Assembly (NCBI GenBank): GCA_965263035.1
Contig: OZ253580.1
Location: 4,320,001 to 4,384,000 of the forward strand
Length of the DNA: 64,000 nucleotides
From: Acidobacteriota bacterium
Lineage (GTDB): Bacteria; Acidobacteriota; UBA6911; RPQK01; JAJDTT01
Reading direction: 5' to 3'
The notes beneath the pieces are model-generated. The model saw only the letters and a program-made list of their open reading frames with translations, did not search any database and was not told where the DNA came from. The first letter of the stretch is position 1. Every line of letters begins with the position of its first letter. Below, piece by piece: positions 1 to 64,000 of the stretch. A program made the position numbers and the translations under genes.

Positions 1-29
1 GAAGGAGCCCTGCTCTTGGCCGGAAACGA

Positions 30-887
30 GTGGAGTCGAGCGTGAGGCGTTCAATTCACGCAGTAATCGTTCTGTTGGCCTGGGCCGGAACCGGCGACCT
101 GATGGGGGGGCAGAATCCCGCCCCGGAGCCCTCCGAGAAAGAGATCCTCTCCCGGGCCCTGGAACGAGGCCTGGCCAACAATAAGCACCGAGCGGAGCAA
201 GCCTATTCTTTCCGGCACCTCCGGATCTCGGAGAAGCTGAACAAGCAGGCCCAGCCGACCCGGGTCGAAAAGCGCCTCTACCAGGTCGTGCCCATACGCA
301 ACGTGCGCTATGAGAGGTTGCTGGAGAAGGACGGAGAGCCCCTGAGCAAGAAGGAGCAGAAGGCCGAACGCCGGAAGGAGGCGAAGTTTCGGCGTCGCCT
401 TGAGAGGGACAGGGATGCCCGCAAGTCGAACAGCAACGAAGTCCGATTCAACCGGGAGTTGGTGGACCGGTATCGCTTTCGGGTGGAAGGGACCGGGGAG
501 CTCCACGGCCGCAAGGTTTACCGGCTGAGCTTCGAGCCCAAGAGCGGAAAGCTCCCTGTCAGGCGCAGAATCGACCGTGCCCTGAACAACTCCCGAGGCC
601 GGATCTGGCTGGATCGGGGATCGTACGAGATCGTCCGAGTCGAGTTCGAGCTCATACGGTCGACCCGGATCTGGTGGGGCATACTCGGTTCCATCTCCCA
701 TGTTGACGGCATGATGGATCGCAAGGAAGGCGAAGACGGAATCTGGTTTCCCAGTTACTTTCGGCTCTATCTCAAGGGAAGAATCCTGTTCAAATCCCTG
801 CACAGCCGGCGGGAATCCCACTGGAGCGACTTCAAACGCGTTTCAGAGGCTCAATTGAAACTTCAGACCTTAAGAGCGGTTGAATAG
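30..887 (+). CDS. Exported hypothetical protein (Acidobacteria-type, beta-rich, MucB/LolA-like fold possible)
   Basis: 285-aa ORF with N-terminal hydrophobic signal; 'GRIWLDRGSYEIVRVE' and 'GIWFPS' segments resemble this exported family. Confidence 0.6.
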   Translation: MESSVRRSIHAVIVLLAWAGTGDLMGGQNPAPEPSEKEILSRALERGLANNKHRAEQAYSFRHLRISEKLNKQAQPTRVEKRLYQVVPIRNVRYERLLEKDGEPLSKKEQKAERRKEAKFRRRLERDRDARKSNSNEVRFNRELVDRYRFRVEGTGELHGRKVYRLSFEPKSGKLPVRRRIDRALNNSRGRIWLDRGSYEIVRVEFELIRSTRIWWGILGSISHVDGMMDRKEGEDGIWFPSYFRLYLKGRILFKSLHSRRESHWSDFKRVSEAQLKLQTLRAVE

Positions 888-981
888 AGCCAATGTTGGG
901 GCCTGTGGACAAACAGACCAGTTCCAAGGACCATAAGCGGTGCTCGCGCGCCGGAGAGGCGACCTCGGATCCGAAGTTGAT

Positions 982-2229
982 ATGAGGAATGTTGGTTCCA
1001 TGGAGCGACGAGGCTTCCTCAAACAGTCTCTTTCGGCCGTCGCCTTGGGTGTGGCCGGCAGGTCCACCCGGGGAGAAAGTTCAGGTGGATCTGCGGGAGC
1101 CCTAGACGCGGCCCAGCTGCATCGCGATGCCATCGTCATCGACACCTACGGGAAGCTGTACCTGGAAGACTTCCAAAAAGGGCACGTCGACGCCATCGTG
1201 CACGGAATCGGTGTAGAAGAAATCTTCCGGAGCGATGCCCGGGAAGGAATCATCGATCCTCCCGCGGTGGGCAAGAACATTTGCGACAATCTGTTTGACG
1301 GCCCGGACGTGGTCAAGCGGGTCCTGCAGCGGGTCGACGAGATACTGCAGCAGAGCGTGCGGCAGCACCCGGATTCCGTGGAGCTGGCACTACGGTCCTC
1401 CGACCTGAAGCGAATCGTCCGAGCGGGGAAGATTGCGGTGATCCCCATGCTCAACGCGGGCTGGATCGCCAACGATCTGGCCGTCCTGAGGATGTATCAC
1501 CGCATGGGGATCCGGGTCTTTGCGTTGACCCATATTGCTGCTTTCGACTGGGTTGACTCCAGCGGGGAACTGAACCCGAAGTCTGGTTTGAGCGACTTCG
1601 GCCGGGAGGTGGTGCGGGAGTGCAACGGGATCGGGATGCTGGTGGATGTCTCCCATGCCTCGGACCAGGCTTTCTGGGACACGATCCGTACCAGTTCCAA
1701 ACCTGTCATCGCCACCCATTCCGGTTGCCGTGCCCTGTGCCGGGTGCAACGCAACCTTACGGATGAGATGCTGCGGGCCCTGGCCCGGAACGGCGGTGTG
1801 GTGGGAATCTTCACCGTTCCCTCCTACTTGGATACCAAGGCCCTGAACGACATGCTGAAAACCCGGTTTCTCCCCGACTACACGGACCGGGATATTCGCC
1901 TCGCGAAGCAGTTCTCCGATCCCTGGGAGATTGCCGCCGCCATGAGGAATACGCTGGACTCGCATTCCTACGTCGAGGAAATCGATCTGCCTCCCATCGA
2001 CGCTTTCCTGGACCACATCGACCATGCCGTCCAAGTGGCCGGAATCGATCATGTGGCGGTCTCCTCCGACAACGAGCCCGTCGAGGACCTGGAAGACCGA
2101 TCCAAGTGGCCGAACCTGACCCGGGGTCTGGTGAAACGGGGATACGGCGACCGGGACATCCGAAAGATCCTGGGAGAGAACTTCCTCCGGGTCTGGGACC
2201 AGGCGGCCAAGCCCTCGGATGTAAGTTAA
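982..2229 (+). CDS. Membrane dipeptidase (peptidase M19) homolog with Tat signal
   Basis: RRGFLK Tat motif; LTH, GLSDFG, VDVSH, ATHS, RNLTD and KILGENFLRV motifs; start at ATG 982 or slightly later. Confidence 0.85.
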   Translation: MRNVGSMERRGFLKQSLSAVALGVAGRSTRGESSGGSAGALDAAQLHRDAIVIDTYGKLYLEDFQKGHVDAIVHGIGVEEIFRSDAREGIIDPPAVGKNICDNLFDGPDVVKRVLQRVDEILQQSVRQHPDSVELALRSSDLKRIVRAGKIAVIPMLNAGWIANDLAVLRMYHRMGIRVFALTHIAAFDWVDSSGELNPKSGLSDFGREVVRECNGIGMLVDVSHASDQAFWDTIRTSSKPVIATHSGCRALCRVQRNLTDEMLRALARNGGVVGIFTVPSYLDTKALNDMLKTRFLPDYTDRDIRLAKQFSDPWEIAAAMRNTLDSHSYVEEIDLPPIDAFLDHIDHAVQVAGIDHVAVSSDNEPVEDLEDRSKWPNLTRGLVKRGYGDRDIRKILGENFLRVWDQAAKPSDVS

Positions 2230-2298
2230 TTGGGTCATTAGATCCAGGTCTGTCTCGTCATCCATTTCAACAACAAGAATCATTCACGGAGGAACCCG

Positions 2299-2892
2299 AT
2301 GGTAGAACTGAACTCGAGTTGGAAGAGGAATTTCGATGTCTACGACAGGATCAGCCGGCTGGGAATCGATTTGGGGCAGAAGGAAGACGCACTTCCGCCT
2401 CCAGGTGCGGAGAATCTTGCCCAGGCCACCTTTACCCCCTCGGGCCTGGTATTTCTTTCCGGCACCACCGCCGGCATGGGAGCGGTCACCGACGAGGATG
2501 CCGAGGTCGAGAAGGGGAACGCAGCGGGTCGCGAGGCGGGCATCCAGCACATCCGCGTTCTGCACTGGGGACTCCATCCTCTGGGGACGCTGAACGATGT
2601 CTGGTACTGCGTCAAAGGTTTCGGCATGGTCAATTCGGCCGGCGGTGGGGTCCTGACCCTCTCGCACCTGGTTGTCAACGGATACTCCAAGGTCTTTCAT
2701 GACGTCTTCGGTGGACCGCTGTCTCAGTTTGCAGAAGATGGCAGGGATCAATCTCTTTCAGGTTGGCACGCGCGTAGTGCCGTCGGGGGATTCGATCTGC
2801 CAGCGGGAGTCCGGACCGAGCCCGAGATGATCGTCCAGATCGACCCCGAGCTGGCTTTGAGACTCATCCGGGAGCGTGGCCCTCATGCCTAG
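2299..2892 (+). CDS. RidA/YjgF-like family protein
   Basis: LVFLSG, GMVNS and HARSAVG..LP motifs; GGAGG RBS upstream. Confidence 0.7.
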   Translation: MVELNSSWKRNFDVYDRISRLGIDLGQKEDALPPPGAENLAQATFTPSGLVFLSGTTAGMGAVTDEDAEVEKGNAAGREAGIQHIRVLHWGLHPLGTLNDVWYCVKGFGMVNSAGGGVLTLSHLVVNGYSKVFHDVFGGPLSQFAEDGRDQSLSGWHARSAVGGFDLPAGVRTEPEMIVQIDPELALRLIRERGPHA

Positions 2893-3082
2893 TGTTTGAG
2901 GGAGGGGAAACGGGATCGGGGCCGCAAGTCGAGAGAACCGGATCCGACGTGAAATGTCCTCAGGGTGATGAACCGAATTTGATGGTCAGATCCGGCCCAC
3001 CCGATGCCTGACGTGCCGCCGGACGGAACCGACTTCAAAGGGGTCTTCGGCGATGTTTAGCGCCGTTTGCAGTTGAGCCACG

Positions 3083-3850
3083 TCATCTCCCCGCCTGGGA
3101 ACCGCCGTCGACGGACACGGGCTGACCGGTGAGGTACGAGGCGGCATCGGAGCACATCCAGACCACGACCTCCGCCACCTCTTCCGCCGTTCCCCAACGC
3201 AGTGAAGGGGTGCGGGTTGCGGTGGCGGCCATCTTCACCGGATCCCGCCCCAGCAACCGGTCGGCCATGGGAGTGTCGATAGCGCCGGGACAGACGGCGT
3301 TCACGCGAATCCCCTCCCGGGCGTATTCCATGGCCGCCGCTCGGGTCAGCCCCATGACCCCGTGCTTGCTGGCGTTGTAGGCGCTGACCCCGTTGCCGGT
3401 CCCCGACAGACCGGACCCGGAGGATGTGTTGACGATCACCCCGCCTCCCTGCCGCAACATCTGCTTGATCTCGAACTTCATGCAGTACCAGACGCCCGTC
3501 AGGTTGACGGCCGTCACTCGATCAAACATTTCTTCCGAGTAGTCGTGAAAGGGGGTCGTCTCTCCTTCGATGCCGGCGTTGTTGTGGGCACAGTCCAGAC
3601 GGCCGTGGAGCTTCACCGTGTCGCGGATCAGGGCTTCGACCTGAGCCGCGTCCGCAACATCGGCGGGCAGGGAATCGGCCGAACCGCCGCGGGCCAGGAT
3701 CTGCTCCGTGGTCTCGGCGCTCCATTCCGGGTTCAGGTCCGAGACCACCACCTGGGCCCCCTCCCGGGCGCAGGCCAGGGCCGTGGCCCGGCCGATGCCG
3801 GAGCCGGAGCCGGTGATCAGAATGACCTTGTCTTCAAGACTGCCCGACAT
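3083..3850 (-). CDS. SDR family oxidoreductase
   Basis: TGSGSGIG, NNAG, YNASKH (YxxxK); start MSGSLEDK after AAGGAGG RBS. Confidence 0.92.
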   Translation of the reverse strand: MSGSLEDKVILITGSGSGIGRATALACAREGAQVVVSDLNPEWSAETTEQILARGGSADSLPADVADAAQVEALIRDTVKLHGRLDCAHNNAGIEGETTPFHDYSEEMFDRVTAVNLTGVWYCMKFEIKQMLRQGGGVIVNTSSGSGLSGTGNGVSAYNASKHGVMGLTRAAAMEYAREGIRVNAVCPGAIDTPMADRLLGRDPVKMAATATRTPSLRWGTAEEVAEVVVWMCSDAASYLTGQPVSVDGGSQAGR

Positions 3851-3887
3851 GTCGGAACTCTCCTCCTTGGAAACATGTAGGGGCGCC

Positions 3888-3995
3888 CTGGAGGGGCGAC
3901 TTCCAGTCGCCCATTCCTTTCTTGGCCCACCGTTACTCTGGAGTTCGGCGACTGGAAATCGCCGCTCCTGTTCGGCGGTTGGAAACCGCCGCTCC
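3888..3995. repeat. REP/REPIN-like cluster of GGAG-footed hairpins
   Basis: CTGGAG-GGGCGACttccaGTCGCCC followed by two inverted units TTCGGCGACTGGAAATCGCCGCTCC and TTCGGCGGTTGGAAACCGCCGCTCC; same architecture at 13295-13394. Confidence 0.7.
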
Positions 3996-4005
3996 CACCA
4001 TCCGT

Positions 4006-5988
4006 TCAACTTCCGTCACGCATCTCCTCGTAGATTGCCTTGGCCTCTTCGAAAAGGTCCTTCATTTCCCGGCGCTGCTCCGGGTCGGGGATATTGGCCG
4101 TCTCCTCCAACCAGGTCAGAGCCTCTTCGATCCAGGTGAGGAAGAAGGCGGCGTCTTCGGGTGATCGTGGCTTCCGGTCGTCCACCTGAAGATAGACGGG
4201 GCTGGTGTGGGCCACCAGGGGAATCCCTCCCTGGTAGACCAGTTCGGGGCCGTAGGCCCGGGCCGCAACCCAGGAGCTGTCTTTGACCCGGATCCGGTCT
4301 TTCAGCGTCAGGTCCCGGTCCCCGGACGGGTTCTCCACGTTGGCGACGACCTCGCCACCCTGGACGATCTCCAGCTGGTCGACTGGAATCCTGGATCGGA
4401 CCGATGCCGTTACCTCGATCTCCTCGTCGGCCGAGGCTGAAACGGTCTCCCCCAACCCCCGGCCGCCGGCAGTGAACTGGAGCATGGGACCCGTGGTCAC
4501 GAAGGTCCGTCCGGCGCGGATCCCGTCCAGCCAGGCCTGGTAGGAAAAAGGCCCGGGGACCTGGACGTAGACGCGGGGGATTCCGGCGACTTGAATGTTG
4601 GACATCTTGTCGGTCCCGCCGGCAGCCGCCAGCCGGAAGCCGCAGTTCAGGAAGCGGTACCAGATCTCGGCGGCCGCCGGGCGCGTCCGGCGGGGAGCGA
4701 GCGGGTCCCCCCAGGTCATGAGGTCGATGGAGTCCACCTTTCCCAGGGCGACGTCGATGGCCAGTTCGCCGCGGGCACCGGGGAAGTGGGCCCAGCTCAC
4801 GAATCCGCCCTGGGCGTGCGCCATGTCCGCCTGCCGGGCCATGGGAGGGTAGTCGATGCCGCCCGGGACGCCTTCGTCGGGGCCGCCCCAGGTCAGGGGA
4901 TAGACCAGGTTCTTGAGATTCAGCAGCACGGTGTGTCCCAGGTAGTCGTGCCGGCTCTCCTCGTTTACGTAGATGATGGTCTCCGGTTCGGAGACACGGT
5001 CCGGTCCGCCGGTGAAATGCTCCACGTTGGTGATCAGCTCGTCCCACTTGGTGGCCAGGATGTTGATGACGTTCAGATCCTCCGCCTTGGCCTCCAGCAG
5101 CGCGGCGTGGGGGCTCACGAAATGGACGTGGGTGTCGCCCGAATACCAGCCCTCCCGGCGCAGGTTGGACCAGCGTCTCAACTGGATCTCCAGTTCAGGG
5201 ACCTGCCCCTTCTTGACGGAGAAGCGGATGCTGCGTGGTTCGTACTCGATTCCCTTGAGGATCTCCATCTCGTAGCTTCCCGCAGCCAGGGGCAGAGTGA
5301 AGTCGGGGTGGACGTAGGCGTAGGTTTCGTCAACTACAACCACGTCTCCCCCCACGTCCTCGCGCCAACCGATGGGGACTCGCCTCTGGTGGCCCTGAGG
5401 CGGCCAATAGGTCCCCTCCTGATCCAGAACCCGGATTCGAGCAGCCACGGCCTGACCGCTGTCCCGATCGCGCAAGTGAACCCGGACCAAGTGCAGGGGT
5501 TGCTGTTCGGGGTGGTCCACCGTGAGTTCGGGCGGCAGGTCCGGGCGGCGTTCACTGTCAATGTGGACGATCTTCCAGCCCGAGTCCCTCCGGCGCAGCG
5601 TCAGGGTCAGGGCCGGCTTGGTGACGCCGTGGGATCGGTAGACCAGGATCGGGTGGACCCGGATCGTGTCGCCCACCTCCTGAAAGTGGGCGAAGCGGAG
5701 CCAGACGTGGGTGATCTTGTGCATGCCCCGGTGCAGGTTTTCCAGGTACTGCTCGCGGGTCTCGCCTTGGTCCGTGGTCAACTCCGGGTCCAGGATCGAA
5801 GCGACTGCCTCCATGTCCCGGTTCAGGAAGCCGTTGGCCCAAGTGTGGACGGCCAGGCGGGCCTTCAGCATCTCCGTAGTGGGATGCGCCAGCGCGTTCG
5901 CCCCCAACAGAAAGACGAAAAGAAGCGCCGCCCAATCGATCGACAGGCCGAATGGCGGCGTTCTCACCGCTGTGTCCCTGTTCGACAT
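4006..5988 (-). CDS. CehA/McbA family metallohydrolase with N-terminal SnoaL/NTF2-like domain
   Basis: GWYSGDTHVH, WAH, WYRFLNCGFRLAAAGGTD and GRTFVTTGP motifs; signal peptide. Confidence 0.82.
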   Translation of the reverse strand: MSNRDTAVRTPPFGLSIDWAALLFVFLLGANALAHPTTEMLKARLAVHTWANGFLNRDMEAVASILDPELTTDQGETREQYLENLHRGMHKITHVWLRFAHFQEVGDTIRVHPILVYRSHGVTKPALTLTLRRRDSGWKIVHIDSERRPDLPPELTVDHPEQQPLHLVRVHLRDRDSGQAVAARIRVLDQEGTYWPPQGHQRRVPIGWREDVGGDVVVVDETYAYVHPDFTLPLAAGSYEMEILKGIEYEPRSIRFSVKKGQVPELEIQLRRWSNLRREGWYSGDTHVHFVSPHAALLEAKAEDLNVINILATKWDELITNVEHFTGGPDRVSEPETIIYVNEESRHDYLGHTVLLNLKNLVYPLTWGGPDEGVPGGIDYPPMARQADMAHAQGGFVSWAHFPGARGELAIDVALGKVDSIDLMTWGDPLAPRRTRPAAAEIWYRFLNCGFRLAAAGGTDKMSNIQVAGIPRVYVQVPGPFSYQAWLDGIRAGRTFVTTGPMLQFTAGGRGLGETVSASADEEIEVTASVRSRIPVDQLEIVQGGEVVANVENPSGDRDLTLKDRIRVKDSSWVAARAYGPELVYQGGIPLVAHTSPVYLQVDDRKPRSPEDAAFFLTWIEEALTWLEETANIPDPEQRREMKDLFEEAKAIYEEMRDGS

Positions 5989-6041
5989 GGATTCCTCCTA
6001 TTCTGCCGAGGGGTGGCCGAACTCTTCCGGGGAGGCTGAGC

Positions 6042-7289
6042 TCAGGCCGGAATAGCCACGTCCGGACGTGACCCGCCGGCCCGCCGGTCCACCGCGGCTC
6101 CAAAAGAGCCGATCACCAGACCGGACACGCCCTCGGTGTCCAGAAGCCTGGCGTTTTCCTCCGGGTCGTGCGCCGACCACATGCGCGCCATGTGGAGTCG
6201 GCACCCGTGCCGGGCGCAATTGGGGCCGTAGTCGTCCCGGATCGCACTGTACAGGCGGTCCATGGCCCCTTGGTACGCGGGCGAGCCCTTGACCAGTGGA
6301 ATCGACCAGTAGCGCCGGTCTCCGTGGTCGTCGACACCCTTGATCCCGTAATGGTCCTCGTCGTTGACCCGGTATCCGTAACCCTGGTGCTTGGGCCACA
6401 GGAGGAGCCAGAAAGAGGGGCAGCGCACCGCCACCTGGTCAATGACAAGATCGTCTACCAGCTTCTCCTGGACCCAGGTCCTCCAGTCCAGGTAGAGGTT
6501 GCCCAGTGGGGGACCGATGTAGTTTCCCGTGGGAACTCCGATCCCCAGCTGCATTCCCCGGGCATTGAGCGCCGACCGCAGTTCCCTCAGGAACTGGGTT
6601 ACTCCTTCTCCCCGCAGGCGCCGCCAGGGCTCCAGCTCGAAATTGCGCCGCATAATATCGACGCCGTAGCGCCTCTCGTACTCCTCGACTACGGGCGCGT
6701 TGAATCCGAACTGGTCGCCGTGGACGGCCGGCTTGGACTGGGAGCGGGTGCAGACGAAGACCCCGTCGAAGTCGTAGTTCCCCAGCACCGACAGGATTCG
6801 ACGGATGGTGTAGCGGCGCACGTCCGGATAGGCGTACTCCATGACGCCGTAGTGGGGACGGCCCTCCCGGTCCCGGGCCAGGTACTCGGGGTTGGCCATG
6901 GTGAATTGGCTCTGCCAACCGAAGGTCCCTCCCTGCCAGCGTTCGCTCAGAGGATAGCCCTCATCGAACATGGTGGCGTACATATAGACCTTGTAGCCCA
7001 TCTCCTTGAGCTTGGTGGTGATCAGTTCGTGCTCGTCGTAGCCCTTCCTCTCGTAATCTTCGAAGACCCTTCGGGGCGGAGCGCCCGGGGCGGTGAAGCA
7101 GATTCGGAATTTGCTCCAACTCATCATCTCCCGCCAGTAGATGGTGCCGGCGCCGAACTCGCGCCGCCAGCGCTCGGCACAGCGCAGAATCCTGTTCGGC
7201 CGATCCAGGGCGTCGTCCCCGTCCCAGGCTTCCAGATGGTCGCCCCAACTGACGCTCATGATGTTCCGGTTCGTGGTGCTGTCCGCCAT
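6042..7289 (-). CDS. Glycoside-hydrolase-like TIM-barrel protein (GHL10/DUF187-like), tandem copy 1
   Basis: NPEYLARD, EYAYPDVR, YDFDGVF, FGFNAPVVEEY..RYG, W..LR...VTQFLRELR, LDWRTWV motifs. Confidence 0.7.
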   Translation of the reverse strand: MADSTTNRNIMSVSWGDHLEAWDGDDALDRPNRILRCAERWRREFGAGTIYWREMMSWSKFRICFTAPGAPPRRVFEDYERKGYDEHELITTKLKEMGYKVYMYATMFDEGYPLSERWQGGTFGWQSQFTMANPEYLARDREGRPHYGVMEYAYPDVRRYTIRRILSVLGNYDFDGVFVCTRSQSKPAVHGDQFGFNAPVVEEYERRYGVDIMRRNFELEPWRRLRGEGVTQFLRELRSALNARGMQLGIGVPTGNYIGPPLGNLYLDWRTWVQEKLVDDLVIDQVAVRCPSFWLLLWPKHQGYGYRVNDEDHYGIKGVDDHGDRRYWSIPLVKGSPAYQGAMDRLYSAIRDDYGPNCARHGCRLHMARMWSAHDPEENARLLDTEGVSGLVIGSFGAAVDRRAGGSRPDVAIPA

Positions 7290-7344
7290 GGTCAACTTCG
7301 CAGGCTCCCTTTCCAAACTGACACGTCAAAGGTCCGAACCGGAC

Positions 7345-8592
7345 TCAGGCCGGATTGGCCACGTCGGGGCGGACGCCGCCGGCCCGCCGGTCCACGACGG
7401 CTCCGAACGAGCCGATCGCCAGGCCGGACACGCCCTCGGTGTCGAGAAGCCGGGCCTGTTCCTCCGGGTCGTGCACCGACCACATGCGGGCCACGTGAAG
7501 CCGGCATCCGTGCCGGGCGCAGTGGGGACTGTAGTCGTCCCGGATGGCTCCGTACAGGCGCTTCATTGCCCCTTCGTAAGCAGGCGAACCCTTGACCAGA
7601 GGGATGGACCAGAAGCGCTTTTCGCCGTAGTCGTCTCCTCCTTTGATGCCGTAGTGGTCCTCGTCATTGACCCGATATCCGTAACCCGGATTCTTGGGCC
7701 ACATGAGGTGCCAGAAGGAGGGGCAGCGCACCGCCACCTGGTCGATGACCAGATCGTCCACCAGCTTCTCCTCGACCCAGGTCCTCCAGTCCAGATGGAG
7801 GTTGCCGAGAGGCGGGCCGATGTAGTTGCCGGTGGGGACTCCGATGCCCAACTTCATTCCCCGGGCGTCGAGGGCCGACCGCAGCTCCCTCAGGAACTGG
7901 GTCACTCCCTCCCCCCGCAAGCGGCGCCATGGCTCCAAATCGAAATTCCTCCGCATCATGTCGACGCCGTAGCGCCGTTCGTACTCCTCGATGACGGGTT
8001 CGTTGAATCCGAACTGGTCGCCGTGGACAGCCGGTTTGGACTGGGAGCGGGTACAGACGAAGACCCCGTCGAAGTCATAGTCTCCCAGGGCCGACAGGAT
8101 GCGCCGGATGGTGTAGCGGCGCACGTCCGGGTAGGAGTACTCCATGATGCCGAAATGGGGCCGGTCCTCCTTGTCCCGGGCCAGGTACTCCGGGTTGGCC
8201 ATGGTGAACTGGCTCTGCCAGCCGTAGATGCCTCCCTGCCAACCTTCGCTCAGGGGGAACCCTTCATCGAACATGGTGGCGTACATGTAGACCTTGTAGC
8301 CCATCTCCTTGACCTGGGTGGTGATCAACTCATGCTCGTCGTAGCCCTTCCTCTCGTAGTCGTCGAAGACCTTGCGGGGCGGGGCGCCGGGGGGAGTGAA
8401 GCCGATCCGGAATTTGCTCCAACTCCTCATCTCCCGCCAGTAGATGGCTCCGGCGTCGAACTCGGACTGCCAGCGCTCGGCGCAGCGCAGGATCTTGTCC
8501 GGCTGGTCCATCGCGTCATCCCCGTCCCAGGCTTCCAGATGGTCGCCCCAACTGACGCTCATGATGTTTCGGTTCGGTTTGCTGTCCGCCAT
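7345..8592 (-). CDS. Glycoside-hydrolase-like TIM-barrel protein, tandem copy 2
   Basis: Same length (1248 nt) and colinear paralog of 6042-7289. Confidence 0.7.
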   Translation of the reverse strand: MADSKPNRNIMSVSWGDHLEAWDGDDAMDQPDKILRCAERWQSEFDAGAIYWREMRSWSKFRIGFTPPGAPPRKVFDDYERKGYDEHELITTQVKEMGYKVYMYATMFDEGFPLSEGWQGGIYGWQSQFTMANPEYLARDKEDRPHFGIMEYSYPDVRRYTIRRILSALGDYDFDGVFVCTRSQSKPAVHGDQFGFNEPVIEEYERRYGVDMMRRNFDLEPWRRLRGEGVTQFLRELRSALDARGMKLGIGVPTGNYIGPPLGNLHLDWRTWVEEKLVDDLVIDQVAVRCPSFWHLMWPKNPGYGYRVNDEDHYGIKGGDDYGEKRFWSIPLVKGSPAYEGAMKRLYGAIRDDYSPHCARHGCRLHVARMWSVHDPEEQARLLDTEGVSGLAIGSFGAVVDRRAGGVRPDVANPA

Positions 8593-8742
8593 GGTCAACT
8601 TCGCCTCTCTCTTTTTCGGATGGAATAGGTGAATCGAAGGCGGACCGCCCCCGATGTCCAGGGATCAAGCTGCCGGTGGTTGCCGTCCCCTGGCGAGGAC
8701 CCACGCATCGGCTTCGTCATGTGCCGTCGAGTTCTCTGAAGC

Positions 8743-10059
8743 TCAGATCTTCGGGAGCGTCCAGGGCTCTCGATAGGTCCGGCCCAGCAACCGGTTGGCC
8801 TCCTCGTCATTGGTGAAGGTCTCGGTGGCCGCATCGAACTTGAGCTTGTTGTTCGTGCGCCAGGCGATGTTGCCCAGATGGACGATGCCGGAGGCCACGT
8901 GGCCGATTTCGATGTCGCAGGCGGGTCTGCCGCCGTCTCGGATGCACTTCAGGAAATCTCGCTTGTGCCGGATGTCGTCTTCTTTCATCGAGCCCTTGGC
9001 TTCGTGGAGCAGTTCCGCCTTGGGGCCGTAGGCGCGCCAACTGCGGTTTCCGATGATCACATAGCCGTTTTCCCCGTAGATGACGGCGCCTTCCACCAGG
9101 CCCTCCAGGGGAGGCCGGGACCAGAGGCGCATCTCGTACATGAGGATGCAATTGGGGTAGTCATACATGACCAATTGGGTGTCGGGCCACTCCTGGCAGT
9201 CGTCCAGAACCAGCTTGCCGCCGCTGGCGCTCACCGCGGTGGGCCACTCGGGAAGGGTCTCACCCTGGGCATCGAGGCCGGCCTCCAACCCGCGCCGCGC
9301 GTAGTCGAGCCGGTGGACCCCGTCATTGCCCAGGTCCCCGCAGCCGTAATCGAAGAACCAACGCCAGTTGCTGTGAAATCGGAGTGGATTGAAGGGGCGT
9401 TTGGGAGCCGGTCCCAGCCACATGTCGTAGTCGACGCCGGATGGGGGGGCGCCGTCAGGCGGGAATCCCAGGCTCCGGTTGTGTGCGCTCTCCCAGCCCT
9501 TGGCGAAGCGGACCTTTCCCAGGATGCCGGAACGGATGTAGTCGATGGCCTGTTGGAAGAAACGGCCGTTGCGGGACTGGATGCCCACCTGCACCACCCG
9601 GTCGTACTTGCGGGCCGCCTCCACCATGGCCCGGCCCTCCTTCATGTTGTGGGAGGCGGGCTTTTCCACGTAGACGTGCTTTCCGGCCTGGCAGGCCAGA
9701 ATGGTGGGGATGGCGTGCCAATGGGTGGGCGTCCCCATCACGATAGCGTCGATGGACGGGTCGTCCAGAAGGCGCCGGAAGTCGGTCTCGGCCTTGGGCC
9801 GTTTTCCCTGCAGATCCTCGGTCGTTTTGAGCCGTTCCTCGAAGACGCGGGTGTCCACGTCGCAGACGTGGGTCACCTCCACGTCGTCCAGCTCGGCGAA
9901 TCCGTAGAGCAGGTTTTTGCCCCTGCCGCGGACTCCCATACAGGCGACGCGAAACTTCTCGTTGGGACTCTTGGAATCTTTTCGAAAGGCAGGGACCGCC
10001 AAGGCTGCGCTGGAAAGAGCGGCGGACTTGAGGAACGATCGACGGTTGGCTTGGGCCAT
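8743..10059 (-). CDS. Gfo/Idh/MocA family oxidoreductase, Tat signal
   Basis: NRRSFLK; HVYVEKP; VVQVGIQSR; WLGPAP; NWRWFFDYGCG. Confidence 0.92.
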   Translation of the reverse strand: MAQANRRSFLKSAALSSAALAVPAFRKDSKSPNEKFRVACMGVRGRGKNLLYGFAELDDVEVTHVCDVDTRVFEERLKTTEDLQGKRPKAETDFRRLLDDPSIDAIVMGTPTHWHAIPTILACQAGKHVYVEKPASHNMKEGRAMVEAARKYDRVVQVGIQSRNGRFFQQAIDYIRSGILGKVRFAKGWESAHNRSLGFPPDGAPPSGVDYDMWLGPAPKRPFNPLRFHSNWRWFFDYGCGDLGNDGVHRLDYARRGLEAGLDAQGETLPEWPTAVSASGGKLVLDDCQEWPDTQLVMYDYPNCILMYEMRLWSRPPLEGLVEGAVIYGENGYVIIGNRSWRAYGPKAELLHEAKGSMKEDDIRHKRDFLKCIRDGGRPACDIEIGHVASGIVHLGNIAWRTNNKLKFDAATETFTNDEEANRLLGRTYREPWTLPKI

Positions 10060-10233
10060 TTAAGTCTCCATGGCAGTGGTCCTTACGGACCGTTTTCGGA
10101 TTCAAATTTGCATATTCTCAGGTATGGACCTATCCGGCGTTCCTGTCAAGAATCCATGAAAGTCACGAATTGCCGCGAGGCCCCTTCGACAACCCGCGGG
10201 GACGCCGGATAGAAGCGTCGACCCGCCCCGCAA

Positions 10234-10262
10234 TTGACAGTGGAGGCAACCGTTCCTACGCT
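10234..10262 (+). promoter_or_regulatory. Sigma70-type promoter, likely leaderless transcript
   Basis: TTGACA-17 bp-TACGCT ending 8 nt before ATG 10271; no SD sequence. Confidence 0.5.
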
Positions 10263-10270
10263 GGAATGCA

Positions 10271-10786
10271 ATGAAGGTCGCCGTCATTTCCGACACCCAC
10301 GACAATTGGCCCAATTTGGATCGAGCCTGCCGCTACCTGAACCGGCTGGGCGTCCGCCGGCTCCTGCACTGCGGGGACGTCTGTGCACCTCTGACTCTTC
10401 GGCGTCTGGCATCGTCGTTCCAGGGCCGGATCCACCTGGTCCTTGGGAACGTGGACGGGGATCCCTTCCTGATGGTCACCCGGACCACCGAATTCCCCCA
10501 TCTGAACCACCACGGCGCCGAACTGGGCGAGGTCGAAATCGAGGGCCGGAAGATCGCGTTGCAGCACTATCCCACCCTGGCCCGGGGTCTGGCCTTGACG
10601 GGGAAGTACGACGCCGTCTTCTTCGGCCATGACCACACTTGCCGACAGGAGGTTCTGGAGGCCGGGGGGCGGCGGGTGTTGCTGGCCAACCCGGGTCTGC
10701 TGGGGGACATGGGAAAATCGCCCAGCCTGGGACTCTACGAGACGGTGGACAACAGCTTTCGGATCCTGGGTCTGGACGAACTCTGA
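10271..10786 (+). CDS. Metallophosphoesterase (YfcE/MJ0936 family)
   Basis: SDTHDN, HCGD, GNVD, FGHDH, NPG motifs. Confidence 0.9.
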   Translation: MKVAVISDTHDNWPNLDRACRYLNRLGVRRLLHCGDVCAPLTLRRLASSFQGRIHLVLGNVDGDPFLMVTRTTEFPHLNHHGAELGEVEIEGRKIALQHYPTLARGLALTGKYDAVFFGHDHTCRQEVLEAGGRRVLLANPGLLGDMGKSPSLGLYETVDNSFRILGLDEL

Positions 10787-10789
10787 GAA

Positions 10790-11740
10790 CTACTTCAGCG
10801 TCGCCTGGAGTGCGCCTTCGTCCACCACACACCACTGGTACTGGTTCATGCGGCCGGCGCCGTCGGGCAGGGGCGGACTGAGGACGGTCCGGCCGAAGTC
10901 CAGGGGCGCGAAATCACCCTGGGCGGTCTCATCGGCCACCCGGAAGATGTTGTAGTCGGCGGCCGCCTCCACCTGGGCCAAGTGGATGAGGTCCCGCATG
11001 GCAAAACGGCGGACCACCGCGTTTCCGATGGCCGTGATCCCCACGGACCCCTGTTCTTCCAGCATGCGGCCGAGGCGGTTGAAGTCGGTGTGGCGATCGT
11101 AATAGGCGCCGGCGGCGCCCGGCTTCGGCTGATAGTCGAGCATGGACTGCCGGACGATGGAGCTGTCGGGGCGCCGGACCCGGACGTCGAGCGGTATGGC
11201 GTGGCGGTAGGGCACTTCGCAGAACCATTCGGCGAAGTGGTGGCTGGTGGAGGAGTGGTAGGTCATCCCCGCCAGCACGATCTGAGTGTCCAGCGCCAGC
11301 ATGACGCCGAAAGAGGAGCGCAGATCGAAGACGGACAGGGCGGGGTCTACCTGGGTGATGACCTCGGCCCTGGGCCCGATGGCCGAAAAGGAGTGGCGAA
11401 ACCCCGTGCTGCGGATCGCCCGGGGGTGTCGCCGCACCGTTTCGCTGATGATTCCCATCTCGGAGGGATCGTTCTCCGGGTCGATGAGGGGATCCTCCTC
11501 GGCTTCGTGGGCAAAGGTGAAGTTGGGCGCCACCAGCGTGCCCGACGGTCCCAGGAGCTCCAGGAAGGCCTTCACCACGGTTTCGGCCCCGCCCTGAATA
11601 TGACCGAAGGTTCGCATGGCCGAATGGACCAGGACCACGTTCCCCGGTCCCAATCCGATCCGGGCCAGACCCTGGCGAATCTCTTCCTGCGCCAATCCCT
11701 TCTGGTCGGTCTCCTGCTGTGGCACCATGAGCATCATCAT
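10790..11740 (-). CDS. AAC(3)/YokD family N-acetyltransferase
   Basis: LVHSAM..FG, GTLVAPNFT, MGIISE, HSFSAIG, TSHHFAE motifs. Confidence 0.85.
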   Translation of the reverse strand: MMMLMVPQQETDQKGLAQEEIRQGLARIGLGPGNVVLVHSAMRTFGHIQGGAETVVKAFLELLGPSGTLVAPNFTFAHEAEEDPLIDPENDPSEMGIISETVRRHPRAIRSTGFRHSFSAIGPRAEVITQVDPALSVFDLRSSFGVMLALDTQIVLAGMTYHSSTSHHFAEWFCEVPYRHAIPLDVRVRRPDSSIVRQSMLDYQPKPGAAGAYYDRHTDFNRLGRMLEEQGSVGITAIGNAVVRRFAMRDLIHLAQVEAAADYNIFRVADETAQGDFAPLDFGRTVLSPPLPDGAGRMNQYQWCVVDEGALQATLK

Positions 11741-11778
11741 AGTTCGCGATTTTCGGTGACGCCACCCGGGAGGAACGC

Positions 11779-13272
11779 ATGATCAGGAACACCTCGCAGA
11801 TGGGCCGCTCCAGCCACGGTTCCCACATTCTCGCGCTGCTTCTGCTGGGAATCGGCTCCGGTTGCGGGACTCTTCCCGAGCCTCCGTCCGCAACGGAGCC
11901 GCTGGTGCTGAACCGGCAGCAGGAGTTGCTGCTCGACGACGACCGGCTGGTCCGGAGCCGGCAGGGCCTGGAGTTGGTCCAGGCTCGGCTTGAAAAGCAT
12001 CCGGCCAATCCGCTCCTGGTCATCGACCGTCCCTGGGAGCGTCAGGGGATCCTCAATTACGTGGCCATCCTGCATGACGAGGAGGAGGGGCTCTACCGGA
12101 TGTGGTACCAGATCCTGGGCCGGACCGAGGAGGGGGTCAACCGCAGCCATTGCCTCTATGCCCAGTCCTCGGACGGAGTCCGGTGGGAAAAACCGGAGCT
12201 GGGCCTGGTGGACTTCCAGGGTTCGAAGGACAACAACATCCTGTTCCTGGATCCCAACGAGCGGCCGCGGGGAACGCCCGTCTACTGGGTGGTGAAGGAC
12301 TACGCCGAGGCGGACGCCGGCCGGCGGTACAAGATGATGCTCAATCGCTGGGATTTTCGGGGCCGGGGCGTGGGAATCGGCTATTCCGCCGACGGAATCC
12401 ACTGGGAATTCACGCCCTACGTCAACCGGTTGGGCGGGTTCGACACCCACAACCTCTTCTTCTGGGACGACCGGATCGGCCTCTACACCGGGTATTTTCG
12501 AACCCACGTCCGGGGTAAGCGGTCCATCGGACGGGCCACGAGCCCGGACGCCTTCCACTGGTCGGCGCCGGTCACGGTCCACACGCTCGACGAACGGGAT
12601 CCTCCGGAATGGCAGATCTATGGTCCCGGCATCTTCAAATACAGCCGGGCCCGGGACGTCTACGTCATGTACGGGGAGGGCTACGACTCGGAGGACGAGA
12701 TCTTCCGGGGACAGTTGGGCCTGAGCCGGGACGGAATCCACTGGAAGCGGTTCCGCGGCGGATACTTTGCCGACACCAGCACGGGAGCATGGGATGCCGG
12801 CTCGGTTCGGCCGATCCCCGCGGAGGCCGTGGTCGACGGCCGGATGGCCGTTTTCTACGCGGCCAGCGACCACTCCCTGCACGACTGGGAGGGGACGAGG
12901 GGAGTGGGGCTGGCGCTGTATCAGCAGGGGGCGTTCGCCGGTTGGAGGGCAGGGATCGAGGGGACATTGACCACCCGGCTCCTCCTGGCCAAGGACCGGG
13001 AGCCGGGACTGCTGCTGAACGCGGAAGCAGAAGGCGGCGAGATCCGGGCCGAGCTTCTGGACGCCCAGGGCCGGCCTATCCCGGGTTACTCACGCGAGAA
13101 CTGCCGGCCATTGACCGGCAACGGCCATCAACAGGAGGTGGTCTGGGAGGGGCGAGAGAACCTGACGCCGGTGGTGGCCCAGGGGGCCTTCAGCATCCGC
13201 CTGCATCTGAAGCAGGCCACGATCTATGGATTCCGCGTGATTCCTCCCCGAAGCGCCCGAGCGCTGTTTTGA
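11779..13272 (+). CDS. Putative lipoprotein, beta-propeller glycoside hydrolase-like (GH32/GH43-like)
   Basis: Lipobox-like GSGC; YRMWY, SSDGVRWEKP, SADGIHW, SRDGIHW Asp-box-like repeats; C-terminal GTLTT..LNA domain. Confidence 0.65.
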   Translation: MIRNTSQMGRSSHGSHILALLLLGIGSGCGTLPEPPSATEPLVLNRQQELLLDDDRLVRSRQGLELVQARLEKHPANPLLVIDRPWERQGILNYVAILHDEEEGLYRMWYQILGRTEEGVNRSHCLYAQSSDGVRWEKPELGLVDFQGSKDNNILFLDPNERPRGTPVYWVVKDYAEADAGRRYKMMLNRWDFRGRGVGIGYSADGIHWEFTPYVNRLGGFDTHNLFFWDDRIGLYTGYFRTHVRGKRSIGRATSPDAFHWSAPVTVHTLDERDPPEWQIYGPGIFKYSRARDVYVMYGEGYDSEDEIFRGQLGLSRDGIHWKRFRGGYFADTSTGAWDAGSVRPIPAEAVVDGRMAVFYAASDHSLHDWEGTRGVGLALYQQGAFAGWRAGIEGTLTTRLLLAKDREPGLLLNAEAEGGEIRAELLDAQGRPIPGYSRENCRPLTGNGHQQEVVWEGRENLTPVVAQGAFSIRLHLKQATIYGFRVIPPRSARALF

Positions 13273-13294
13273 GGAGCGGCGACAGGAGGGGGGA

Positions 13295-13394
13295 CTGGAG
13301 GGGCGGCTTTCTTGCCGCCCACTGGGACAGGCGACTTTCTTGTCGCCTGCTCTTTGCCGTTACTGAAGATTCGGCGGCAAGAAAACCGCCGCTC
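13295..13394. repeat. REP/REPIN-like hairpin cluster, the group II intron target
   Basis: GGAG-GGGCGGCtttcttGCCGCCC, CAGGCGACtttcttGTCGCCTG and TTCGGCGGcaagaaaaCCGCCGCTC; homologous to 3888-3995. Confidence 0.7.
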
Positions 13395-14024
13395 GTGCGC
13401 CCGACATGGGCTGTATCTAAGGGATGAAAGATCCCAAGGGAGGTGATGGGACCAACCCTAGCCGAACCGCAAGGCGTAGCCGCGAGGTGAAGCTGAAGGA
13501 AGCGGAAGGCAAACCCACGACCGCAGGAACACGAACCGGCAGCGAGGCCGGGTGCGGGCGGTGAGCTGGCGAGCAACAGCGAAACCCGAACCCCATCCAG
13601 ACGTACCAGGTAGAGCCGGGCGGCCCGGGGGGAAAGATGCAGCACCTTACTCGGGGAGATCTCAAGGGTGAGAGCCTTTGAGAAGTCAGCAGAGGTCATA
13701 GTAGCGAAGAAGCCGGATAATGCCGGTGGAGCGAAGGACCGAAGGAGTCGGACGGGCCCTATGGTGGACTCGTCAGCGGGATCGCAACTACCTCCGGAAA
13801 CGGGGCGGGGGGAGGCCCCTCGGACCCGGCACGGAAGGCCCAAGGGTGGAACCCGTCAAGCCGGAAGGGCGGAGATCAAGTCCCAGCGGCGGCGAAAACC
13901 GGAAAGAAAGGCCCTTTACGAGGCTCGAAAGAGCCTCGAGTGACTCCAACCGCCGGATACTGAAAACGGTACGTCCGGTGGTGTGGGAGGGTGCAGGGGC
14001 GCAATCCCCTGCACTCGACCCGAT
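13395..14024 (+). mobile_element. ORF-less class IIC group II intron (ribozyme)
   Basis: 5' GTGCGCCCGACATGG; AAGTCAGCAGAGGTCATAGTA and GAAGGACCGAA (D2/D3); D4 closed by GGAGTC/GACTCC (13744-13947) with no RT ORF; short D5 AACCGCCGGATAC...GTACGTCCGGTGGT with CGC triad; D6 with bulged A ending CCCGAT. Confidence 0.92.
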
Positions 14025-14054
14025 CATGCCATCGCTTTGCGAGGGGAGACCTCC

Positions 14055-15332
14055 TCACTCGACGATGGTTCCGACCACCACCTCGTCGGTGACGTTGTGG
14101 GGGCTGATGACCTCCCCGCCGCAGAGGTACAGCTTCTTTCCGACCAGGCTCAATTCCGCTGCCAGCCGGTAGACCCCCTTCGAGAGGTCGATGCCGGTGG
14201 CCTCCCGAATCTGCTGCTCCCGCTCGGGGTGGACCGGAAAGGGAAGGATTTTGGAGGGAAGGGTCCGGTAGGTTTTCTCCACCGTGTCGAAGACCAGGAC
14301 GTCGAAGTTGGGGGAACGCACCTCGGGGATCCGGTCCTTGTAACGATAGGGATGGTCCACCGGATAGTCCTTGATGCCGCCGGCCATGATGATGAACCGG
14401 TCCCGGTAGGCGACGGCTTCCATTCCGTGAACCGGAAAGGGCAGGTCCGGGAGTCTCCGCCAGCGCAAGGTCTTGAGATTGAGGACGTAGCCGTCCCCGC
14501 AATGGCGCAGATGACCCTCGAATCGTCCGTTCCTGGATTCGGCGTAGTTGACGTAGTCCCCGCCGAAGACGTAGATGTCGTCACCGACGGCGGTCGCGGC
14601 CGGAGACTCGCGGCCCATCCCGGGAAGTGGAGGTAGATCCCGCCATCCTGCGTCCGGTGCAGCCGTGTCGAAGGCTTCCACCGAGTTTACGTAGGCTCCG
14701 GGATGGTCGCCCATGAAGGGTTGGGCGCCGAACGTGGCCTGTCCACCGACCACCACGATGGTCGTGCCGCTGACGGCGGCGCCGGGCAGGAAACGGCCGA
14801 CTCGGAGGGACGGAAGTTCCTCCCACTGCTTCCGGTCCCCGGTTCCGGAAAGTCGGAACAATCGATTGCTGGTGTTGTCGTTCTGCTCTTCAGGCCAGAT
14901 CACCCAACCGGTAAAGACGTAAAAGTCCTCCCCCACCGTCGCGCCCTGAGGCCACTTGATGCCCACCGGCAACTCGGGCAACAAACCGTACTCCAAGGTC
15001 CGGGTGTCCAGGACCCAGCCCGAGACGTGCCTTCCCCGATCCCGGAGCTGCCACCCCTTGCCCGTGGAGCGCTGGCTCGACGGTTCCCAGCCGGGAAAGC
15101 CTGGCGACCCTGCAGCCAGGATCAGTTCCCCGATGGTCGCCTGGGCCTGTCCCTTGGTGGGCCAAGGCATGGGTGGTCCCATTTCCCAGGCGATGTCGCG
15201 GATCTCCGGCACCTGATCACCGCCTTCACCGCAGCCCGGGCAGAGGGCCAGCAACAGCAGAGGCAGGGTCAGGATCGCTCGGTGGCTACGGTCGGCTCCC
15301 GGTAGCCGTTCGGGGTGGTCCATGGAGCTCAT
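14055..15332 (-). CDS. Kelch-repeat beta-propeller lipoprotein
   Basis: YVFGG, VVVGG, IMAGG and W..LPDLP Kelch repeats; hydrophobic signal with CPGC; ATGA overlap with upstream paralog. Confidence 0.8.
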   Translation of the reverse strand: MSSMDHPERLPGADRSHRAILTLPLLLLALCPGCGEGGDQVPEIRDIAWEMGPPMPWPTKGQAQATIGELILAAGSPGFPGWEPSSQRSTGKGWQLRDRGRHVSGWVLDTRTLEYGLLPELPVGIKWPQGATVGEDFYVFTGWVIWPEEQNDNTSNRLFRLSGTGDRKQWEELPSLRVGRFLPGAAVSGTTIVVVGGQATFGAQPFMGDHPGAYVNSVEAFDTAAPDAGWRDLPPLPGMGRESPAATAVGDDIYVFGGDYVNYAESRNGRFEGHLRHCGDGYVLNLKTLRWRRLPDLPFPVHGMEAVAYRDRFIIMAGGIKDYPVDHPYRYKDRIPEVRSPNFDVLVFDTVEKTYRTLPSKILPFPVHPEREQQIREATGIDLSKGVYRLAAELSLVGKKLYLCGGEVISPHNVTDEVVVGTIVE

Positions 15333-16570
15333 TCCTCGATGATGGTCCCCACCAGGACCTCGTCGGTGACGTTGGCCGGGCTGATCACTTCGCCTCCGGC
15401 CAGGTATAACTTGCCCCGCACCAGGCTCAACTCCGCGGCCAGGCGGTAGACTCCCCGGGAGAAATCGATCCAGTCGACGTCCAGAGCCTTGTGCCTCATC
15501 TCGGGCGGGGGCCGGTAGGGAGGAATCCTCGTGGGCAGGATCCGATAGGCCTCCTCCTCGGCGTCGAAGACCAGCACCTCGAAGTTGGGAGCGGGCCGGT
15601 CGGGGATCCGATCCGCGTAAGCGTAGGGATGGTCCACGGGGTAGTCTCTCATCCCCCCGGCGATGATGACGTATCGGTCCCGGTGCACGGCCGCTTCCCA
15701 GCCGCCGGCGGGAAAGGGCAGGTCGGGAAGCCGCCGCCAGCGCAGGGAGCGAAGGTCCAGCACGTACGCGTCGCCGCCATGCCGGCGATGCGGGTGGTAA
15801 TCGCCGCCTGCTTCGGCGTAGTTGACGTAGAAGCCTCCGAACACGTACACCTTCTCGCCGATGGCGACTGCGGCCATGGACTCGCGGCTGAAGCCGGGTA
15901 TGGGAGGAAGCTCCCTCCACCTGCCGGAGGGGTCGGCCGTATCGAAGATCTCCACCGAGTTGATGTAGACGCCCGGATGGTCTCCGGTGAAAGGGGACGC
16001 TCCGTAGGAGGCTTGGCCGCCCAGGACGACGATCGAAGTTCCTGAGGACACCGCTGCCGCCAGGAAGCGTCCGATGATCAGGGAGGGCATCTCCTGCCAC
16101 CGCCATTCTCCCGACCTGCGGGAGAGCCGCAACACGCGATTTGTCGTGATGTCCAGCCGGTCCTGAGGCCAGCGAACGGTTCCCGTCAGCAGGTAGAAAT
16201 CGTTGCCCACCGACACGCCTTGAGGCCAACTCAGACCTACCGGGGCATTAGGCAGAATCTGGTAACGGTTGGAACGGGTGTCGAAGAGCCAGACGCTGTT
16301 GTGCCTGCCGCGTTCCCGGGTGTTCTCTCTGGGGTTCCATCCTGGATAGCCCGGCGCCCCCGCCGCCACGATCTTGTCGCCCAACACGGCCTGAGCCTGT
16401 CCCTTGGTGGGCCAGGGCAACGGTTTCCCGGGGGTCCAGGTGATGTCTCGGATCCCGGCGCCGGCGGCTTGAACCGGAAACCACAAGCACACCAGCCAGA
16501 CGACGGGTCTCCAGATTCTGCCCATCGGATGAAGAGCGTCGTGCAACCGTCCCTTCACCCGACCAACCAT
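15329..16570 (-). CDS. Kelch-repeat beta-propeller protein (paralog of downstream gene)
   Basis: Shares PWPTKGQAQA, GDHPG.Y.NSVE and GVYRLAAELSLV motifs; start uncertain (16570 or 16525). Confidence 0.78.
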   Translation of the reverse strand: MVGRVKGRLHDALHPMGRIWRPVVWLVCLWFPVQAAGAGIRDITWTPGKPLPWPTKGQAQAVLGDKIVAAGAPGYPGWNPRENTRERGRHNSVWLFDTRSNRYQILPNAPVGLSWPQGVSVGNDFYLLTGTVRWPQDRLDITTNRVLRLSRRSGEWRWQEMPSLIIGRFLAAAVSSGTSIVVLGGQASYGASPFTGDHPGVYINSVEIFDTADPSGRWRELPPIPGFSRESMAAVAIGEKVYVFGGFYVNYAEAGGDYHPHRRHGGDAYVLDLRSLRWRRLPDLPFPAGGWEAAVHRDRYVIIAGGMRDYPVDHPYAYADRIPDRPAPNFEVLVFDAEEEAYRILPTRIPPYRPPPEMRHKALDVDWIDFSRGVYRLAAELSLVRGKLYLAGGEVISPANVTDEVLVGTIIEE

Positions 16571-16734
16571 AACCGGATCCACTCCTTCGGATGTCCTGAA
16601 TAGTTCCAAGAACAAGCGGGAGGCCGATTGTAACAGCCGGGAGCAGAAGTGAGAAACAAGGAGTGAGGATGGAATGGGGACAGTCGGATCTGACTCCTCG
16701 ACCGCCCGAGATTCGCAATCCTGAAGGTCCGCTG

Positions 16735-16743
16735 TGTTATAAT
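16735..16743 (+). promoter_or_regulatory. Extended -10 promoter element
   Basis: TGtTATAAT about 33 nt upstream of the GWxTD gene. Confidence 0.5.
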
Positions 16744-16775
16744 TTCGCTTATTTCCAGTAACCGGGCAGGGGACT

Positions 16776-18431
16776 ATGCGACTCCTTTTTTCACTATTCA
16801 AGACTCTGTGTATCGCTTTCCTGCTGGTGGCGATTTCTCCCGCACCCGTATTGGGATCGAAAGACAAGAAAACCAAGGAGGAGCGGAAACGGGAAAAGGA
16901 AGCCAAGAAACGCGACCAGCGCCGGCAGGTGGAGGAGGAGCAGGACTACTACAAGAATTGGTTGGTAGAGGACGTGGTCTACATCATCACGGACGAAGAG
17001 CGAAACGTCTTCAGCAACCTGACCGCCGACGCCGAACGGGACGCCTTCATCGAGCAGTTCTGGCGCCGCCGGGACCCGGACCCGCGGTCCGCCATCAACG
17101 AATTCAAAGAGGAGCACTACCGCCGGATCGCCTATGCCAACGACCACTTCTACTCGGGCGTCGAAGGCTGGTACTCGGATCGCGGCCGCATCTACATCAC
17201 CTACGGTCCCCCCAGTCAGAAGGAGAATCACCAAGGCGGCCTCTACCAGCGGAGAGTGCTGGACGAAGGGGGCGGCTGGACCAGCGTCTATGCCTTCGAG
17301 CGCTGGTTCTACAACTACATCCCGGGAGTGGGCAGCGGAATCGAGATCGAGTTCGTCGACGCCAGCAAGACGGGCGAGTACAAGATCGCGCTGAGGCCTT
17401 CCGAGAAGGACGCCCTTTGGCAAGTGGGATCCAGCCCGACCGTCAACGAGATGTTCGGATCGGCCGACCGCTCGGGAACCATGCTGGCGGATCTGGCCAT
17501 GCGCAACGTCGGGCTCAACGATGGGTCCTTCATGCGGGGAGCGCAGTCGTTCGACAGGGTGCGCAACTACTTCCTCCTCAACAAGCCTCCCAAGGTGGAG
17601 TTCGAGCATCTTCGGGGCGACGTGGAAACGCGTCTCCTGTACAACCCCATGCCCCTGGAAATGGTCCTCGGGAACTATCGGGTGGGTGAGGACGCCTTTC
17701 TGGTCCCCCTCACCATCCGGGTGCCGGCCCACGAACTGACTTACGACGCCGATCTTAAGAATGTGAGCCGGGCGACCATCCAGGTCTATGGCAAGGCCCA
17801 GAGCCTCACGGGCAGGGTGGTCTACGAGTTCGAGGATCTGATCGCCGCCGACACCTCCAAGGCGAATGGTTTGAAGGCAGGCACCAACTTTCTTTACCAG
17901 AAACAGCTGCCCCTCAGGCCCGGCAGATACAAGCTGACCGTGATTCTGCAGGAGGAATCGAGCAAGCGGGTCGCCACCGAAGTGGCTTCGGTCCAGCTGT
18001 CCAAGAACAAGCTGGGAACCCTCACCAGCAGTAACCTGGTGGTGGCCGACGGATTCGCCTCTTCCGCTCCGGAGCAGACGCTCTCCGACCCATTCATGAC
18101 GCCCAGCGGGATCAAGGTCTATCCCAACGTCACCCAGGTGTTCTCTCCCGGGGCCTTCCTCAGCCTCTATTCGGAAGCCTATGAAGTGGCTCTGGACCAG
18201 GCGACGCGCCAACCGGCACTGGACGCCGAATTCGTGATCATGAAGGGTCGCGAACCCGTTCGGGCGGAGGAACCCAGACTGCTGCAGATGGAGGATCGGG
18301 TGGTTGTGATGCATACCATGCCCCTGAAGGGGGTGGAGCCGGGGCGCTACCAGGTCACGCTGCAGCTCCGGGACCGGATCAGTGGCCAGGAGGCCTCCAA
18401 GCGCGCCAACTTCGAGATCCGGGGCGATTGA
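16776..18431 (+). CDS. GWxTD domain-containing protein
   Basis: WLVEDVVYIITDEER, FIEQFWRRRDP, EEHYRRIAYAN, GWYSDRGRIYITYGPP. Confidence 0.92.
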   Translation: MRLLFSLFKTLCIAFLLVAISPAPVLGSKDKKTKEERKREKEAKKRDQRRQVEEEQDYYKNWLVEDVVYIITDEERNVFSNLTADAERDAFIEQFWRRRDPDPRSAINEFKEEHYRRIAYANDHFYSGVEGWYSDRGRIYITYGPPSQKENHQGGLYQRRVLDEGGGWTSVYAFERWFYNYIPGVGSGIEIEFVDASKTGEYKIALRPSEKDALWQVGSSPTVNEMFGSADRSGTMLADLAMRNVGLNDGSFMRGAQSFDRVRNYFLLNKPPKVEFEHLRGDVETRLLYNPMPLEMVLGNYRVGEDAFLVPLTIRVPAHELTYDADLKNVSRATIQVYGKAQSLTGRVVYEFEDLIAADTSKANGLKAGTNFLYQKQLPLRPGRYKLTVILQEESSKRVATEVASVQLSKNKLGTLTSSNLVVADGFASSAPEQTLSDPFMTPSGIKVYPNVTQVFSPGAFLSLYSEAYEVALDQATRQPALDAEFVIMKGREPVRAEEPRLLQMEDRVVVMHTMPLKGVEPGRYQVTLQLRDRISGQEASKRANFEIRGD

Positions 18432-18441
18432 GAGATCCGGT

Positions 18442-20175
18442 GTGTTCCATCCCCCCCTCAAACGTGCCGGGCTCCGGCCGGTGCTCGCGAGTACGATCGA
18501 GGGTCCCTTTCAGCGCGGGTTGAGTGTCTTCTTTTTCGTCCTCGCCTTGGCGTCCCTGCGGGTGTCGAGCGCCGGCGCGGCGTCCGATTCAACACCATCC
18601 TTTCGGGACGTGAGCCGTGAGGCAGGCCTCTCCTTCACCCACGCCAGCGGGGCATCTTCCGAAAAGTATCTGGTCGAGACCATGGGCTCCGGCGGAGGCT
18701 TTCTGGATTACGATCGGGACGGCTGGATGGACGTCTATCTGGTCAACAGCGGCGCCACTCCCTCGTCCTCAGCGGCGCCCCCGGGAAAGAATCGGCTCTT
18801 TCGCAACAACCGGGACGGCAGCTTCAGCGACGTGACGGACCAGGCCGGGGTCGGCGACCCCTCCTACGGCATGGGCTGTGTCTTCGCCGACTATGACAAC
18901 GACGGCGATGTCGACCTCTACGTCACCAACCTGGGCCCCAACGTCCTCTATCGCAACAACGGCGACGGCACCTTCACGGATGTCTCGGCTGCCGCCGGCG
19001 TGGCCGATCCCCTCTGGAGCACCAGCGCCGCCTTCGGCGACTACGACGCGGATGGATGGCTGGACCTTTACGTCGGCAACTATCTGAAGTTCACCTTCGC
19101 GACGCACCGCCGCTGTTATTCGGGGGACCTCCTCATCTACTGTTTTCCCCACAGCTACGACGGAGCGCCCAATACGCTCTACCGCAACCGGGGTGACGGA
19201 ACCTTCGAGAGGGCGAACGAGAAGGCCGGTGTGACCGAGGAGGCGCAGTACTCCAAGAGTCTGGGGGTGCTCTGGCTGGATCTGGAGGGGGACGGCGATC
19301 TGGACCTCTACGTGGCCAACGACACGACGGCCAACTACGTCTTCCGGAATAGCGGTCGCGGAGTCTTCGAGGACGTCTCGTTGCTCTCCGGAGGCGCCTT
19401 CAACGGGATGGGCATGGCGCAGTCGGGGATGGGTGTGGACGCGGCGGATCTGGCGGGGAACGGGCACTACAGCATCTTCGTGACCAACTTCTCGCTTCAG
19501 ACCAACGACCTGTACTGGAACAACGGTCAGGGGATCCTCACGGACCACACGCTCCAGGCCGGGCTCTCCCAGGACAGCTTCCTGCCGCTGGGGTTCGGTA
19601 CCAACTTCCTGGACGCCGACAACGACGGGCTGCTCGACCTCTTCGTGGCCAACGGGCACGTGTTCGACAACATCAACTCCATCAATCCCAGTCTGGAGTA
19701 CGCCCAGCCCAACCAGCTCTTTCGAAATCGGGGTGCGGGCCGGTTCGAAGCCGTCTCGGCCCGGTCTGGGCCCTATTTCTCCCGCAAGAACGTGTCTCGA
19801 GGTTCGGCCGTGGCCGACTACAACAACGACGGCCGTCTGGACCTGCTGGTGACCAACAACAACCAGAAGGCGGACCTGCTTGAAAATCGGTCGGCGGGGA
19901 ATCACCACTGGCTGCAACTGCGGATTGAGGGGACTCACTGCAATCGGGACGGCGTGGGCGCCAAGGTGCGTCTCAAGACTGGAGGCCGCCTGCTCAGTCA
20001 GGAGGTCCGGGCCGGGAGCAGCTACCTGAGCCAGAGCGATCTGCGGGTCCACTTCGGGCTGGGCGCCGTCCCCGGGATCGAATCCATCGAAATCCTCTGG
20101 CCCTGCGGCCGGAGGCAGGCGGTGCCGCCCCCGTCCGGCGTAGACCGTATCCTGCCGGTCAAGGAGTCGGGCTAG
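18442..20175 (+). CDS. CRTAC1 family protein (FG-GAP/VCBS repeats + ASPIC/UnbV)
   Basis: Repeated DYDxDGxxDLYVxN; C-terminal GSSYLSQSDLRVHFGLG; start uncertain. Confidence 0.88.
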   Translation: MFHPPLKRAGLRPVLASTIEGPFQRGLSVFFFVLALASLRVSSAGAASDSTPSFRDVSREAGLSFTHASGASSEKYLVETMGSGGGFLDYDRDGWMDVYLVNSGATPSSSAAPPGKNRLFRNNRDGSFSDVTDQAGVGDPSYGMGCVFADYDNDGDVDLYVTNLGPNVLYRNNGDGTFTDVSAAAGVADPLWSTSAAFGDYDADGWLDLYVGNYLKFTFATHRRCYSGDLLIYCFPHSYDGAPNTLYRNRGDGTFERANEKAGVTEEAQYSKSLGVLWLDLEGDGDLDLYVANDTTANYVFRNSGRGVFEDVSLLSGGAFNGMGMAQSGMGVDAADLAGNGHYSIFVTNFSLQTNDLYWNNGQGILTDHTLQAGLSQDSFLPLGFGTNFLDADNDGLLDLFVANGHVFDNINSINPSLEYAQPNQLFRNRGAGRFEAVSARSGPYFSRKNVSRGSAVADYNNDGRLDLLVTNNNQKADLLENRSAGNHHWLQLRIEGTHCNRDGVGAKVRLKTGGRLLSQEVRAGSSYLSQSDLRVHFGLGAVPGIESIEILWPCGRRQAVPPPSGVDRILPVKESG

Positions 20176-20176
20176 C

Positions 20177-21421
20177 GTGACTCTGTTCCTCCCGGCCGCC
20201 TGGGGGGTCTTTTTTTTCCTCCAGGGGATCACGACTCCTCCCGATCCGCTGTTGGAACGGGCTCTCCGGAAGATCGCCGTCAGCGAAGACTACGTGGGGG
20301 CTCTGGCCGACCTGGAGGCGTCGCTCCGCGGCCCCAATTCCAATCCTCAAGCCCACTACCAGGCAGGGGTCTGTCACACCATCCTGCGGAACTACTCCAA
20401 GGCTCTCGACAGTTTCCGCAAGGCCAGGGAACTGGGAGTCCACGGGTGGGAATTGGAACTGGGTTTCGGCATTGCCTACATCCATCTGGGTCGGGACGCC
20501 GAGGCACGCGACCACCTCGAAAGGACTCTCTCCCTGCAACCCGGCGATCCGAACGCTCTCTTTCATCTGGGGCGGCTGGATCTCAAGGCAGGAAACGCGG
20601 CTCGCGCCACAGAGCGATTCCGCCAGGTGCTGGCTCGCCAGCCGGACCATCAGGGGGCCCTCTTCAGCCTGGGCTCGGCCCTGATTCGCCAGGGGAAGGA
20701 ACGGGAAGGGAAGAAGGTGCTGGAACACCATCGGCGGATCGGTCACCTCCAGGGACGCCTCAAGTCGCTGAGTCTCATGGCCAATTCTCCCAAGGCCTCT
20801 TCCGACGTCTTCGCCGATCTGGGAGACGTCTATCTGGAGCTGGGCCGGAATGAGGATGCCCTCAAGGCCTACGATAGAGCCGAAGAGCTCGCTCCAGGAA
20901 CGGCCCTCACCGGGTTGGGACGGGGAACCCTGGCCTATGGGAAGGGCGATTGGACGGAGGCCAGGACCCATCTCTTGGGATATCTGGAGAAAGTGGGCGG
21001 AGACTGCCAGGGGTATCTCCTGCTGGGCCTCATGGAAAAACAGGAAAGGAAGTACGGTCTGGCTCGCCAACACCTGAATCGCGGACTCGAGCTCTGTCCC
21101 GGGCGCCTTCTGATTCTGGCCAGCCTGGCCGAGCTGGAGCTCCAGCGGGGAAACGTCGCCGGAGCCGAGGATTACTCGCAGAAGATGATCCGGATCGATG
21201 CCGATTTCGCGGCCGGCCCTTTCTTTCTGGCCTTTTGCCGCATCTACCAGCAGCGCCTGGAGGAGGCCGAGGAACTGGGCCTGCGGACCCTGGAACTGGA
21301 CGACAGGAATCCCAATCACCACCTCCTCATGAAGGCGGTCTACCAGGCCCGAGGGGACGCCGAGAAAGCCCGCCACCACGAGGACCGGGCCAATCAACTC
21401 CGTAGCGGCACCGGTCCGTGA
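20177..21421 (+). CDS. Tetratricopeptide repeat protein
   Basis: Multiple A..LG..Y TPR motifs; directly after the CRTAC1 gene. Confidence 0.85.
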   Translation: MTLFLPAAWGVFFFLQGITTPPDPLLERALRKIAVSEDYVGALADLEASLRGPNSNPQAHYQAGVCHTILRNYSKALDSFRKARELGVHGWELELGFGIAYIHLGRDAEARDHLERTLSLQPGDPNALFHLGRLDLKAGNAARATERFRQVLARQPDHQGALFSLGSALIRQGKEREGKKVLEHHRRIGHLQGRLKSLSLMANSPKASSDVFADLGDVYLELGRNEDALKAYDRAEELAPGTALTGLGRGTLAYGKGDWTEARTHLLGYLEKVGGDCQGYLLLGLMEKQERKYGLARQHLNRGLELCPGRLLILASLAELELQRGNVAGAEDYSQKMIRIDADFAAGPFFLAFCRIYQQRLEEAEELGLRTLELDDRNPNHHLLMKAVYQARGDAEKARHHEDRANQLRSGTGP

Positions 21422-21528
21422 GGCGGATCAGATCCTCGGAATTAGTGGAAATTGTGCATTAGAAATGCATATTTTCCATACAAAGACGACCATCTCCCAT
21501 ATTTCCATCTGCCTGGATCCGGACCCAG

Positions 21529-21687
21529 GAGCCTGCGCGGCAGAAATTGATCTACTGCGAAAGCGGTAGAATCGGTCCATATTTCCCCGATTTCTCGGCG
21601 AATAGAACGACTATGCACCTCAAAATCGAGAAAATCTGGCCTCGATTCCCCGCTTTCTCGCTACGATCATTCCTACCGCGCAGACTC
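21529..21687 (+). mobile_element. MITE family A copy 1 (159 bp)
   Basis: Imperfect TIRs GAGCCTGCGCGGCAGAAATTGATC / GATCATTCCTACCGCGCAGACTC; CCAG 4-bp direct repeat on both sides; 4 copies in window. Confidence 0.85.
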
Positions 21688-21692
21688 CCAGG

Positions 21693-22648
21693 ATGCAGAA
21701 TTACATCGAGCGTTCCCTGGAACCTGTGCTCAGGCGGCGGTCTCCGAGTTTCCCGCCGTCGTCCTGACCGGACCCCGCCAGTCGGGCAAGACGACGCTCC
21801 TGCAAGAGCTTTTCGGCCAACGTTGCCGATACGTCTCTTTGGAGCTTCCGGACGTTCAGGCGTCCGCGCTGCACGATCCGCTCACATTCCTGGAATCTTA
21901 TCCGCCGCCCGCCATCTTCGATGAGGTGCAGTACGTTCCCGATCTGCTTCCGTACATCAAGGAGAAGATCGATGCGAACCGGAACCAACAGGGCCAGTAT
22001 CTTTTGACCGGCTCACGGAATCTGTTGCTCATGCAAAGGGTGACGGAGTCGTTGGCGGGTCGAGCGGCAATGCTCCGCTTGTTGCCGCTCTCCAGACGGG
22101 AGGTCGAGGGACGGCCCCTTCTCCCTCTTTCCTGGGAACGCAGCGGGCTGCCGTCCGCAAGGCCTGGCTCTCCGTGCTTGAAGCCAGCTACCAGGTAACG
22201 GTGCTGCGCCCCTACTTCGCCAACGTCGGGAAACGCCTCGTCAAGCGCCCGAAAATGTATTTCACGGTCATGGGGACACTCTGTCACCTCGTGGGCCTCA
22301 AGGAAGCCGAACACGCGGCTTCCGGGTCCCATGGGGGGCGCCATCCTGGAGACGGCGGTCTTGTCCGAAATTGTCAGGACGCTGACCCATCGAGGGATCG
22401 AGCCGCGGGTCTACTTCTGGAGAACCATTGCCGGGACGGAGGTCGACTTCGTGATCGAGACCGGTGGGAAGCTGGTGCCGATGGAGGTGAAACTTTCCGC
22501 CACGCCACACCGGGCGGTGGCTGCTGCCGTCAGGACCTTCCTGAAGGACATGAAGGATTCGGCGATGCCCGGATATCTGGTGCATCCGGGTGACATTCAC
22601 CTTCCTCTGGGGTCCGGAGTGACCGCGCGCCCCTTCGCCGACCTGTAA
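21693..22648 (+). pseudogene. AAA-family ATPase (AAA_14 + DUF4143 type) pseudogene
   Basis: Walker A GPRQSGKT, DEVQ, LTGS, ESLAGR; C-terminal KRPKMYF and EVDFVIE...EVK; frameshifts near 21735 and 22328 and an internal deletion near 22160. Confidence 0.85.
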
Positions 22649-22739
22649 CCGCTCTCGGAGAATCTGGAAGTGAAAACCGCGAAATGAAGAAAGGAGCCTC
22701 ACCTCCGGGTAGAATGGCCAGGCTTATTCAGGCGGACTC

Positions 22740-24808
22740 ATGTCATTGAGGACTTTTCTGCGAAATCTTCCTCCCGGCCAGGTGGCCACCATCGCCGGGG
22801 TGGGTTGGCACTCGGGAACCGAGGCCGCCGCCACCGACGCGGGCTGGCCCATGGGAGTGGTGCGCGATCCGAAGGGGGATCTCCTCGTCGTGGACTACCA
22901 CGGCCAGCGCATCTGGAGGATCGACGGCGAGGGAATTCTGCACCCGTTCGCCGGCGACGGAGTCCAGGGGTTCGCCGGGGATGGAGGTCCCGCCAGCGAC
23001 GCCCGCTTCGACTCACCCCATGATCTCTGGAGGGATCGGGAGGGGAATCTCTACCTGAGCGATCTGGGGAACCACCGGATCCGCCGCATCGATGCCGCCA
23101 CCGGCGTCATCACCACCGTGGCGGGGTGCGGCGTTCGGGGCCGGGAAGGGGATGGAGGCCCGGCGACGGAGGCCCAGTTGGACATCTCCTCCGGCGTGGC
23201 CAAGGACTCGCAGGGCAATCTCTACATCGCCGACGAACCGTCTTCCACCGTCCGGAAGGTGGACACCCAGGGCATCATTCGCCGCTACGCCGGAATCGGC
23301 GTGGGGGGCTTCAACGGAGACGGGATCCCGGCGCTCGAAGCCGCGCTCTATCACTGCGAGCATCTGGCGGTCGATTCGCGGGACAACCTCTACATCTGCG
23401 ACAACAGCAACGACCGGATCCGCAAGGTCGACCGCCGGGGCATTCTGACCACGGTTCTGGGCAATCCCTATCCCGCGGGCGTGGACTGCGGTTCCCTCCG
23501 ATCTTCCATCGGTGATGGAGGCCCGGCCGTCGACGCCTGCATCATCATGCCCGACGCCATCTTCATCGACGCCCGGGACAATCTGTACGTGGCCGAGAAG
23601 TACGGGTTCCGGGTGCGCCGCGTGGACGCGGCCACGGGCATCGTCCGGACGGTGGTGGGCACCGGGGTTCCCGGGTTCGGCGACGACGGAGACGTTGGTC
23701 CCAAAAGTCAGATCAATTCCTGCGAGTGCGGTCTCTGGGCCGACCCCGACGGCACCACGTTCTGGAGCGATTGCAGCGGGCGCCTGAGAAAGGTGGACGG
23801 ACGGACCGGCATCGTCTCCACGGTGCTGGGGGGCGTGTCGGTGAGAGACGGAGGTCTGGCGACGAACGCCTTCATCACGGGTCCCAACGGCATCGCGGCG
23901 GGGTCCGACGGCACCCTCTATTTCGCCGACCTCTGGGGACAGCGGATCCGGGCCGTGGACCTGGAGACCTGGCAGATCCGGACCGTCGCCGGAATGGCGT
24001 CCGTTTCTACGGCGGGGACGGAGGAGCGGCCGTCGACGCCTATCTGGGCAACCCCCACGACGTGGCCCAGGGACCGGACGGAGAGATCTACATCGCCGAC
24101 ACCCGCTACAACCGAATCCGGAGGGTCGATCCTGCGGGCTCGATTGCGACCCATGTGGGGACCGGCATGAGCTACGACTCCGGAGATGGAGGACCCTCCG
24201 TCTCCGCCGCCGTGACGGCTCCCCTTGCGGTGACCGCCTCGCCCCGCGGCGAGGTGTATCTGGGAGACTCGGTGGGGCGAATTCGCCGGGTCGACCCTGA
24301 CACCGGGGTCATCACCACCGTGGCCGGCACCGGGAGGCCGGGATTCGGCGGGGACGGGGGACCGGCCCGTGAGGCTTCCATCTCGGGACCGTCGGCTCTG
24401 ACCTTGGACCGCGAGGGTAACCTCTATTTTGCCGACACCGGAAACCATGCCGTCCGTTGCGTCGACGTCAACGGACGGATGCGGACCGTGGTCGGGACGG
24501 GACGCCCGGGGCGGGCTCGCGAAGGCGCCCGGGCGGATGAGGCTCCTCTCGACTCTCCACGCGGGGTGGCCGTGGACGGGGACGGCAATCTCTATATTTC
24601 GGACACGGGCAACCATCGCGTGCTGGTCTCGACCCGGGAGCGGGGCGTGCGCGTGTTGGCCGGAACCGGTGAAGGCGGGGAATCGGGAGACGGGGGACTT
24701 GCTACCCGCTGCCGTCTCAACCATCCTACGGGCTTGGCGCTCCTGGAGGGATGCCTGCTGGTGAGCGATCACTACAACAACCGCATTCGGGCCATCAAGT
24801 TGCCGTGA
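22740..24808 (+). pseudogene. NHL-repeat (teneurin-like) protein split by a 1-nt frameshift
   Basis: GDGGPA, GNLYIAD, RIRRID and ITTVAG repeats continue from ORF 22740-24170 into ORF 23726-24808 at ~23992; could be an assembly error. Confidence 0.75.
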
Positions 24809-24857
24809 TTTCGGGAACCGGGAATTGAAAGCTTCCCGGCGCCGAGGGAGGATCGAG

Positions 24858-26645
24858 ATGAAGTTTGCCACCCAACTCCTGCTGCTGTCGCTCGTTGCGT
24901 GCTCCCCCGGGAACGGCGGTTCGGAAGAGACCCCGACTCCACTTCCCGACGTGACCACGGGGTCCGCAAGCGCCCTGGGCACGACGGCGATGACGGTCAA
25001 TGGCAGCGTTCATCCCCATGGCCGTTACACCACGACCTACTTCGAATACGGCCTTTCGACCGAGTACGGGTCGCGAACCGAGGAAACGCCCTTGCCCCCG
25101 CGTCTCGGCGCCGTCTATCACGAGACCTGGGACCAGGGTCTCGGCGGATGGGCGAGTTGGCTGGAGAGCGAGAGCTTCGACACGGGCGGCGCCGAGGGCG
25201 GCTTCGTCCGGTTCTCGGAGCCGAGCGGGCACGATCGCAACCACGACGACGGGATCGGCACGCTCCATCTGACCAAGTACCTCTGGACCGGATCCTTGGG
25301 TGCAGGAGAGGACACGGACCGCGCCTGGCTGGGCGGGGGCGATCCGGATCTCCGGGGGGCTCGCGTGAGCCTCTGGGCCCGGGGCAACGACTGGCAGCCC
25401 AACGGCTCCGAAGTCCTGTGGTGGACGCAGAGCCAGAGCAACATCGAGCTCGGGCACCAGCCGGGATGGCGGCGCGCCAATTGGGCCTACACCGGGCATA
25501 CCCTCACCGATCAATTGCTGGACGGCCGTTGGAACCTCGTCGACTACCGCTTGCTGAACGATGCCTCGCAATGGACCTATGGGGGGAACAACCCGACGCT
25601 CCAGGGAGAGAGCGCCGCCCGCTACGCCTACTGGTCCATCGATCAGGCCCAGGCCCACGTCAACTGCGACTTCTTTCACTTGGCGGCCACCGTGGACATC
25701 GACAATCCGCCCACGGGATCGCTGGACTTCGACGACTTTCGGCTCGTCTACCGGAATCATTCCCTGGTCTATCCGTCCAACGGCGGCCGGTTGATCCGGT
25801 GGCCGGAAGGCGCGGCCGAAGCTCCGGCCCAGGTCAACGATGGATGGCGCCACGGACCGGGCCGCGCCTGGCGCAGCGGGAGCCGGCCGGACCGGCCTCA
25901 GGAGTTCGTCTTCGCCCTGGACCGCGAGGTCACGGTGAAGACCATCCAGGTCCATCAGAACCCCGAATGGCCCGGGAAAGAGGTGGAGGTCCTGGCGTCG
26001 GCGGACGACCGCCAGTATGCAATGGTGGCGACCCTGAACCTGCCGGAAAAAGGGGAGCGGGGACCCAACTTCGCCTTCGCTCTGGAGACCGGCCTCGCGG
26101 CCCAGGCCCGTTACCTCAAGTTCCGCCTGCTCTCCGGCTATCGGGAGGAGCACTGGGGACTGGGAGAGATCGAGGTCTTCGGCAGCGGCGCCCGGATGCT
26201 CCCGGATGATGACCTCTATTATGTGAACACCGACCTGGAGGGTCTGACGCCGGGCGCGACGGTTCGCTACCGGCTGGTGGCCTCCAGTGCGGAGGGAACC
26301 GTCCACGGCGAGGACCGGACCTTCACCGTTCCCGACAGCCGCAAGCCCCGCGCCCGAACCGGGAAGGCTCTCCGAGTAGGTGCCCGCCAGGCCAAGGTCC
26401 AGGGCCGCCTCAACGCCATGGGACTCCGTTCCCGTTTTCACTTCGAATATGGGAACAACCCGGGGTACGGTTCCAAGACGCCCGAGCAGTACGCCGGGCA
26501 GCAGATCAGCCCCCGCACGGTCTTCCACGAGTTCCGGGGCCTGAAACCCTCGACTGGTTACCACTATCGCCTGGTGGTGGCCAACGACGAGGGGGTCTCC
26601 TACGGCGGCGACCGCAGCCTCCACACGGGAACCGGATCTCCGTAA
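24858..26645 (+). CDS. Lipoprotein with FN3-like repeats and F5/8 type C (discoidin-like) domain
   Basis: LVAC lipobox; two FEYG..YG / GL.P...YRLV FN3-like motifs; ARYLKFR...WGLGEIEVFG. Confidence 0.7.
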   Translation: MKFATQLLLLSLVACSPGNGGSEETPTPLPDVTTGSASALGTTAMTVNGSVHPHGRYTTTYFEYGLSTEYGSRTEETPLPPRLGAVYHETWDQGLGGWASWLESESFDTGGAEGGFVRFSEPSGHDRNHDDGIGTLHLTKYLWTGSLGAGEDTDRAWLGGGDPDLRGARVSLWARGNDWQPNGSEVLWWTQSQSNIELGHQPGWRRANWAYTGHTLTDQLLDGRWNLVDYRLLNDASQWTYGGNNPTLQGESAARYAYWSIDQAQAHVNCDFFHLAATVDIDNPPTGSLDFDDFRLVYRNHSLVYPSNGGRLIRWPEGAAEAPAQVNDGWRHGPGRAWRSGSRPDRPQEFVFALDREVTVKTIQVHQNPEWPGKEVEVLASADDRQYAMVATLNLPEKGERGPNFAFALETGLAAQARYLKFRLLSGYREEHWGLGEIEVFGSGARMLPDDDLYYVNTDLEGLTPGATVRYRLVASSAEGTVHGEDRTFTVPDSRKPRARTGKALRVGARQAKVQGRLNAMGLRSRFHFEYGNNPGYGSKTPEQYAGQQISPRTVFHEFRGLKPSTGYHYRLVVANDEGVSYGGDRSLHTGTGSP

Positions 26646-26696
26646 ACCTGCCATCGAGTCCGGATTCGCTCCGGGGGGCCCGGCAAGGCGGCGACC

Positions 26697-28016
26697 TTGA
26701 ACTTGCACCGACTGCTCCGACGGCGACTCGAGAATGAGGGACCCGTCCGAGTGGGTCTCATCGGCGCCGGCAAATTCGGATCCATGTTCCTTTCCCAGGT
26801 GCCGTCGACCCGGGGGCTGTTGGTGCCGGTCATCGCGGACCTGGATCCGGACCGGGCGCGCGAGACCTGTCTGGCCGTGGGCTGGGACCAGGATCGGGTC
26901 GCCCGCACCCGCATCGTCCGCAACGGTCTGGAGCTGGCTGCCGCTCCTGATGTCGAAGTGGTGGTGGAAGCCACGGGCCAACCTCTGGCCGGACTCGCCC
27001 ACGCCCGATGCGCCATCGGGGAGGGGAAGCACGTGGTGATGGTCAACGTCGAGGCCGACGTGCTGGCCGGCCTGGTGCTGGCACGGGAAGCGGCTGCCGC
27101 GGGAGTGGTCTATTCCATGGCCTACGGCGACCAGCCGGCCCTGATCTGCGAGTTGGTGGACTGGGCGCGAGCCTGCGGTTTTCGAGTGGCCGCCGCCGGC
27201 AAGGGAACCCGATATCTGCCCGCCTACCACGCGTCGACTCCGGATACGGTCTGGGACCACTACGGCATCACCGCCGAGGCGGCTCGGGCCGCCCGAATGA
27301 ACCCCCGGATGTTCAATTCCTTCCTGGACGGGACCAAGTCGGCCATCGAGATGGCGGCCGTGGCCAATGCCACCGGGCTGACCCCGGCTCCGGGAGGATT
27401 GACCTTTCCTCCCTGTGGAGTGGAAGAGTTGGCCCAGGTGCTCTGTCCCCTTGAAGCCGGCGGCCAACTGCACCATCGCGGTCAGGTGGAGGTGGTCTCG
27501 TCATTGCACCGGGACGGCAGCGTGGTGGAACGGGATCTGCGCTGGGGAGTCTACGTCGTGGTCGAGGCACCCAACGAATACACCGCCGGTTGCTTTCGCC
27601 AATATGGCCTGAACCCCAACCGGGCGGGCGGCTATGCCGCCCACTACAAGCCCTTTCACCTGATCGGACTGGAGCTGGGCATATCGATTCTGTCCGCCGT
27701 GTTGCGCGGCGAGCCGACCGGCTGCCCGAGCCGTTTCGCGGGGGACGTGGTGGCGGTGGCCAAGCGGGATCTGAGGCGTGGCGAGGTCCTGGACGGCGAG
27801 GGCGGGTACACCGTGTGGGGAAAGCTCATGACCGCCGCCGGCAGCGTGGCGTCGAACGGCCTGCCCATCGGACTCGCCCACGGCGTCCGATTGCGCCGGG
27901 AGATTCCGGCGGGCCGATCCCTGAGCTGGTCCGACGTGGAGATCGATCCCGAACTGGAGGCGGTGCGACTGCGCCGAGCCATGGAGCAGACGTTGGCGGA
28001 AACCTCCGCGGACTGA
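26697..28016 (+). CDS. NAD(P)-dependent oxidoreductase (homoserine-dehydrogenase-like) with C-terminal SAF domain
   Basis: GAGKFG, NVEAD, GDQP, SFLDGTK, AKRDL..GEVLDGEGG. Confidence 0.88.
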   Translation: MNLHRLLRRRLENEGPVRVGLIGAGKFGSMFLSQVPSTRGLLVPVIADLDPDRARETCLAVGWDQDRVARTRIVRNGLELAAAPDVEVVVEATGQPLAGLAHARCAIGEGKHVVMVNVEADVLAGLVLAREAAAAGVVYSMAYGDQPALICELVDWARACGFRVAAAGKGTRYLPAYHASTPDTVWDHYGITAEAARAARMNPRMFNSFLDGTKSAIEMAAVANATGLTPAPGGLTFPPCGVEELAQVLCPLEAGGQLHHRGQVEVVSSLHRDGSVVERDLRWGVYVVVEAPNEYTAGCFRQYGLNPNRAGGYAAHYKPFHLIGLELGISILSAVLRGEPTGCPSRFAGDVVAVAKRDLRRGEVLDGEGGYTVWGKLMTAAGSVASNGLPIGLAHGVRLRREIPAGRSLSWSDVEIDPELEAVRLRRAMEQTLAETSAD

Positions 28017-28096
28017 CTTTCGGTCCTGGACCCCATTCTCGAAGGGAACTGTTGATCGCACAAGCGCCGGCTCGTTCCGGTGAGTTGCGCTGAAAA

Positions 28097-28144
28097 TTGT
28101 CTATCAATAGCAAAAACTAGGGAAGTTTTACTATTGATAGACAA
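28097..28144. promoter_or_regulatory. Operator-like inverted repeat
   Basis: TTGTCTATCAATAG-20 nt-CTATTGATAGACAA, perfect 14-bp IR in an AT-rich patch upstream of the HTH gene. Confidence 0.65.
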
Positions 28145-28168
28145 AAGATCTCTCAGTATCATTGCGGA

Positions 28169-28679
28169 ATGCAGATATCGGAGATCGCAGACGTCATTCG
28201 CCGGGAATTGGAACGCCGTGGAACCAACGCGTACCGGGCAGCAGTGGATGCTGGGCTCCCCCAGAACGCCATCCGATCCGTTCTCAGGGGTCGAGAACCC
28301 GGAAGCGAACGCTTGGCCGAAATCTGTCAGGCGCTGGAACTCGAATTCTACGTCGGGCCGCCGAAAAGTCATCACGAGGAGACGATCCAGGAGGTGAGCA
28401 GGACCCCGGAGTCGGTGGCCGAGGACCCTCGGTGGGTGACCCAGCTCCATGCCGGGTTGCAGGAACTGAAAGCCCAGTTGGCCTCTTCGCAAGCCGAAAT
28501 CGAGGCGTTGCGCCGGCAGATCGGTCATTATCTTCGTGATTCGCAATGAAGATGGCGTCGTCATCAAGAGAGCGGAGAAGGACAAGAGGGAAAACTGGTT
28601 GCTGACGAGCGATCATCCCGCTTTGAAGCCGGAACCGTTCCGTAGCCTTGACCGGCGTAGTTTCGGAGGGATCCCATGA
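28169..28679 (+). pseudogene. XRE-type HTH / S24 peptidase (cI/LexA-like) repressor, disrupted
   Basis: HTH ORF 28169-28549; another frame 28530-28679 reads IFVIRNEDGVVIKRAEKDKRENWLLTSDHP, an S24 C-terminal signature. Confidence 0.65.
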
Positions 28680-29314
28680 TTCGGACTGCCGGCGCGGTTC
28701 TTACCATCGGCCATTCCAATCACGCTCTGGACGCGTTCATCGAGCTCCTGCGGCAACACCGGGTCAACGCCCTGGCCGACGTTCGCTCGGCGCCGTACAG
28801 CCGCTTCAATCCGCAGTTCAACCGGGAGTCGTTGGCTGCCTCCCTCAAGGCAGAGGGGATCGCGTACGTGTATCTGGGGCGGGAGTTGGGCGGCCGGTCC
28901 GGCAACCGCGACTGCTACGACGGCGAGGGGCGCATCCGCTATGACCGGGTCGCCGCAACCGAGTCGTTCCGGCGCGGACTCGATCGCGTCGTGGATGGCG
29001 CCGCCAGGCGCCGCATCGCCCTCATGTGCGCGGAGAAGGAGCCGCTCCACTGCCACCGGACGCTCCTGGTCGCCCACGAGCTGGACAAACGCGGCGTCGG
29101 CGTTGACCACATTCACGCCGACGGCCGGCTGGAGTCCCACGATGACGCCATGGATCGCCTGGTCGAGCTCGCCGGCCTGGGGCTTGACGGCCATCTGTTT
29201 CGCCGGGCGCAACCTCGGGCGGAGCTGATCGCCGAGGCCGTGGAACGGCAAGCCAAGCGTGCCGGCTTCGTGGACAGACATCTGGCCGCCGCTTCCAACG
29301 AATCGGGACGGTGA
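28676..29314 (+). CDS. DUF488 domain-containing protein
   Basis: TIGHS, DVRSAPYSR, ELGG, LMCAEKEPLHCHR motifs. Confidence 0.9.
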   Translation: MIRTAGAVLTIGHSNHALDAFIELLRQHRVNALADVRSAPYSRFNPQFNRESLAASLKAEGIAYVYLGRELGGRSGNRDCYDGEGRIRYDRVAATESFRRGLDRVVDGAARRRIALMCAEKEPLHCHRTLLVAHELDKRGVGVDHIHADGRLESHDDAMDRLVELAGLGLDGHLFRRAQPRAELIAEAVERQAKRAGFVDRHLAAASNESGR

Positions 29315-29339
29315 ATCCGTCCGTCCGCTCTCGCGCCGG

Positions 29340-30245
29340 CTAGGAGTCGGCGGCTCCCCTCCGCAGGTGGAGACACCAGGTGATGGGGGCCAGAGGAGGC
29401 AGGTCGCTTCGTCCTGCCACATACCTGCGATGGTGATCGGCCGGCGAGTCGTTCCGGACGATTTCCCAGAGGTTGCCCGGGTTCAGCACGGCGCCGACTT
29501 GGGCCGGGTCGAAGCGCGAGATCATGGGCTCGCCCTGTTTCTCCACAAGCGCCATCAGCCGGGCGAAGAGATCACGATCTCCCGGCGGCACGCGCTCGGC
29601 CGCGATCAGGTAGTCGAATACCAGTTCCGATCCCGGACTTGCGATCTCCGCCAAACGATCCAGATTTTCGAGGATGGAGGCCCGGGTGAGATAGTAGGTG
29701 ACTCCCATCCAGTTGAAGAATGATCGTGGACCGAGATCGAAACCGGCCGCAGTGAGCGCGTTTCGAAGATCGCCGCTCTCGAAGTCGAAGGGGACGAGGT
29801 TCAATCGAGCGGGAAGCTTCAGGTTCGCGGCGGCAAGTCGTTCTCTCTTCAGGCGGATCATCGCCGCGCGGTCGACTTCGAATACGGCCAGGTCCAGGTC
29901 CGGACGCCGGAACGCGAAAGAATCGAAGCCGGAGCCCAGGATCACGTACTGAGTCACGCCGTTGCGGGCCGCGGCTTCGAGAGCGTCTTCGGCGAACCGG
30001 GCGCGGGTCAGTTGCTGGATGCTGATGGGCATGAGTTTCTTCATGACGATCTTCGAGAGCACCCAGTCGAGCCAACGCGACGAGATGATCCTCCGCCACC
30101 GGTCTCCCAGTAGATGGATGGCGAAGGGGTCTTCGAAAATATGGGGTTTCCGGTGCCGGAGAAGATGCCGGGCGCGGCTCACCGCCGCGAGTTCGGCGGT
30201 GCGGCTGCCGCCGGTCCGGACATGATCGATCGATGTAATCGGCAC
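29340..30245 (-). CDS. Class I SAM-dependent methyltransferase (LCM family)
   Basis: SRTA, DPFA, QYVILGSGFDSFAFR, VFEVD, GVTYYL. Confidence 0.88.
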   Translation of the reverse strand: MPITSIDHVRTGGSRTAELAAVSRARHLLRHRKPHIFEDPFAIHLLGDRWRRIISSRWLDWVLSKIVMKKLMPISIQQLTRARFAEDALEAAARNGVTQYVILGSGFDSFAFRRPDLDLAVFEVDRAAMIRLKRERLAAANLKLPARLNLVPFDFESGDLRNALTAAGFDLGPRSFFNWMGVTYYLTRASILENLDRLAEIASPGSELVFDYLIAAERVPPGDRDLFARLMALVEKQGEPMISRFDPAQVGAVLNPGNLWEIVRNDSPADHHRRYVAGRSDLPPLAPITWCLHLRRGAADS

Positions 30246-30528
30246 GGCTCCCTTTCGTCCGGCTGGGTCTTGATCGGTGCGGCGTCATTGTATCTTGCAT
30301 GAGTTGGGCCGGCACCTCATTGGTCCTGGCGGCAGGCGGGAACTTGACACCCTGAAGCGGCGCCGAAGGGTGGGTTACAAGCAGGCGTCATTGCAGTAAA
30401 CTTTTCAACCAGGGTCCGATGGTTACGGGCCCGGGCCCTGCCGGACGCGCCGGTGCCGGGACGCATCCCCGGCCGGGCGTCCGAACGTTACGCCGGGGAC
30501 CCTCGGGTTCCGGGAAGGTGAGAGAGTT

Positions 30529-33500
30529 ATGCCGGTTTTTCGACGCTTCGCGTGGGTTTTTCTGCTGATCCTCTGGAGGTCCGTGGCGGCGCCCCTCGCC
30601 GCCGAGACCGGCGGGGATGTGTTCCGGGAGTTGGCGGACGAATACCGGGATCGGATCCGGCCACTGACCCGGCAGTTTTGCCTGGAGTGCCATTCCACCG
30701 AGAAACAGGTGGGCGAGTTGGATCTGGAGCAGTTCGCGACACTGTCCGAGGTGAGGCGCGGGACCAGGTCGTGGCTCAAGGTCATCGAGATGCTGGACAA
30801 TGGCGAGATGCCGCCCGGGTTCGCCAAGCAGCCGGCGCCCGGACAGCGGCTGCTGCTCAGGGACTGGGTGGATCGCTACCTCCAGGCCGAGTCATTGGCC
30901 CATGCCGGCGATCCGGGTCCCGTCGTCCTGAGGCGGCTCAACAACGCCGAGTACACCTACACCATTCGCGATCTGACGGGTATCGATCTGGACCCGGCCC
31001 GGCAGTTCCCCACCGACAGTGCGGCCGGCGAAGGTTTCACCAACACCGGGAACGCCCTGGTCATGTCGCCGGCGCTGCTGAGCAAGTACCTGGACGCCGG
31101 CAAGGAGATCGCCAGCCACGCAGTGCTGCTGCCGGACGGGTTCCGGTTCTCGGCCAAGTCCACAAGGCGCGACTGGACCGACGAGGTCCTGGCCCGGATC
31201 CGCGGTCTTTACGGACGGTACGTGGAGACGGCGGACTTCGGGGTCGGTTCGGCCGTAGGCAACCTCGCCGTTCACGGGGACACCCGAATCGGGTTGGCCG
31301 GACTGCTGCCCCTGGAGAAGTACCTGTCCGCCACTCTGTCGGAACGGGACGCTCTCCGAAGTGGCCGGAAGGACATCCGGACCGTCGCCCGGGAACATGG
31401 TTTGAGCGCCAAGTACCTGGACACCCTCTGGACCCATCTTTCGGCCCCTGAGTCCACTCTGGTGCTGAACGACCTGCGGGCCGAATGGCAGAGCGCCGGG
31501 CCGGAAGACGCCTCCTCGCTGGCCAGCCGGATCAGAGACTGGCAGAAGGGTCTCTGGACCTTCGGACCCGTGGGTCTCATCGGGCGGAAAGGTGGGCCGA
31601 CGCGGTGGATGGAGCCGGTGAATCCTCTGGTCACGGAGAAGACAGTCTGTTTCTCCGTTCCTGAGTTCGTGGACGGTTACGAGCCGAGGGATGTCATCTT
31701 TTCGCTGGTGGTGGGTGATGCCGGTGACGGAAACGGCAACGATTTCGTGGTGTGGCAGGAACCGCGCCTGGTGGCGCACGGGCGGCCCGGCATTCTCCTG
31801 CGCGACGTGAGAAGACTGGCCCGCTCGTTGGACGGGGAGTCTTCGGACGCCGCTTCCGAATGGGGACTGGACCCGGAACTGTTCGGCAGGCACCCGGACG
31901 GCCGTGCCATCGACGCCGACTCGCTCTGTGTCCAGGCACCGTCGGTGATTCAGATCCGTCTTCCGGGCCGTCTCCTTGCCGGCTACGACTTCGTCACCAC
32001 TGCCGTACTGGAAACGCAGACCGGCAGGGAGGGGAGCGTTCAGGTCGACCTGCTGCCCGGCGCCGCTACCGCCCAGTCCGGCCTCCTTCCTAGCAAGGTC
32101 ATGGTGAACTTTTCCCGGGTCACGCAGGTCTTCTCGGAGAACCGGGTCGTCTCCTTCCTGCGACCCATCCTCATCGCTCCCGAGACTCCCATGCGAGCCA
32201 GGATGGAGGCGGCGTTCGACGATTACCGCAAACTCTTTCCGGCGGCCCTCTGCTACAACCAGATCGTGCCCGTGGACGAGGTTCTCACCATCAACCTCTT
32301 CTATCGGGAGGATGACCATCTGGCCCGCCTGATGCTCGAGCCGGAGGAGGGAGCCCGGCTCGACCGGCTCTGGGTCGAGCTTCACTACGTGAGCCACAGC
32401 GCGTTTCAGCGGGTCCTGGCCCTGGACCTGCTGATGGAGGCGTTTCAGGGGAACGGCCTGGATGATCGGTCTCAGCACGAGGCCGTGCTTCCGCTACGCC
32501 GTCGCTACGACGGGGATGCCGCTGCCTTCCGCAAGCGTCTGCTCCGGAATGAGGCGATCCAGCTCGACGCCCTGGTCGAATTTTCCGCCCGGGTCTATCG
32601 GCGTCCCCTGAGCGACGGGGAGCAGGACCGGCTGCGGGGACTCTATCGCCGGCTTCGCGACGAAGAGATGGACCACGAGGAGGCGTTTCGGCTGACACTG
32701 GCCCGCATGCTGGTCTCGGCGCCTTTCCTGTATCGGCTGGAAGAGGCGCCGGCCGGTCCGGCCGGTCCGGTCTCCGATTGGGAGTTGGCAAACCGGTTGA
32801 GCTATTTCCTCTGGTCGTCGCTTCCGGATCAGGAACTCCTCTCCCTGGCTGCCGCCGGGCGCCTGCGGGACCCCGAGATCCTTTCCCAACAGGCCCGGCG
32901 CCTGCTCCAGGACCCTCGAGTGCGGCGTCTGGCCACCGAGTTCGCCTGCCAGTGGCTGCATATTCACGACTTCGACACCCTGGACGAGAAGAGCGAGAAG
33001 CACTTTCCCGAGTTCGCCGATCTGAGGTCGGACATGTACGAGGAGTCGATCCGGTTCTTCACCGATCTGTTTCGACGCGACGCCTCGCTGCTGAGTCTGC
33101 TGGATTCGGATCACACCTTCCTGAATCAGCGCCTGGCCCGCTTCTACGGAATCGAGGGAGTCGAGGGGGACGGCTGGCGCCGGGTCGACGGCGTCCGGTC
33201 GCAGGGCCGCGGCGGAATCCTGGGTTTCGCCACCACCCTGGCCCGGCAGTCGGGCGCCTCGCGCACGAGTCCGATTCTGCGGGGCAACTGGGTCAGCGAA
33301 GTCCTCCTGGGCGAGAGGCTCCCCCGGCCGCCCAAAGATGTGCCCCAGTTGCCCCCGGATGAGATCGCCACCGACGGTCTGACGGTGCGGCAGCTCGTGG
33401 CGCGTCACACCAGCGACCCCCAGTGTTCCGGCTGTCACCTGAAGATCGATCCCTTCGGATTCGCCCTGGAGGGATATGACGCCATCGGACGCCGCCGCCA

Positions 33501-33834
33501 GCACGATCTCGGCGGGCGCGTCATCGATACTCGGACCACGCTTCCGGACGGGACGGAAATCGACGGCTTGACCGGGCTCAGGGACTACTTGGTCGAGAAG
33601 CGGCGGGACGCCATCTTCCGCCAGTTCTACCGCAAGCTCCTGGGCTACGCCATCGCCCGGGAGGTGCAGCTCTCGGACCAGCCGCTCCTGAACGAGATGC
33701 AAGACCAGCTGGAGAAGAACGGGTACCGCTTCTCGGTCGCCATCGACATGATCGTCCGGAGCCGGCAGTTCCGGGAGATCCGGGGCCGGGAGATGCAACT
33801 GGCTCGGTCGCCGGCAGCGAGAAACGTGGATTGA
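30529..33834 (+). CDS. DUF1592/DUF1588 (PSD/PSCyt) domain protein with cytochrome c motifs
   Basis: CLECH, MPP, RRLNNAEY, ELANRLSYFLWSSLPD, TSPILRG, CSGCH..IDPFGFALE. Confidence 0.9.
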   Translation: MPVFRRFAWVFLLILWRSVAAPLAAETGGDVFRELADEYRDRIRPLTRQFCLECHSTEKQVGELDLEQFATLSEVRRGTRSWLKVIEMLDNGEMPPGFAKQPAPGQRLLLRDWVDRYLQAESLAHAGDPGPVVLRRLNNAEYTYTIRDLTGIDLDPARQFPTDSAAGEGFTNTGNALVMSPALLSKYLDAGKEIASHAVLLPDGFRFSAKSTRRDWTDEVLARIRGLYGRYVETADFGVGSAVGNLAVHGDTRIGLAGLLPLEKYLSATLSERDALRSGRKDIRTVAREHGLSAKYLDTLWTHLSAPESTLVLNDLRAEWQSAGPEDASSLASRIRDWQKGLWTFGPVGLIGRKGGPTRWMEPVNPLVTEKTVCFSVPEFVDGYEPRDVIFSLVVGDAGDGNGNDFVVWQEPRLVAHGRPGILLRDVRRLARSLDGESSDAASEWGLDPELFGRHPDGRAIDADSLCVQAPSVIQIRLPGRLLAGYDFVTTAVLETQTGREGSVQVDLLPGAATAQSGLLPSKVMVNFSRVTQVFSENRVVSFLRPILIAPETPMRARMEAAFDDYRKLFPAALCYNQIVPVDEVLTINLFYREDDHLARLMLEPEEGARLDRLWVELHYVSHSAFQRVLALDLLMEAFQGNGLDDRSQHEAVLPLRRRYDGDAAAFRKRLLRNEAIQLDALVEFSARVYRRPLSDGEQDRLRGLYRRLRDEEMDHEEAFRLTLARMLVSAPFLYRLEEAPAGPAGPVSDWELANRLSYFLWSSLPDQELLSLAAAGRLRDPEILSQQARRLLQDPRVRRLATEFACQWLHIHDFDTLDEKSEKHFPEFADLRSDMYEESIRFFTDLFRRDASLLSLLDSDHTFLNQRLARFYGIEGVEGDGWRRVDGVRSQGRGGILGFATTLARQSGASRTSPILRGNWVSEVLLGERLPRPPKDVPQLPPDEIATDGLTVRQLVARHTSDPQCSGCHLKIDPFGFALEGYDAIGRRRQHDLGGRVIDTRTTLPDGTEIDGLTGLRDYLVEKRRDAIFRQFYRKLLGYAIAREVQLSDQPLLNEMQDQLEKNGYRFSVAIDMIVRSRQFREIRGREMQLARSPAARNVD

Positions 33835-33845
33835 GGGGGACATAG

Positions 33846-34004
33846 GAGCCTGTGCGGTAGAAATCGATCTACTGCGAAAGCCGTAGAATCGGTCCATATT
33901 TCCCCGATTTCTCGGCGAATAGAACAACTATGCACCTCCAAATCGACAAAATCTGGCCTCGATTCCCCACTTTCTCGCTACGATCATTTCTACCGCGCAG
34001 ACTC
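33846..34004 (+). mobile_element. MITE family A copy 2 (159 bp)
   Basis: Near-identical to 21529-21687; lies between the DUF1592 and DUF1552 genes. Confidence 0.85.
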
Positions 34005-34140
34005 CAAGGAAGATTGGATGGAGGGCCTGGGCCGCCCGGTGGCATGAGATGCCGGTCGAATCCCGCGACGGAAAATTTCCGCGGGTCCCTATGCTAAAAT
34101 TGGGAACAGGACCCTCGGACCTGGACCAATGAGGCGCATC

Positions 34141-35445
34141 ATGAAGATTCAGCAATACTCTCGTCGGACGTTCCTGTGTGGCGCTGGCGTCACCATGGCG
34201 TTGCCCTGGATGGAGTCGCTTCCCGTCTGGGGCGCCTCCACCAAGGCGGCCGTCAACGGAGGAAGCCAGGCGCCGTTGCGCTTCGCAGTTCTGTTCTCCG
34301 GCAACGGTTTTCACACCAAGGAGTGGTGGGCCGAAGGTGAAGGATCGCAGATGCGGCTGGGCCGCGTGCTGGAGCCGCTGAACGACTTCCGCGAGAAGCT
34401 GACCTTCATCCGGGGCCTCTACAACGAAGAAGCCCTCAAGGGGAACATCCACAGTTCCCAGACCGGCAACATGCTGTCAGGAGCGCCTTTGGCATCGGGA
34501 GGGGAAATCCGGTCCGGGACCAGCGTGGATCAGGTCATCGCCCAACGCTATGGACGGTCGACCAAGGTACCGAGTCTGGTCCTGGGTTGCGAACGGTCCA
34601 ATCCGGGGATCCACAAGAACTACTCCATGCTCTACAGCTCCCACATCTCGTGGAGCTCGCCCACGGCTCCCACGCCGCTGGAGCTCTATCCGGCCCTGGC
34701 CTTCGATCGATTGTTCAACGACGAAGCCGAGCGCGGCGACCGGAGCGTGCTGGATGCCGTGCTGGAAGAGGCCCATTCCTTCCGGCGGTCCATCAGTTCG
34801 GGGGACCAGCACAAACTGGACGAGTACCTCAACTCGGTTCGGGAGGTAGAGCAGCGCATCGAGCGGTCCGGCCATAAGGGCGAGTTGCAAGGCTGGCGGC
34901 CGACCCTGGACAAGCCCAACATCCCGCGCCCGCCGGACGGCATCCCACAGGACCTGCAAGAGCACATGCGGCTCATGTGCGACATCCTGGTGCTGGGATT
35001 CCAGACCGACGCCACCCGGGTCTGCACCCTCAAGCTCAACAACGACCACAGCTACCTCTTGTTTCGCCACCTTGGCGTAGACGTGGGCCACCACGAGCTG
35101 TCGCACCGCGACAACGAGAAGTGGCTCCGCGTGAATCAGTTCTTTCTGGAGCAGTACGGCTACATCGCCCGGAAGCTGGACCGGATCCAGGAGGGAGAGC
35201 GGACGGCGCTGGACAACTCGGTGCTCATGTACTGCTCGAGCATGCTCACGGGGCGGCACGAGGCCACGAAGTTGCCGGTGGTGCTCCTGGGCGGCGGTGG
35301 CGGCCAGATTCAGGGGGGACGGATCCTGGACTACCGGGAGCGGCCCAACCGGAAGATGTGCAGCCTGTACCTGTCGTTGCTCGACAAGTTCGACGTCCAC
35401 CTGGAACGATTCGGCGACTCGGACCAGCGCTTGACGGAGATCTGA
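34141..35445 (+). CDS. DUF1552 domain-containing protein
   Basis: SRRTFL, ALPWMES, SVDQ, ISWS, SVLD.V, HHELSH, LDNS; usual partner of DUF1592 proteins. Confidence 0.9.
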   Translation: MKIQQYSRRTFLCGAGVTMALPWMESLPVWGASTKAAVNGGSQAPLRFAVLFSGNGFHTKEWWAEGEGSQMRLGRVLEPLNDFREKLTFIRGLYNEEALKGNIHSSQTGNMLSGAPLASGGEIRSGTSVDQVIAQRYGRSTKVPSLVLGCERSNPGIHKNYSMLYSSHISWSSPTAPTPLELYPALAFDRLFNDEAERGDRSVLDAVLEEAHSFRRSISSGDQHKLDEYLNSVREVEQRIERSGHKGELQGWRPTLDKPNIPRPPDGIPQDLQEHMRLMCDILVLGFQTDATRVCTLKLNNDHSYLLFRHLGVDVGHHELSHRDNEKWLRVNQFFLEQYGYIARKLDRIQEGERTALDNSVLMYCSSMLTGRHEATKLPVVLLGGGGGQIQGGRILDYRERPNRKMCSLYLSLLDKFDVHLERFGDSDQRLTEI

Positions 35446-35561
35446 TCCGTCGGGCTCTCTACGGTCGGATTCCGGGCTTCGCAATTCGAATACTCACGGC
35501 TTCGCCAGCTTCTTTCGCGGTTTGCTCGGGAGAAACGTTAAAGGAATTGTGGGTCGATGTG

Positions 35562-35864
35562 ATGAGTAGCGAATTGATCGGCATTTTGGGGGTCGGTGTG
35601 GCTTTGGCCGGCTTGGTTGTGACCGGCCTTCGGGGCTTCGAAAAGCGTTTGGGTGCACGCATCGATTCGTTGGAGCGGCGAGTGGATGCCGTCGAGTCGA
35701 AGTTGGAAGACGGGCTAAGTGCCCTCGAAACGAAATTGGAAGGCCGGCTGGATCTGATCGACAATCGACTGGGTGCGGTGGAACGGGGGCTGGCAAAGCT
35801 CGAAGGGCTCATGGAAGGAATGCGTGACGCCATGTTCGGGACGCGCCGTGCCGCCAACTCGTAG
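35562..35864 (+). CDS. Small membrane-anchored coiled-coil protein
   Basis: MSSELIGILGVGVALAGLVV transmembrane segment followed by heptad repeats. Confidence 0.65.
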   Translation: MSSELIGILGVGVALAGLVVTGLRGFEKRLGARIDSLERRVDAVESKLEDGLSALETKLEGRLDLIDNRLGAVERGLAKLEGLMEGMRDAMFGTRRAANS

Positions 35865-35967
35865 CAGCCCCGGGTAAATTCGGTCGACTATCGATCGATC
35901 GCAGCCTGGATTTGTGGAGGGTCGAAGGGAACCCGCAAAGGGACCTCCGTTCTCGATACCACTCCTC

Positions 35968-37155
35968 TCAGACCGCTGCTTTCAGGATCTCGGCGATTCG
36001 CCGGCCCACGATCTTGGCCTCTCCCGGCTGCAGGGTCCACACCAGTATTTCCAGTTCCTCCTTCTCCCAGGGACGGGCTTCGATGGCAGGCTCGCCGTCG
36101 CGGAGTTGCTCGATGACCTGGTCCCGGTGGATCCGGACCCGGGAGCGGTCCCATCCGATGTGCAATTGAGGCGAACGGTTGGCGATGGGGGGGACGAACC
36201 TTTCGGCCCGGACTCCCCGAATTTTCTCGACTCGGTTGGCGATGGTCTCGACCTGCCGCTCCCACCCTTGCCAGTCATTCTCGTGATCGAGCTGGAAATA
36301 GGTCTCCACCGCCACCATCATGGCCAACATCTCTTCCTTGTTGACCTTCATGCCCCGGCCGATGGTGTTGGCGTGCGGCAAGCCGTTGCGCCTGGCGGCT
36401 GCGATCAGATTCTTGCGGCCCAACAGCAGCCCGGTGCTCTGAGGACCGCGCATGGCCTTGCCTCCGGAGAAGGTGACCAGGTCGAACCCCATCCGGATGT
36501 ATTTGGTGAGGTTCTCGACGGGCGGGACATCGGCCGCGCAATCGATGAAGGTGGGGATCCCCAGTTTCTTTCCCAGCCCGGCGAACTCGGCCGCTTGGAT
36601 GTCGCCCTTCTCGTCGGCCAGGTTCAGAAACAGCATCATGGCGGTCTGCGAGCCGGCGGCTGCCAGCAGCTCATCCGCCGTCTCCACCTCCACCAACCGG
36701 ACCCCGCAGTTTCGCACGGCGTGGTCGTAGCTGAATCGATGTGATTTCTGGATCATGACTTCGTCGCGCATTCCGGTGGTGTCCGGGAGTCGGCGAATGA
36801 ACTCCTCGTTGGATCCCGTCATGCAGGCGGCCGTCCCCAGCGTCAGGGCGGAGGCGGCGCCGGCGCTGACCAGGGCGGCCTCCGAGCCGACCAGGGTGGC
36901 GATCCTGCTGCCGACGGCGTCGTGGAGCTGGTCCAGATTGACGAACTTCCGGGTGGCGTATTCCCAGGCATGAATCGCCTCGGGCCGCATCAAGCTGCCG
37001 GACAGGGCCGTGGAGGTTCCCGCCGCGTTGATGATGGGGCGGATTCCAAGTTCGGAAAAATAGTCTCGATTGTTCAACCTGCCGAACAACGGCCGGAAGT
37101 TGGCCAATAGGGGCGAGGTGGACAAAAGGGTCAGGAACCATCTCCGGTTGAACAT
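35968..37155 (-). CDS. PLP-dependent enzyme, SelA/DgaE-like family
   Basis: IINAAGT.T.LSGS, IDCAA, FSGGKAMRGPQSTG, IGRGMKVNKEE; Tat-like NRRWFL. Confidence 0.85.
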   Translation of the reverse strand: MFNRRWFLTLLSTSPLLANFRPLFGRLNNRDYFSELGIRPIINAAGTSTALSGSLMRPEAIHAWEYATRKFVNLDQLHDAVGSRIATLVGSEAALVSAGAASALTLGTAACMTGSNEEFIRRLPDTTGMRDEVMIQKSHRFSYDHAVRNCGVRLVEVETADELLAAAGSQTAMMLFLNLADEKGDIQAAEFAGLGKKLGIPTFIDCAADVPPVENLTKYIRMGFDLVTFSGGKAMRGPQSTGLLLGRKNLIAAARRNGLPHANTIGRGMKVNKEEMLAMMVAVETYFQLDHENDWQGWERQVETIANRVEKIRGVRAERFVPPIANRSPQLHIGWDRSRVRIHRDQVIEQLRDGEPAIEARPWEKEELEILVWTLQPGEAKIVGRRIAEILKAAV

Positions 37156-37274
37156 GGGCCGGTCTCCTCCAAAGGCGGGTTCATGGGAATCGCGCTGACC
37201 TGAGATTACGCCGCCGCCGGGCATGCTGGCAAGCGGGGGTGGAGGGGAGACGGAAGCCAGAAGAGACGATGACC

Positions 37275-38435
37275 CTACGGTGCCTCGCTCCCGGGAACGA
37301 TGGTGGCTTTGACGCAGCGCATCCCGGAGGCGGCTTCCGTGGCCGCCATGATCCCCTCCCGGCTGAATGGAAAAAGAACCTGCATGGCCTCCCACGGATA
37401 CCGGTCCAGACACCGCTCCAGCATCCGGATTCCCAGTGGAATGTCGTTGGCCGTGAAGGCCCAGCTCCCCAATATGGTGATGTCCTTGGAGCAGATGCGG
37501 TGCCAGTTGGTCTCGATGGAGCCGGCATCGGTGAACTGGCCCATCTCGACGTAGGTGCCCCCGTCTCGAAGCATCTCGATGCCCTCCGGACCCGCCGACG
37601 GGTGCCCGCTGGCCTCCACCACCAGATCGGCTCCGAATTTTCCCACCAGCGCACGGACGGATTCGATTCGGGATCGAGGCTCCGGATGATCTTCCAACGA
37701 AACGGTAGCGGCGGCGCCGAAGCGGCGGCAGAGGGCAAGCCGGGGTTTCTCGGGCGCACCGACCACCACTACCCGTCCGGCGCCCATCTCCTGAGCGGCC
37801 ACCAGGCAGAGCAGGCCGATGGGACCCGATCCCTGGATGACCACCGTGTCGCCCGATCGAAATCCGCCCGCCGAGACGGCCCGGTTCAGGGCCCGGACGC
37901 AACAGGTGAGAGGCTCCGACAGAGTGCCCCGCAACGAAGACATCTCCTCGGGCAGGCGGTAGATCTTGGTGGCCGGGAACATCTCCAGGTCGACGTAGAC
38001 CATCTCGGCCCAACCTCCCCAGAGATGAGGAGGCTTCTCGAAGGGGATGTAGCGTCCGTAATAGGTGGGTTGGAGACACTTGTTGGCCTGGTTCGGATAG
38101 TGAACGCAGTAGTAACACTCCCCGCAAGGCATCAACGGCGGGAGCATGACCCGGGCCCCCACTTCCAAGGGCTCTCCCATGAAGTCCGAATCGAGTTCCG
38201 GCCCGATCTCCTCGATCACGCCGGCCAATTCGTGCCCCAGTGTCAGGGGCCAGGGGAGAGGCCTGGGCCAATGACCCTTCAATATGTGCAGGTCGGTGCC
38301 GCAGACGCCGCAGGCCTCGATCCGGATGAGCGCCGCCTTGCGGGGCGTCGCCGGTCTCGGGACCGTGCGGATACGGGGAGGCGTTCCGGGTCCGTCAAAG
38401 GTCGCCACCTGAATCCCCCTCATTTCGGGCGCCAT
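37275..38435 (-). CDS. Zinc-binding (MDR) alcohol dehydrogenase
   Basis: CGVCGTD, GHE, C..C..C, GSGPIG. Confidence 0.9.
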   Translation of the reverse strand: MAPEMRGIQVATFDGPGTPPRIRTVPRPATPRKAALIRIEACGVCGTDLHILKGHWPRPLPWPLTLGHELAGVIEEIGPELDSDFMGEPLEVGARVMLPPLMPCGECYYCVHYPNQANKCLQPTYYGRYIPFEKPPHLWGGWAEMVYVDLEMFPATKIYRLPEEMSSLRGTLSEPLTCCVRALNRAVSAGGFRSGDTVVIQGSGPIGLLCLVAAQEMGAGRVVVVGAPEKPRLALCRRFGAAATVSLEDHPEPRSRIESVRALVGKFGADLVVEASGHPSAGPEGIEMLRDGGTYVEMGQFTDAGSIETNWHRICSKDITILGSWAFTANDIPLGIRMLERCLDRYPWEAMQVLFPFSREGIMAATEAASGMRCVKATIVPGSEAP

Positions 38436-38613
38436 TATGTCGCCGCCGGACGCGGCCGGCAAATGACCGGTTCCCCGAAACTGGTGCGAGAGAACACCCT
38501 GCCGGGATGGGGTTGAGGCCGTGGCGACTTTCGCCAGGGGCTGGTAGGCTGTAGCTTGAATGTCCGGGTCCGTGGATTCGGCGTGATGCGCTTCACGGAA
38601 AGGAAATCGAGGC

Positions 38614-39774
38614 ATGGATCGCAGACAGTTTCTCAAGGAGGCCGCCTTCACCACCAGCGGCGGATGGTTGGGATTGGAAGCCGCCCGGGGCCTCCAGTCC
38701 GGGACGGCCGCGGCGGAATCCTCCCCGGAGTCCATCCGAGTCGGAATCATCACGGAGCCGGGAGGTCAGCACCTGAGTTGGTTCACCCGGGCTCTGGGTG
38801 TCCTGGACGGAGTCGAGATGGTCGCCGCCGCCGACGAGTCGGGCGGCTTCTTCGAAAAGGGTCGAGAGTACCTGGGACCTCGGGCCTCCGAATTCCAGAC
38901 TTTCAAGGATTATCGCCAGCTGATCGGGGAGGTTCGTCCCCATCTCGTGCTGCTGGCTCTGGAGCCGGTGCATACTCCGCCCGTAGTGGAGGCGGTCCTT
39001 CAGGGGGGAGCCCACGTGCTGACGGACAAGCCCGGCTGTGTGCGCCTGGCCGATTTCGAGCAGGTGGCCCGCTTGGCCCAGTCCAAGAATCTGGAGTTGA
39101 TGCTGGGCCTCACGAACCGGACCAGTCCTCCGGCCCGCAAGGCCCGGGAGCTCGTGGAATCGGGTCTGCTCGGAAAGCTCTACGGGACGTCGGTGCATCT
39201 GGTGGCGGATCACACCCGTTTGACCAGGCCCTCATACTGGACCCAATGGGTGGCGTCCCGGGAGCGGGCTGGAGGCGGGAAGCTCATCTACCATGGGATC
39301 CATTATCTGGACCTGGTCCATTACATCGCCGGAGACACCATCACCGAGGTCGCCGGCTTCGCCGAGAAGGTCGGCGACCAGCCGGTCGATCTGGAAGATT
39401 CGGCCGTCCTGGCCTATCGGATGAGTCAGGGAACGGTGGGGACTCTGAACACGGGGTACTTTCTGCCCAAGGGATACAGCACTCTGGTCAAGTTCTGGGG
39501 GTCCCAGGGTTGGCTTCGCTTCGATTTGGCCGGCGGCCCTCCCATGACCTGGTATTCGACACATCCGGAGGCTCCCGGCAAGGCCCAATCCTTCTATTAC
39601 TCCCGGGAACCGAACACCTACACTCTGATGATGGAAGAGGCGGTGAATGCCGCTCGCGGCCTGGGTCCCTTTCCCATCACCACTCGGGAGAGCTTGAATT
39701 CGCTGAGGGTGGTCTTCGCCGCCTACGATGCGGCTCGCGAGGAGGCCAGTCAGACGGTGGCCTATTCCGGATAG
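38614..39774 (+). CDS. Gfo/Idh/MocA family oxidoreductase (Tat signal)
   Basis: DRRQFLK; HVLTDKP; GGGKLIYHGIH.LD. Confidence 0.85.
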   Translation: MDRRQFLKEAAFTTSGGWLGLEAARGLQSGTAAAESSPESIRVGIITEPGGQHLSWFTRALGVLDGVEMVAAADESGGFFEKGREYLGPRASEFQTFKDYRQLIGEVRPHLVLLALEPVHTPPVVEAVLQGGAHVLTDKPGCVRLADFEQVARLAQSKNLELMLGLTNRTSPPARKARELVESGLLGKLYGTSVHLVADHTRLTRPSYWTQWVASRERAGGGKLIYHGIHYLDLVHYIAGDTITEVAGFAEKVGDQPVDLEDSAVLAYRMSQGTVGTLNTGYFLPKGYSTLVKFWGSQGWLRFDLAGGPPMTWYSTHPEAPGKAQSFYYSREPNTYTLMMEEAVNAARGLGPFPITTRESLNSLRVVFAAYDAAREEASQTVAYSG

Positions 39775-39806
39775 CGGCGATCGAAGAGGTCGAGGAGAAG
39801 AGGACG

Positions 39807-40820
39807 ATGGTGAAGATCCCCAAAGTCGGGTGGGGCATCATAGGCGCCGGAGATATCGCGCACCGGGTGATGGCGCCGGCCATGCGGGAGTGTCCTCACA
39901 GCGAACTGGTGGCGGTGACCCGGACGACCCTTCAGGGAGCCGAAGAATTCGCCCGCTTGCACGGCGCCAAACGCGGCTACGACAACCTGGAGGATCTGCT
40001 GGCCGATTCCGAAGTCCAAGCCGTCTACGTGGCGACTCCCGTGGCCCGCCATCTGCCGGATACGCTGGCCGCCGCTGCCGCGGGACGGCATGTCCTGTGC
40101 GAGAAGCCGCTGGCATTGAACGTTGCGGAAGGCGAGGAAATGGAGGCAGCCTGCCGCCGGGCCGGGATCACCTTCATGACCTGCTACTACCAGCGCTTCA
40201 ACGCCCGGCATCGCAAGCTGAAGGAGTTGCTGGACGCGGGCGCCATCGGGCAGGTCACCTCGGCGCGGGTCAACTTCTCGGGCCGGAGCCTGATCGACCG
40301 GGAAGCGTGGCGCCAGGACCCGGTATTGGGTGGGGGCGGACCCTACATGGATATGGGGACCCATGCCGTCGACCTGCTGCGCTTCTTCCTGGGCGACGTG
40401 GCCGCGGTCGCCGCCTTCACCGATGTCCTGGCCGGCGACTATGCCGTGGAAGATACGGCCAGCTCGTTACTGCGCATGAGCAACGGCGCCCAGGCGGTCG
40501 TCACCTCTCACTGGAGCAGCGGGGACCCGGACGAGGACCGCACGTCCATGATCGAGATCCTGGGAACGGAAGGAATCCTTCAGTCCTCGCCCCTGCATGA
40601 GAAGTTTTCCCGGGGACGATTGTTGTTGGCCACCCGCCAGGGTGAAGAGAGGTTCGAGTTCGAGGAGAGTACTCACGTCCAGGTTCTCAGCGAGTTCGCG
40701 GCGGCTCTGGCCGAGGGCCGCGACCCGGCCATCACCATCCAGGACGGACTGGCCGCTCAGAGGGTCGTGGAATCGGTCTATGCCTCGTCCCGGAGTGGCC
40801 GGGCGATCCAGCTGAATTAG
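39807..40820 (+). CDS. Gfo/Idh/MocA family oxidoreductase
   Basis: GIIGAG, VYVATP, HVLCEKP, GGG...DMGTH. Confidence 0.9.
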   Translation: MVKIPKVGWGIIGAGDIAHRVMAPAMRECPHSELVAVTRTTLQGAEEFARLHGAKRGYDNLEDLLADSEVQAVYVATPVARHLPDTLAAAAAGRHVLCEKPLALNVAEGEEMEAACRRAGITFMTCYYQRFNARHRKLKELLDAGAIGQVTSARVNFSGRSLIDREAWRQDPVLGGGGPYMDMGTHAVDLLRFFLGDVAAVAAFTDVLAGDYAVEDTASSLLRMSNGAQAVVTSHWSSGDPDEDRTSMIEILGTEGILQSSPLHEKFSRGRLLLATRQGEERFEFEESTHVQVLSEFAAALAEGRDPAITIQDGLAAQRVVESVYASSRSGRAIQLN

Positions 40821-40844
40821 AGGACACTCAGAGGAGATATCGTC

Positions 40845-41891
40845 ATGTCCGAAGACATCCGCGTCGGCATCATCACCAAGCACCGGGGACCCCACCTGAG
40901 CTACTACATGAGGTCGTTCGCCACTTGCCAGGGAGTAAAGCAGGTAGCCATCGCCGACTCCACCGGGCGTCACTTCGAAGCCGCCGGGGAGATCCTCAAG
41001 GGGCGCTATCCCGACCTCAAGACCTACCGGAACTACCGGAGAATGCTGGCGGCCGAGAAGCCGCAGCTGGTGCTGGTGACCATGGAGGCGCACATGGCGC
41101 CCAAGCGAATCCAGGCCGCTCTGGAGTCGGGCGCCCACGTCGTGTGCGAGAAACCGTCCTGTGTCCGGGTCGAGGATTTCCAGAAGCTGGCCGATCTGGC
41201 GACGTCCCGGAACCTGTGTCTGATGCTGGCCATGGCCAATCGGTTCTCTCCCCCGGTCCAGAAGGCCAAGGAACTGGTTCAGGCCGGCAGGCTGGGCAAG
41301 CTCTACAGTACCGACGTCTACATGGTGGCGGACCAAACCCGATTGACCCGCCCCAGTACCCAGAATTCCTGGGTCTCCAAGAAGGCCCTTTCCGGCGGCG
41401 GTCACTTGATCTGGCTGGGAATCCACTGGCTCGACCTGGTGCAATACATCACCGGGGATCGGGTGCACAAGGTGGGCGGCTTCATCAGCAACGTGGGGGG
41501 ACAGCCGGTGGACATCGAAGATGCCGCAGTGCTCAGCCTCCTCTACAAGAGCGGCATGGTGGGCACCATGCACTCGGGCTACTATCTGGACCGCGGATAC
41601 CACAGCCACGTGGCCATTTGGGGCGAGAAGGGCTGGCTTCGATTCGACCTGACCGCTCAACAGCCGCTGGAATGGCACTCGACCCTCGAGGGAATGCCTC
41701 AGGGGATCCAGACTTTCTCGTACAGCCGGGGGACGAACTTCTATCTGGGGATCATCCAGGCTGCGGTAGATTGTGCCCGGGGTCCGGGGGATTCCGGAAA
41801 GAGCGCCGAAGAGAGCCTGGGCGTTCTCAAGACCATCTTCGGCCTCTACCGGGCGGCGAAGACGGGTCGGACCCAGACTTTGGGCTCATAG
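40845..41891 (+). CDS. Gfo/Idh/MocA family oxidoreductase (paralog of 38614-39774)
   Basis: HVVCEKP; VADQTRLTRPS; GGGHLIWLGIHWLD. Confidence 0.88.
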   Translation: MSEDIRVGIITKHRGPHLSYYMRSFATCQGVKQVAIADSTGRHFEAAGEILKGRYPDLKTYRNYRRMLAAEKPQLVLVTMEAHMAPKRIQAALESGAHVVCEKPSCVRVEDFQKLADLATSRNLCLMLAMANRFSPPVQKAKELVQAGRLGKLYSTDVYMVADQTRLTRPSTQNSWVSKKALSGGGHLIWLGIHWLDLVQYITGDRVHKVGGFISNVGGQPVDIEDAAVLSLLYKSGMVGTMHSGYYLDRGYHSHVAIWGEKGWLRFDLTAQQPLEWHSTLEGMPQGIQTFSYSRGTNFYLGIIQAAVDCARGPGDSGKSAEESLGVLKTIFGLYRAAKTGRTQTLGS

Positions 41892-41980
41892 CCGGCACGA
41901 TTCCCGCGTCGGGCGTCCCCGCGGCCGCCGACTCATGATCCCGGAGACTCCGTTCGGTTCATTTTGACGGAGAACGCACC

Positions 41981-42518
41981 ATGAGTGAAATGATTCGACC
42001 GGCGGCCAAGGGTGCTCTGGCGGGTGGACTCGTCCTGTTCGTCTGGGGGATCGTCTACTGGATGGCACTTCCCTGGCACGAAGGGGTCTTCGGACAATTC
42101 CAGGACGAGGACGCCGTCGCTTCGGTCCTGACGCAGAATGCTCCCCAGCCGGGCATCTATGTTTATCCAGGCGGTCAGGACGAGGAAGCCATGGAGAAGA
42201 GGGCGCGGGGTCCCTTCGCCTTCGTCGTATTTCGTCCTGCGGGAATGGCGTCGATGGTCCGGCCCCTGTTGACTCAACTGGGCATCCAGGTCCTGGCAGC
42301 ATTCCTCATTTCCCTGCTTCTGGCCAGGAGTCGGAGATACCAGCTACTGGGGACGGGTCGGTTTCGTGGTCCTCCTGCTCTTGACGGCGGGCGTTCTGTG
42401 CCATCTCCCCAATTGGAACTGGTGGCATTTCTCCACGGGATACATCCTCACGGCATTCGTCGACTTGCTCGCCGGTGGATTTCTGGCGGCTCTGGTTCTG
42501 GCCCGAGTTATCAGATAG
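41981..42518 (+). pseudogene. Membrane protein with an apparent frameshift near 42330
   Basis: Hydrophobic ORF continues in another frame as GDTSYWGRVGFVVLLLLTAGVLCHLPNWNWWHFS...VLARVIR* ending 42518. Confidence 0.65.
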
Positions 42519-42525
42519 GGCTCCC

Positions 42526-43900
42526 ATGGCGGTAGCAGCCTGCGCCGCAGAAATTGATCTACTGCGAAAGCGGTAGAATCGGCCCATATTTCCCCGATTT
42601 CTCGGCGAATGCAACAACTATGCACCTCCAAATCGAGAAAATCCGGCCTCGATTCTCCACTTTCTCGCTACGATCATTTCTACCGCGCAGACTCCTGGCA
42701 GCCCGTGGCAAAAGTCGTCACGGCATTCGACCGTCCCTGCATCCCGGCGGACTGCGTTGCGACTCGGCCACGTACTCCCGGTATGCTCCCTCACCGCGCC
42801 TTGTCCGGCGGGCGCAGGACCGGTCTCGGTGCTCGTGGGACTTTCACCACGGACTGCTGGCCCTCGCCTTGCTGGTTCTCTCAGGTCTGGTTCCCTCTAC
42901 TTTGCAGGCTGCATCCCCGAAGACACCTCGCAAGGGGCCTTACGAGCTCCGGGGCCGAATCGTGCTGCCGGACGGAGGATCCTTTCGTGGAAATTCCCCA
43001 TTGGTGATCCTGGAGGCGGTGCAGTTCCCCTTGCGGCGAACGGTTCAGGCCGGATGGGATGGAAGATTCCGGATCAAGAAGTTGCCTCAGTCCGCCTACA
43101 AGATGGCGATCCTGGTCCCGGGTAGGGGCGAGATGAAGCGTACCGTGGACATCGGCCCCACCTTCGCCGACAAAAAGGGCCGCATCGAGGCCACTTTCGT
43201 GTTCGAACCCACCCTGTTGGCCGAACCCATGGCCACGGTCACGGCGACGCGGCTGTCGGTGGACTCCAAGGCCGTGAAGGCATACCGAAAGGCATTGAAA
43301 AAACTGGAGAAAGGAGAGTCGGCCGAGGCGATCAAGGAGTTGGAGAAGGCGGTCGAGATCGATTCCAGATATGCGGAGGCCTGGAATCGCCTGGGGACCA
43401 TCGCCTACGTCTCCCGGGATTTCCCTCGAGCGGAATATTGTTTCGGCCAAGCCCTCAAGCACGCTCCGGAATCCTATCCCCCGGTGGTCAATCTGGGCGC
43501 GGCGCTGCTGGAGCTGAACCAGACGAAGAAGGCGCTGGCCATGAACCTTCGGGCCGTTCGGATGAGGGAGAAGGATCCTCTGGCTCATGCCCAGTTGGGG
43601 AGTTCCTATTATCGACTGGGGCGTCATGGCAAGGCGATCAAACATCTCAAGCTGGCGAAACAACTGGCCCCCCGGCACCATTCCGGCCCCCAGTTGATCC
43701 TGGCGGATATCTACTGGTACCGGAAGGAGTATGCGGCGACCGCTCGAGAGCTGGCCGAGTTCCTCCACTATCATCCGGATTGGCCGGATTCGGACCGATT
43801 GAACGCCATCTTGCGGCGGGCACGGGCTCTCGCCGCCAAGCCGGTCAAGTCCAACGGCGACGGGAGGCAGGACGCCGAAGCAGGAGGGCCGACGCCATGA
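42526..43900 (+). CDS. Secreted TPR protein with carboxypeptidase-regulatory-like N-terminal domain; 5' end interrupted by MITEs
   Basis: TPR motifs ([20 protein letters not shown]); original ATG at 42526 is separated from its signal peptide by two MITEs. Confidence 0.75.
42536..42694 (+). mobile_element. MITE family A copy 3 (159 bp)
   Basis: Homologous to the other copies; begins CAGCCTG; directly abuts MITE B. Confidence 0.85.
42699..42856 (+). mobile_element. MITE family B copy 1 (158 bp)
   Basis: TIR CAGCCCGTGGCAAAAGTC / GACTTTCACCACGGACTG; CTGG 4-bp direct repeat on both sides; inverted homolog at 54003-54162. Confidence 0.8.
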
Positions 43901-45090
43901 CGGGCATCACGATGCTGGGGACCGGTCTCATTGGCGGGTTCTATACGCAGGCACTGCAGCGAAGAGGCCGGGAACAGGTCCTGGCCGTCTATTCCCGAAC
44001 TCTGCAGCGGGCGCGGGACTTTGCGCGCCGGTGGGACATTCCCCGCTGGACCGCAGACCTGGAGGAAGCCGTCGGCGATTCCCAGACCCAGGTGGTGGTG
44101 GTCGGGCTTCCCAATGACCTGCACCGGAAAGCGGTGGAACTGGCCGCCCGTGCGGGCAAAGCGGTTCTGTGCACCAAGCCCCTGGCCCGGACCGGCGCCG
44201 AATCCCGGCGCATGCTGGAGACGGTGGAACAGGCGGGCGTCTTTGCCGGATATCTGGAAGATCTGGTCTACACCCCCAAGACGTTGAAGGCACTGGAAAC
44301 GGTGAGGTCCGGTGCCCTGGGCCGGATTCTCTGGGTCCGTTCCCGAGAGGCTCATTCGGGTCCGCACAGCGCCTGGTTCTGGGACCGTGCCCAAGCCGGC
44401 GGTGGCGCCATCGTCGATCTGGGCTGCCACTGCATCGAGATCATCCGCAGTTTCGTGGGCAAGGAGGTCTACCCCAGGGAGGTCCTGTGTTGGGCCGACA
44501 CCCTGGTACATCCGGTGGAGAGCGAGGACAACTCGGTGACGCTCATCCGGTTCGACGGCGGAGCGCTGGGACAGTTCGAGGTGAGCTGGACCTTTCGGGG
44601 GGGAATGGACCTGAGAGACGAAGTCTCGGGAACCGAGGGGACGATCTGGCTCAACCACTTCCTGAGAACCGGATTCGAGATCTACTCCTCGAAGAGTGGA
44701 TCCGGCTACGTGGCGGAAAAGGCAGAGGCCGAGGCGGGGTGGACCTTTCCGGTGGGCGACGAGGTGGAGGAGTTGGGATACGGCCGGATGTTCGACGACA
44801 TGTTCCGGTCCATGGAGGCCGGGAAATCCCCGCGGGAGACCTTTTATGACGGCTACGTGGTCAACGCGATCATCGACGCCTGCTACCGCTCCGCTGAGTC
44901 CAGACGGTGGGAGCCCGTCGATCTGGATCCCTGGCGTGGAAGCCTTGAGGCCCCGTCGACCGGCGCGGGGGCCGAGACGTTCGGAGGGAGTCTCGTTGTC
45001 AAGCGGGAGCGAATGCCCGACGGTCGCCTGAAGCTCATCCTGAAGGATCCTGAATCGGGCCGGATCACGGAACGCTGGGAAGAGAATTGA
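43897..45090 (+). CDS. Gfo/Idh/MocA family oxidoreductase
   Basis: [23 protein letters not shown]; ATGA overlap with upstream gene. Confidence 0.9.
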
Positions 45091-45192
45091 TTCAGCCTCT
45101 CCCTCAGGTCAGATAATCCGATCCGTGCAGTTTGACAACCTCGGCAGCAATCCATTTCTCTTTTCTATTTACTCTTTTCTCTTTCCTGGCCT

Positions 45193-46005
45193 TCAGTGCT
45201 CCATGACCATCCCGCCGTCGATGTTGATGGACTGGCCATGGATCCAGGAAGCCGCCTCGGTGCACAGGTAGGCGATGAACGCTCCCACTTCCTCTCGCGT
45301 CCCGGTGCGTCCGATGGGGTGCGACTCTCCCATCTTTTTCCACTGTTCTCCCCGGCCGAACCGGTCCATGCGTGACGTGTCCACGGCGGCGGGGCAGATG
45401 CAGTTGACGTTGACTCGGTGCGGACCCAGTTCCTGTGCCAGCGACTGGGTCATGCCGACCTGGGCAAAATTGGCGGCGCAGTAGGCCAGGGCTTCGGCGG
45501 CTCCCCGCTTTCCGGCCGAAGAAGCCACGTTCACGATCTTCCCCCCGTCTCCCTGCCGGATCAACGACGGGATCACCGCCCGGGCGCAGAGGTAGTTGCC
45601 CCGGACCTTGACGTCCAGCACCCTCTGAAAGACATCCGGGTCCAGCTCGGCGGTGGCGACGCGGTCGCGGCCGATGGGCATGGCCGCGTTGTTGATCAGG
45701 ATGTCGACCCGGCCGAATTCCTCCAGGGTGCGGGTGACCATCCTGTCCACCTGCTCCACCCGGGTCACGTCCACCACCAGAGGGAGGGCCTTTCTGCCCA
45801 GCTCGCGCACCCGCTCCGCGGTGCTCCCCACGTCCCGCCATCCCAGTTTCCGCTCATCGGGTGGAAAGGTTTCCGGGTCTCGACCGGTGCCGGTGACCAC
45901 GATGTCGGCCCCCAAACGGGCCAGGGCCATGGCGGTTTCGAATCCGATGCTCCGGAGGCGGCCCGCTCCGGTGATGATGGCCACCTTGCCGTTCAACTCG
46001 CCCAT
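45193..46005 (-). CDS. SDR family oxidoreductase
   Basis: TGAG..SIG, INNAA, YCAAN, IHGQSINIDGG. Confidence 0.88.
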   Translation of the reverse strand: MGELNGKVAIITGAGRLRSIGFETAMALARLGADIVVTGTGRDPETFPPDERKLGWRDVGSTAERVRELGRKALPLVVDVTRVEQVDRMVTRTLEEFGRVDILINNAAMPIGRDRVATAELDPDVFQRVLDVKVRGNYLCARAVIPSLIRQGDGGKIVNVASSAGKRGAAEALAYCAANFAQVGMTQSLAQELGPHRVNVNCICPAAVDTSRMDRFGRGEQWKKMGESHPIGRTGTREEVGAFIAYLCTEAASWIHGQSINIDGGMVMEH

Positions 46006-46153
46006 CCCCTGCCTCCCTTCGGCACTGCTTCGATACCAGCCGCTCAGTCTACTACGACGCCTGGAACCCTTCCCATCCAGCTTGCCGCTATCCGGGAAAG
46101 GACGTACTATCTCCCTGGTCTGGTTCGAAATCAATCTACAAAGGAGGGACGCC

Positions 46154-46651
46154 GTGAAGATTCGGTACTCACTGGCAATCGCATTGTTTCTGGGGGCGTC
46201 GGCGGCGCTGCTGTCCCACCCCCACCTCAACAAGATGGTGAAGGCCACGCTTCCCAGCAAGGTCGAGGCCAGCATCACGTACTACACCGTGCCGGCCAAC
46301 ATGGAGCACGTGAAGAAGGTCCAGGTCGGTAACTTCATACCCAGCCGGGCCGTCCTCTCCCTGTCAGGCGGCACCGCTTCCGGGTCGACCATGATTCAGG
46401 CCGGAGACTACACCATCGGCGCCGTCAGGAACGCCGCCGATTGGACCCTGGCGCTCTATCCGGGCAAGCCGGCCCGCGGAATGGTGCCGGACAAATCCAA
46501 AGTGATCTCCCTCGATTCCAGCTTCTCCGACTCGGAGGGCACTGCCCACCACGTCTCCTTCGACCTGGCGCCGGGCCATGGCAAGCTGGAGGGCAAGACG
46601 ACTTTGATCTGGCACTTTGGCAACCTTTACCTTGCCGGAGCTTTGCAATAG
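46154..46651 (+). CDS. DUF2911-like exported protein
   Basis: GTG start after GGAGG; signal peptide; SITY, I.AGDYT, WTL motifs. Confidence 0.6.
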   Translation: MKIRYSLAIALFLGASAALLSHPHLNKMVKATLPSKVEASITYYTVPANMEHVKKVQVGNFIPSRAVLSLSGGTASGSTMIQAGDYTIGAVRNAADWTLALYPGKPARGMVPDKSKVISLDSSFSDSEGTAHHVSFDLAPGHGKLEGKTTLIWHFGNLYLAGALQ

Positions 46652-46734
46652 CCCGTCTTGGTGACCATCCCGCGTGACGGCGAGAGCGAGGCGCGGGCCG
46701 GATCGACGTGGGAAGGGCCGCGGGTTCTCCGGGC

Positions 46735-47586
46735 ATGATTCCCGGCATCGTGAGCAACTGCTGGCAGCGGCAGTTGGGACAGGGAGTTGCGCTGGAGGAC
46801 CTGCTGAGCCAGGCGTTGGACCGAGGTTACCGCGCCATAGAATTGAGGCAGACCTGTCTGGGTTCATTCGAGGAGCGGGAGGGCTTTGTGCCCAAGGTGG
46901 CGGCCCTGGGACGCTTGGCGGACCGCTTCCAGGAGATCCGGTTCGATCTGGCTCTCGCTTTTCCGTTCCTGGGTCCCGGCGGAGTCGTTGAAGACCCGCT
47001 GTTCCAAAGCGGAGTGGACGCCGCACGGGCGCTGTCGGGCCGCTTTCATCCCCATCTGCGGCTGGTCGACTTGGCGACCACCGGCGAAATGCTGAAGGGA
47101 AGGGAGCCACAGGTCGCCCATCAGGTGGCGCGGCTCGCCGAACCGCTGGCGGACGCCGGAGGTTGGCTTTCTCTGGAGCATTCCAAACAACCTTGGACCC
47201 GTTTCACCCGAGTGATGGGCGAGGCCCATCACCTCCTGGGAAGCCGTTCGGACCATCTCCGCCTCTGTTACGATCCCGTCAATCTGCTGTTCGCTCCCGA
47301 CCGGCCCGATCCGTCTCAGGTGGTCCGGAGCCTGGATGGTTCCAATTTGTCGATGGTCCACTTGAAACAGTTCCAGGCCGGGGAGCTCCAGACCTCGATC
47401 GAGGACGGAGAGATCGACTGGGAAGCCCAGATCACCGGTCTGGCACGGCACGGATACGACGGACCCGCCCTTTTCGAGGTCCGGTCGGACGAAACGATCT
47501 GGAGGAATCTCGATCGGAGCCGGGCCTATTTGGAGTCATTCGGCGGGCGTTTCAGGGACACCCAGTCTGGAGGAGGAGTGGAATGA
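46735..47586 (+). CDS. Sugar-phosphate isomerase/epimerase-like TIM-barrel protein
   Basis: GYRAIEL, LSLEH, LCYDPVN, VHLKQ, GEIDW, YDGPALFE. Confidence 0.75.
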   Translation: MIPGIVSNCWQRQLGQGVALEDLLSQALDRGYRAIELRQTCLGSFEEREGFVPKVAALGRLADRFQEIRFDLALAFPFLGPGGVVEDPLFQSGVDAARALSGRFHPHLRLVDLATTGEMLKGREPQVAHQVARLAEPLADAGGWLSLEHSKQPWTRFTRVMGEAHHLLGSRSDHLRLCYDPVNLLFAPDRPDPSQVVRSLDGSNLSMVHLKQFQAGELQTSIEDGEIDWEAQITGLARHGYDGPALFEVRSDETIWRNLDRSRAYLESFGGRFRDTQSGGGVE

Positions 47587-48581
47587 GAAAAACAACGATT
47601 GCGAACTCAGGGGTCCTTCTGGTGGGCCTTGGTCTGCTTGCCGTCGGAGTGCACCTGGCCTGCCAGGGCGAGCAGGCGGCTGACCGATATCGACTGACGG
47701 CCGCGGACATCGAGCGCTGGATGACGGAGCTGTCGAGTTGGGGCCGGTGGGGCGAGGAGGACGAGCTGGGGGCGGTGAACCTGATCACACCCGCCAAGCG
47801 GCGGGAAGCGGCCCGGTTGGTCCGCGAAGGAGTCTCCGTGTCCCTGGCCCGGAACGCGGAGATGACCGAGGCCGTCGACAATCCCTATCCCTTCGCGCAA
47901 GAGATGAAGATGACGCCTCCCTTTGCCAGCGACGTCTTCTCGGTCCGCTATCACGGATACGCACACACCCACATCGATTCCCTCTGCCACCTGATGCATG
48001 GGGGAAAGCTCTACAACGGCTTTCCGGAGACGGAAGTGACCGAGGCGGGGGCCAACAAGCTTTCCGTCCTGGAAATGAAAAACGGCATCTTCACCCGTGG
48101 AATTCTCATGGACATTCCGAGGCTCAAGAAGGTGCCTTATCTGGACCCGGAGACGGCCATCTATCCTGACGATCTGGAGGCCTGGGAGAAGCAGGCCGGG
48201 GTTCAAGTGGCCAGCGGTGATGCGGTCTTCGTCCGGACGGGCCGTTGGGCCCGCCGCGACGAAAAGGGCCCCTGGGATGTGGGCAAGAGCTCGGCAGGGC
48301 TTCACGCCTCCTGCGTGAAGTGGTTGAGGCAGCGGGACGTGGCCCTGGTGGGCAGCGATGCCGCGTCCGACGTCCTCCCGTCCCAGATCGAGGGCGCCGG
48401 TCAGCCGGTCCATCAGTTGCTGCTCGTGGCCATGGGAGTCCCCATCTTCGACAATTGCGATCTGGAGGCGCTGGGGAAGGAGGCCGAGAAACAGGGCCGC
48501 TGGGAATTTCTCCTCACCGCGGCCCCGCTTGCGGTTCCGGGAGGGACCGGCTCGCCGTTGAATCCCATCGCCACTTTCTAG
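47583..48581 (+). CDS. Cyclase family (kynurenine-formamidase-like) metallohydrolase, exported
   Basis: WGRWGEEDELGAVN, HTHIDSLCH, RTG, GGTGSPLNP. Confidence 0.9.
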   Translation: MRKTTIANSGVLLVGLGLLAVGVHLACQGEQAADRYRLTAADIERWMTELSSWGRWGEEDELGAVNLITPAKRREAARLVREGVSVSLARNAEMTEAVDNPYPFAQEMKMTPPFASDVFSVRYHGYAHTHIDSLCHLMHGGKLYNGFPETEVTEAGANKLSVLEMKNGIFTRGILMDIPRLKKVPYLDPETAIYPDDLEAWEKQAGVQVASGDAVFVRTGRWARRDEKGPWDVGKSSAGLHASCVKWLRQRDVALVGSDAASDVLPSQIEGAGQPVHQLLLVAMGVPIFDNCDLEALGKEAEKQGRWEFLLTAAPLAVPGGTGSPLNPIATF

Positions 48582-48790
48582 GAAAGAGGAACGAGAAAAG
48601 AGAAAAAAGGAAAGAGAGATGCTCCCCCGCCGGTGGACGTCCAGCAGAGTCCGGGAAGAAACAAGACATCGAGCCAGTGGGGCTCAGGCCTGGTCGACCA
48701 GATCAAATTCCTGCCTGCGCCCTACAACGCGTCAACGACCCTCCTTTCTTCACTCTTTCCTCTTTCCTCTTTGCTCTTTCCTCTGTTTCT
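48581..48790. repeat. Inverted heptamer tandem-repeat cassette
   Basis: About 5 x GGAAAGA-like (48581-48615) and about 6 x TCTTTCC-like (48747-48790) flanking ~130 nt. Confidence 0.7.
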
Positions 48791-48835
48791 CAGAAGAGTG
48801 AAGAGCGCTTTTCCCCAGCGGGTTTGGAGTTTGCC

Positions 48836-49882
48836 ATGCAAAGAGTGAGAGTAGGCTTGATCGGGGCCGGCTGGGTCGCGGTGAATCGCCACCTGCCGGC
48901 CCTTCAGAAGATTCCGGAGGCGGACCTGAACCTGATCTGGTCCCGCAACCGGGACAAGGCCCGGGACGTGGCCGGCCGTTTCGGAGTCCGCGCGACCGTA
49001 TCCCGATGGCAGGACGTGATCCATTCGTCCGAGGTGGACGCGGTCGTCATAGCGACGCCTCCGGTCCTCCACCTGCCGGCAACGGTCGAAGCCCTGGAAG
49101 CGGGGAAGCATGTCCTCTGCCAGGCTCGAATGGCGCGGAACCTGGATGAGGCCCGAAAAATGGCGGCGGCGGCCCAGGCGTCCCGCCTGGTGACGGCCCT
49201 GTATCCGCCCTTGCCCGGTCTCAAGGGCGACCGCGTCATGATCCGGCTTCTGCACGAAGAGGGATTCGTGGGCCAGATTCGTGAGGTCCGGATCACGGGA
49301 ATGAGCGTGGACACCGATCCGGAGAGCTACCGGAGTTACCGTTGGGACCCGCAGGTCTCGGGAATCAACACCATGACTCTGGGAATGTGGAACGAGGTGG
49401 CCAATCGATGGTTGGGGCCCACGGTCCGGGTGGCGGCGCTGGCTCGGTCTCACCGGCACGGCGGCTCCGCGCGCATGGGTGTTCCCGACTCGGTGGCGGT
49501 GGCTGCCCAGTTGGAGTGCGGCGCCACCGCCAGTTACCACTTCTCCAATTGGGCCGCCGGATCTCCCGGGAGCCGAATTGAGGTCTACGGTGACCGGGGC
49601 GCTCTCATCTACCGTCTTTTTGCCGAGGAGATTCAGGGTCTCACGGGAGCGGACGCCGAGTTCAAGCCGATTCCCATCCCCAGTGGGGAGCAGCGGGTGC
49701 AGGACACCGACTCCCAGTTCATTCGCGCCATCTTGCAAGGAACTCCGGTGGATCCGTCCTTCCGGGAAGGACTGCTCTACATGCAGTTCCTGGAAGCCGT
49801 GGCCCTTTCGTTGAAGACGGGCCGGTCGGTCTCACTGCCGACAGAGCCGCGCATGGAGACGTGGGACCGATTTCTGAACTAG
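48836..49882 (+). CDS. Gfo/Idh/MocA family oxidoreductase
   Basis: VGLIGAG, IATPP, GKHVLCQARMA. Confidence 0.88.
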   Translation: MQRVRVGLIGAGWVAVNRHLPALQKIPEADLNLIWSRNRDKARDVAGRFGVRATVSRWQDVIHSSEVDAVVIATPPVLHLPATVEALEAGKHVLCQARMARNLDEARKMAAAAQASRLVTALYPPLPGLKGDRVMIRLLHEEGFVGQIREVRITGMSVDTDPESYRSYRWDPQVSGINTMTLGMWNEVANRWLGPTVRVAALARSHRHGGSARMGVPDSVAVAAQLECGATASYHFSNWAAGSPGSRIEVYGDRGALIYRLFAEEIQGLTGADAEFKPIPIPSGEQRVQDTDSQFIRAILQGTPVDPSFREGLLYMQFLEAVALSLKTGRSVSLPTEPRMETWDRFLN

Positions 49883-50041
49883 GAGCCTGCGCCGCAGAAA
49901 TTGACCTACTGCGAAAGCGGTAGAATCGGTCCATATTTCCCCGATTTCTCGGCGAATAGAACAACTATGCACCTCCAAATCGGGAAAATCTGGCCTCGAT
50001 TCCCCGCTTTCTCGCAACGATCATTTCTAGCGCGCAGACTC
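49883..50041 (+). mobile_element. MITE family A copy 4 (159 bp)
   Basis: Inserted at CTAG that contains the stop codon of the upstream gene. Confidence 0.85.
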
Positions 50042-50101
50042 CAAGGAATCAGCAACCGGGAAATCGTTTGGAATTTGAGATTTGGAGTTTGCGGCACGCT
50101 T

Positions 50102-50896
50102 TCAGGCCGCGGTCCAGCCCGCGTCCACCATCAGGTTGTTCCCGGTGATGTGACGAGCCGATTCGGAGCAGAGAAAGAGGATCGCCTGGGCCAGCTCCTC
50201 GGGTTCCACCCACTCCTTCTGAGGGATGGGGCCAAACATGACCTTTTCCAGAACCTGCTGCCGTGAGAGTCCGTGAAGCTCGGCCTGCTTGTCGACCTGA
50301 TTCTCCGTCAGGCGAGTCCGCGTATAACCGGGTGAGACGGCGTTGACCGTGATGCCCCGGGTGGCCACTTCCAGGGCCACGGTCCGGGTGAGTCCCAGCA
50401 GGCCGTGCTTGGCGCTCACGTAGGCCGTTTTGAAGGGGGAGGCCACCACGGCGTGAATGGAGGTCATGTTGATGATCCGTCCCCACCCCTGGGCCGTCAT
50501 ACCGGGTACGAAGCGCCGGATGTAGAGAAAGGGTCCCCGCAGCAGGATGCCGTTCAGCCGGTCCCACTCCGGAATAGGGAATTCCTCCACCGGACTGAGG
50601 TATTGCACGCCGGCGTTGTTGACCAGAATCTGAACCGTCCCCAGCGCCCTTGTGCAGTCTTCGTGGACCCGGTCCACGTCGCCTTCCGCGGCCACGTCCG
50701 CGATCAACGCCAGCGCCCTCCCTCCCTGCTGCCGGATGGAAGCCGCTACGGCTTCTACGGCGTCTCGGTCCAGGTCCACGCAGCAGACGGCGGCGCCGGC
50801 CGAAGCCAGAGCGAAGGCCACCTCACGGCCGATGCCGTTGCCCGCGCCCGTCACCAGCGCAACTCGTCCCTCCAAATTCACGGCTGCAGCATTCAT
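50102..50896 (-). CDS. 3-hydroxybutyrate dehydrogenase (SDR)
   Basis: NNAGVQY.SPVEEF, SIH..VASPFKTAYVSAKHG, DAGWTA. Confidence 0.85.
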   Translation of the reverse strand: MNAAAVNLEGRVALVTGAGNGIGREVAFALASAGAAVCCVDLDRDAVEAVAASIRQQGGRALALIADVAAEGDVDRVHEDCTRALGTVQILVNNAGVQYLSPVEEFPIPEWDRLNGILLRGPFLYIRRFVPGMTAQGWGRIINMTSIHAVVASPFKTAYVSAKHGLLGLTRTVALEVATRGITVNAVSPGYTRTRLTENQVDKQAELHGLSRQQVLEKVMFGPIPQKEWVEPEELAQAILFLCSESARHITGNNLMVDAGWTAA

Positions 50897-51228
50897 GGTC
50901 CGTCTCCCTCTCCCTCCAGTTCCTCCAGTGCCCGGACCAGCTCTTCCCGCGCATGCTGGTTCCCCTGCGATTCGGCGATCCGGATGCCGCGAGCGAGGGC
51001 CTCCCGAGCCTGCCCGATTTCTCCCGACAGGACCAGAGCCGCTCCGAACTGGTAGTAGGCAGGGACGTACTGGGGGTGGCACTCCACCAAGCGGCCGAAG
51101 GTCTGGATGGTTTCCTCGATCCTGCCCAACCGTTTGTACTCCATGGCCAGACCGTAGAGCGGAAAGGGATCGTCAGAGCCCTTGCCCACCAATTGCCGGA
51201 GCCTTTCCAGTCGGGAGGGAGCAGACAT
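50893..51228 (-). CDS. Small TPR protein
   Basis: DPFPLYGLAMEY, YVPAYYQFG, GNQHA. Confidence 0.8.
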   Translation of the reverse strand: MSAPSRLERLRQLVGKGSDDPFPLYGLAMEYKRLGRIEETIQTFGRLVECHPQYVPAYYQFGAALVLSGEIGQAREALARGIRIAESQGNQHAREELVRALEELEGEGDGP

Positions 51229-51234
51229 GAGTTC

Positions 51235-52089
51235 CTACCTCTGCGCCCATTTGAGCTTCTCTCTCAAGACATCGAAGAAGCTCTTGTTGTGGGGCTTGAT
51301 CAGTTCAATTCGACGGTGGGAGCTGGTGCAGACGATCTCGTCCCCCTCCGCGAGCTCCACTCCCTGCTGGCCATCGACGGTCAACATGACGTCTTCGCCC
51401 GAAGTCAGAGTGATCCGGATCTCGCTTTCCGGAGGAAAGACCAGAGGGCGGTTGGTCAGGGTGTGGGGACAGATGGGAGTCACCACGGTGCAGGCCAGGG
51501 AGGGCAGTACGATGGGGCCGCCAGCGGCGAGGGAATAGGCGGTGGAGCCGGTCGGAGTGGCGATGATGAGACCATCGGCCAGGAACGTGGCCATGAAATC
51601 CTCATCGATGTAAGCATCCAGCTGGATGATCCGGGCCAGGGCGCCCTTGGTGATGACCACGTCGTTCAGGGCGTGAAAGCTGGCGCTGGACCCGTCGCTC
51701 CGCTTGACGGTGGCGTCGAGAAGCCGTCTCTCGTCGATCCGATGCTCGCCCTTCAGCAGCCGGTCCAGGGCTTCATACAGCTCGTCCAGAGTGACCTCGG
51801 TGAGGAATCCCAGGGAACCCAGATTCACTGCCAGGATGGGTGCGTTGTTGTCACCGATCGCCCGGGCCACCGAGAGGATGGTGCCGTCGCCTCCGAAGAC
51901 GATGATGGCGTCGACCTGGGAAGGCATCTGCTCCCGGGTCACTCCCGGGTAACCCGAGAGTCCGAAGTTCTCCAGGACGCTCTCCTCCACCAGTGTCTCG
52001 CAACCTCTCCGGCGCAGCCATTGCAAAATCTCCTCCAGGTTGCGGGCGAACTCGGTGCGGTGCGGTTTGGAAACGACTCCTACTCTCAA
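51235..52089 (-). CDS. nadK: NAD(+)/NADH kinase
   Basis: GGDGT, NLGSLGFL, ALNDVV, ADGLIIATPTGSTAYSL; probable TTG start. Confidence 0.93.
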   Translation of the reverse strand: MRVGVVSKPHRTEFARNLEEILQWLRRRGCETLVEESVLENFGLSGYPGVTREQMPSQVDAIIVFGGDGTILSVARAIGDNNAPILAVNLGSLGFLTEVTLDELYEALDRLLKGEHRIDERRLLDATVKRSDGSSASFHALNDVVITKGALARIIQLDAYIDEDFMATFLADGLIIATPTGSTAYSLAAGGPIVLPSLACTVVTPICPHTLTNRPLVFPPESEIRITLTSGEDVMLTVDGQQGVELAEGDEIVCTSSHRRIELIKPHNKSFFDVLREKLKWAQR

Positions 52090-52129
52090 CGCCTCCGTTC
52101 TCCCCAACCCTTGGATTCGTTTGGGTCTC

Positions 52130-52405
52130 TCAGTCCTGGCTTCGCCGCAGGAACTTGTCCCGGCACTCCTCGGAGCAGAAGTAGAGGTTCGTGTCCTTGG
52201 TGCGTGTCCGGATCGCCAAGTCGGTGGCAACGTAGATTCCGCATTGGGGATCTTTCACCATCCGCCCGCGGACCGTGGCGCGGGCTCGGTTCGAACGACC
52301 CCGGGACTGGTTTCCGGAGGCCCTCCGCCTGGTTCCGAAAATACGTGCGATGATTGCCCGCACGACCAAGAGCAGAAGCAGAAAGATCAGAAACCGGTAC
52401 AACAC
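52130..52405 (-). CDS. YHS/TRASH domain protein
   Basis: KDPQCGIYV ... YFCSEEC after an N-terminal TM helix. Confidence 0.8.
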   Translation of the reverse strand: MLYRFLIFLLLLLVVRAIIARIFGTRRRASGNQSRGRSNRARATVRGRMVKDPQCGIYVATDLAIRTRTKDTNLYFCSEECRDKFLRRSQD

Positions 52406-52414
52406 TGTCCATCC

Positions 52415-53005
52415 TCAGGACTGCTCTTGATTCAGGTGTCCGCGAGCGTTGTTGATATGTTTCTCGATCTGCTCCCTGTGAGGATACTCCGGGTGGGCCG
52501 CCAAGAGTCTCTGCCAGATCCGGATCGCCGCTTCGAATTCTCCGGTAGCGAAGTGGGCAATGCCCAGATTCTGCAGGGTCTGGGCGTGATTCGAGTCCAG
52601 GGAAAGGGACTTCCGGTAGGACTCGATGGCCGATTCCACCTGACCCTGGTAGAGCTGGGCCGTTCCCAGGTCGGTTCGGACGCTCACGTTGCCGGGATCC
52701 AATTCCAGGGCCTCCGCATACCAGGAAGCGGCCGCGTCGAAGCGCTTCATGTCGTAGTACGAATTGCCCAGTAGGATTCGCACTTCCTTGTCTTCGGGAT
52801 GATCCGTGGCACGCTCCTGGAGTTGAGCCAACTGCTCCAGCACTTTCGGAGGGGGGTGATCGGAAGGCAGGGCGGAGGAGTTTTCCTGCGCTTGGGGCGC
52901 CGACTCGGAAACTGTGGCCTCTTGCTGAATTCGAGCGGCGAAGAAACCGAGGATGAACCCTATGGCGACGCCCGTCGCGACCGCCACCCGCGGTTTGTTC
53001 TGCAT
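52415..53005 (-). CDS. Membrane-anchored TPR protein
   Basis: N-terminal TM, LPSDHP, LGNSYYD, VRTDLG TPR motifs. Confidence 0.85.
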   Translation of the reverse strand: MQNKPRVAVATGVAIGFILGFFAARIQQEATVSESAPQAQENSSALPSDHPPPKVLEQLAQLQERATDHPEDKEVRILLGNSYYDMKRFDAAASWYAEALELDPGNVSVRTDLGTAQLYQGQVESAIESYRKSLSLDSNHAQTLQNLGIAHFATGEFEAAIRIWQRLLAAHPEYPHREQIEKHINNARGHLNQEQS

Positions 53006-53106
53006 CGGGGCGCATATGTTATCATAATTCCTTCGGTGGGCCGTTGGAGTTTCGGCGGATTCGACGAATTGGCGAGACGAACTTCCCTTCCAAGGACCGT
53101 TAAACC

Positions 53107-53814
53107 ATGTATCGGGGCCAGGATATCGGTGATCGCGATCAACTCGTTGCGACTTGTATCGAGATCCTGAAGTCCGGTAGCGAAGCCGAGCGGTACAAGA
53201 TCCTTCCTCACGTGAGTGTGACTCGTTGCAAGCGTTTCCTGGACCCGTTGCTGGAACTGCTGGGCTCCGCCACTCCAGGAGACAAGGAATTTGCGGCGTT
53301 GGCGCTGGGTGCGTTGGGCGATCCGGAGGCGATCGACCCGTTGTTCACCGTCTTGCAGGACGCCCACGTCTTCAACACGGGCCGGAACGCCTCTCTGGAA
53401 GCTACGGTCATCCTCACCCTTGGCGAGATTGGCGACGAAAAAGCCGTCGATCTACTGCTCCGAGTCTATGACCTGCGTTATCTCGGTGAACCGTCTGCCC
53501 ACAACCGCAAGGTGAACGTGCTGTCGGCGTTGGGCCTGCTGGCTCAGCAGGGAAGTGAGCGTGCCGTCGGCGAGTTATTGACGTTGGCCGCTCAGGAGGT
53601 TTCCGGCCGGCAGGCGCAGGCCGTCACCGAATTGTCCGTCGCCTATTGGCATCGAGCCCATCAGGTTCCGGATACGGTCCTGAAGGTCATATACAAGATC
53701 GCCCAGTCTGGCACGGATGAAGTCCGAAGGGCGGCGGTCGCTGCCCTCTCGACGCTGGCGAACCTGGGTTGCCGCAGGGCCGAAGGCTATTTCTCCGCTC
53801 CGGCATCCGGCTGA
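53107..53814 (+). CDS. HEAT repeat protein
   Basis: AALALGALGDPEAIDPL, LGEIGDEKAV, VRRAAVAAL. Confidence 0.8.
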   Translation: MYRGQDIGDRDQLVATCIEILKSGSEAERYKILPHVSVTRCKRFLDPLLELLGSATPGDKEFAALALGALGDPEAIDPLFTVLQDAHVFNTGRNASLEATVILTLGEIGDEKAVDLLLRVYDLRYLGEPSAHNRKVNVLSALGLLAQQGSERAVGELLTLAAQEVSGRQAQAVTELSVAYWHRAHQVPDTVLKVIYKIAQSGTDEVRRAAVAALSTLANLGCRRAEGYFSAPASG

Positions 53815-54002
53815 AACCGGCTCCCTGATTTCCAGTCTCGTCTCTCCGAAGAAAGCTGTCTCCCTGCCACCGAAACCGGTGCCAGGAATTGGTGCGGGCA
53901 GAGGTGGTGAAATCGGCGAGACGTAATTCAGGACGCACCGGACAACGCCCGTCTCTGCCGCCAATCAGGAGGTAAAACCGGCCCGGTGAGGCTGGCCCTT
54001 AA

Positions 54003-54162
54003 CAGTCCGTGGCAAAAGTCCCGCGAGCACCGAGACCATTTCTGCGCCCGCCGGACAAGGCGCAACGGAGGGAGCATGCCGGGAGTATGTGAGCCGATAG
54101 CAACGCAGTCCGCGCACGATGCAGGGACGGTCGAATGCCGTGACGACTTTTGCCACGGGCTG
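54003..54162 (-). mobile_element. MITE family B copy 2 (160 bp)
   Basis: TIR CAGTCCGTGGCAAAAGTC / GACTTTTGCCACGGGCTG; reverse homolog of 42699-42856; abuts a TAA stop codon. Confidence 0.8.
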
Positions 54163-55185
54163 TTATTGACCGCCCTTCAACTGCTTGACCAGATCTCGGG
54201 CCACCGGCGCATTCTCCCCGTCGGGATTGAGCTTGGCGTATTCGGACAGATGCGTAATGGCCCCGTCCAGCTTGTTCATACCCAGCAGGACGATACCGAG
54301 CTGGTAATGGGCTTCGGCGTGCGTGGGGTCGGATGCGACCGCGTTTTGCAGGGCCTCCGCTGCGCCTTGGTTCTGTCCCTTGTTGATGAAGGTGACGCCC
54401 ATATTGTAGTAGTTGATAGCAGCGGCGGCCGGGTCGATGGCGGCGTTGAGTTCGGCCGATTTCTTGAAGGATTCCTCGGCTTTGGACGAATTCCCCATGT
54501 TGGCGTAGATGTTTCCCAGGTTCTGGTAGAAGTTGGCGTTGCTGGGAGCCATCTCGATGGCCTTGTCGTACGCTCCAATGGCGTCATTGTGCTGTTTCAG
54601 CTTCAGGTAGGCGTTGCCGAGATTGGCCCAGATGGACGGCCGTTTGGGATCCTTGGCGACGCATTCCCGGAATGCCACCACCGCTTCCTCGAACTGACCC
54701 AGATTGAAGGCCATGATTCCCCGGTTGTAGGCGGCCCGGACCTCCTTGACCACGGTCTGTTGCTGCATGAACTGTTGCCGCTCTTCCTTGCTCATCTCGA
54801 AGGCCAGCCTGCCCGACTTGCCCTCCTTGAGGGTGAAGTCGACGGTGCCCCGCTTGCCGCCGCCCCTGGGGTCGAAGCCGCCGTCATCGACGCCGAAACT
54901 GGCGCGAACGCCGGACTCGTATTCGGTGCGGTAGCCTGGTTTGCGAGCCACCACCGTGTAGGTGGCCTGGAGACTCACGGCGCCGTGGTAGTACTTTCCC
55001 TTCTTGTTGGTCTTGAGGTTGTATTTCCGGCTGGTGGCCTCGCTTCGAATCGAGACCTCGACACCCTCGACTGGATTGCCTGCAGAGTCCGTGATTGTTC
55101 CTTCCAACTGTCCCACCTGAGCTTCCAGGTTCGGAGCTGTGAGAAGGAGCAGTACGACGGCGATGGGGATCGTGGAGTATTTCAT
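54163..55185 (-). CDS. TPR protein with carboxypeptidase-regulatory-like domain
   Basis: Signal peptide; GTITDSAGNPVEGV; TPR motifs. Confidence 0.85.
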   Translation of the reverse strand: MKYSTIPIAVVLLLLTAPNLEAQVGQLEGTITDSAGNPVEGVEVSIRSEATSRKYNLKTNKKGKYYHGAVSLQATYTVVARKPGYRTEYESGVRASFGVDDGGFDPRGGGKRGTVDFTLKEGKSGRLAFEMSKEERQQFMQQQTVVKEVRAAYNRGIMAFNLGQFEEAVVAFRECVAKDPKRPSIWANLGNAYLKLKQHNDAIGAYDKAIEMAPSNANFYQNLGNIYANMGNSSKAEESFKKSAELNAAIDPAAAAINYYNMGVTFINKGQNQGAAEALQNAVASDPTHAEAHYQLGIVLLGMNKLDGAITHLSEYAKLNPDGENAPVARDLVKQLKGGQ

Positions 55186-57173
55186 GAGTCTGCCTTTCTC
55201 AATCGTGGCCCATCGGAAGCCGGATCTTCACGATCCTGACCCGATGACCACCACTCATTGGCCGAGATCCTGATGGCTTCAATATTATCGACGATGGGAA
55301 AGCTTGGCAAGCTGCGGGTGAAGAGGGATCCGTAGCGCCGAGTGCGAAGGCGGCTGTCGAACACCCCCAGAATTCCGCGGTCTTTCCGGGAGCGGATCAG
55401 ACGTCCCAACCCCTGCCGCAAGGCGATGGTGGCCGCCGGAACCGAGTAGCGGAGAAACGAGTTCTCTCCCTGTTCCTCCAGCCGGTTGAGCCGAGCGGCC
55501 ACCACCGGTTCGGTGGGGACCTGGAAGGGGAGTTTGTCGATCAAGACCGCCCTGAGGGCGTCTCCCGGCACGTCTACTCCCTGCCAGAAGCTGGAGGTGG
55601 CGCAGAGCACCGCGTGAGGCGTCTGCCGGAACTCGTGGAGCAGCTGCGACTGGGGACGGTCCCCCTGGCGGAGCAGGGGATAGGGCAGGCGTTCAATCAT
55701 CAGGTCGTGGACCCGGTTGAGCTGCAGATAGCTGGTGAAGAGCAGGAACGCGTGCCCCTGGGTCAGCTCGAGGATTTCCTCCAGCTGCCGGACCAGTTGG
55801 ATCAGGTATCCGGGCGAGCCCGGCTCCGGGAAGCGCTTGGGAATGTAGAGGAGCGACTGTTTCGCATAGTCGAACTCGCCGGCGGTGACCATCTGACGAG
55901 CCTCGCCCAGGCCCAGGCGGGTCCGAACGTAGGAGAAGTCTCCGCTGGTGGTGAGAGTTGCGGAGAGCAGTATGGCGGACGGGACCTGGGCAAAGAGCCT
56001 CTGTTCCAAGGTTGAGGCCACCTCGATCGGAGTCAGATTGAGGAATGTGCCGCGGCCCCGGCGCCGCATCCAATGGACACTCTCCCGATCTTCCAGGTCG
56101 AAGAATCGTTCCAGGTGAAGGGCCAGCGATTCCACCCGGCGCAGCAGCATGTCCCGTTCCTGGTGGGACGGGTCCCGCAGACTCAACTTGCCGTGAAGAT
56201 TCGACAAGGTCCTTGCCAACTGGCGGTAGGCGTCGAGGGCGGGAACACGCAAGTCGGCCGGCGTGCCGTCGGCTCGTCTCGCCGAATCGAGAGCCCATGT
56301 TCCTTCGGCGGCCGGCAGGGCGGAAAACAACATCTCGGCACGGGACTCGAGGTCGCGAACGGCCCGCATCGAATCGGTGTCGGGATAGGATGCGGCCAGA
56401 TCCCGAGCCAGCTCCTCCACCTGATAGCTGCTGATTCGTTTCCCCAGGTGGGTGCAGGCGATCTCCTCGACTGCGTGAGCTTCATCCAGGATCAGCGTGG
56501 AGAAATCGGGGAGGATGCTCCCCAGCTCATCGACTTCCAGGGCCAGATGAGCGAAGAAGAGGGCATGGTTGACGATGATGACGTCTGCTTCCAGAGCCTT
56601 TTGGCGCATGCGCGTGATGAAGCAGCGATCGAAGTGGGAGCATTTCTGACCCGTGCAGCTCTCGCTCCGGGCATCCAGTTCTCTCCAGAGGGGATCCGAA
56701 TCGGACATCCATTCCAATTCGGAACGGTCGCCGGTTTCGGTCTCGAGAGCCCACTCCGACAGGGCCTGCCGAGACTGGAGCCACTCTTGGGACAGGGAGA
56801 GCGATCTGGCATGGTGCTCCAGCTTCCGAAGACAGAGATAGTTCTGGCGCCCCTTCATGTAGGTCACCTTCATGTCGGGGAAGAGGTGCCGCCGAATGAA
56901 AGGGACGTCCTTCAGGTAGAGCTGTTCTTGAAGATTGCGTGTTGCCGTGGAGATGATGGTCTTGCGGCGGCTGGCGATGGCCGGAACCAGATAGGCCAGG
57001 GTCTTGCCGGTTCCGGTGCCGGCTTCGGCACAGAGGTGATGGCCTTGCTGAATCGCTTCCAGAACCGAGAGGGACAATTCCAGTTGCGAAGGCCGGTATT
57101 CGTAACCCGGGAGTTCTCCGGCCAGCAGTCCTCCCGGGGAGAAGACCTCCTGAAGTGTGAATTCGGACGCCAT
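55182..57173 (-). CDS. dinG: ATP-dependent DNA helicase, DinG/YoaA family
   Basis: EAGTGTGKT, KGRQNYLC, DEAH, SATL, FWQGVD, QGLGRLIR. Confidence 0.9.
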   Translation of the reverse strand: MASEFTLQEVFSPGGLLAGELPGYEYRPSQLELSLSVLEAIQQGHHLCAEAGTGTGKTLAYLVPAIASRRKTIISTATRNLQEQLYLKDVPFIRRHLFPDMKVTYMKGRQNYLCLRKLEHHARSLSLSQEWLQSRQALSEWALETETGDRSELEWMSDSDPLWRELDARSESCTGQKCSHFDRCFITRMRQKALEADVIIVNHALFFAHLALEVDELGSILPDFSTLILDEAHAVEEIACTHLGKRISSYQVEELARDLAASYPDTDSMRAVRDLESRAEMLFSALPAAEGTWALDSARRADGTPADLRVPALDAYRQLARTLSNLHGKLSLRDPSHQERDMLLRRVESLALHLERFFDLEDRESVHWMRRRGRGTFLNLTPIEVASTLEQRLFAQVPSAILLSATLTTSGDFSYVRTRLGLGEARQMVTAGEFDYAKQSLLYIPKRFPEPGSPGYLIQLVRQLEEILELTQGHAFLLFTSYLQLNRVHDLMIERLPYPLLRQGDRPQSQLLHEFRQTPHAVLCATSSFWQGVDVPGDALRAVLIDKLPFQVPTEPVVAARLNRLEEQGENSFLRYSVPAATIALRQGLGRLIRSRKDRGILGVFDSRLRTRRYGSLFTRSLPSFPIVDNIEAIRISANEWWSSGQDREDPASDGPRLRKADS

Positions 57174-57257
57174 GACCAATCTGTGGTGAAAGGCCCTCGG
57201 GGCACCGAAACTGGGGCTGTGCCCGCCGGACCTTCGTCGAGACTTCGCTCACGCGGG

Positions 57258-58508
57258 TTACCGGAGACGGTCGGCATAGAAGGCGTGACGCCGGGTCAGT
57301 GACACGACTTCGCGGCCGATTCCGTCCAGGGCACCCTCGTCATCGCAATTCGTGAGAGCCTCGCCGATCCAACGCCCGATTCGATCCATCTCGGCCTCTT
57401 TCATGCCGCAGGTGGTCACCGTGGGGGTCCCGATCCGAATCCCGCTGGTGACCAGGGGGGGGTGGGCGTCGAAGGGGATCGTGTTTTTGTTGACCGTGAT
57501 TCGGGCCCGCTCCAGGGTCGCGTCCGCCCGCTTGCCGGTCAGGCCTCGAGAGAAGCAGTCCACCAGGAAAAGGTGGTTGTCGGTGCCGCCCGAAACGATC
57601 CGGAACCCCTGTTCCGCGACACTTCGGGCCAAGGCCTTGGCATTGGAAAGGACCTGCCGCTGATAGCTATTGAAGCCGGGGCTGAGGGCTTCCTTCAGGC
57701 AGACCGCCTTGGCCGCGATGATGTGAACCAGAGGCCCCCCCTGGGTGCCGGGAAAGACCAGCCGGTCGATTTGCTTCTTGTGCTCTTCGCGGCAGAGGAC
57801 GATGCCGCCTCGGGGTCCGCGAAGGGTCTTGTGGGTCGTCGTCGTAACGAAATCGGCGAAGGGAATGGGGCTGGGATGGAGGCCGGCCGCCACCGGACCG
57901 GCAATGTGGGCAATGTCGGCCAGCAGAAAAGCTCCGACGCCTCGAGCGATCTGGGACAGGCGATCAAAGTGGATGGTCCGGCTGTAGGCGCTGGCCCCGG
58001 CCACGATCATTCGGGGTTTCTCCCGTTTGGCCAGATCCTCCAACTCGTCGTAGTCGATCTCTTCCGTGTCCCGGCGGACGCCGTAGGCGGCGACGCGGAA
58101 ATACTTCCCGGAAAAGTTGAGGGGGTGCCCATGGGAAAGGTGGCCCCCGTGGGACAGGTTCATGCCCAGAATCTTGTCACCCGGCTCGAGCGCGGCCAGA
58201 TAGACGGCGATGTTGGCCTGGGTACCCGAGTGAGGTTGGACGTTGGCATGGTCGGCTCCGAAGAGTTGTTTGGCTCTCTCGATAGCCAACGACTCCACCA
58301 CGTCCACATGCTCGCAGCCTCCGTAGTACCGGCGGCCCGGGTAGCCTTCCGCGTATTTGTTGGTGAAGACCGATCCCATGGCCTCCAGGACCGCCTCACT
58401 GACGTAGTTCTCGGAGGCGATGAGCTCCAGGGTCTCGCTCTGTCTGCGGGTTTCTTGGGAGATGGCCTCGGCCACTTCCGGATCTGTCTCGTACAAGGAT
58501 CGATGCAT
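57258..58508 (-). CDS. glyA: Serine hydroxymethyltransferase
   Basis: [33 protein letters not shown]. Confidence 0.98.
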
Positions 58509-58663
58509 GGTTGCTGCGTCTCCAATCGCGGCCCGGGACCGGCTGCCTTCCTTGGTCCTGTACTGCCGCTATGCGTCCCCGTCGCGCCTTGACCGGCGGG
58601 TTCTTCACCGGCTTCTCTTGATTTGCAGGGACGGTCGCCACGGACTGTCGAGCGCCGGCGGAG

Positions 58664-59101
58664 TCAGCGCTCCAGCGATGAAATCTTGCGGACTCGGCGG
58701 TCATGGCGGCCGCCTTCAAAACCGACCCGGAGCCATTCTCGCACCATGGAAAGGGCCAGCTTCGGCTCGAGAGTTCGAGCGCCCAAGGCCAGCACGTTGG
58801 CGTGGTTGTGCTGGCGGCAGAGACGAACCGTTTCCAGGTCGTGGCAGACGGCCGCCCGGACACCGAAGAACTTGTTGGCGGCGATGGCCATGCCGATCCC
58901 GGTGCCGCAGACGAGGATGCCGCGCTCGGCGTTGCCGGTCGAGACACTCTGGGCCACCGATGCCGCGAAGTCAGGATAGTCCACGCTCTCGTCCGTGTGG
59001 GCTCCCTGGTCGGTGACTTCGTGGTGATCGGCTTCGAGCATGTCTCTGATCCGGTCTTTGAGTGCTACTCCGGCGTGATCAGCGCCAATCCAAATCTGCA
59101 T
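58664..59101 (-). CDS. rpiB: Ribose-5-phosphate isomerase B
   Basis: GADHAG, VDYPD, CGTGIGM, HNHANVL, FEGGRH. Confidence 0.97.
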   Translation of the reverse strand: MQIWIGADHAGVALKDRIRDMLEADHHEVTDQGAHTDESVDYPDFAASVAQSVSTGNAERGILVCGTGIGMAIAANKFFGVRAAVCHDLETVRLCRQHNHANVLALGARTLEPKLALSMVREWLRVGFEGGRHDRRVRKISSLER

Positions 59102-59175
59102 GCGCGAGGCTCCGACAGAAGGGATGGTAGCTCACTTGACTTGATCCGGTCAAACCGATAAAAACAGCGCTTCCC

Positions 59176-60879
59176 ATGCACTGGTCTCGCTTCTTCGCCC
59201 CCACTCTGAAGGAGATTCCTGCGGAGGCGGAGGTCCCTTCCCATCGGCTTCTGCTGCGCGCCGCCTTTGTCCGCCAGTTGGGTTCAGGGATCTATTCCTT
59301 TCTTCCCCTGGCGAGACGAACCTTGGGGAAAATCGAGGCCATTATCCGCCGCGAGATGGACGCCATCGGCGCTCAGGAATTCATATTGCCGGCCCTGCAC
59401 CCGGCCGAGCCTTGGAGGGAATCGGGCCGCTGGGAAGCCATGGGGGAAGAGATGTTCCGGCTCAAGGATCGCTCCGATCGGGACATGTGCCTCGGGATGA
59501 CCCATGAGGAGATCTTCACCACCATCGCTCGTGACGAGATCAGGTCCTACCGTGAACTGCCCCAGATCTGGTATCAGATCCAGCTCAAGTTCCGGGATGA
59601 ACCCCGCCCCAAGTCCGGCCTGCTGCGGGTGCGCCACTTTCACATGAAGGATTCCTACAGCTTCGACCTCGACGCCGAAGGATTGGACCGCAGCTACCGG
59701 CTTCACGAGCAGGCCTACCGCAAGATCTTCGATCGCTGCGGTCTCCAGTACCTGGTGGTCGAGGCAGACTCGGGAGCCATGGGAGGTAGCGTCTCGCACG
59801 AGTTCATGGTCCGGACCGATGCCGGAGAGGATCATGTCGTGACGTGTGCCTGCGGGTATGCGTCCAACCTGGATCGGGCCGAATCGGCATTGGCGGTGCA
59901 GGAAGACGAGGCGGCGGACCTTCCACCCCGGAAGGTGCATACGCCCGGTCGGAAGACGATTCAGGAGGTGAGCGACTTTCTGGACGTCCCCCGGTCCCGG
60001 CAGATCAAATCGCTGGTCTACGTGGTGCGAGAGACTCCTTGGCTGTTGTTGCTTCGGGGCGACCACCAGCTCAATGAACTCAAGCTGAGTCGGGTGGCCG
60101 GCACCGGCGACCTCCGAATGGCCCGGCCCGAAGAGATCAGGGCCCTATTCGGAGCCGACGCGGGCAGTCTGGGACCGGTGGGGGCCGGCTTCGCCAAGGT
60201 GGTGGCCGATCTGGGGCTGGAGGGACGGCGGAACCTGGTCTGTGGCGCCAATCAGGACGACTATCATCTGATCCATGTCACTCCGGGAAGGGATTTTCAG
60301 GCGAACTACCAGGACCTGCGCCTGATCGAGCAGGGGGACCCGTGTCTGGAATGCGGGCAGCCCTTGCAGCTGGAGAAGACACTGGAAATCGGCCATATCT
60401 TCAAGCTGGGGTACAAGTACAGCGAGTCCATGAGGGCCCGGGTGCTGGACCGGCAAGGGAAGGAGCGGCCCTGGATCATGGGCAGCTACGGAATCGGTCT
60501 GGAGCGGATCATGGCTGCCGCGGTGGAGCTGTACCACGACGAGTACGGTATCGTCTGGCCCCGGGCGTTGGCGCCGTTCCAGGTCGTGGTCACGATCGTG
60601 CGGGTGGATGACCGGAACCAGGTCGCCGCCGCCCGTGAGATCTACCGGACCCTCTGGGACAGGGGCATTGACTGTCTTCTGGATGACCGGGACGAGCGGC
60701 TCGGCTTCAAGTTCAAGGACGCCGAACTCATCGGAGTCCCGATTCGAATCACCGTCGGCCGCGCCCTCCGCCAAGGACGGGTCGAGATCTTCTCCCGCAA
60801 GGATCGCAGCAAGAGCGAGGTCCCTCTGGGCACAGCCGTCCAGACCGTCCTTGAGATGCTCCGCGCCTATCCCATCTGA
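59176..60879 (+). CDS. proS: Proline--tRNA ligase
   Basis: LGMTHEE, KFRDEPRP, MKDSYSF, insertion editing domain, GHIFKLG, GSYGIG. Confidence 0.97.
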   Translation: MHWSRFFAPTLKEIPAEAEVPSHRLLLRAAFVRQLGSGIYSFLPLARRTLGKIEAIIRREMDAIGAQEFILPALHPAEPWRESGRWEAMGEEMFRLKDRSDRDMCLGMTHEEIFTTIARDEIRSYRELPQIWYQIQLKFRDEPRPKSGLLRVRHFHMKDSYSFDLDAEGLDRSYRLHEQAYRKIFDRCGLQYLVVEADSGAMGGSVSHEFMVRTDAGEDHVVTCACGYASNLDRAESALAVQEDEAADLPPRKVHTPGRKTIQEVSDFLDVPRSRQIKSLVYVVRETPWLLLLRGDHQLNELKLSRVAGTGDLRMARPEEIRALFGADAGSLGPVGAGFAKVVADLGLEGRRNLVCGANQDDYHLIHVTPGRDFQANYQDLRLIEQGDPCLECGQPLQLEKTLEIGHIFKLGYKYSESMRARVLDRQGKERPWIMGSYGIGLERIMAAAVELYHDEYGIVWPRALAPFQVVVTIVRVDDRNQVAAAREIYRTLWDRGIDCLLDDRDERLGFKFKDAELIGVPIRITVGRALRQGRVEIFSRKDRSKSEVPLGTAVQTVLEMLRAYPI

Positions 60880-60972
60880 TTTCCCGGCTCGATCCCGCCT
60901 TTCCGGCGGTCCGATACTTCGCGTAAGGGCCAGAAACCACGGGAGTTGCTCCGAATATCGGCTCCCTTTCGC

Positions 60973-61100
60973 CCCACCATCAAAACCCCACTCCCGCCCA
61001 CCGCGAAACCGTCGCCGTCTTTTCAAAAATTTCTTGACACTCGGCCTCTGATAGGAATATTGTGGTTCAAATCAGATCAAAAAGGGATAAATAGGACTAA
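60973..61100 (+). promoter_or_regulatory. mraZ/dcw promoter with putative MraZ boxes
   Basis: TTGACA (61034)-18 bp-TATTGT; three CCCAC (GTGGG on minus) repeats upstream; 10-nt periodic repeats downstream. Confidence 0.55.
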
Positions 61101-61119
61101 GCTACGTCGGATTGTCACT

Positions 61120-61560
61120 GTGTTCAGAGGAAACTTCCCCACCAAGATCGACGCTCAGGGACGCATCAAGATCCCGGCAGCATACCGGAGGATCATGGAG
61201 GAGAAGTACGGCACTGAACTTTATGTGACCAGCACTACGGGCAAATACGTCCTGATCTATCCCCTCAGCGAATGGGAGCAGATCGAGAGCAAGCTGCTGG
61301 AGCCTCCCAAAATGCTGCCCGAGAAGATCAAGTTCCTGCGCAATACGAATTACTACGGCCAGATGGTCACCATGGACAAGCAGGGGAGAGCCTTGATCCC
61401 TCCCCATCTACGCGAACGAGCCGAAATCACCAACGGCGTCGCAGTCATGGGGTCCCTGACCTACCTGCAGCTGTGGAATCGGGAGCGCTTCGAGAGTCTG
61501 CTCGAATCCGATCCTTACACGCGAGAGGACGAGATCGCTCTGGCGGAATTGGGGCTGTGA
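61120..61560 (+). CDS. mraZ: Division/cell wall cluster transcriptional repressor MraZ
   Basis: FRG....IDAQGRIKIP, IYPLSEW, MDKQGRALIP. Confidence 0.93.
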   Translation: MFRGNFPTKIDAQGRIKIPAAYRRIMEEKYGTELYVTSTTGKYVLIYPLSEWEQIESKLLEPPKMLPEKIKFLRNTNYYGQMVTMDKQGRALIPPHLRERAEITNGVAVMGSLTYLQLWNRERFESLLESDPYTREDEIALAELGL

Positions 61561-61562
61561 CG

Positions 61563-62618
61563 ATGACGGCGACGGGGCGAGCCCACATTCCGGTCTTGTG
61601 CGAATCGGTTCTGGACCTGCTCCGGGTTCGGCCGCAAGGCGTTTACGTCGATTGTACCGTCGGTCCTGGAGGTCATTCCGGGGAAATCCTGAAGAGACTG
61701 GGAGAGGGACGTCTGGTGGTCCTGGATCTGGACGAAGACGCTCTCCGACTGGCAGCAAGGCGCCTCTCGGGATCGCTGGCCCGGTTGAGCCTGCACCGGG
61801 AGAACTTCAGGAATCTCCCACGGTTGCTCCGGAAGCTCCGGATTCGTCAGATCGACGGCTGTCTGGCCGATGTGGGGGTCTCATCACTCCAGCTGGATAT
61901 GGCGGAACGGGGGTTCAGCTTCATGCAGGAGGGCCCTCTGGACATGCGAATGGACCGCACTCAGACCGTTACAGCGGCGAATGTGGTCAATGAATCGTCT
62001 CCCGAACGTCTGGTGGAGATTCTGCGAGCCTACGGCGAGGTCACCGGGGCGGCAAGAGTGGTGGCGGCGCTGGTCGAGGAGCGCCACAGGAGGCGTTTCG
62101 AGACGACGACGGAGTTGGCTGCGGTGGTGGAGCGAGTCAAAGGTTGGCCCCGGGGGACTCGTCTCCACCCCGCTACCCAGGTCTTTCAGGCTCTTCGAAT
62201 CGAGGTCAATCAGGAATTGAAGAACCTGGAGGCATTCCTCCCCGGCGTTGTGGATTTTTTGCGGCCGGGAGGCCGGCTCGTGGTGTTGGCGTTTCACAGC
62301 CTTGAGGATCGATTGGTGAAGCGGGCTTTTGCCCGGGAATCAGGAAAATGCATCTGTTTTTTTCCCCGGGATCTGTGCGGATGCCCCCGCCGCCGCCGGG
62401 TTCGAATCCTGACCCGGAAACCGGTCCGGCCATCGGGAGATGAGATTCGAACCAACCCGCGCGCGCGAAGCGCCAAGCTCCGAGCCGTGGAACGGCTGAA
62501 CGCCTCGACCGGCGGTCACGGCGGCGGCGCCGGTTCCCGTGCGGAGCGTGGCCGGCAGGCGGTTGGATCCCGGTTGGGTGACGGAGCCGGGGCAGCGAAC
62601 AGAGGGCAAGACAGATGA
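61563..62618 (+). CDS. rsmH: 16S rRNA (cytosine(1402)-N4)-methyltransferase
   Basis: HIPVL, DCTVGPGGHS, GVSSLQLD...RGFSF, FHSLEDR, NPRARSAKLR. Confidence 0.96.
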   Translation: MTATGRAHIPVLCESVLDLLRVRPQGVYVDCTVGPGGHSGEILKRLGEGRLVVLDLDEDALRLAARRLSGSLARLSLHRENFRNLPRLLRKLRIRQIDGCLADVGVSSLQLDMAERGFSFMQEGPLDMRMDRTQTVTAANVVNESSPERLVEILRAYGEVTGAARVVAALVEERHRRRFETTTELAAVVERVKGWPRGTRLHPATQVFQALRIEVNQELKNLEAFLPGVVDFLRPGGRLVVLAFHSLEDRLVKRAFARESGKCICFFPRDLCGCPRRRRVRILTRKPVRPSGDEIRTNPRARSAKLRAVERLNASTGGHGGGAGSRAERGRQAVGSRLGDGAGAANRGQDR

Positions 62619-63013
62619 TGGATTGCTGTTATCAGAACTACCGTAACCGTCCGGTTCACGAAGTTTCCGGGGCGACCGGTTGGGAAATGCTGCGCTGGTT
62701 GTTGGCGGTTGGCTTGGTCGCGGCGTTGGTTCTGGGCTACGCGGGTCTGCGGATGGGGATCCTGGAGTCCCAGTACGAAGCAGCACGGCTGCGCAAGGAG
62801 AACACGGAGCTTCGCGAATTCAACGACGCGCTCCGAGTCGAGCATGCCACGCTCATCAACCCCGAGACCATCGATCGGCGTGCCTCGAGTCTGGGGCTCA
62901 TCGATTCCAGCACCGGGTCGGTCAGAATCATCGAAGGCAAATCTCGCCTCTCCGGGCCGGGAAGCGAGCTGGTAGCCGCGGCCCGCAGCCGTTTCGAGGC
63001 TTCGTCGGAATGA
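62615..63013 (+). CDS. ftsL: Cell division protein FtsL
   Basis: TM helix plus coiled coil; located between rsmH and ftsI. Confidence 0.8.
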   Translation: MMDCCYQNYRNRPVHEVSGATGWEMLRWLLAVGLVAALVLGYAGLRMGILESQYEAARLRKENTELREFNDALRVEHATLINPETIDRRASSLGLIDSSTGSVRIIEGKSRLSGPGSELVAAARSRFEASSE

Positions 63014-64000
63014 ATGAGGATTCCCACGACCGGAACCATACCCTGAGCCCAAGACGGGTAATCCTATTCTACATTCTCGTCCTGGCCTCGGTCGCGGGTC
63101 TTGTGGTCCGCCTGGTGGACCTGCAGGTCTTGAATCGGGACCACTACCGCCTACTGGCGCAGGCCCAGAGCGAGGGTCACGTTTACGTCAGGTTCAAGCG
63201 GGGCGAGATTCTGGACCGGAATCTTCGGGAACTGGCCGTAAGTGTCGAGAGTGGCTCGGTCGGGAGTCACGCCGGGCAGGTTCCGGATCCCGGCAAGGCT
63301 GCCAAGGCCCTGGCTCCATTCCTGCCTCTGAGCCGAGAGGAGATCCAAGAGACGCTCGTTTCCAGCTCCAGCTTCACCTACCTGGCCAGAAAGATCCCAC
63401 CGCACCAGGTCACGACCGTCAACGCGCTGAAGCTCAAGGGCATCCAGGTGGACTGGGACATGAAGCGAACCTACCCCCAATGGGAACTGGCGGCTCACGT
63501 CCTGGGATTCGTGGGGGTGGAAAACGAAGGTCTGGGCGGGATCGAATATCTTTATGACGGAGTGATGCGGGGCGAGACGACTCGCGTCAATCTCAAGGTG
63601 GACGGCCGGCGGCATGTCTACAACCGTGAATCCTCGGGCACCGGTTCCGGAGGAAACATCCTGGTCCTCAATCTGGACGAGTCCATCCAGTATTCGGTGG
63701 AGCAGATCCTGGGGGATACGATACGCGAATTCAAAGCGGCGTCGGGGTCGGCCATCGTCATGGACGTTCACACCGGCGAAATCCTGGCCCTGGCCTCCCA
63801 TCCAACCTACAACCCCAACGACTACACCAGCTACGGCCCCGAAGAAAAACGAAACCGTGCCATCCTCGACATCTATGAACCGGGGTCGACCTTCAAGCTG
63901 GTGACGCTGTCAGCCGCCCTGGAGGAGGGGCGCGTCCAATCGGGAGAACTGGTTGACTGCCGGGTCGGAACGGTGCGCTTGGGCCGCAAGGTCTACCGGG
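63010..64000 (+). CDS. ftsI: Penicillin-binding protein FtsI (partial, runs off window)
   Basis: RGEILDRN, GLGGIEY, TGEILALA, YEPGSTFK (SxxK). Confidence 0.92.
   Translation, partial: MNEDSHDRNHTLSPRRVILFYILVLASVAGLVVRLVDLQVLNRDHYRLLAQAQSEGHVYVRFKRGEILDRNLRELAVSVESGSVGSHAGQVPDPGKAAKALAPFLPLSREEIQETLVSSSSFTYLARKIPPHQVTTVNALKLKGIQVDWDMKRTYPQWELAAHVLGFVGVENEGLGGIEYLYDGVMRGETTRVNLKVDGRRHVYNRESSGTGSGGNILVLNLDESIQYSVEQILGDTIREFKAASGSAIVMDVHTGEILALASHPTYNPNDYTSYGPEEKRNRAILDIYEPGSTFKLVTLSAALEEGRVQSGELVDCRVGTVRLGRKVYR

Follow-up and report, generated by a model that had tools for sequence, protein, structure and literature searches.

The 64,000-nt stretch of acidobacterial DNA analysed here (the window) contains a 630-nt group II intron that carries no enzyme gene and is inserted immediately 3' of a hairpin from an abundant REP-like repeat family. 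This intron very probably belongs to a non-autonomous class IIC family that would have arisen by loss of the RT ORF from domain 4 (D4) of an autonomous intron resident in the same genome, and that would have spread to REP hairpins in trans. The case is carried by the anatomy of the intron, its copy numbers, its target rule, the pairing of exon-binding site 1 (EBS1), a replication-strand bias and the intact cognate RT that the genome encodes.

The preliminary description had proposed an intron of this length with a GTGCG start, IIC-type domains 2, 3 and 5 (with a CGC triad) and a bulged A in domain 6, all of which are present at the positions it gave (Table 1). The intron runs from GTGCG to ...CCCGAT, and its termini (GUGCG and ...GAU) obey the 5' GUGYG / 3' AY boundary rule. 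The same GUGCG/GAU boundaries are found in all copies of the genome except a degenerate one at 2489581, which opens with GUACG. The covariance-model scan and folding also upheld the assignment, as RF02001 and RF01998 both match above their gathering scores and D1 is unbroken in the Rfam alignment and the MFE fold alike; the latter gives back D1, the EBS1 hairpin and D4-D6 (z = -3.08). The D5/D6 model RF00029 scores 39.0 bits, 1 below its gathering score of 40, with a full-length match (1-77 of 77) at 13948-14024 that stops exactly at the 3' splice site. Our own D5/D6 model gave 81 matches in 80 related loci. Pairing in the D5/D6 helices reaches 97.1% over these 81 relatives, and 21 of the 27 pairs show double-sided changes; the pairs of the D5 triad are CG in 68/68 and GU in 66/68. 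A D5 with a CGC rather than an AGC triad, together with a 2-nt bulge, is a mark of class IIC. The element at 13395-14024 is a complete, intact-looking group IIC intron without its own enzyme gene.

Table 1. Positions of the intron, its parts and the REP-like hairpins, counted from the first base of the window.
Feature	Positions	Strand	Description or basis
Empty REP unit	3947-3968	+	GGCGA-ctggaaa-TCGCC + GCTC|C
Empty REP unit	3974-3995	+	GGCGGT-tggaa-ACCGCC + GCTC|C
Empty REP hairpin	13302-13319	-	GGCGGC-aagaaa-GCCGCC (- strand reading), tail CCTCC
Empty REP hairpin	13330-13347	-	GGCGAC-aagaaa-GTCGCC (- strand reading), tail TGTCC
Target REP hairpin (5' exon stem-loop)	13373-13390	+	GGCGG (13373-13377)-caagaaaa-CCGCC (13386-13390); adjoins GCTC, then the intron
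IBS1, GCTC	13391-13394	+	last four 5' exon bases; GCTC at 24/24 family junctions
ORF-less group IIC intron, whole element, 630 nt	13395-14024	+	Rfam matches, copies, fold
Domain 1 core	13476-13643	+	Rfam group-II-D1D4-3 (RF02001), 81.4 bits, full-length model match, gathering score 32
EBS1, GAGC	13571-13574	+	in loop of hairpin 13565-13580; covariation, allele switch among congeners
EBS3, best candidate (G)	13613	+	in the unpaired dinucleotide AG at a junction of D1 helices; partner C14025
Domains 2-3	13646-13739	+	Rfam group-II-D1D4-1 (RF01998), 47.2 bits, gathering score 35
Domain 4 remnant without ORF	13740-13949	+	alignment to the 1848-nt ORF-containing copies
D4 block shared, in four species, by copies with and without the ORF	13826-13872	+	candidate RT-binding site (inferred)
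Deletion scar	13919-13938	+	stem CGAGGCUC / GAGCCUCG capped by GAAA; position of the RT ORF in full-length copies
Domain 5	13950-13981	+	CGC triad 13951-13953, G.U middle pair, 2-nt bulge CG 13972-13973
Domain 6	13985-14021	+	bulged branch-point A at 14018
IBS3, C	14025	+	first 3' exon base; C at 24/25 3' junctions in the genome

Mobilisation by an RT encoded elsewhere in the genome had been suggested from the window, and genome-wide searches agree with this on two counts. The focal intron is not unique, with about two dozen occupied places, and an intact 409-aa IIC RT/maturase frame lies in two 1848-nt copies of the same intron. ORF-less copies outnumber these ORF-containing ones by 22 to 2, and comprise 19 full-length copies of about 95-100% identity (94.5% for the degenerate one) and three further copies split by IS elements. 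The frame is the same and open in both 1848-nt copies, and encodes RVT_1 and GIIM without an endonuclease domain. It matches TIGR04416 at 363.3 bits (cut-off 300) and, among solved structures, the GsI-IIC RT at 448.9 bits, 7uim at 342.8 bits and LtrA at 123.6 bits; by these sequence matches, the protein is a class-C RT/maturase. The two forms of the intron are 98.6% identical in D1-D3 and 100% identical in D5-D6. Identity in D4 is 76-78%, and recognition of the ORF-less RNA by this RT is an assumption because it diverges from the ORF-containing copies by about 23% over the 5' part of D4. All 19 full-length ORF-less copies align end to end with the 630-nt query, across the deletion scar. Their common length and shared scar therefore point to one deletion event followed by spread.

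The insertion lies directly 3' of GGCGG-caagaaaa-CCGCC-GCTC, as originally reported, such that the 5' exon ends in ...CCGCCGCTC and the 3' exon opens with C. The empty units at 3944-3968 and 3971-3995 do end in ...CGCCGCTC|C, the same as the site from which the intron has been removed. Throughout the genome, a hairpin followed by GCTC stands at 24/24 of the 5' junctions of the family. When the 5' exons of the other copies were collected, REP-family hairpins, not unrelated terminators, were found upstream in 23 of the 24 (20 of a GGCGRC type and 3 of a GGGG type). The remaining junction follows an unrelated 7-bp hairpin of non-REP sequence that also ends in GCTC|C, and because of this copy the target rule is best stated as structure plus five bases, not REP sequence as such.

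Landing sites of this kind are plentiful. The REP-like family has at least 330 perfect-stem copies in the genome, arranged in 221 clusters, while a strict form of the motif occurs 190 times; 98 of the strict motifs end in GCTC, 18 of them occupied and 80 of them empty GCTC|C sites. Together with the 5' junctions, these empty sites support the earlier proposal that the REP family serves as a large pool of landing sites. Occupancy depends on the tail, since introns follow 17 of the 161 perfect-stem REPs with a GCTC tail and 0 of the 85 with a CCTC tail (Fisher p = 0.0009). All five congeners hold strict GCTCC-tailed REP copies (8-61 each), and because this genus-wide family ends in exactly the GCTC|C motif, the repeats would form a large reservoir of harmless sites. 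Adjacent REPs no more than 200 nt apart are oriented (-,+) in 50 pairs, (+,+) in 35, (-,-) in 24 and (+,-) in none; in 43 adjacent pairs the spacing is exactly 10 nt, and inverted doublets of fixed geometry are present. At the focal locus the REPs and the intron lie between convergent genes, and the orthologous loci are likewise intergenic, a statement that applies to these loci only. No terminator-like sites were called at the REP hairpins in 12900-14400, and their interpretation as intrinsic terminators was rejected on this basis. A composite repeat of about 95 nt, with 25 copies in the genome and no Rfam match at E <= 0.01, was considered as part of the mobile unit and rejected, as 15 of the 25 copies are without an intron.

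The tail of the hairpin is matched by the ribozyme. The Rfam alignment and the MFE fold agree in placing GAGC inside the loop of GCUG-GCGAGCAA-CAGC, and the bases upstream of IBS1 are those of the 3' arm of the target hairpin. Across 38 related intron junctions, EBS1 and exon positions -4 to -1 form a mean of 3.37 pairs out of 4; 2000 shuffles gave a mean of 2.00 (sd 0.14, maximum 2.45), statistics that overstate significance because the relatives are not independent of each other. The congeners provide a switch of a single base. GAGC accompanies GCTC in 23 introns of the focal genome (G000, exact string) and in 2/2 of G004, whereas GAGG accompanies CCTC in 6/6 introns of G003 and in one each of G001 and G008. 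The assignment of EBS1 to 13571-13574 in the preliminary description thus gains the backing of both covariation and the congener switch. The notion that the EBS1 allele tracks the commonest REP tail of each genome was rejected, as GCTCC exceeds CCTCC in 5/5 congeners by the strict pattern (13/0, 61/28, 8/1, 24/1 and 19/7); the introns of G001, G003 and G008 carry GAGG although GCTCC tails outnumber CCTCC there. The original choice of G13581 as EBS3 did not hold up: of 66 relatives, 43 can pair this position with the first 3' exon base, where shuffling gives a mean of 40.9 (p = 0.19). The column of G13613 pairs with the +1 base in 55 of 65 relatives (shuffle mean 39.1), a value equalled in 0 of 5000 shuffles, with the same caveat on the non-independence of the relatives. 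Pairing with C14025 stands for either candidate because both are G, and the covariation indicates that G13613, not G13581, is probably EBS3.

The history of insertion can be followed from the flanks. The 3' flanks of all copies differ, and the orthologous intergenic site is without an intron in 5/5 congeners, one of which holds an empty REP-GCTC|C; insertions appear, from these comparisons, to be independent of each other. Five of the full-length ORF-less copies are 100% identical to each other, which makes an old, frozen family unlikely, and at least part of the ORF-less spread is, judging by this identity, recent. The replication origin lies at 2.87 Mb, where dnaA, dnaN and the GC-skew minimum coincide. 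Relative to it, 19 of 24 introns run in the direction of the fork, on the lagging-strand template (binomial p = 0.007), and 5 of 24 have the disfavoured orientation. GCTC-tailed REPs show the same bias, with an intron at 14 of 70 co-oriented sites vs 3 of 91 anti-oriented sites (p = 0.001). A lagging-strand-template bias is as expected for retrohoming without an endonuclease.

We infer splicing, RT binding in trans and retrohoming from these patterns. The ORF-less RNA would be transcribed, in most cases at the end of an upstream gene's transcript, and once spliced would be bound in trans by the RT/maturase from the two full-length copies. The intron would then reverse-splice at replication forks into the lagging-strand template while this is single-stranded, and the inserted RNA would be copied into DNA. 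Its target would be a DNA stem-loop with GCTC|C, in which GCTC is read by EBS1 and C by EBS3, probably G13613. The joint 13394-14025, with the intron skipped, was not seen in the assembled contigs of three RNA libraries (two studies) and one run of unrecorded kind, contigs in which rare forms are invisible. Contigs of the intron have a word depth far above that of the flanks in the RNA and unrecorded-kind runs; such depths cannot rank the parts of a stretch, and the element is multi-copy.

In vitro, the reaction of group IIC introns at the 5' splice site is often limited to hydrolysis (PMC4748821), and for this reason self-splicing of the focal copy cannot be assumed. Hydrolysis has also to be considered as the function itself, with the ORF-less copies kept mainly as protein-free, HYER-like ribozymes that cut motif-bearing single-stranded DNA or RNA with little or no dependence on an RT. 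Such a role would agree with reports of ORF-less IIC introns of about 0.6 kb as active hydrolytic ribozymes (PMC11754743, PMC12990946) and with a ribozyme core that is intact and nearly invariant among copies. It is nevertheless unlikely, given that an intact cognate RT resides in the same genome, that D6 and its branch-point A are kept though needless for a purely hydrolytic enzyme, and that the exact EBS/IBS match and the lagging-strand-template bias are signatures of retrohoming; hydrolysis, moreover, gives no alternative account of how the copies originated. The focal RNA may well be hydrolytically active too.

Spread at the level of DNA would require the introns to have hitch-hiked with RAYT-type REP/REPIN mobilisation, or to have been carried by recombination or duplication between REP arrays. 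The numbers and clustering of the REPs (330 sites in 221 clusters) are compatible with this, as are the REPs that flank some introns on both sides and the 10 of 25 composite repeats that have an intron downstream. A search of the genome for a RAYT transposase had been proposed in the preliminary description. Two RAYT-like Y1_Tnp genes were indeed found, but their NF047646 scores of 73.9 and 75.6 bits are below the cut-off of 80. One, apparently truncated at 127 aa, has GGGG-type REP variants on both flanks; around the other, no REP lies within 600 nt. The term REP, taken strictly as RAYT-linked, is only partly supported for these repeats. Against DNA-level spread, every copy is bounded exactly at the intron ends with unrelated downstream flanks, 14 of 24 introns are without the composite repeat, just as 15 of 25 composites are without an intron, and one copy follows a non-REP hairpin. 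The occupied tail is the exact complement of EBS1, with CCTC sites unoccupied, and EBS1 and REP tail co-vary between species. The strand bias of the introns also opposes the local orientation bias of the REPs around 2-3 Mb. Transfer as DNA is, in consequence, very improbable.

Retrohoming with the help of some other RT, either that of a second, unrelated group II family or another, is equally hard to credit. Candidates do exist, as the PF00078 profile has eight matches in the genome, including one inside a 1253-aa open frame and a second group II intron family with three intact copies and one split. That family, however, is built on another ribozyme and inserts at a target that is not a hairpin, with a 5' exon of ...ATTTCTCA. 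Between the ORF-less and the class-C ORF-containing copies, the ribozyme core is nearly identical and a D4 block is conserved. Group II RTs are also established to be generally specific for their own intron RNA (PMC2882425). The second family was tried as an internal covariation control and proved uninformative, being of a different class and with a non-hairpin target. Least credible of all is the proposal that the ORF-less copies are immobile relics, each decayed from a separate full-length insertion: ORF-less bacterial introns are usually seen as rare, short-lived derivatives (PMC4424553), and three copies here are IS-disrupted and one is degenerate, but independent decay would be expected to leave different deletions, as do differ between species (four junctions in the ORF-less copies of four species), and not 19 copies of one length with the same GAAA-capped scar, five of them identical.

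The preferred reading, a non-autonomous IIC family mobilised in trans, has parallels in several known systems. The terminator-targeting class C introns B.h.I1, O.i.I1 and GsI-IIC share with the focal family a short D1, the CGC triad in D5, an EBS1-IBS1 pairing of 3-4 bp, an EBS3-IBS3 pairing and an RT without an endonuclease domain, as well as insertion directly 3' of a DNA stem-loop with one replication strand favoured. Most of 80 RT relatives that were fetched follow a hairpin and T-run, and most of 40 junctions inspected lie after a stem-loop. In contrast, the hairpin of the focal family is a GC-rich repeat without a T-run or a terminator call, its IBS1 is GCTC where theirs is U-rich, and the ORF-less form is dominant. 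Group IIC-attC introns are likewise a IIC sub-lineage on repeated recombination hairpins rather than terminators (PMC3001079). These target the attC sites of gene cassettes and contain an ORF as a rule, whereas the focal family occupies chromosomal REP-like repeats, and no integron context was seen around it.

A precedent for the proposed mobility is TeI3 of Thermosynechococcus elongatus (Mohr et al. 2010, PMC2882425), of which an ORF-less form arose by a single D4 deletion of a co-resident parent. The focal family likewise shows a single internal D4 deletion, followed by spread to sites with a matching IBS, and in both cases ORF-less copies outnumber the parent (17 vs 8 there). Mobilisation in trans was demonstrated by experiment for TeI3 and is proposed for the focal family. 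TeI3 differs further in being of the CL/IIB-like class, with an endonuclease domain and long EBS1/EBS2, and in having reached diverse unique sites, other introns and an IS through EBS divergence (PMC2882425), compared with one hairpin repeat read by 4+1 bases. HYER ribozymes resemble the focal intron in being naturally ORF-less class IIC RNAs of about 0.6 kb (HYER1 is 637 nt; PMC11754743, PMC12990946). They are defined by protein-free, sequence-specific hydrolysis of RNA or ssDNA, whereas the focal RNA is likened to them by its class, its size and its lack of an ORF. With respect to the target, ISPpu9, ISPpu10, ISPa11 and IS1397 also insert specifically at REPs, where they are harmless (Tobes and Pareja 2006, PMC1525189), but these are DNA transposons that rely on recognition by a transposase instead of RNA-DNA pairing and a hairpin. 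In Pseudomonas putida KT2440, two of nine group II intron copies are REP-associated (PMC1525189), a far looser association than the 23/24 of the focal family. Full-text searches for earlier descriptions of IIC introns specialised on REPs gave this entry only, and such a description may exist.

A broader reading would recognise three layers of nested parasitism, in which the REP-like family is a dedicated habitat of IIC introns, EBS1 and the repeat tail act as matched 'specificity alleles', ORF-less hyper-parasites repeatedly arise and outgrow their parent, and the core is homogenised with that of the parent. Here, a single EBS1 base (GAGC/GAGG) would track the REP tail (GCTC/CCTC) from species to species, the four deletion scars in four species would record the repeated birth of ORF-less hyper-parasites, and the core would be kept like that of the parent, likely by recombination or template switching in a shared RNP pool. 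This extension is plausible, with doubt slightly outweighing confidence.

ORF-less IIC ribozymes (HYER) and trans-mobilised ORF-less introns (Thermosynechococcus) are already known from the sources cited, and what is new is the specialisation on REPs with matched specificity alleles. In this genome, it is the class IIC intron without a protein that has succeeded, with some 22 copies vs 2 of its parent. The family provides a natural, internally controlled view of IIC site choice by hairpin, four bases and one base, as the genome holds 246 comparable sites, empty or occupied, that differ by one tail base or by strand, and sister species supply a natural one-base switch of EBS1. It thereby opens to test the recognition of DNA hairpins by IIC ribonucleoproteins, the possible role of REP repeats as safe havens for retroelements, and the means by which non-autonomous retroelements keep pace with their helper. 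The compact 630-nt ribozyme is, by analogy, a candidate of the HYER type and may be of interest for RNA-only cutting of DNA.

Positions 13395-14024 (+) hold a complete, ORF-less group II intron (630 nt), which is flanked by convergent genes (coordinates are collected in the table). Rfam at the gathering threshold returns exactly two matches in the whole window, both inside this intron, while the D5/D6 model aligns over its full length in a permissive scan, ending at the predicted 3' splice site, with a score that falls 1 bit short of the gathering score. In the MFE fold of the entire intron RNA, the closing stem of D1, the EBS1 hairpin and domains D4, D5 and D6 are all recovered (z = -3.08, 20 shuffles). 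The D5/D6 of the window intron and of eight close relatives were combined into a covariance model, which gave 81 matches across 80 related loci, in which the two helices are 97.1% paired with double-sided changes in 21 of 27 pairs, values reached in none of 500 column shuffles. The ORF-less class IIC-type intron of the preliminary description, with its D5 triad and bulged D6 adenosine, is confirmed.

Features of the intron locus (window coordinates) and of the source genome G000 (genome coordinates)
Feature	Position	Strand	Source or remark
497-aa ORF, no Pfam match	ends 13272	+	upstream neighbour of intron
5' boundary GUGCG	intron start 13395	+	sequence
group-II-D1D4-3	13476-13643	+	Rfam, 81.4 bits
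group-II-D1D4-1	13646-13739	+	Rfam, 47.2 bits
Deletion scar stem CGAGGCUC/GAGCCUCG, GAAA cap	13919-13938	+	replaces ORF in ORF-less form
Intron_gpII (D5/D6 model)	13948-14024	+	permissive Rfam scan, 39.0 bits
D5 CGC triad	13951-13953	+	sequence; with G.U middle pair and 2-nt bulge
D6 bulged A	14018	+	six bases upstream of intron end
Kelch-repeat protein	14055-16229	-	downstream neighbour of intron
Second intron family	984033-984701	-	G000
Second intron family	5537681-5538349	+	G000
Second intron family	5842266-5842934	+	G000
Second intron family	5053672-5056566	+	G000, split
dnaA	2871758-2873065		G000
dnaN	2873303-2874439		G000

The source genome is a single contig of 6.198 Mb (62% G+C), against which BLASTN of the window intron finds 19 full-length ORF-less copies at 94.5-100% identity to the window copy (five, the window's among them, are mutually identical), three ORF-less copies broken by insertions, two ORF-containing copies of 1848 nt each, and small fragments at 56971 and 1998599. 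Both 1848-nt copies carry within D4 a 1.2-kb segment whose open frame encodes an identical 409-aa protein with Pfam RVT_1 (132.4 bits) and GIIM maturase (30.7 bits) domains and no nuclease domain found by Pfam. It is recognized as a group II intron RT/maturase (NCBIfam TIGR04416, 363.3 bits; cut-off 300), and among solved structures it is closest to two class IIC enzymes, GsI-IIC RT (448.9 bits) and 7uim (342.8 bits), with LtrA scoring only 123.6 bits. A class IIC RT is accordingly present in the genome, as had been predicted. Because the query match runs end to end through the scar that replaces the ORF in 19/19 full-length ORF-less copies, the simplest reading of the alignments is that one deletion would have occurred and then spread.

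All three interrupted copies are split by insertions. In the region 3922900-3925900 the inserted DNA has a 342-aa ORF for an IS3-like, integrase-type transposase (family by eye); in 5180100-5186000 the insert measures about 4.7 kb and includes IS21-like ORFs as well as one of 694 aa that resembles serine recombinases (families by eye); the third such copy lies in 3067300-3070300. The genome also contains another group II intron family, unrelated to that of the window (three intact copies and one interrupted). It has an RT of its own, and its 5' exon, ...ATTTCTCA↓GTGCG (arrow, insertion point), is not a hairpin; judged by target type, this family is not class IIC.

One of 25 5' junctions of the window's intron family belongs to a diverged fragment of 51 nt, and the remaining 24/24 consist of a hairpin and GCTC followed by the intron. 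The hairpin is GGCGRC-AAGAAA-GYCGCC or a near variant in 20 cases, a GGGG-type variant of the same repeat family in three, and in one case an unrelated hairpin of 7 bp that lies outside repeat sequence, so that the shared REP hairpin proposed for the 5' exons holds at 23/24 junctions. The 3' exon begins with C at 24/25 3' junctions. These short GC-rich repeats form the large pool of landing sites that had been envisaged: a strict pattern occurs 190 times, and its 98 GCTC-tailed units comprise 18 occupied by an intron and 80 empty GCTC↓C sites; the empty units at 3944-3968 and 3971-3995 are as originally described. A looser perfect-stem search, which misses imperfect stems including the window's own target, finds 330 copies in 221 clusters. 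Adjacent units are oriented (-,+) in 50 pairs, (+,+) in 35, (-,-) in 24 and (+,-) in none, with a spacing of exactly 10 nt in 43 pairs. The REP hairpins are not followed by a T-run, and terminator prediction over 12900-14400 gave no call at the hairpins there.

The search for a RAYT yielded two RAYT-like Y1 transposase genes, at 2482813-2483487(-) (224 aa) and 3478081-3478464(+) (127 aa), both of which fall below the NCBIfam cut-off (73.9 and 75.6 bits; cut-off 80). The shorter appears truncated and has GGGG-type REP variants on its flanks, which the other lacks. Since the scores are sub-threshold and only one gene is REP-flanked, the term REP-like is justified, whereas RAYT mobilization of the repeats is not established. 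A separate composite repeat of about 95 nt containing the hairpin GGGGAC-TCC-GTCCCC is found at 25 places in the genome, none of them in the window, and matches nothing in Rfam at E <= 0.01. It is followed by a strict-pattern REP unit in 17/25 cases, and an intron is carried by 10/25 (for example at 88695, 2447241 and 2574643, where the repeat lies upstream) and absent from 15/25.

Specificity for the tail is evident within the genome, where perfect-stem REPs are occupied at 17/161 GCTC-tailed versus 0/85 CCTC-tailed units (Fisher p = 0.0009), and the exact string with the intron start occurs 23 times for GCTC and never for CCTC. The intron family was detected in five of eight same-genus genomes searched and not found in the other three (94-97% complete). 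Congener copies sit behind hairpins, nearly all of the REP family. EBS1 reads GAGG and the 5' exon ends in CCTC in G003 (five ORF-containing copies and one ORF-less; 6/6), G001 (one ORF-less) and G008 (one ORF-less), whereas the two copies of G004 combine GAGC with GCTC; one EBS1 base and one target base thus switch together. REP repeats are present in 5/5 congeners tested. The allele does not simply track the commonest tail, as GCTCC predominates in each of these five genomes. The 51-nt fragment in the source genome (56917-56971, reverse strand), a diverged intron 5' end, lies behind a REP with a CCTC tail and may be what is left of a GAGG-type relative.

Covariation of EBS1 with the exon was also examined in relatives, drawn from 80 loci that encode RT relatives (46-72% identity) in a one-genome-per-species collection. 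With nhmmer and the 5' 345 nt of the intron, 75/80 loci matched at E <= 1, and alignment was confined to the 71 matches at E <= 1e-5. Rows starting at model positions 1-3 with enough upstream sequence were retained, duplicates of exon and EBS dropped and the window junction added, giving 39, or 38 after removal of one gapped row. The four loop bases homologous to the proposed EBS1, GAGC at 13571-13574, form a mean of 3.37 of 4 pairs with exon positions -4 to -1 (four pairs, n=18; three, n=16; two, n=4), compared with a mean of 2.00 (sd 0.14, maximum 2.45) in 2000 random re-pairings, a test in which relatedness of the sequences overstates independence. The combinations include GCCA/UGGC, GCUA/UAGC, UGUU/AACA, CAUU/AAUG, ACGU/ACGU and UCCU/AGGA. 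The proposed EBS3, G13581, gave no such signal against the first 3'-exon base taken from CM-defined 3' ends (43/66 paired, shuffle mean 40.9, p = 0.19, mutual information 0.06). Instead, G13613 pairs in 55/65 cases (shuffle mean 39.1; 0/5000 shuffles as high); the Rfam alignment places it in a two-base single-stranded junction that separates D1 helices. The EBS3 of IIB and IIC introns sits in a "coordination loop" of such a kind. In Alicyclobacillus sp. ALC3 (NZ_CP066784.1; loci L056 and L066), class IIC introns adjoin one another without a gap: where one copy ends in its D6 hairpin and CGAT, the next begins at once, so that the intron's own D6 seems to serve as target hairpin.

The two forms in the source genome share 98.6% identity in D1-D3 and 100% in D5-D6, compared with 76-78% in the 5' part of D4. 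There, the window copy has its nearest relative in the ORF-less copy of G001 (L089; 90.0%), whereas its D1-D3 is closest to the ORF-containing copy of its own genome (98.6%, versus 94.5% to the ORF-less G001 copy). This mosaic suggests exchange between co-resident introns, perhaps by recombination or template switching. The block 13826-13872 is conserved in every form and species examined and may be where the RT binds. When one ORF-less copy from each of four species is compared, no two share a D4 junction; one copy retains the first four and last few ORF codons, and the ORF was probably lost more than once in the lineage.

Downstream flanks are unrelated among all intron copies. The orthologous intergenic region is intron-free in 5/5 congeners, and that of G004 holds an empty REP with a GCTC↓C end beside the same downstream gene. 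The replication origin was placed at 2.87 Mb because dnaA, dnaN and the cumulative GC-skew minimum (2873574) lie there; the skew maximum is near 5.54 Mb. The sense strand of 19/24 introns is co-oriented with fork movement, and hence lies in the lagging-strand template (binomial p = 0.007). GCTC-tailed REPs are likewise occupied at 14/70 co-oriented versus 3/91 anti-oriented sites (Fisher p = 0.001), and the repeats themselves are biased the opposite way in the 2-3 Mb region. For endonuclease-less introns, strand bias is interpreted as reverse splicing into single-stranded DNA at the fork, with nascent lagging strands as primers. Bacterial class C introns are reported to show a strand bias (PMC8919778).

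The best-supported reading, and on this genomic evidence a very probable one, is that the ORF-less intron would be mobilized in trans and retrohome into the REP hairpin with GCTC↓C on the lagging-strand template. The preliminary observation was confirmed in all but the EBS3 nucleotide, and its interpretation is supported by every test run. No intron-skipping joint occurs in assembled contigs of public runs, although such contigs prove nothing either way. RNA-library contigs of runs X15, X16 and X18 over 13278-14033, which takes in the intron and the REP region, are far deeper (summed) than flanking genes, a depth not interpretable for a multi-copy element.

Several components have precedents. 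Terminator stem-loops are the targets of class IIC introns, whose EBS1 is very short (PMC4748821), and one IIC sub-lineage uses integron attC hairpins (PMC3001079). ORF-less introns, called rare in bacteria by a 2015 review (PMC4424553), outnumber and by experiment depend on ORF-containing parents in Thermosynechococcus (PMC2882425), although these belong to a different intron class, and the published HYER ribozymes are class IIC introns that lack an ORF (PMC11754743, PMC12990946). REPs are known IS-element targets, and a table for P. putida marks two of nine group II intron copies as associated with REPs (PMC1525189). Our full-text literature search found no description of a IIC lineage specialized on a REP family, and an earlier one may exist. 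The intron system of this genome is a new form of known kinds, and not a new kind.
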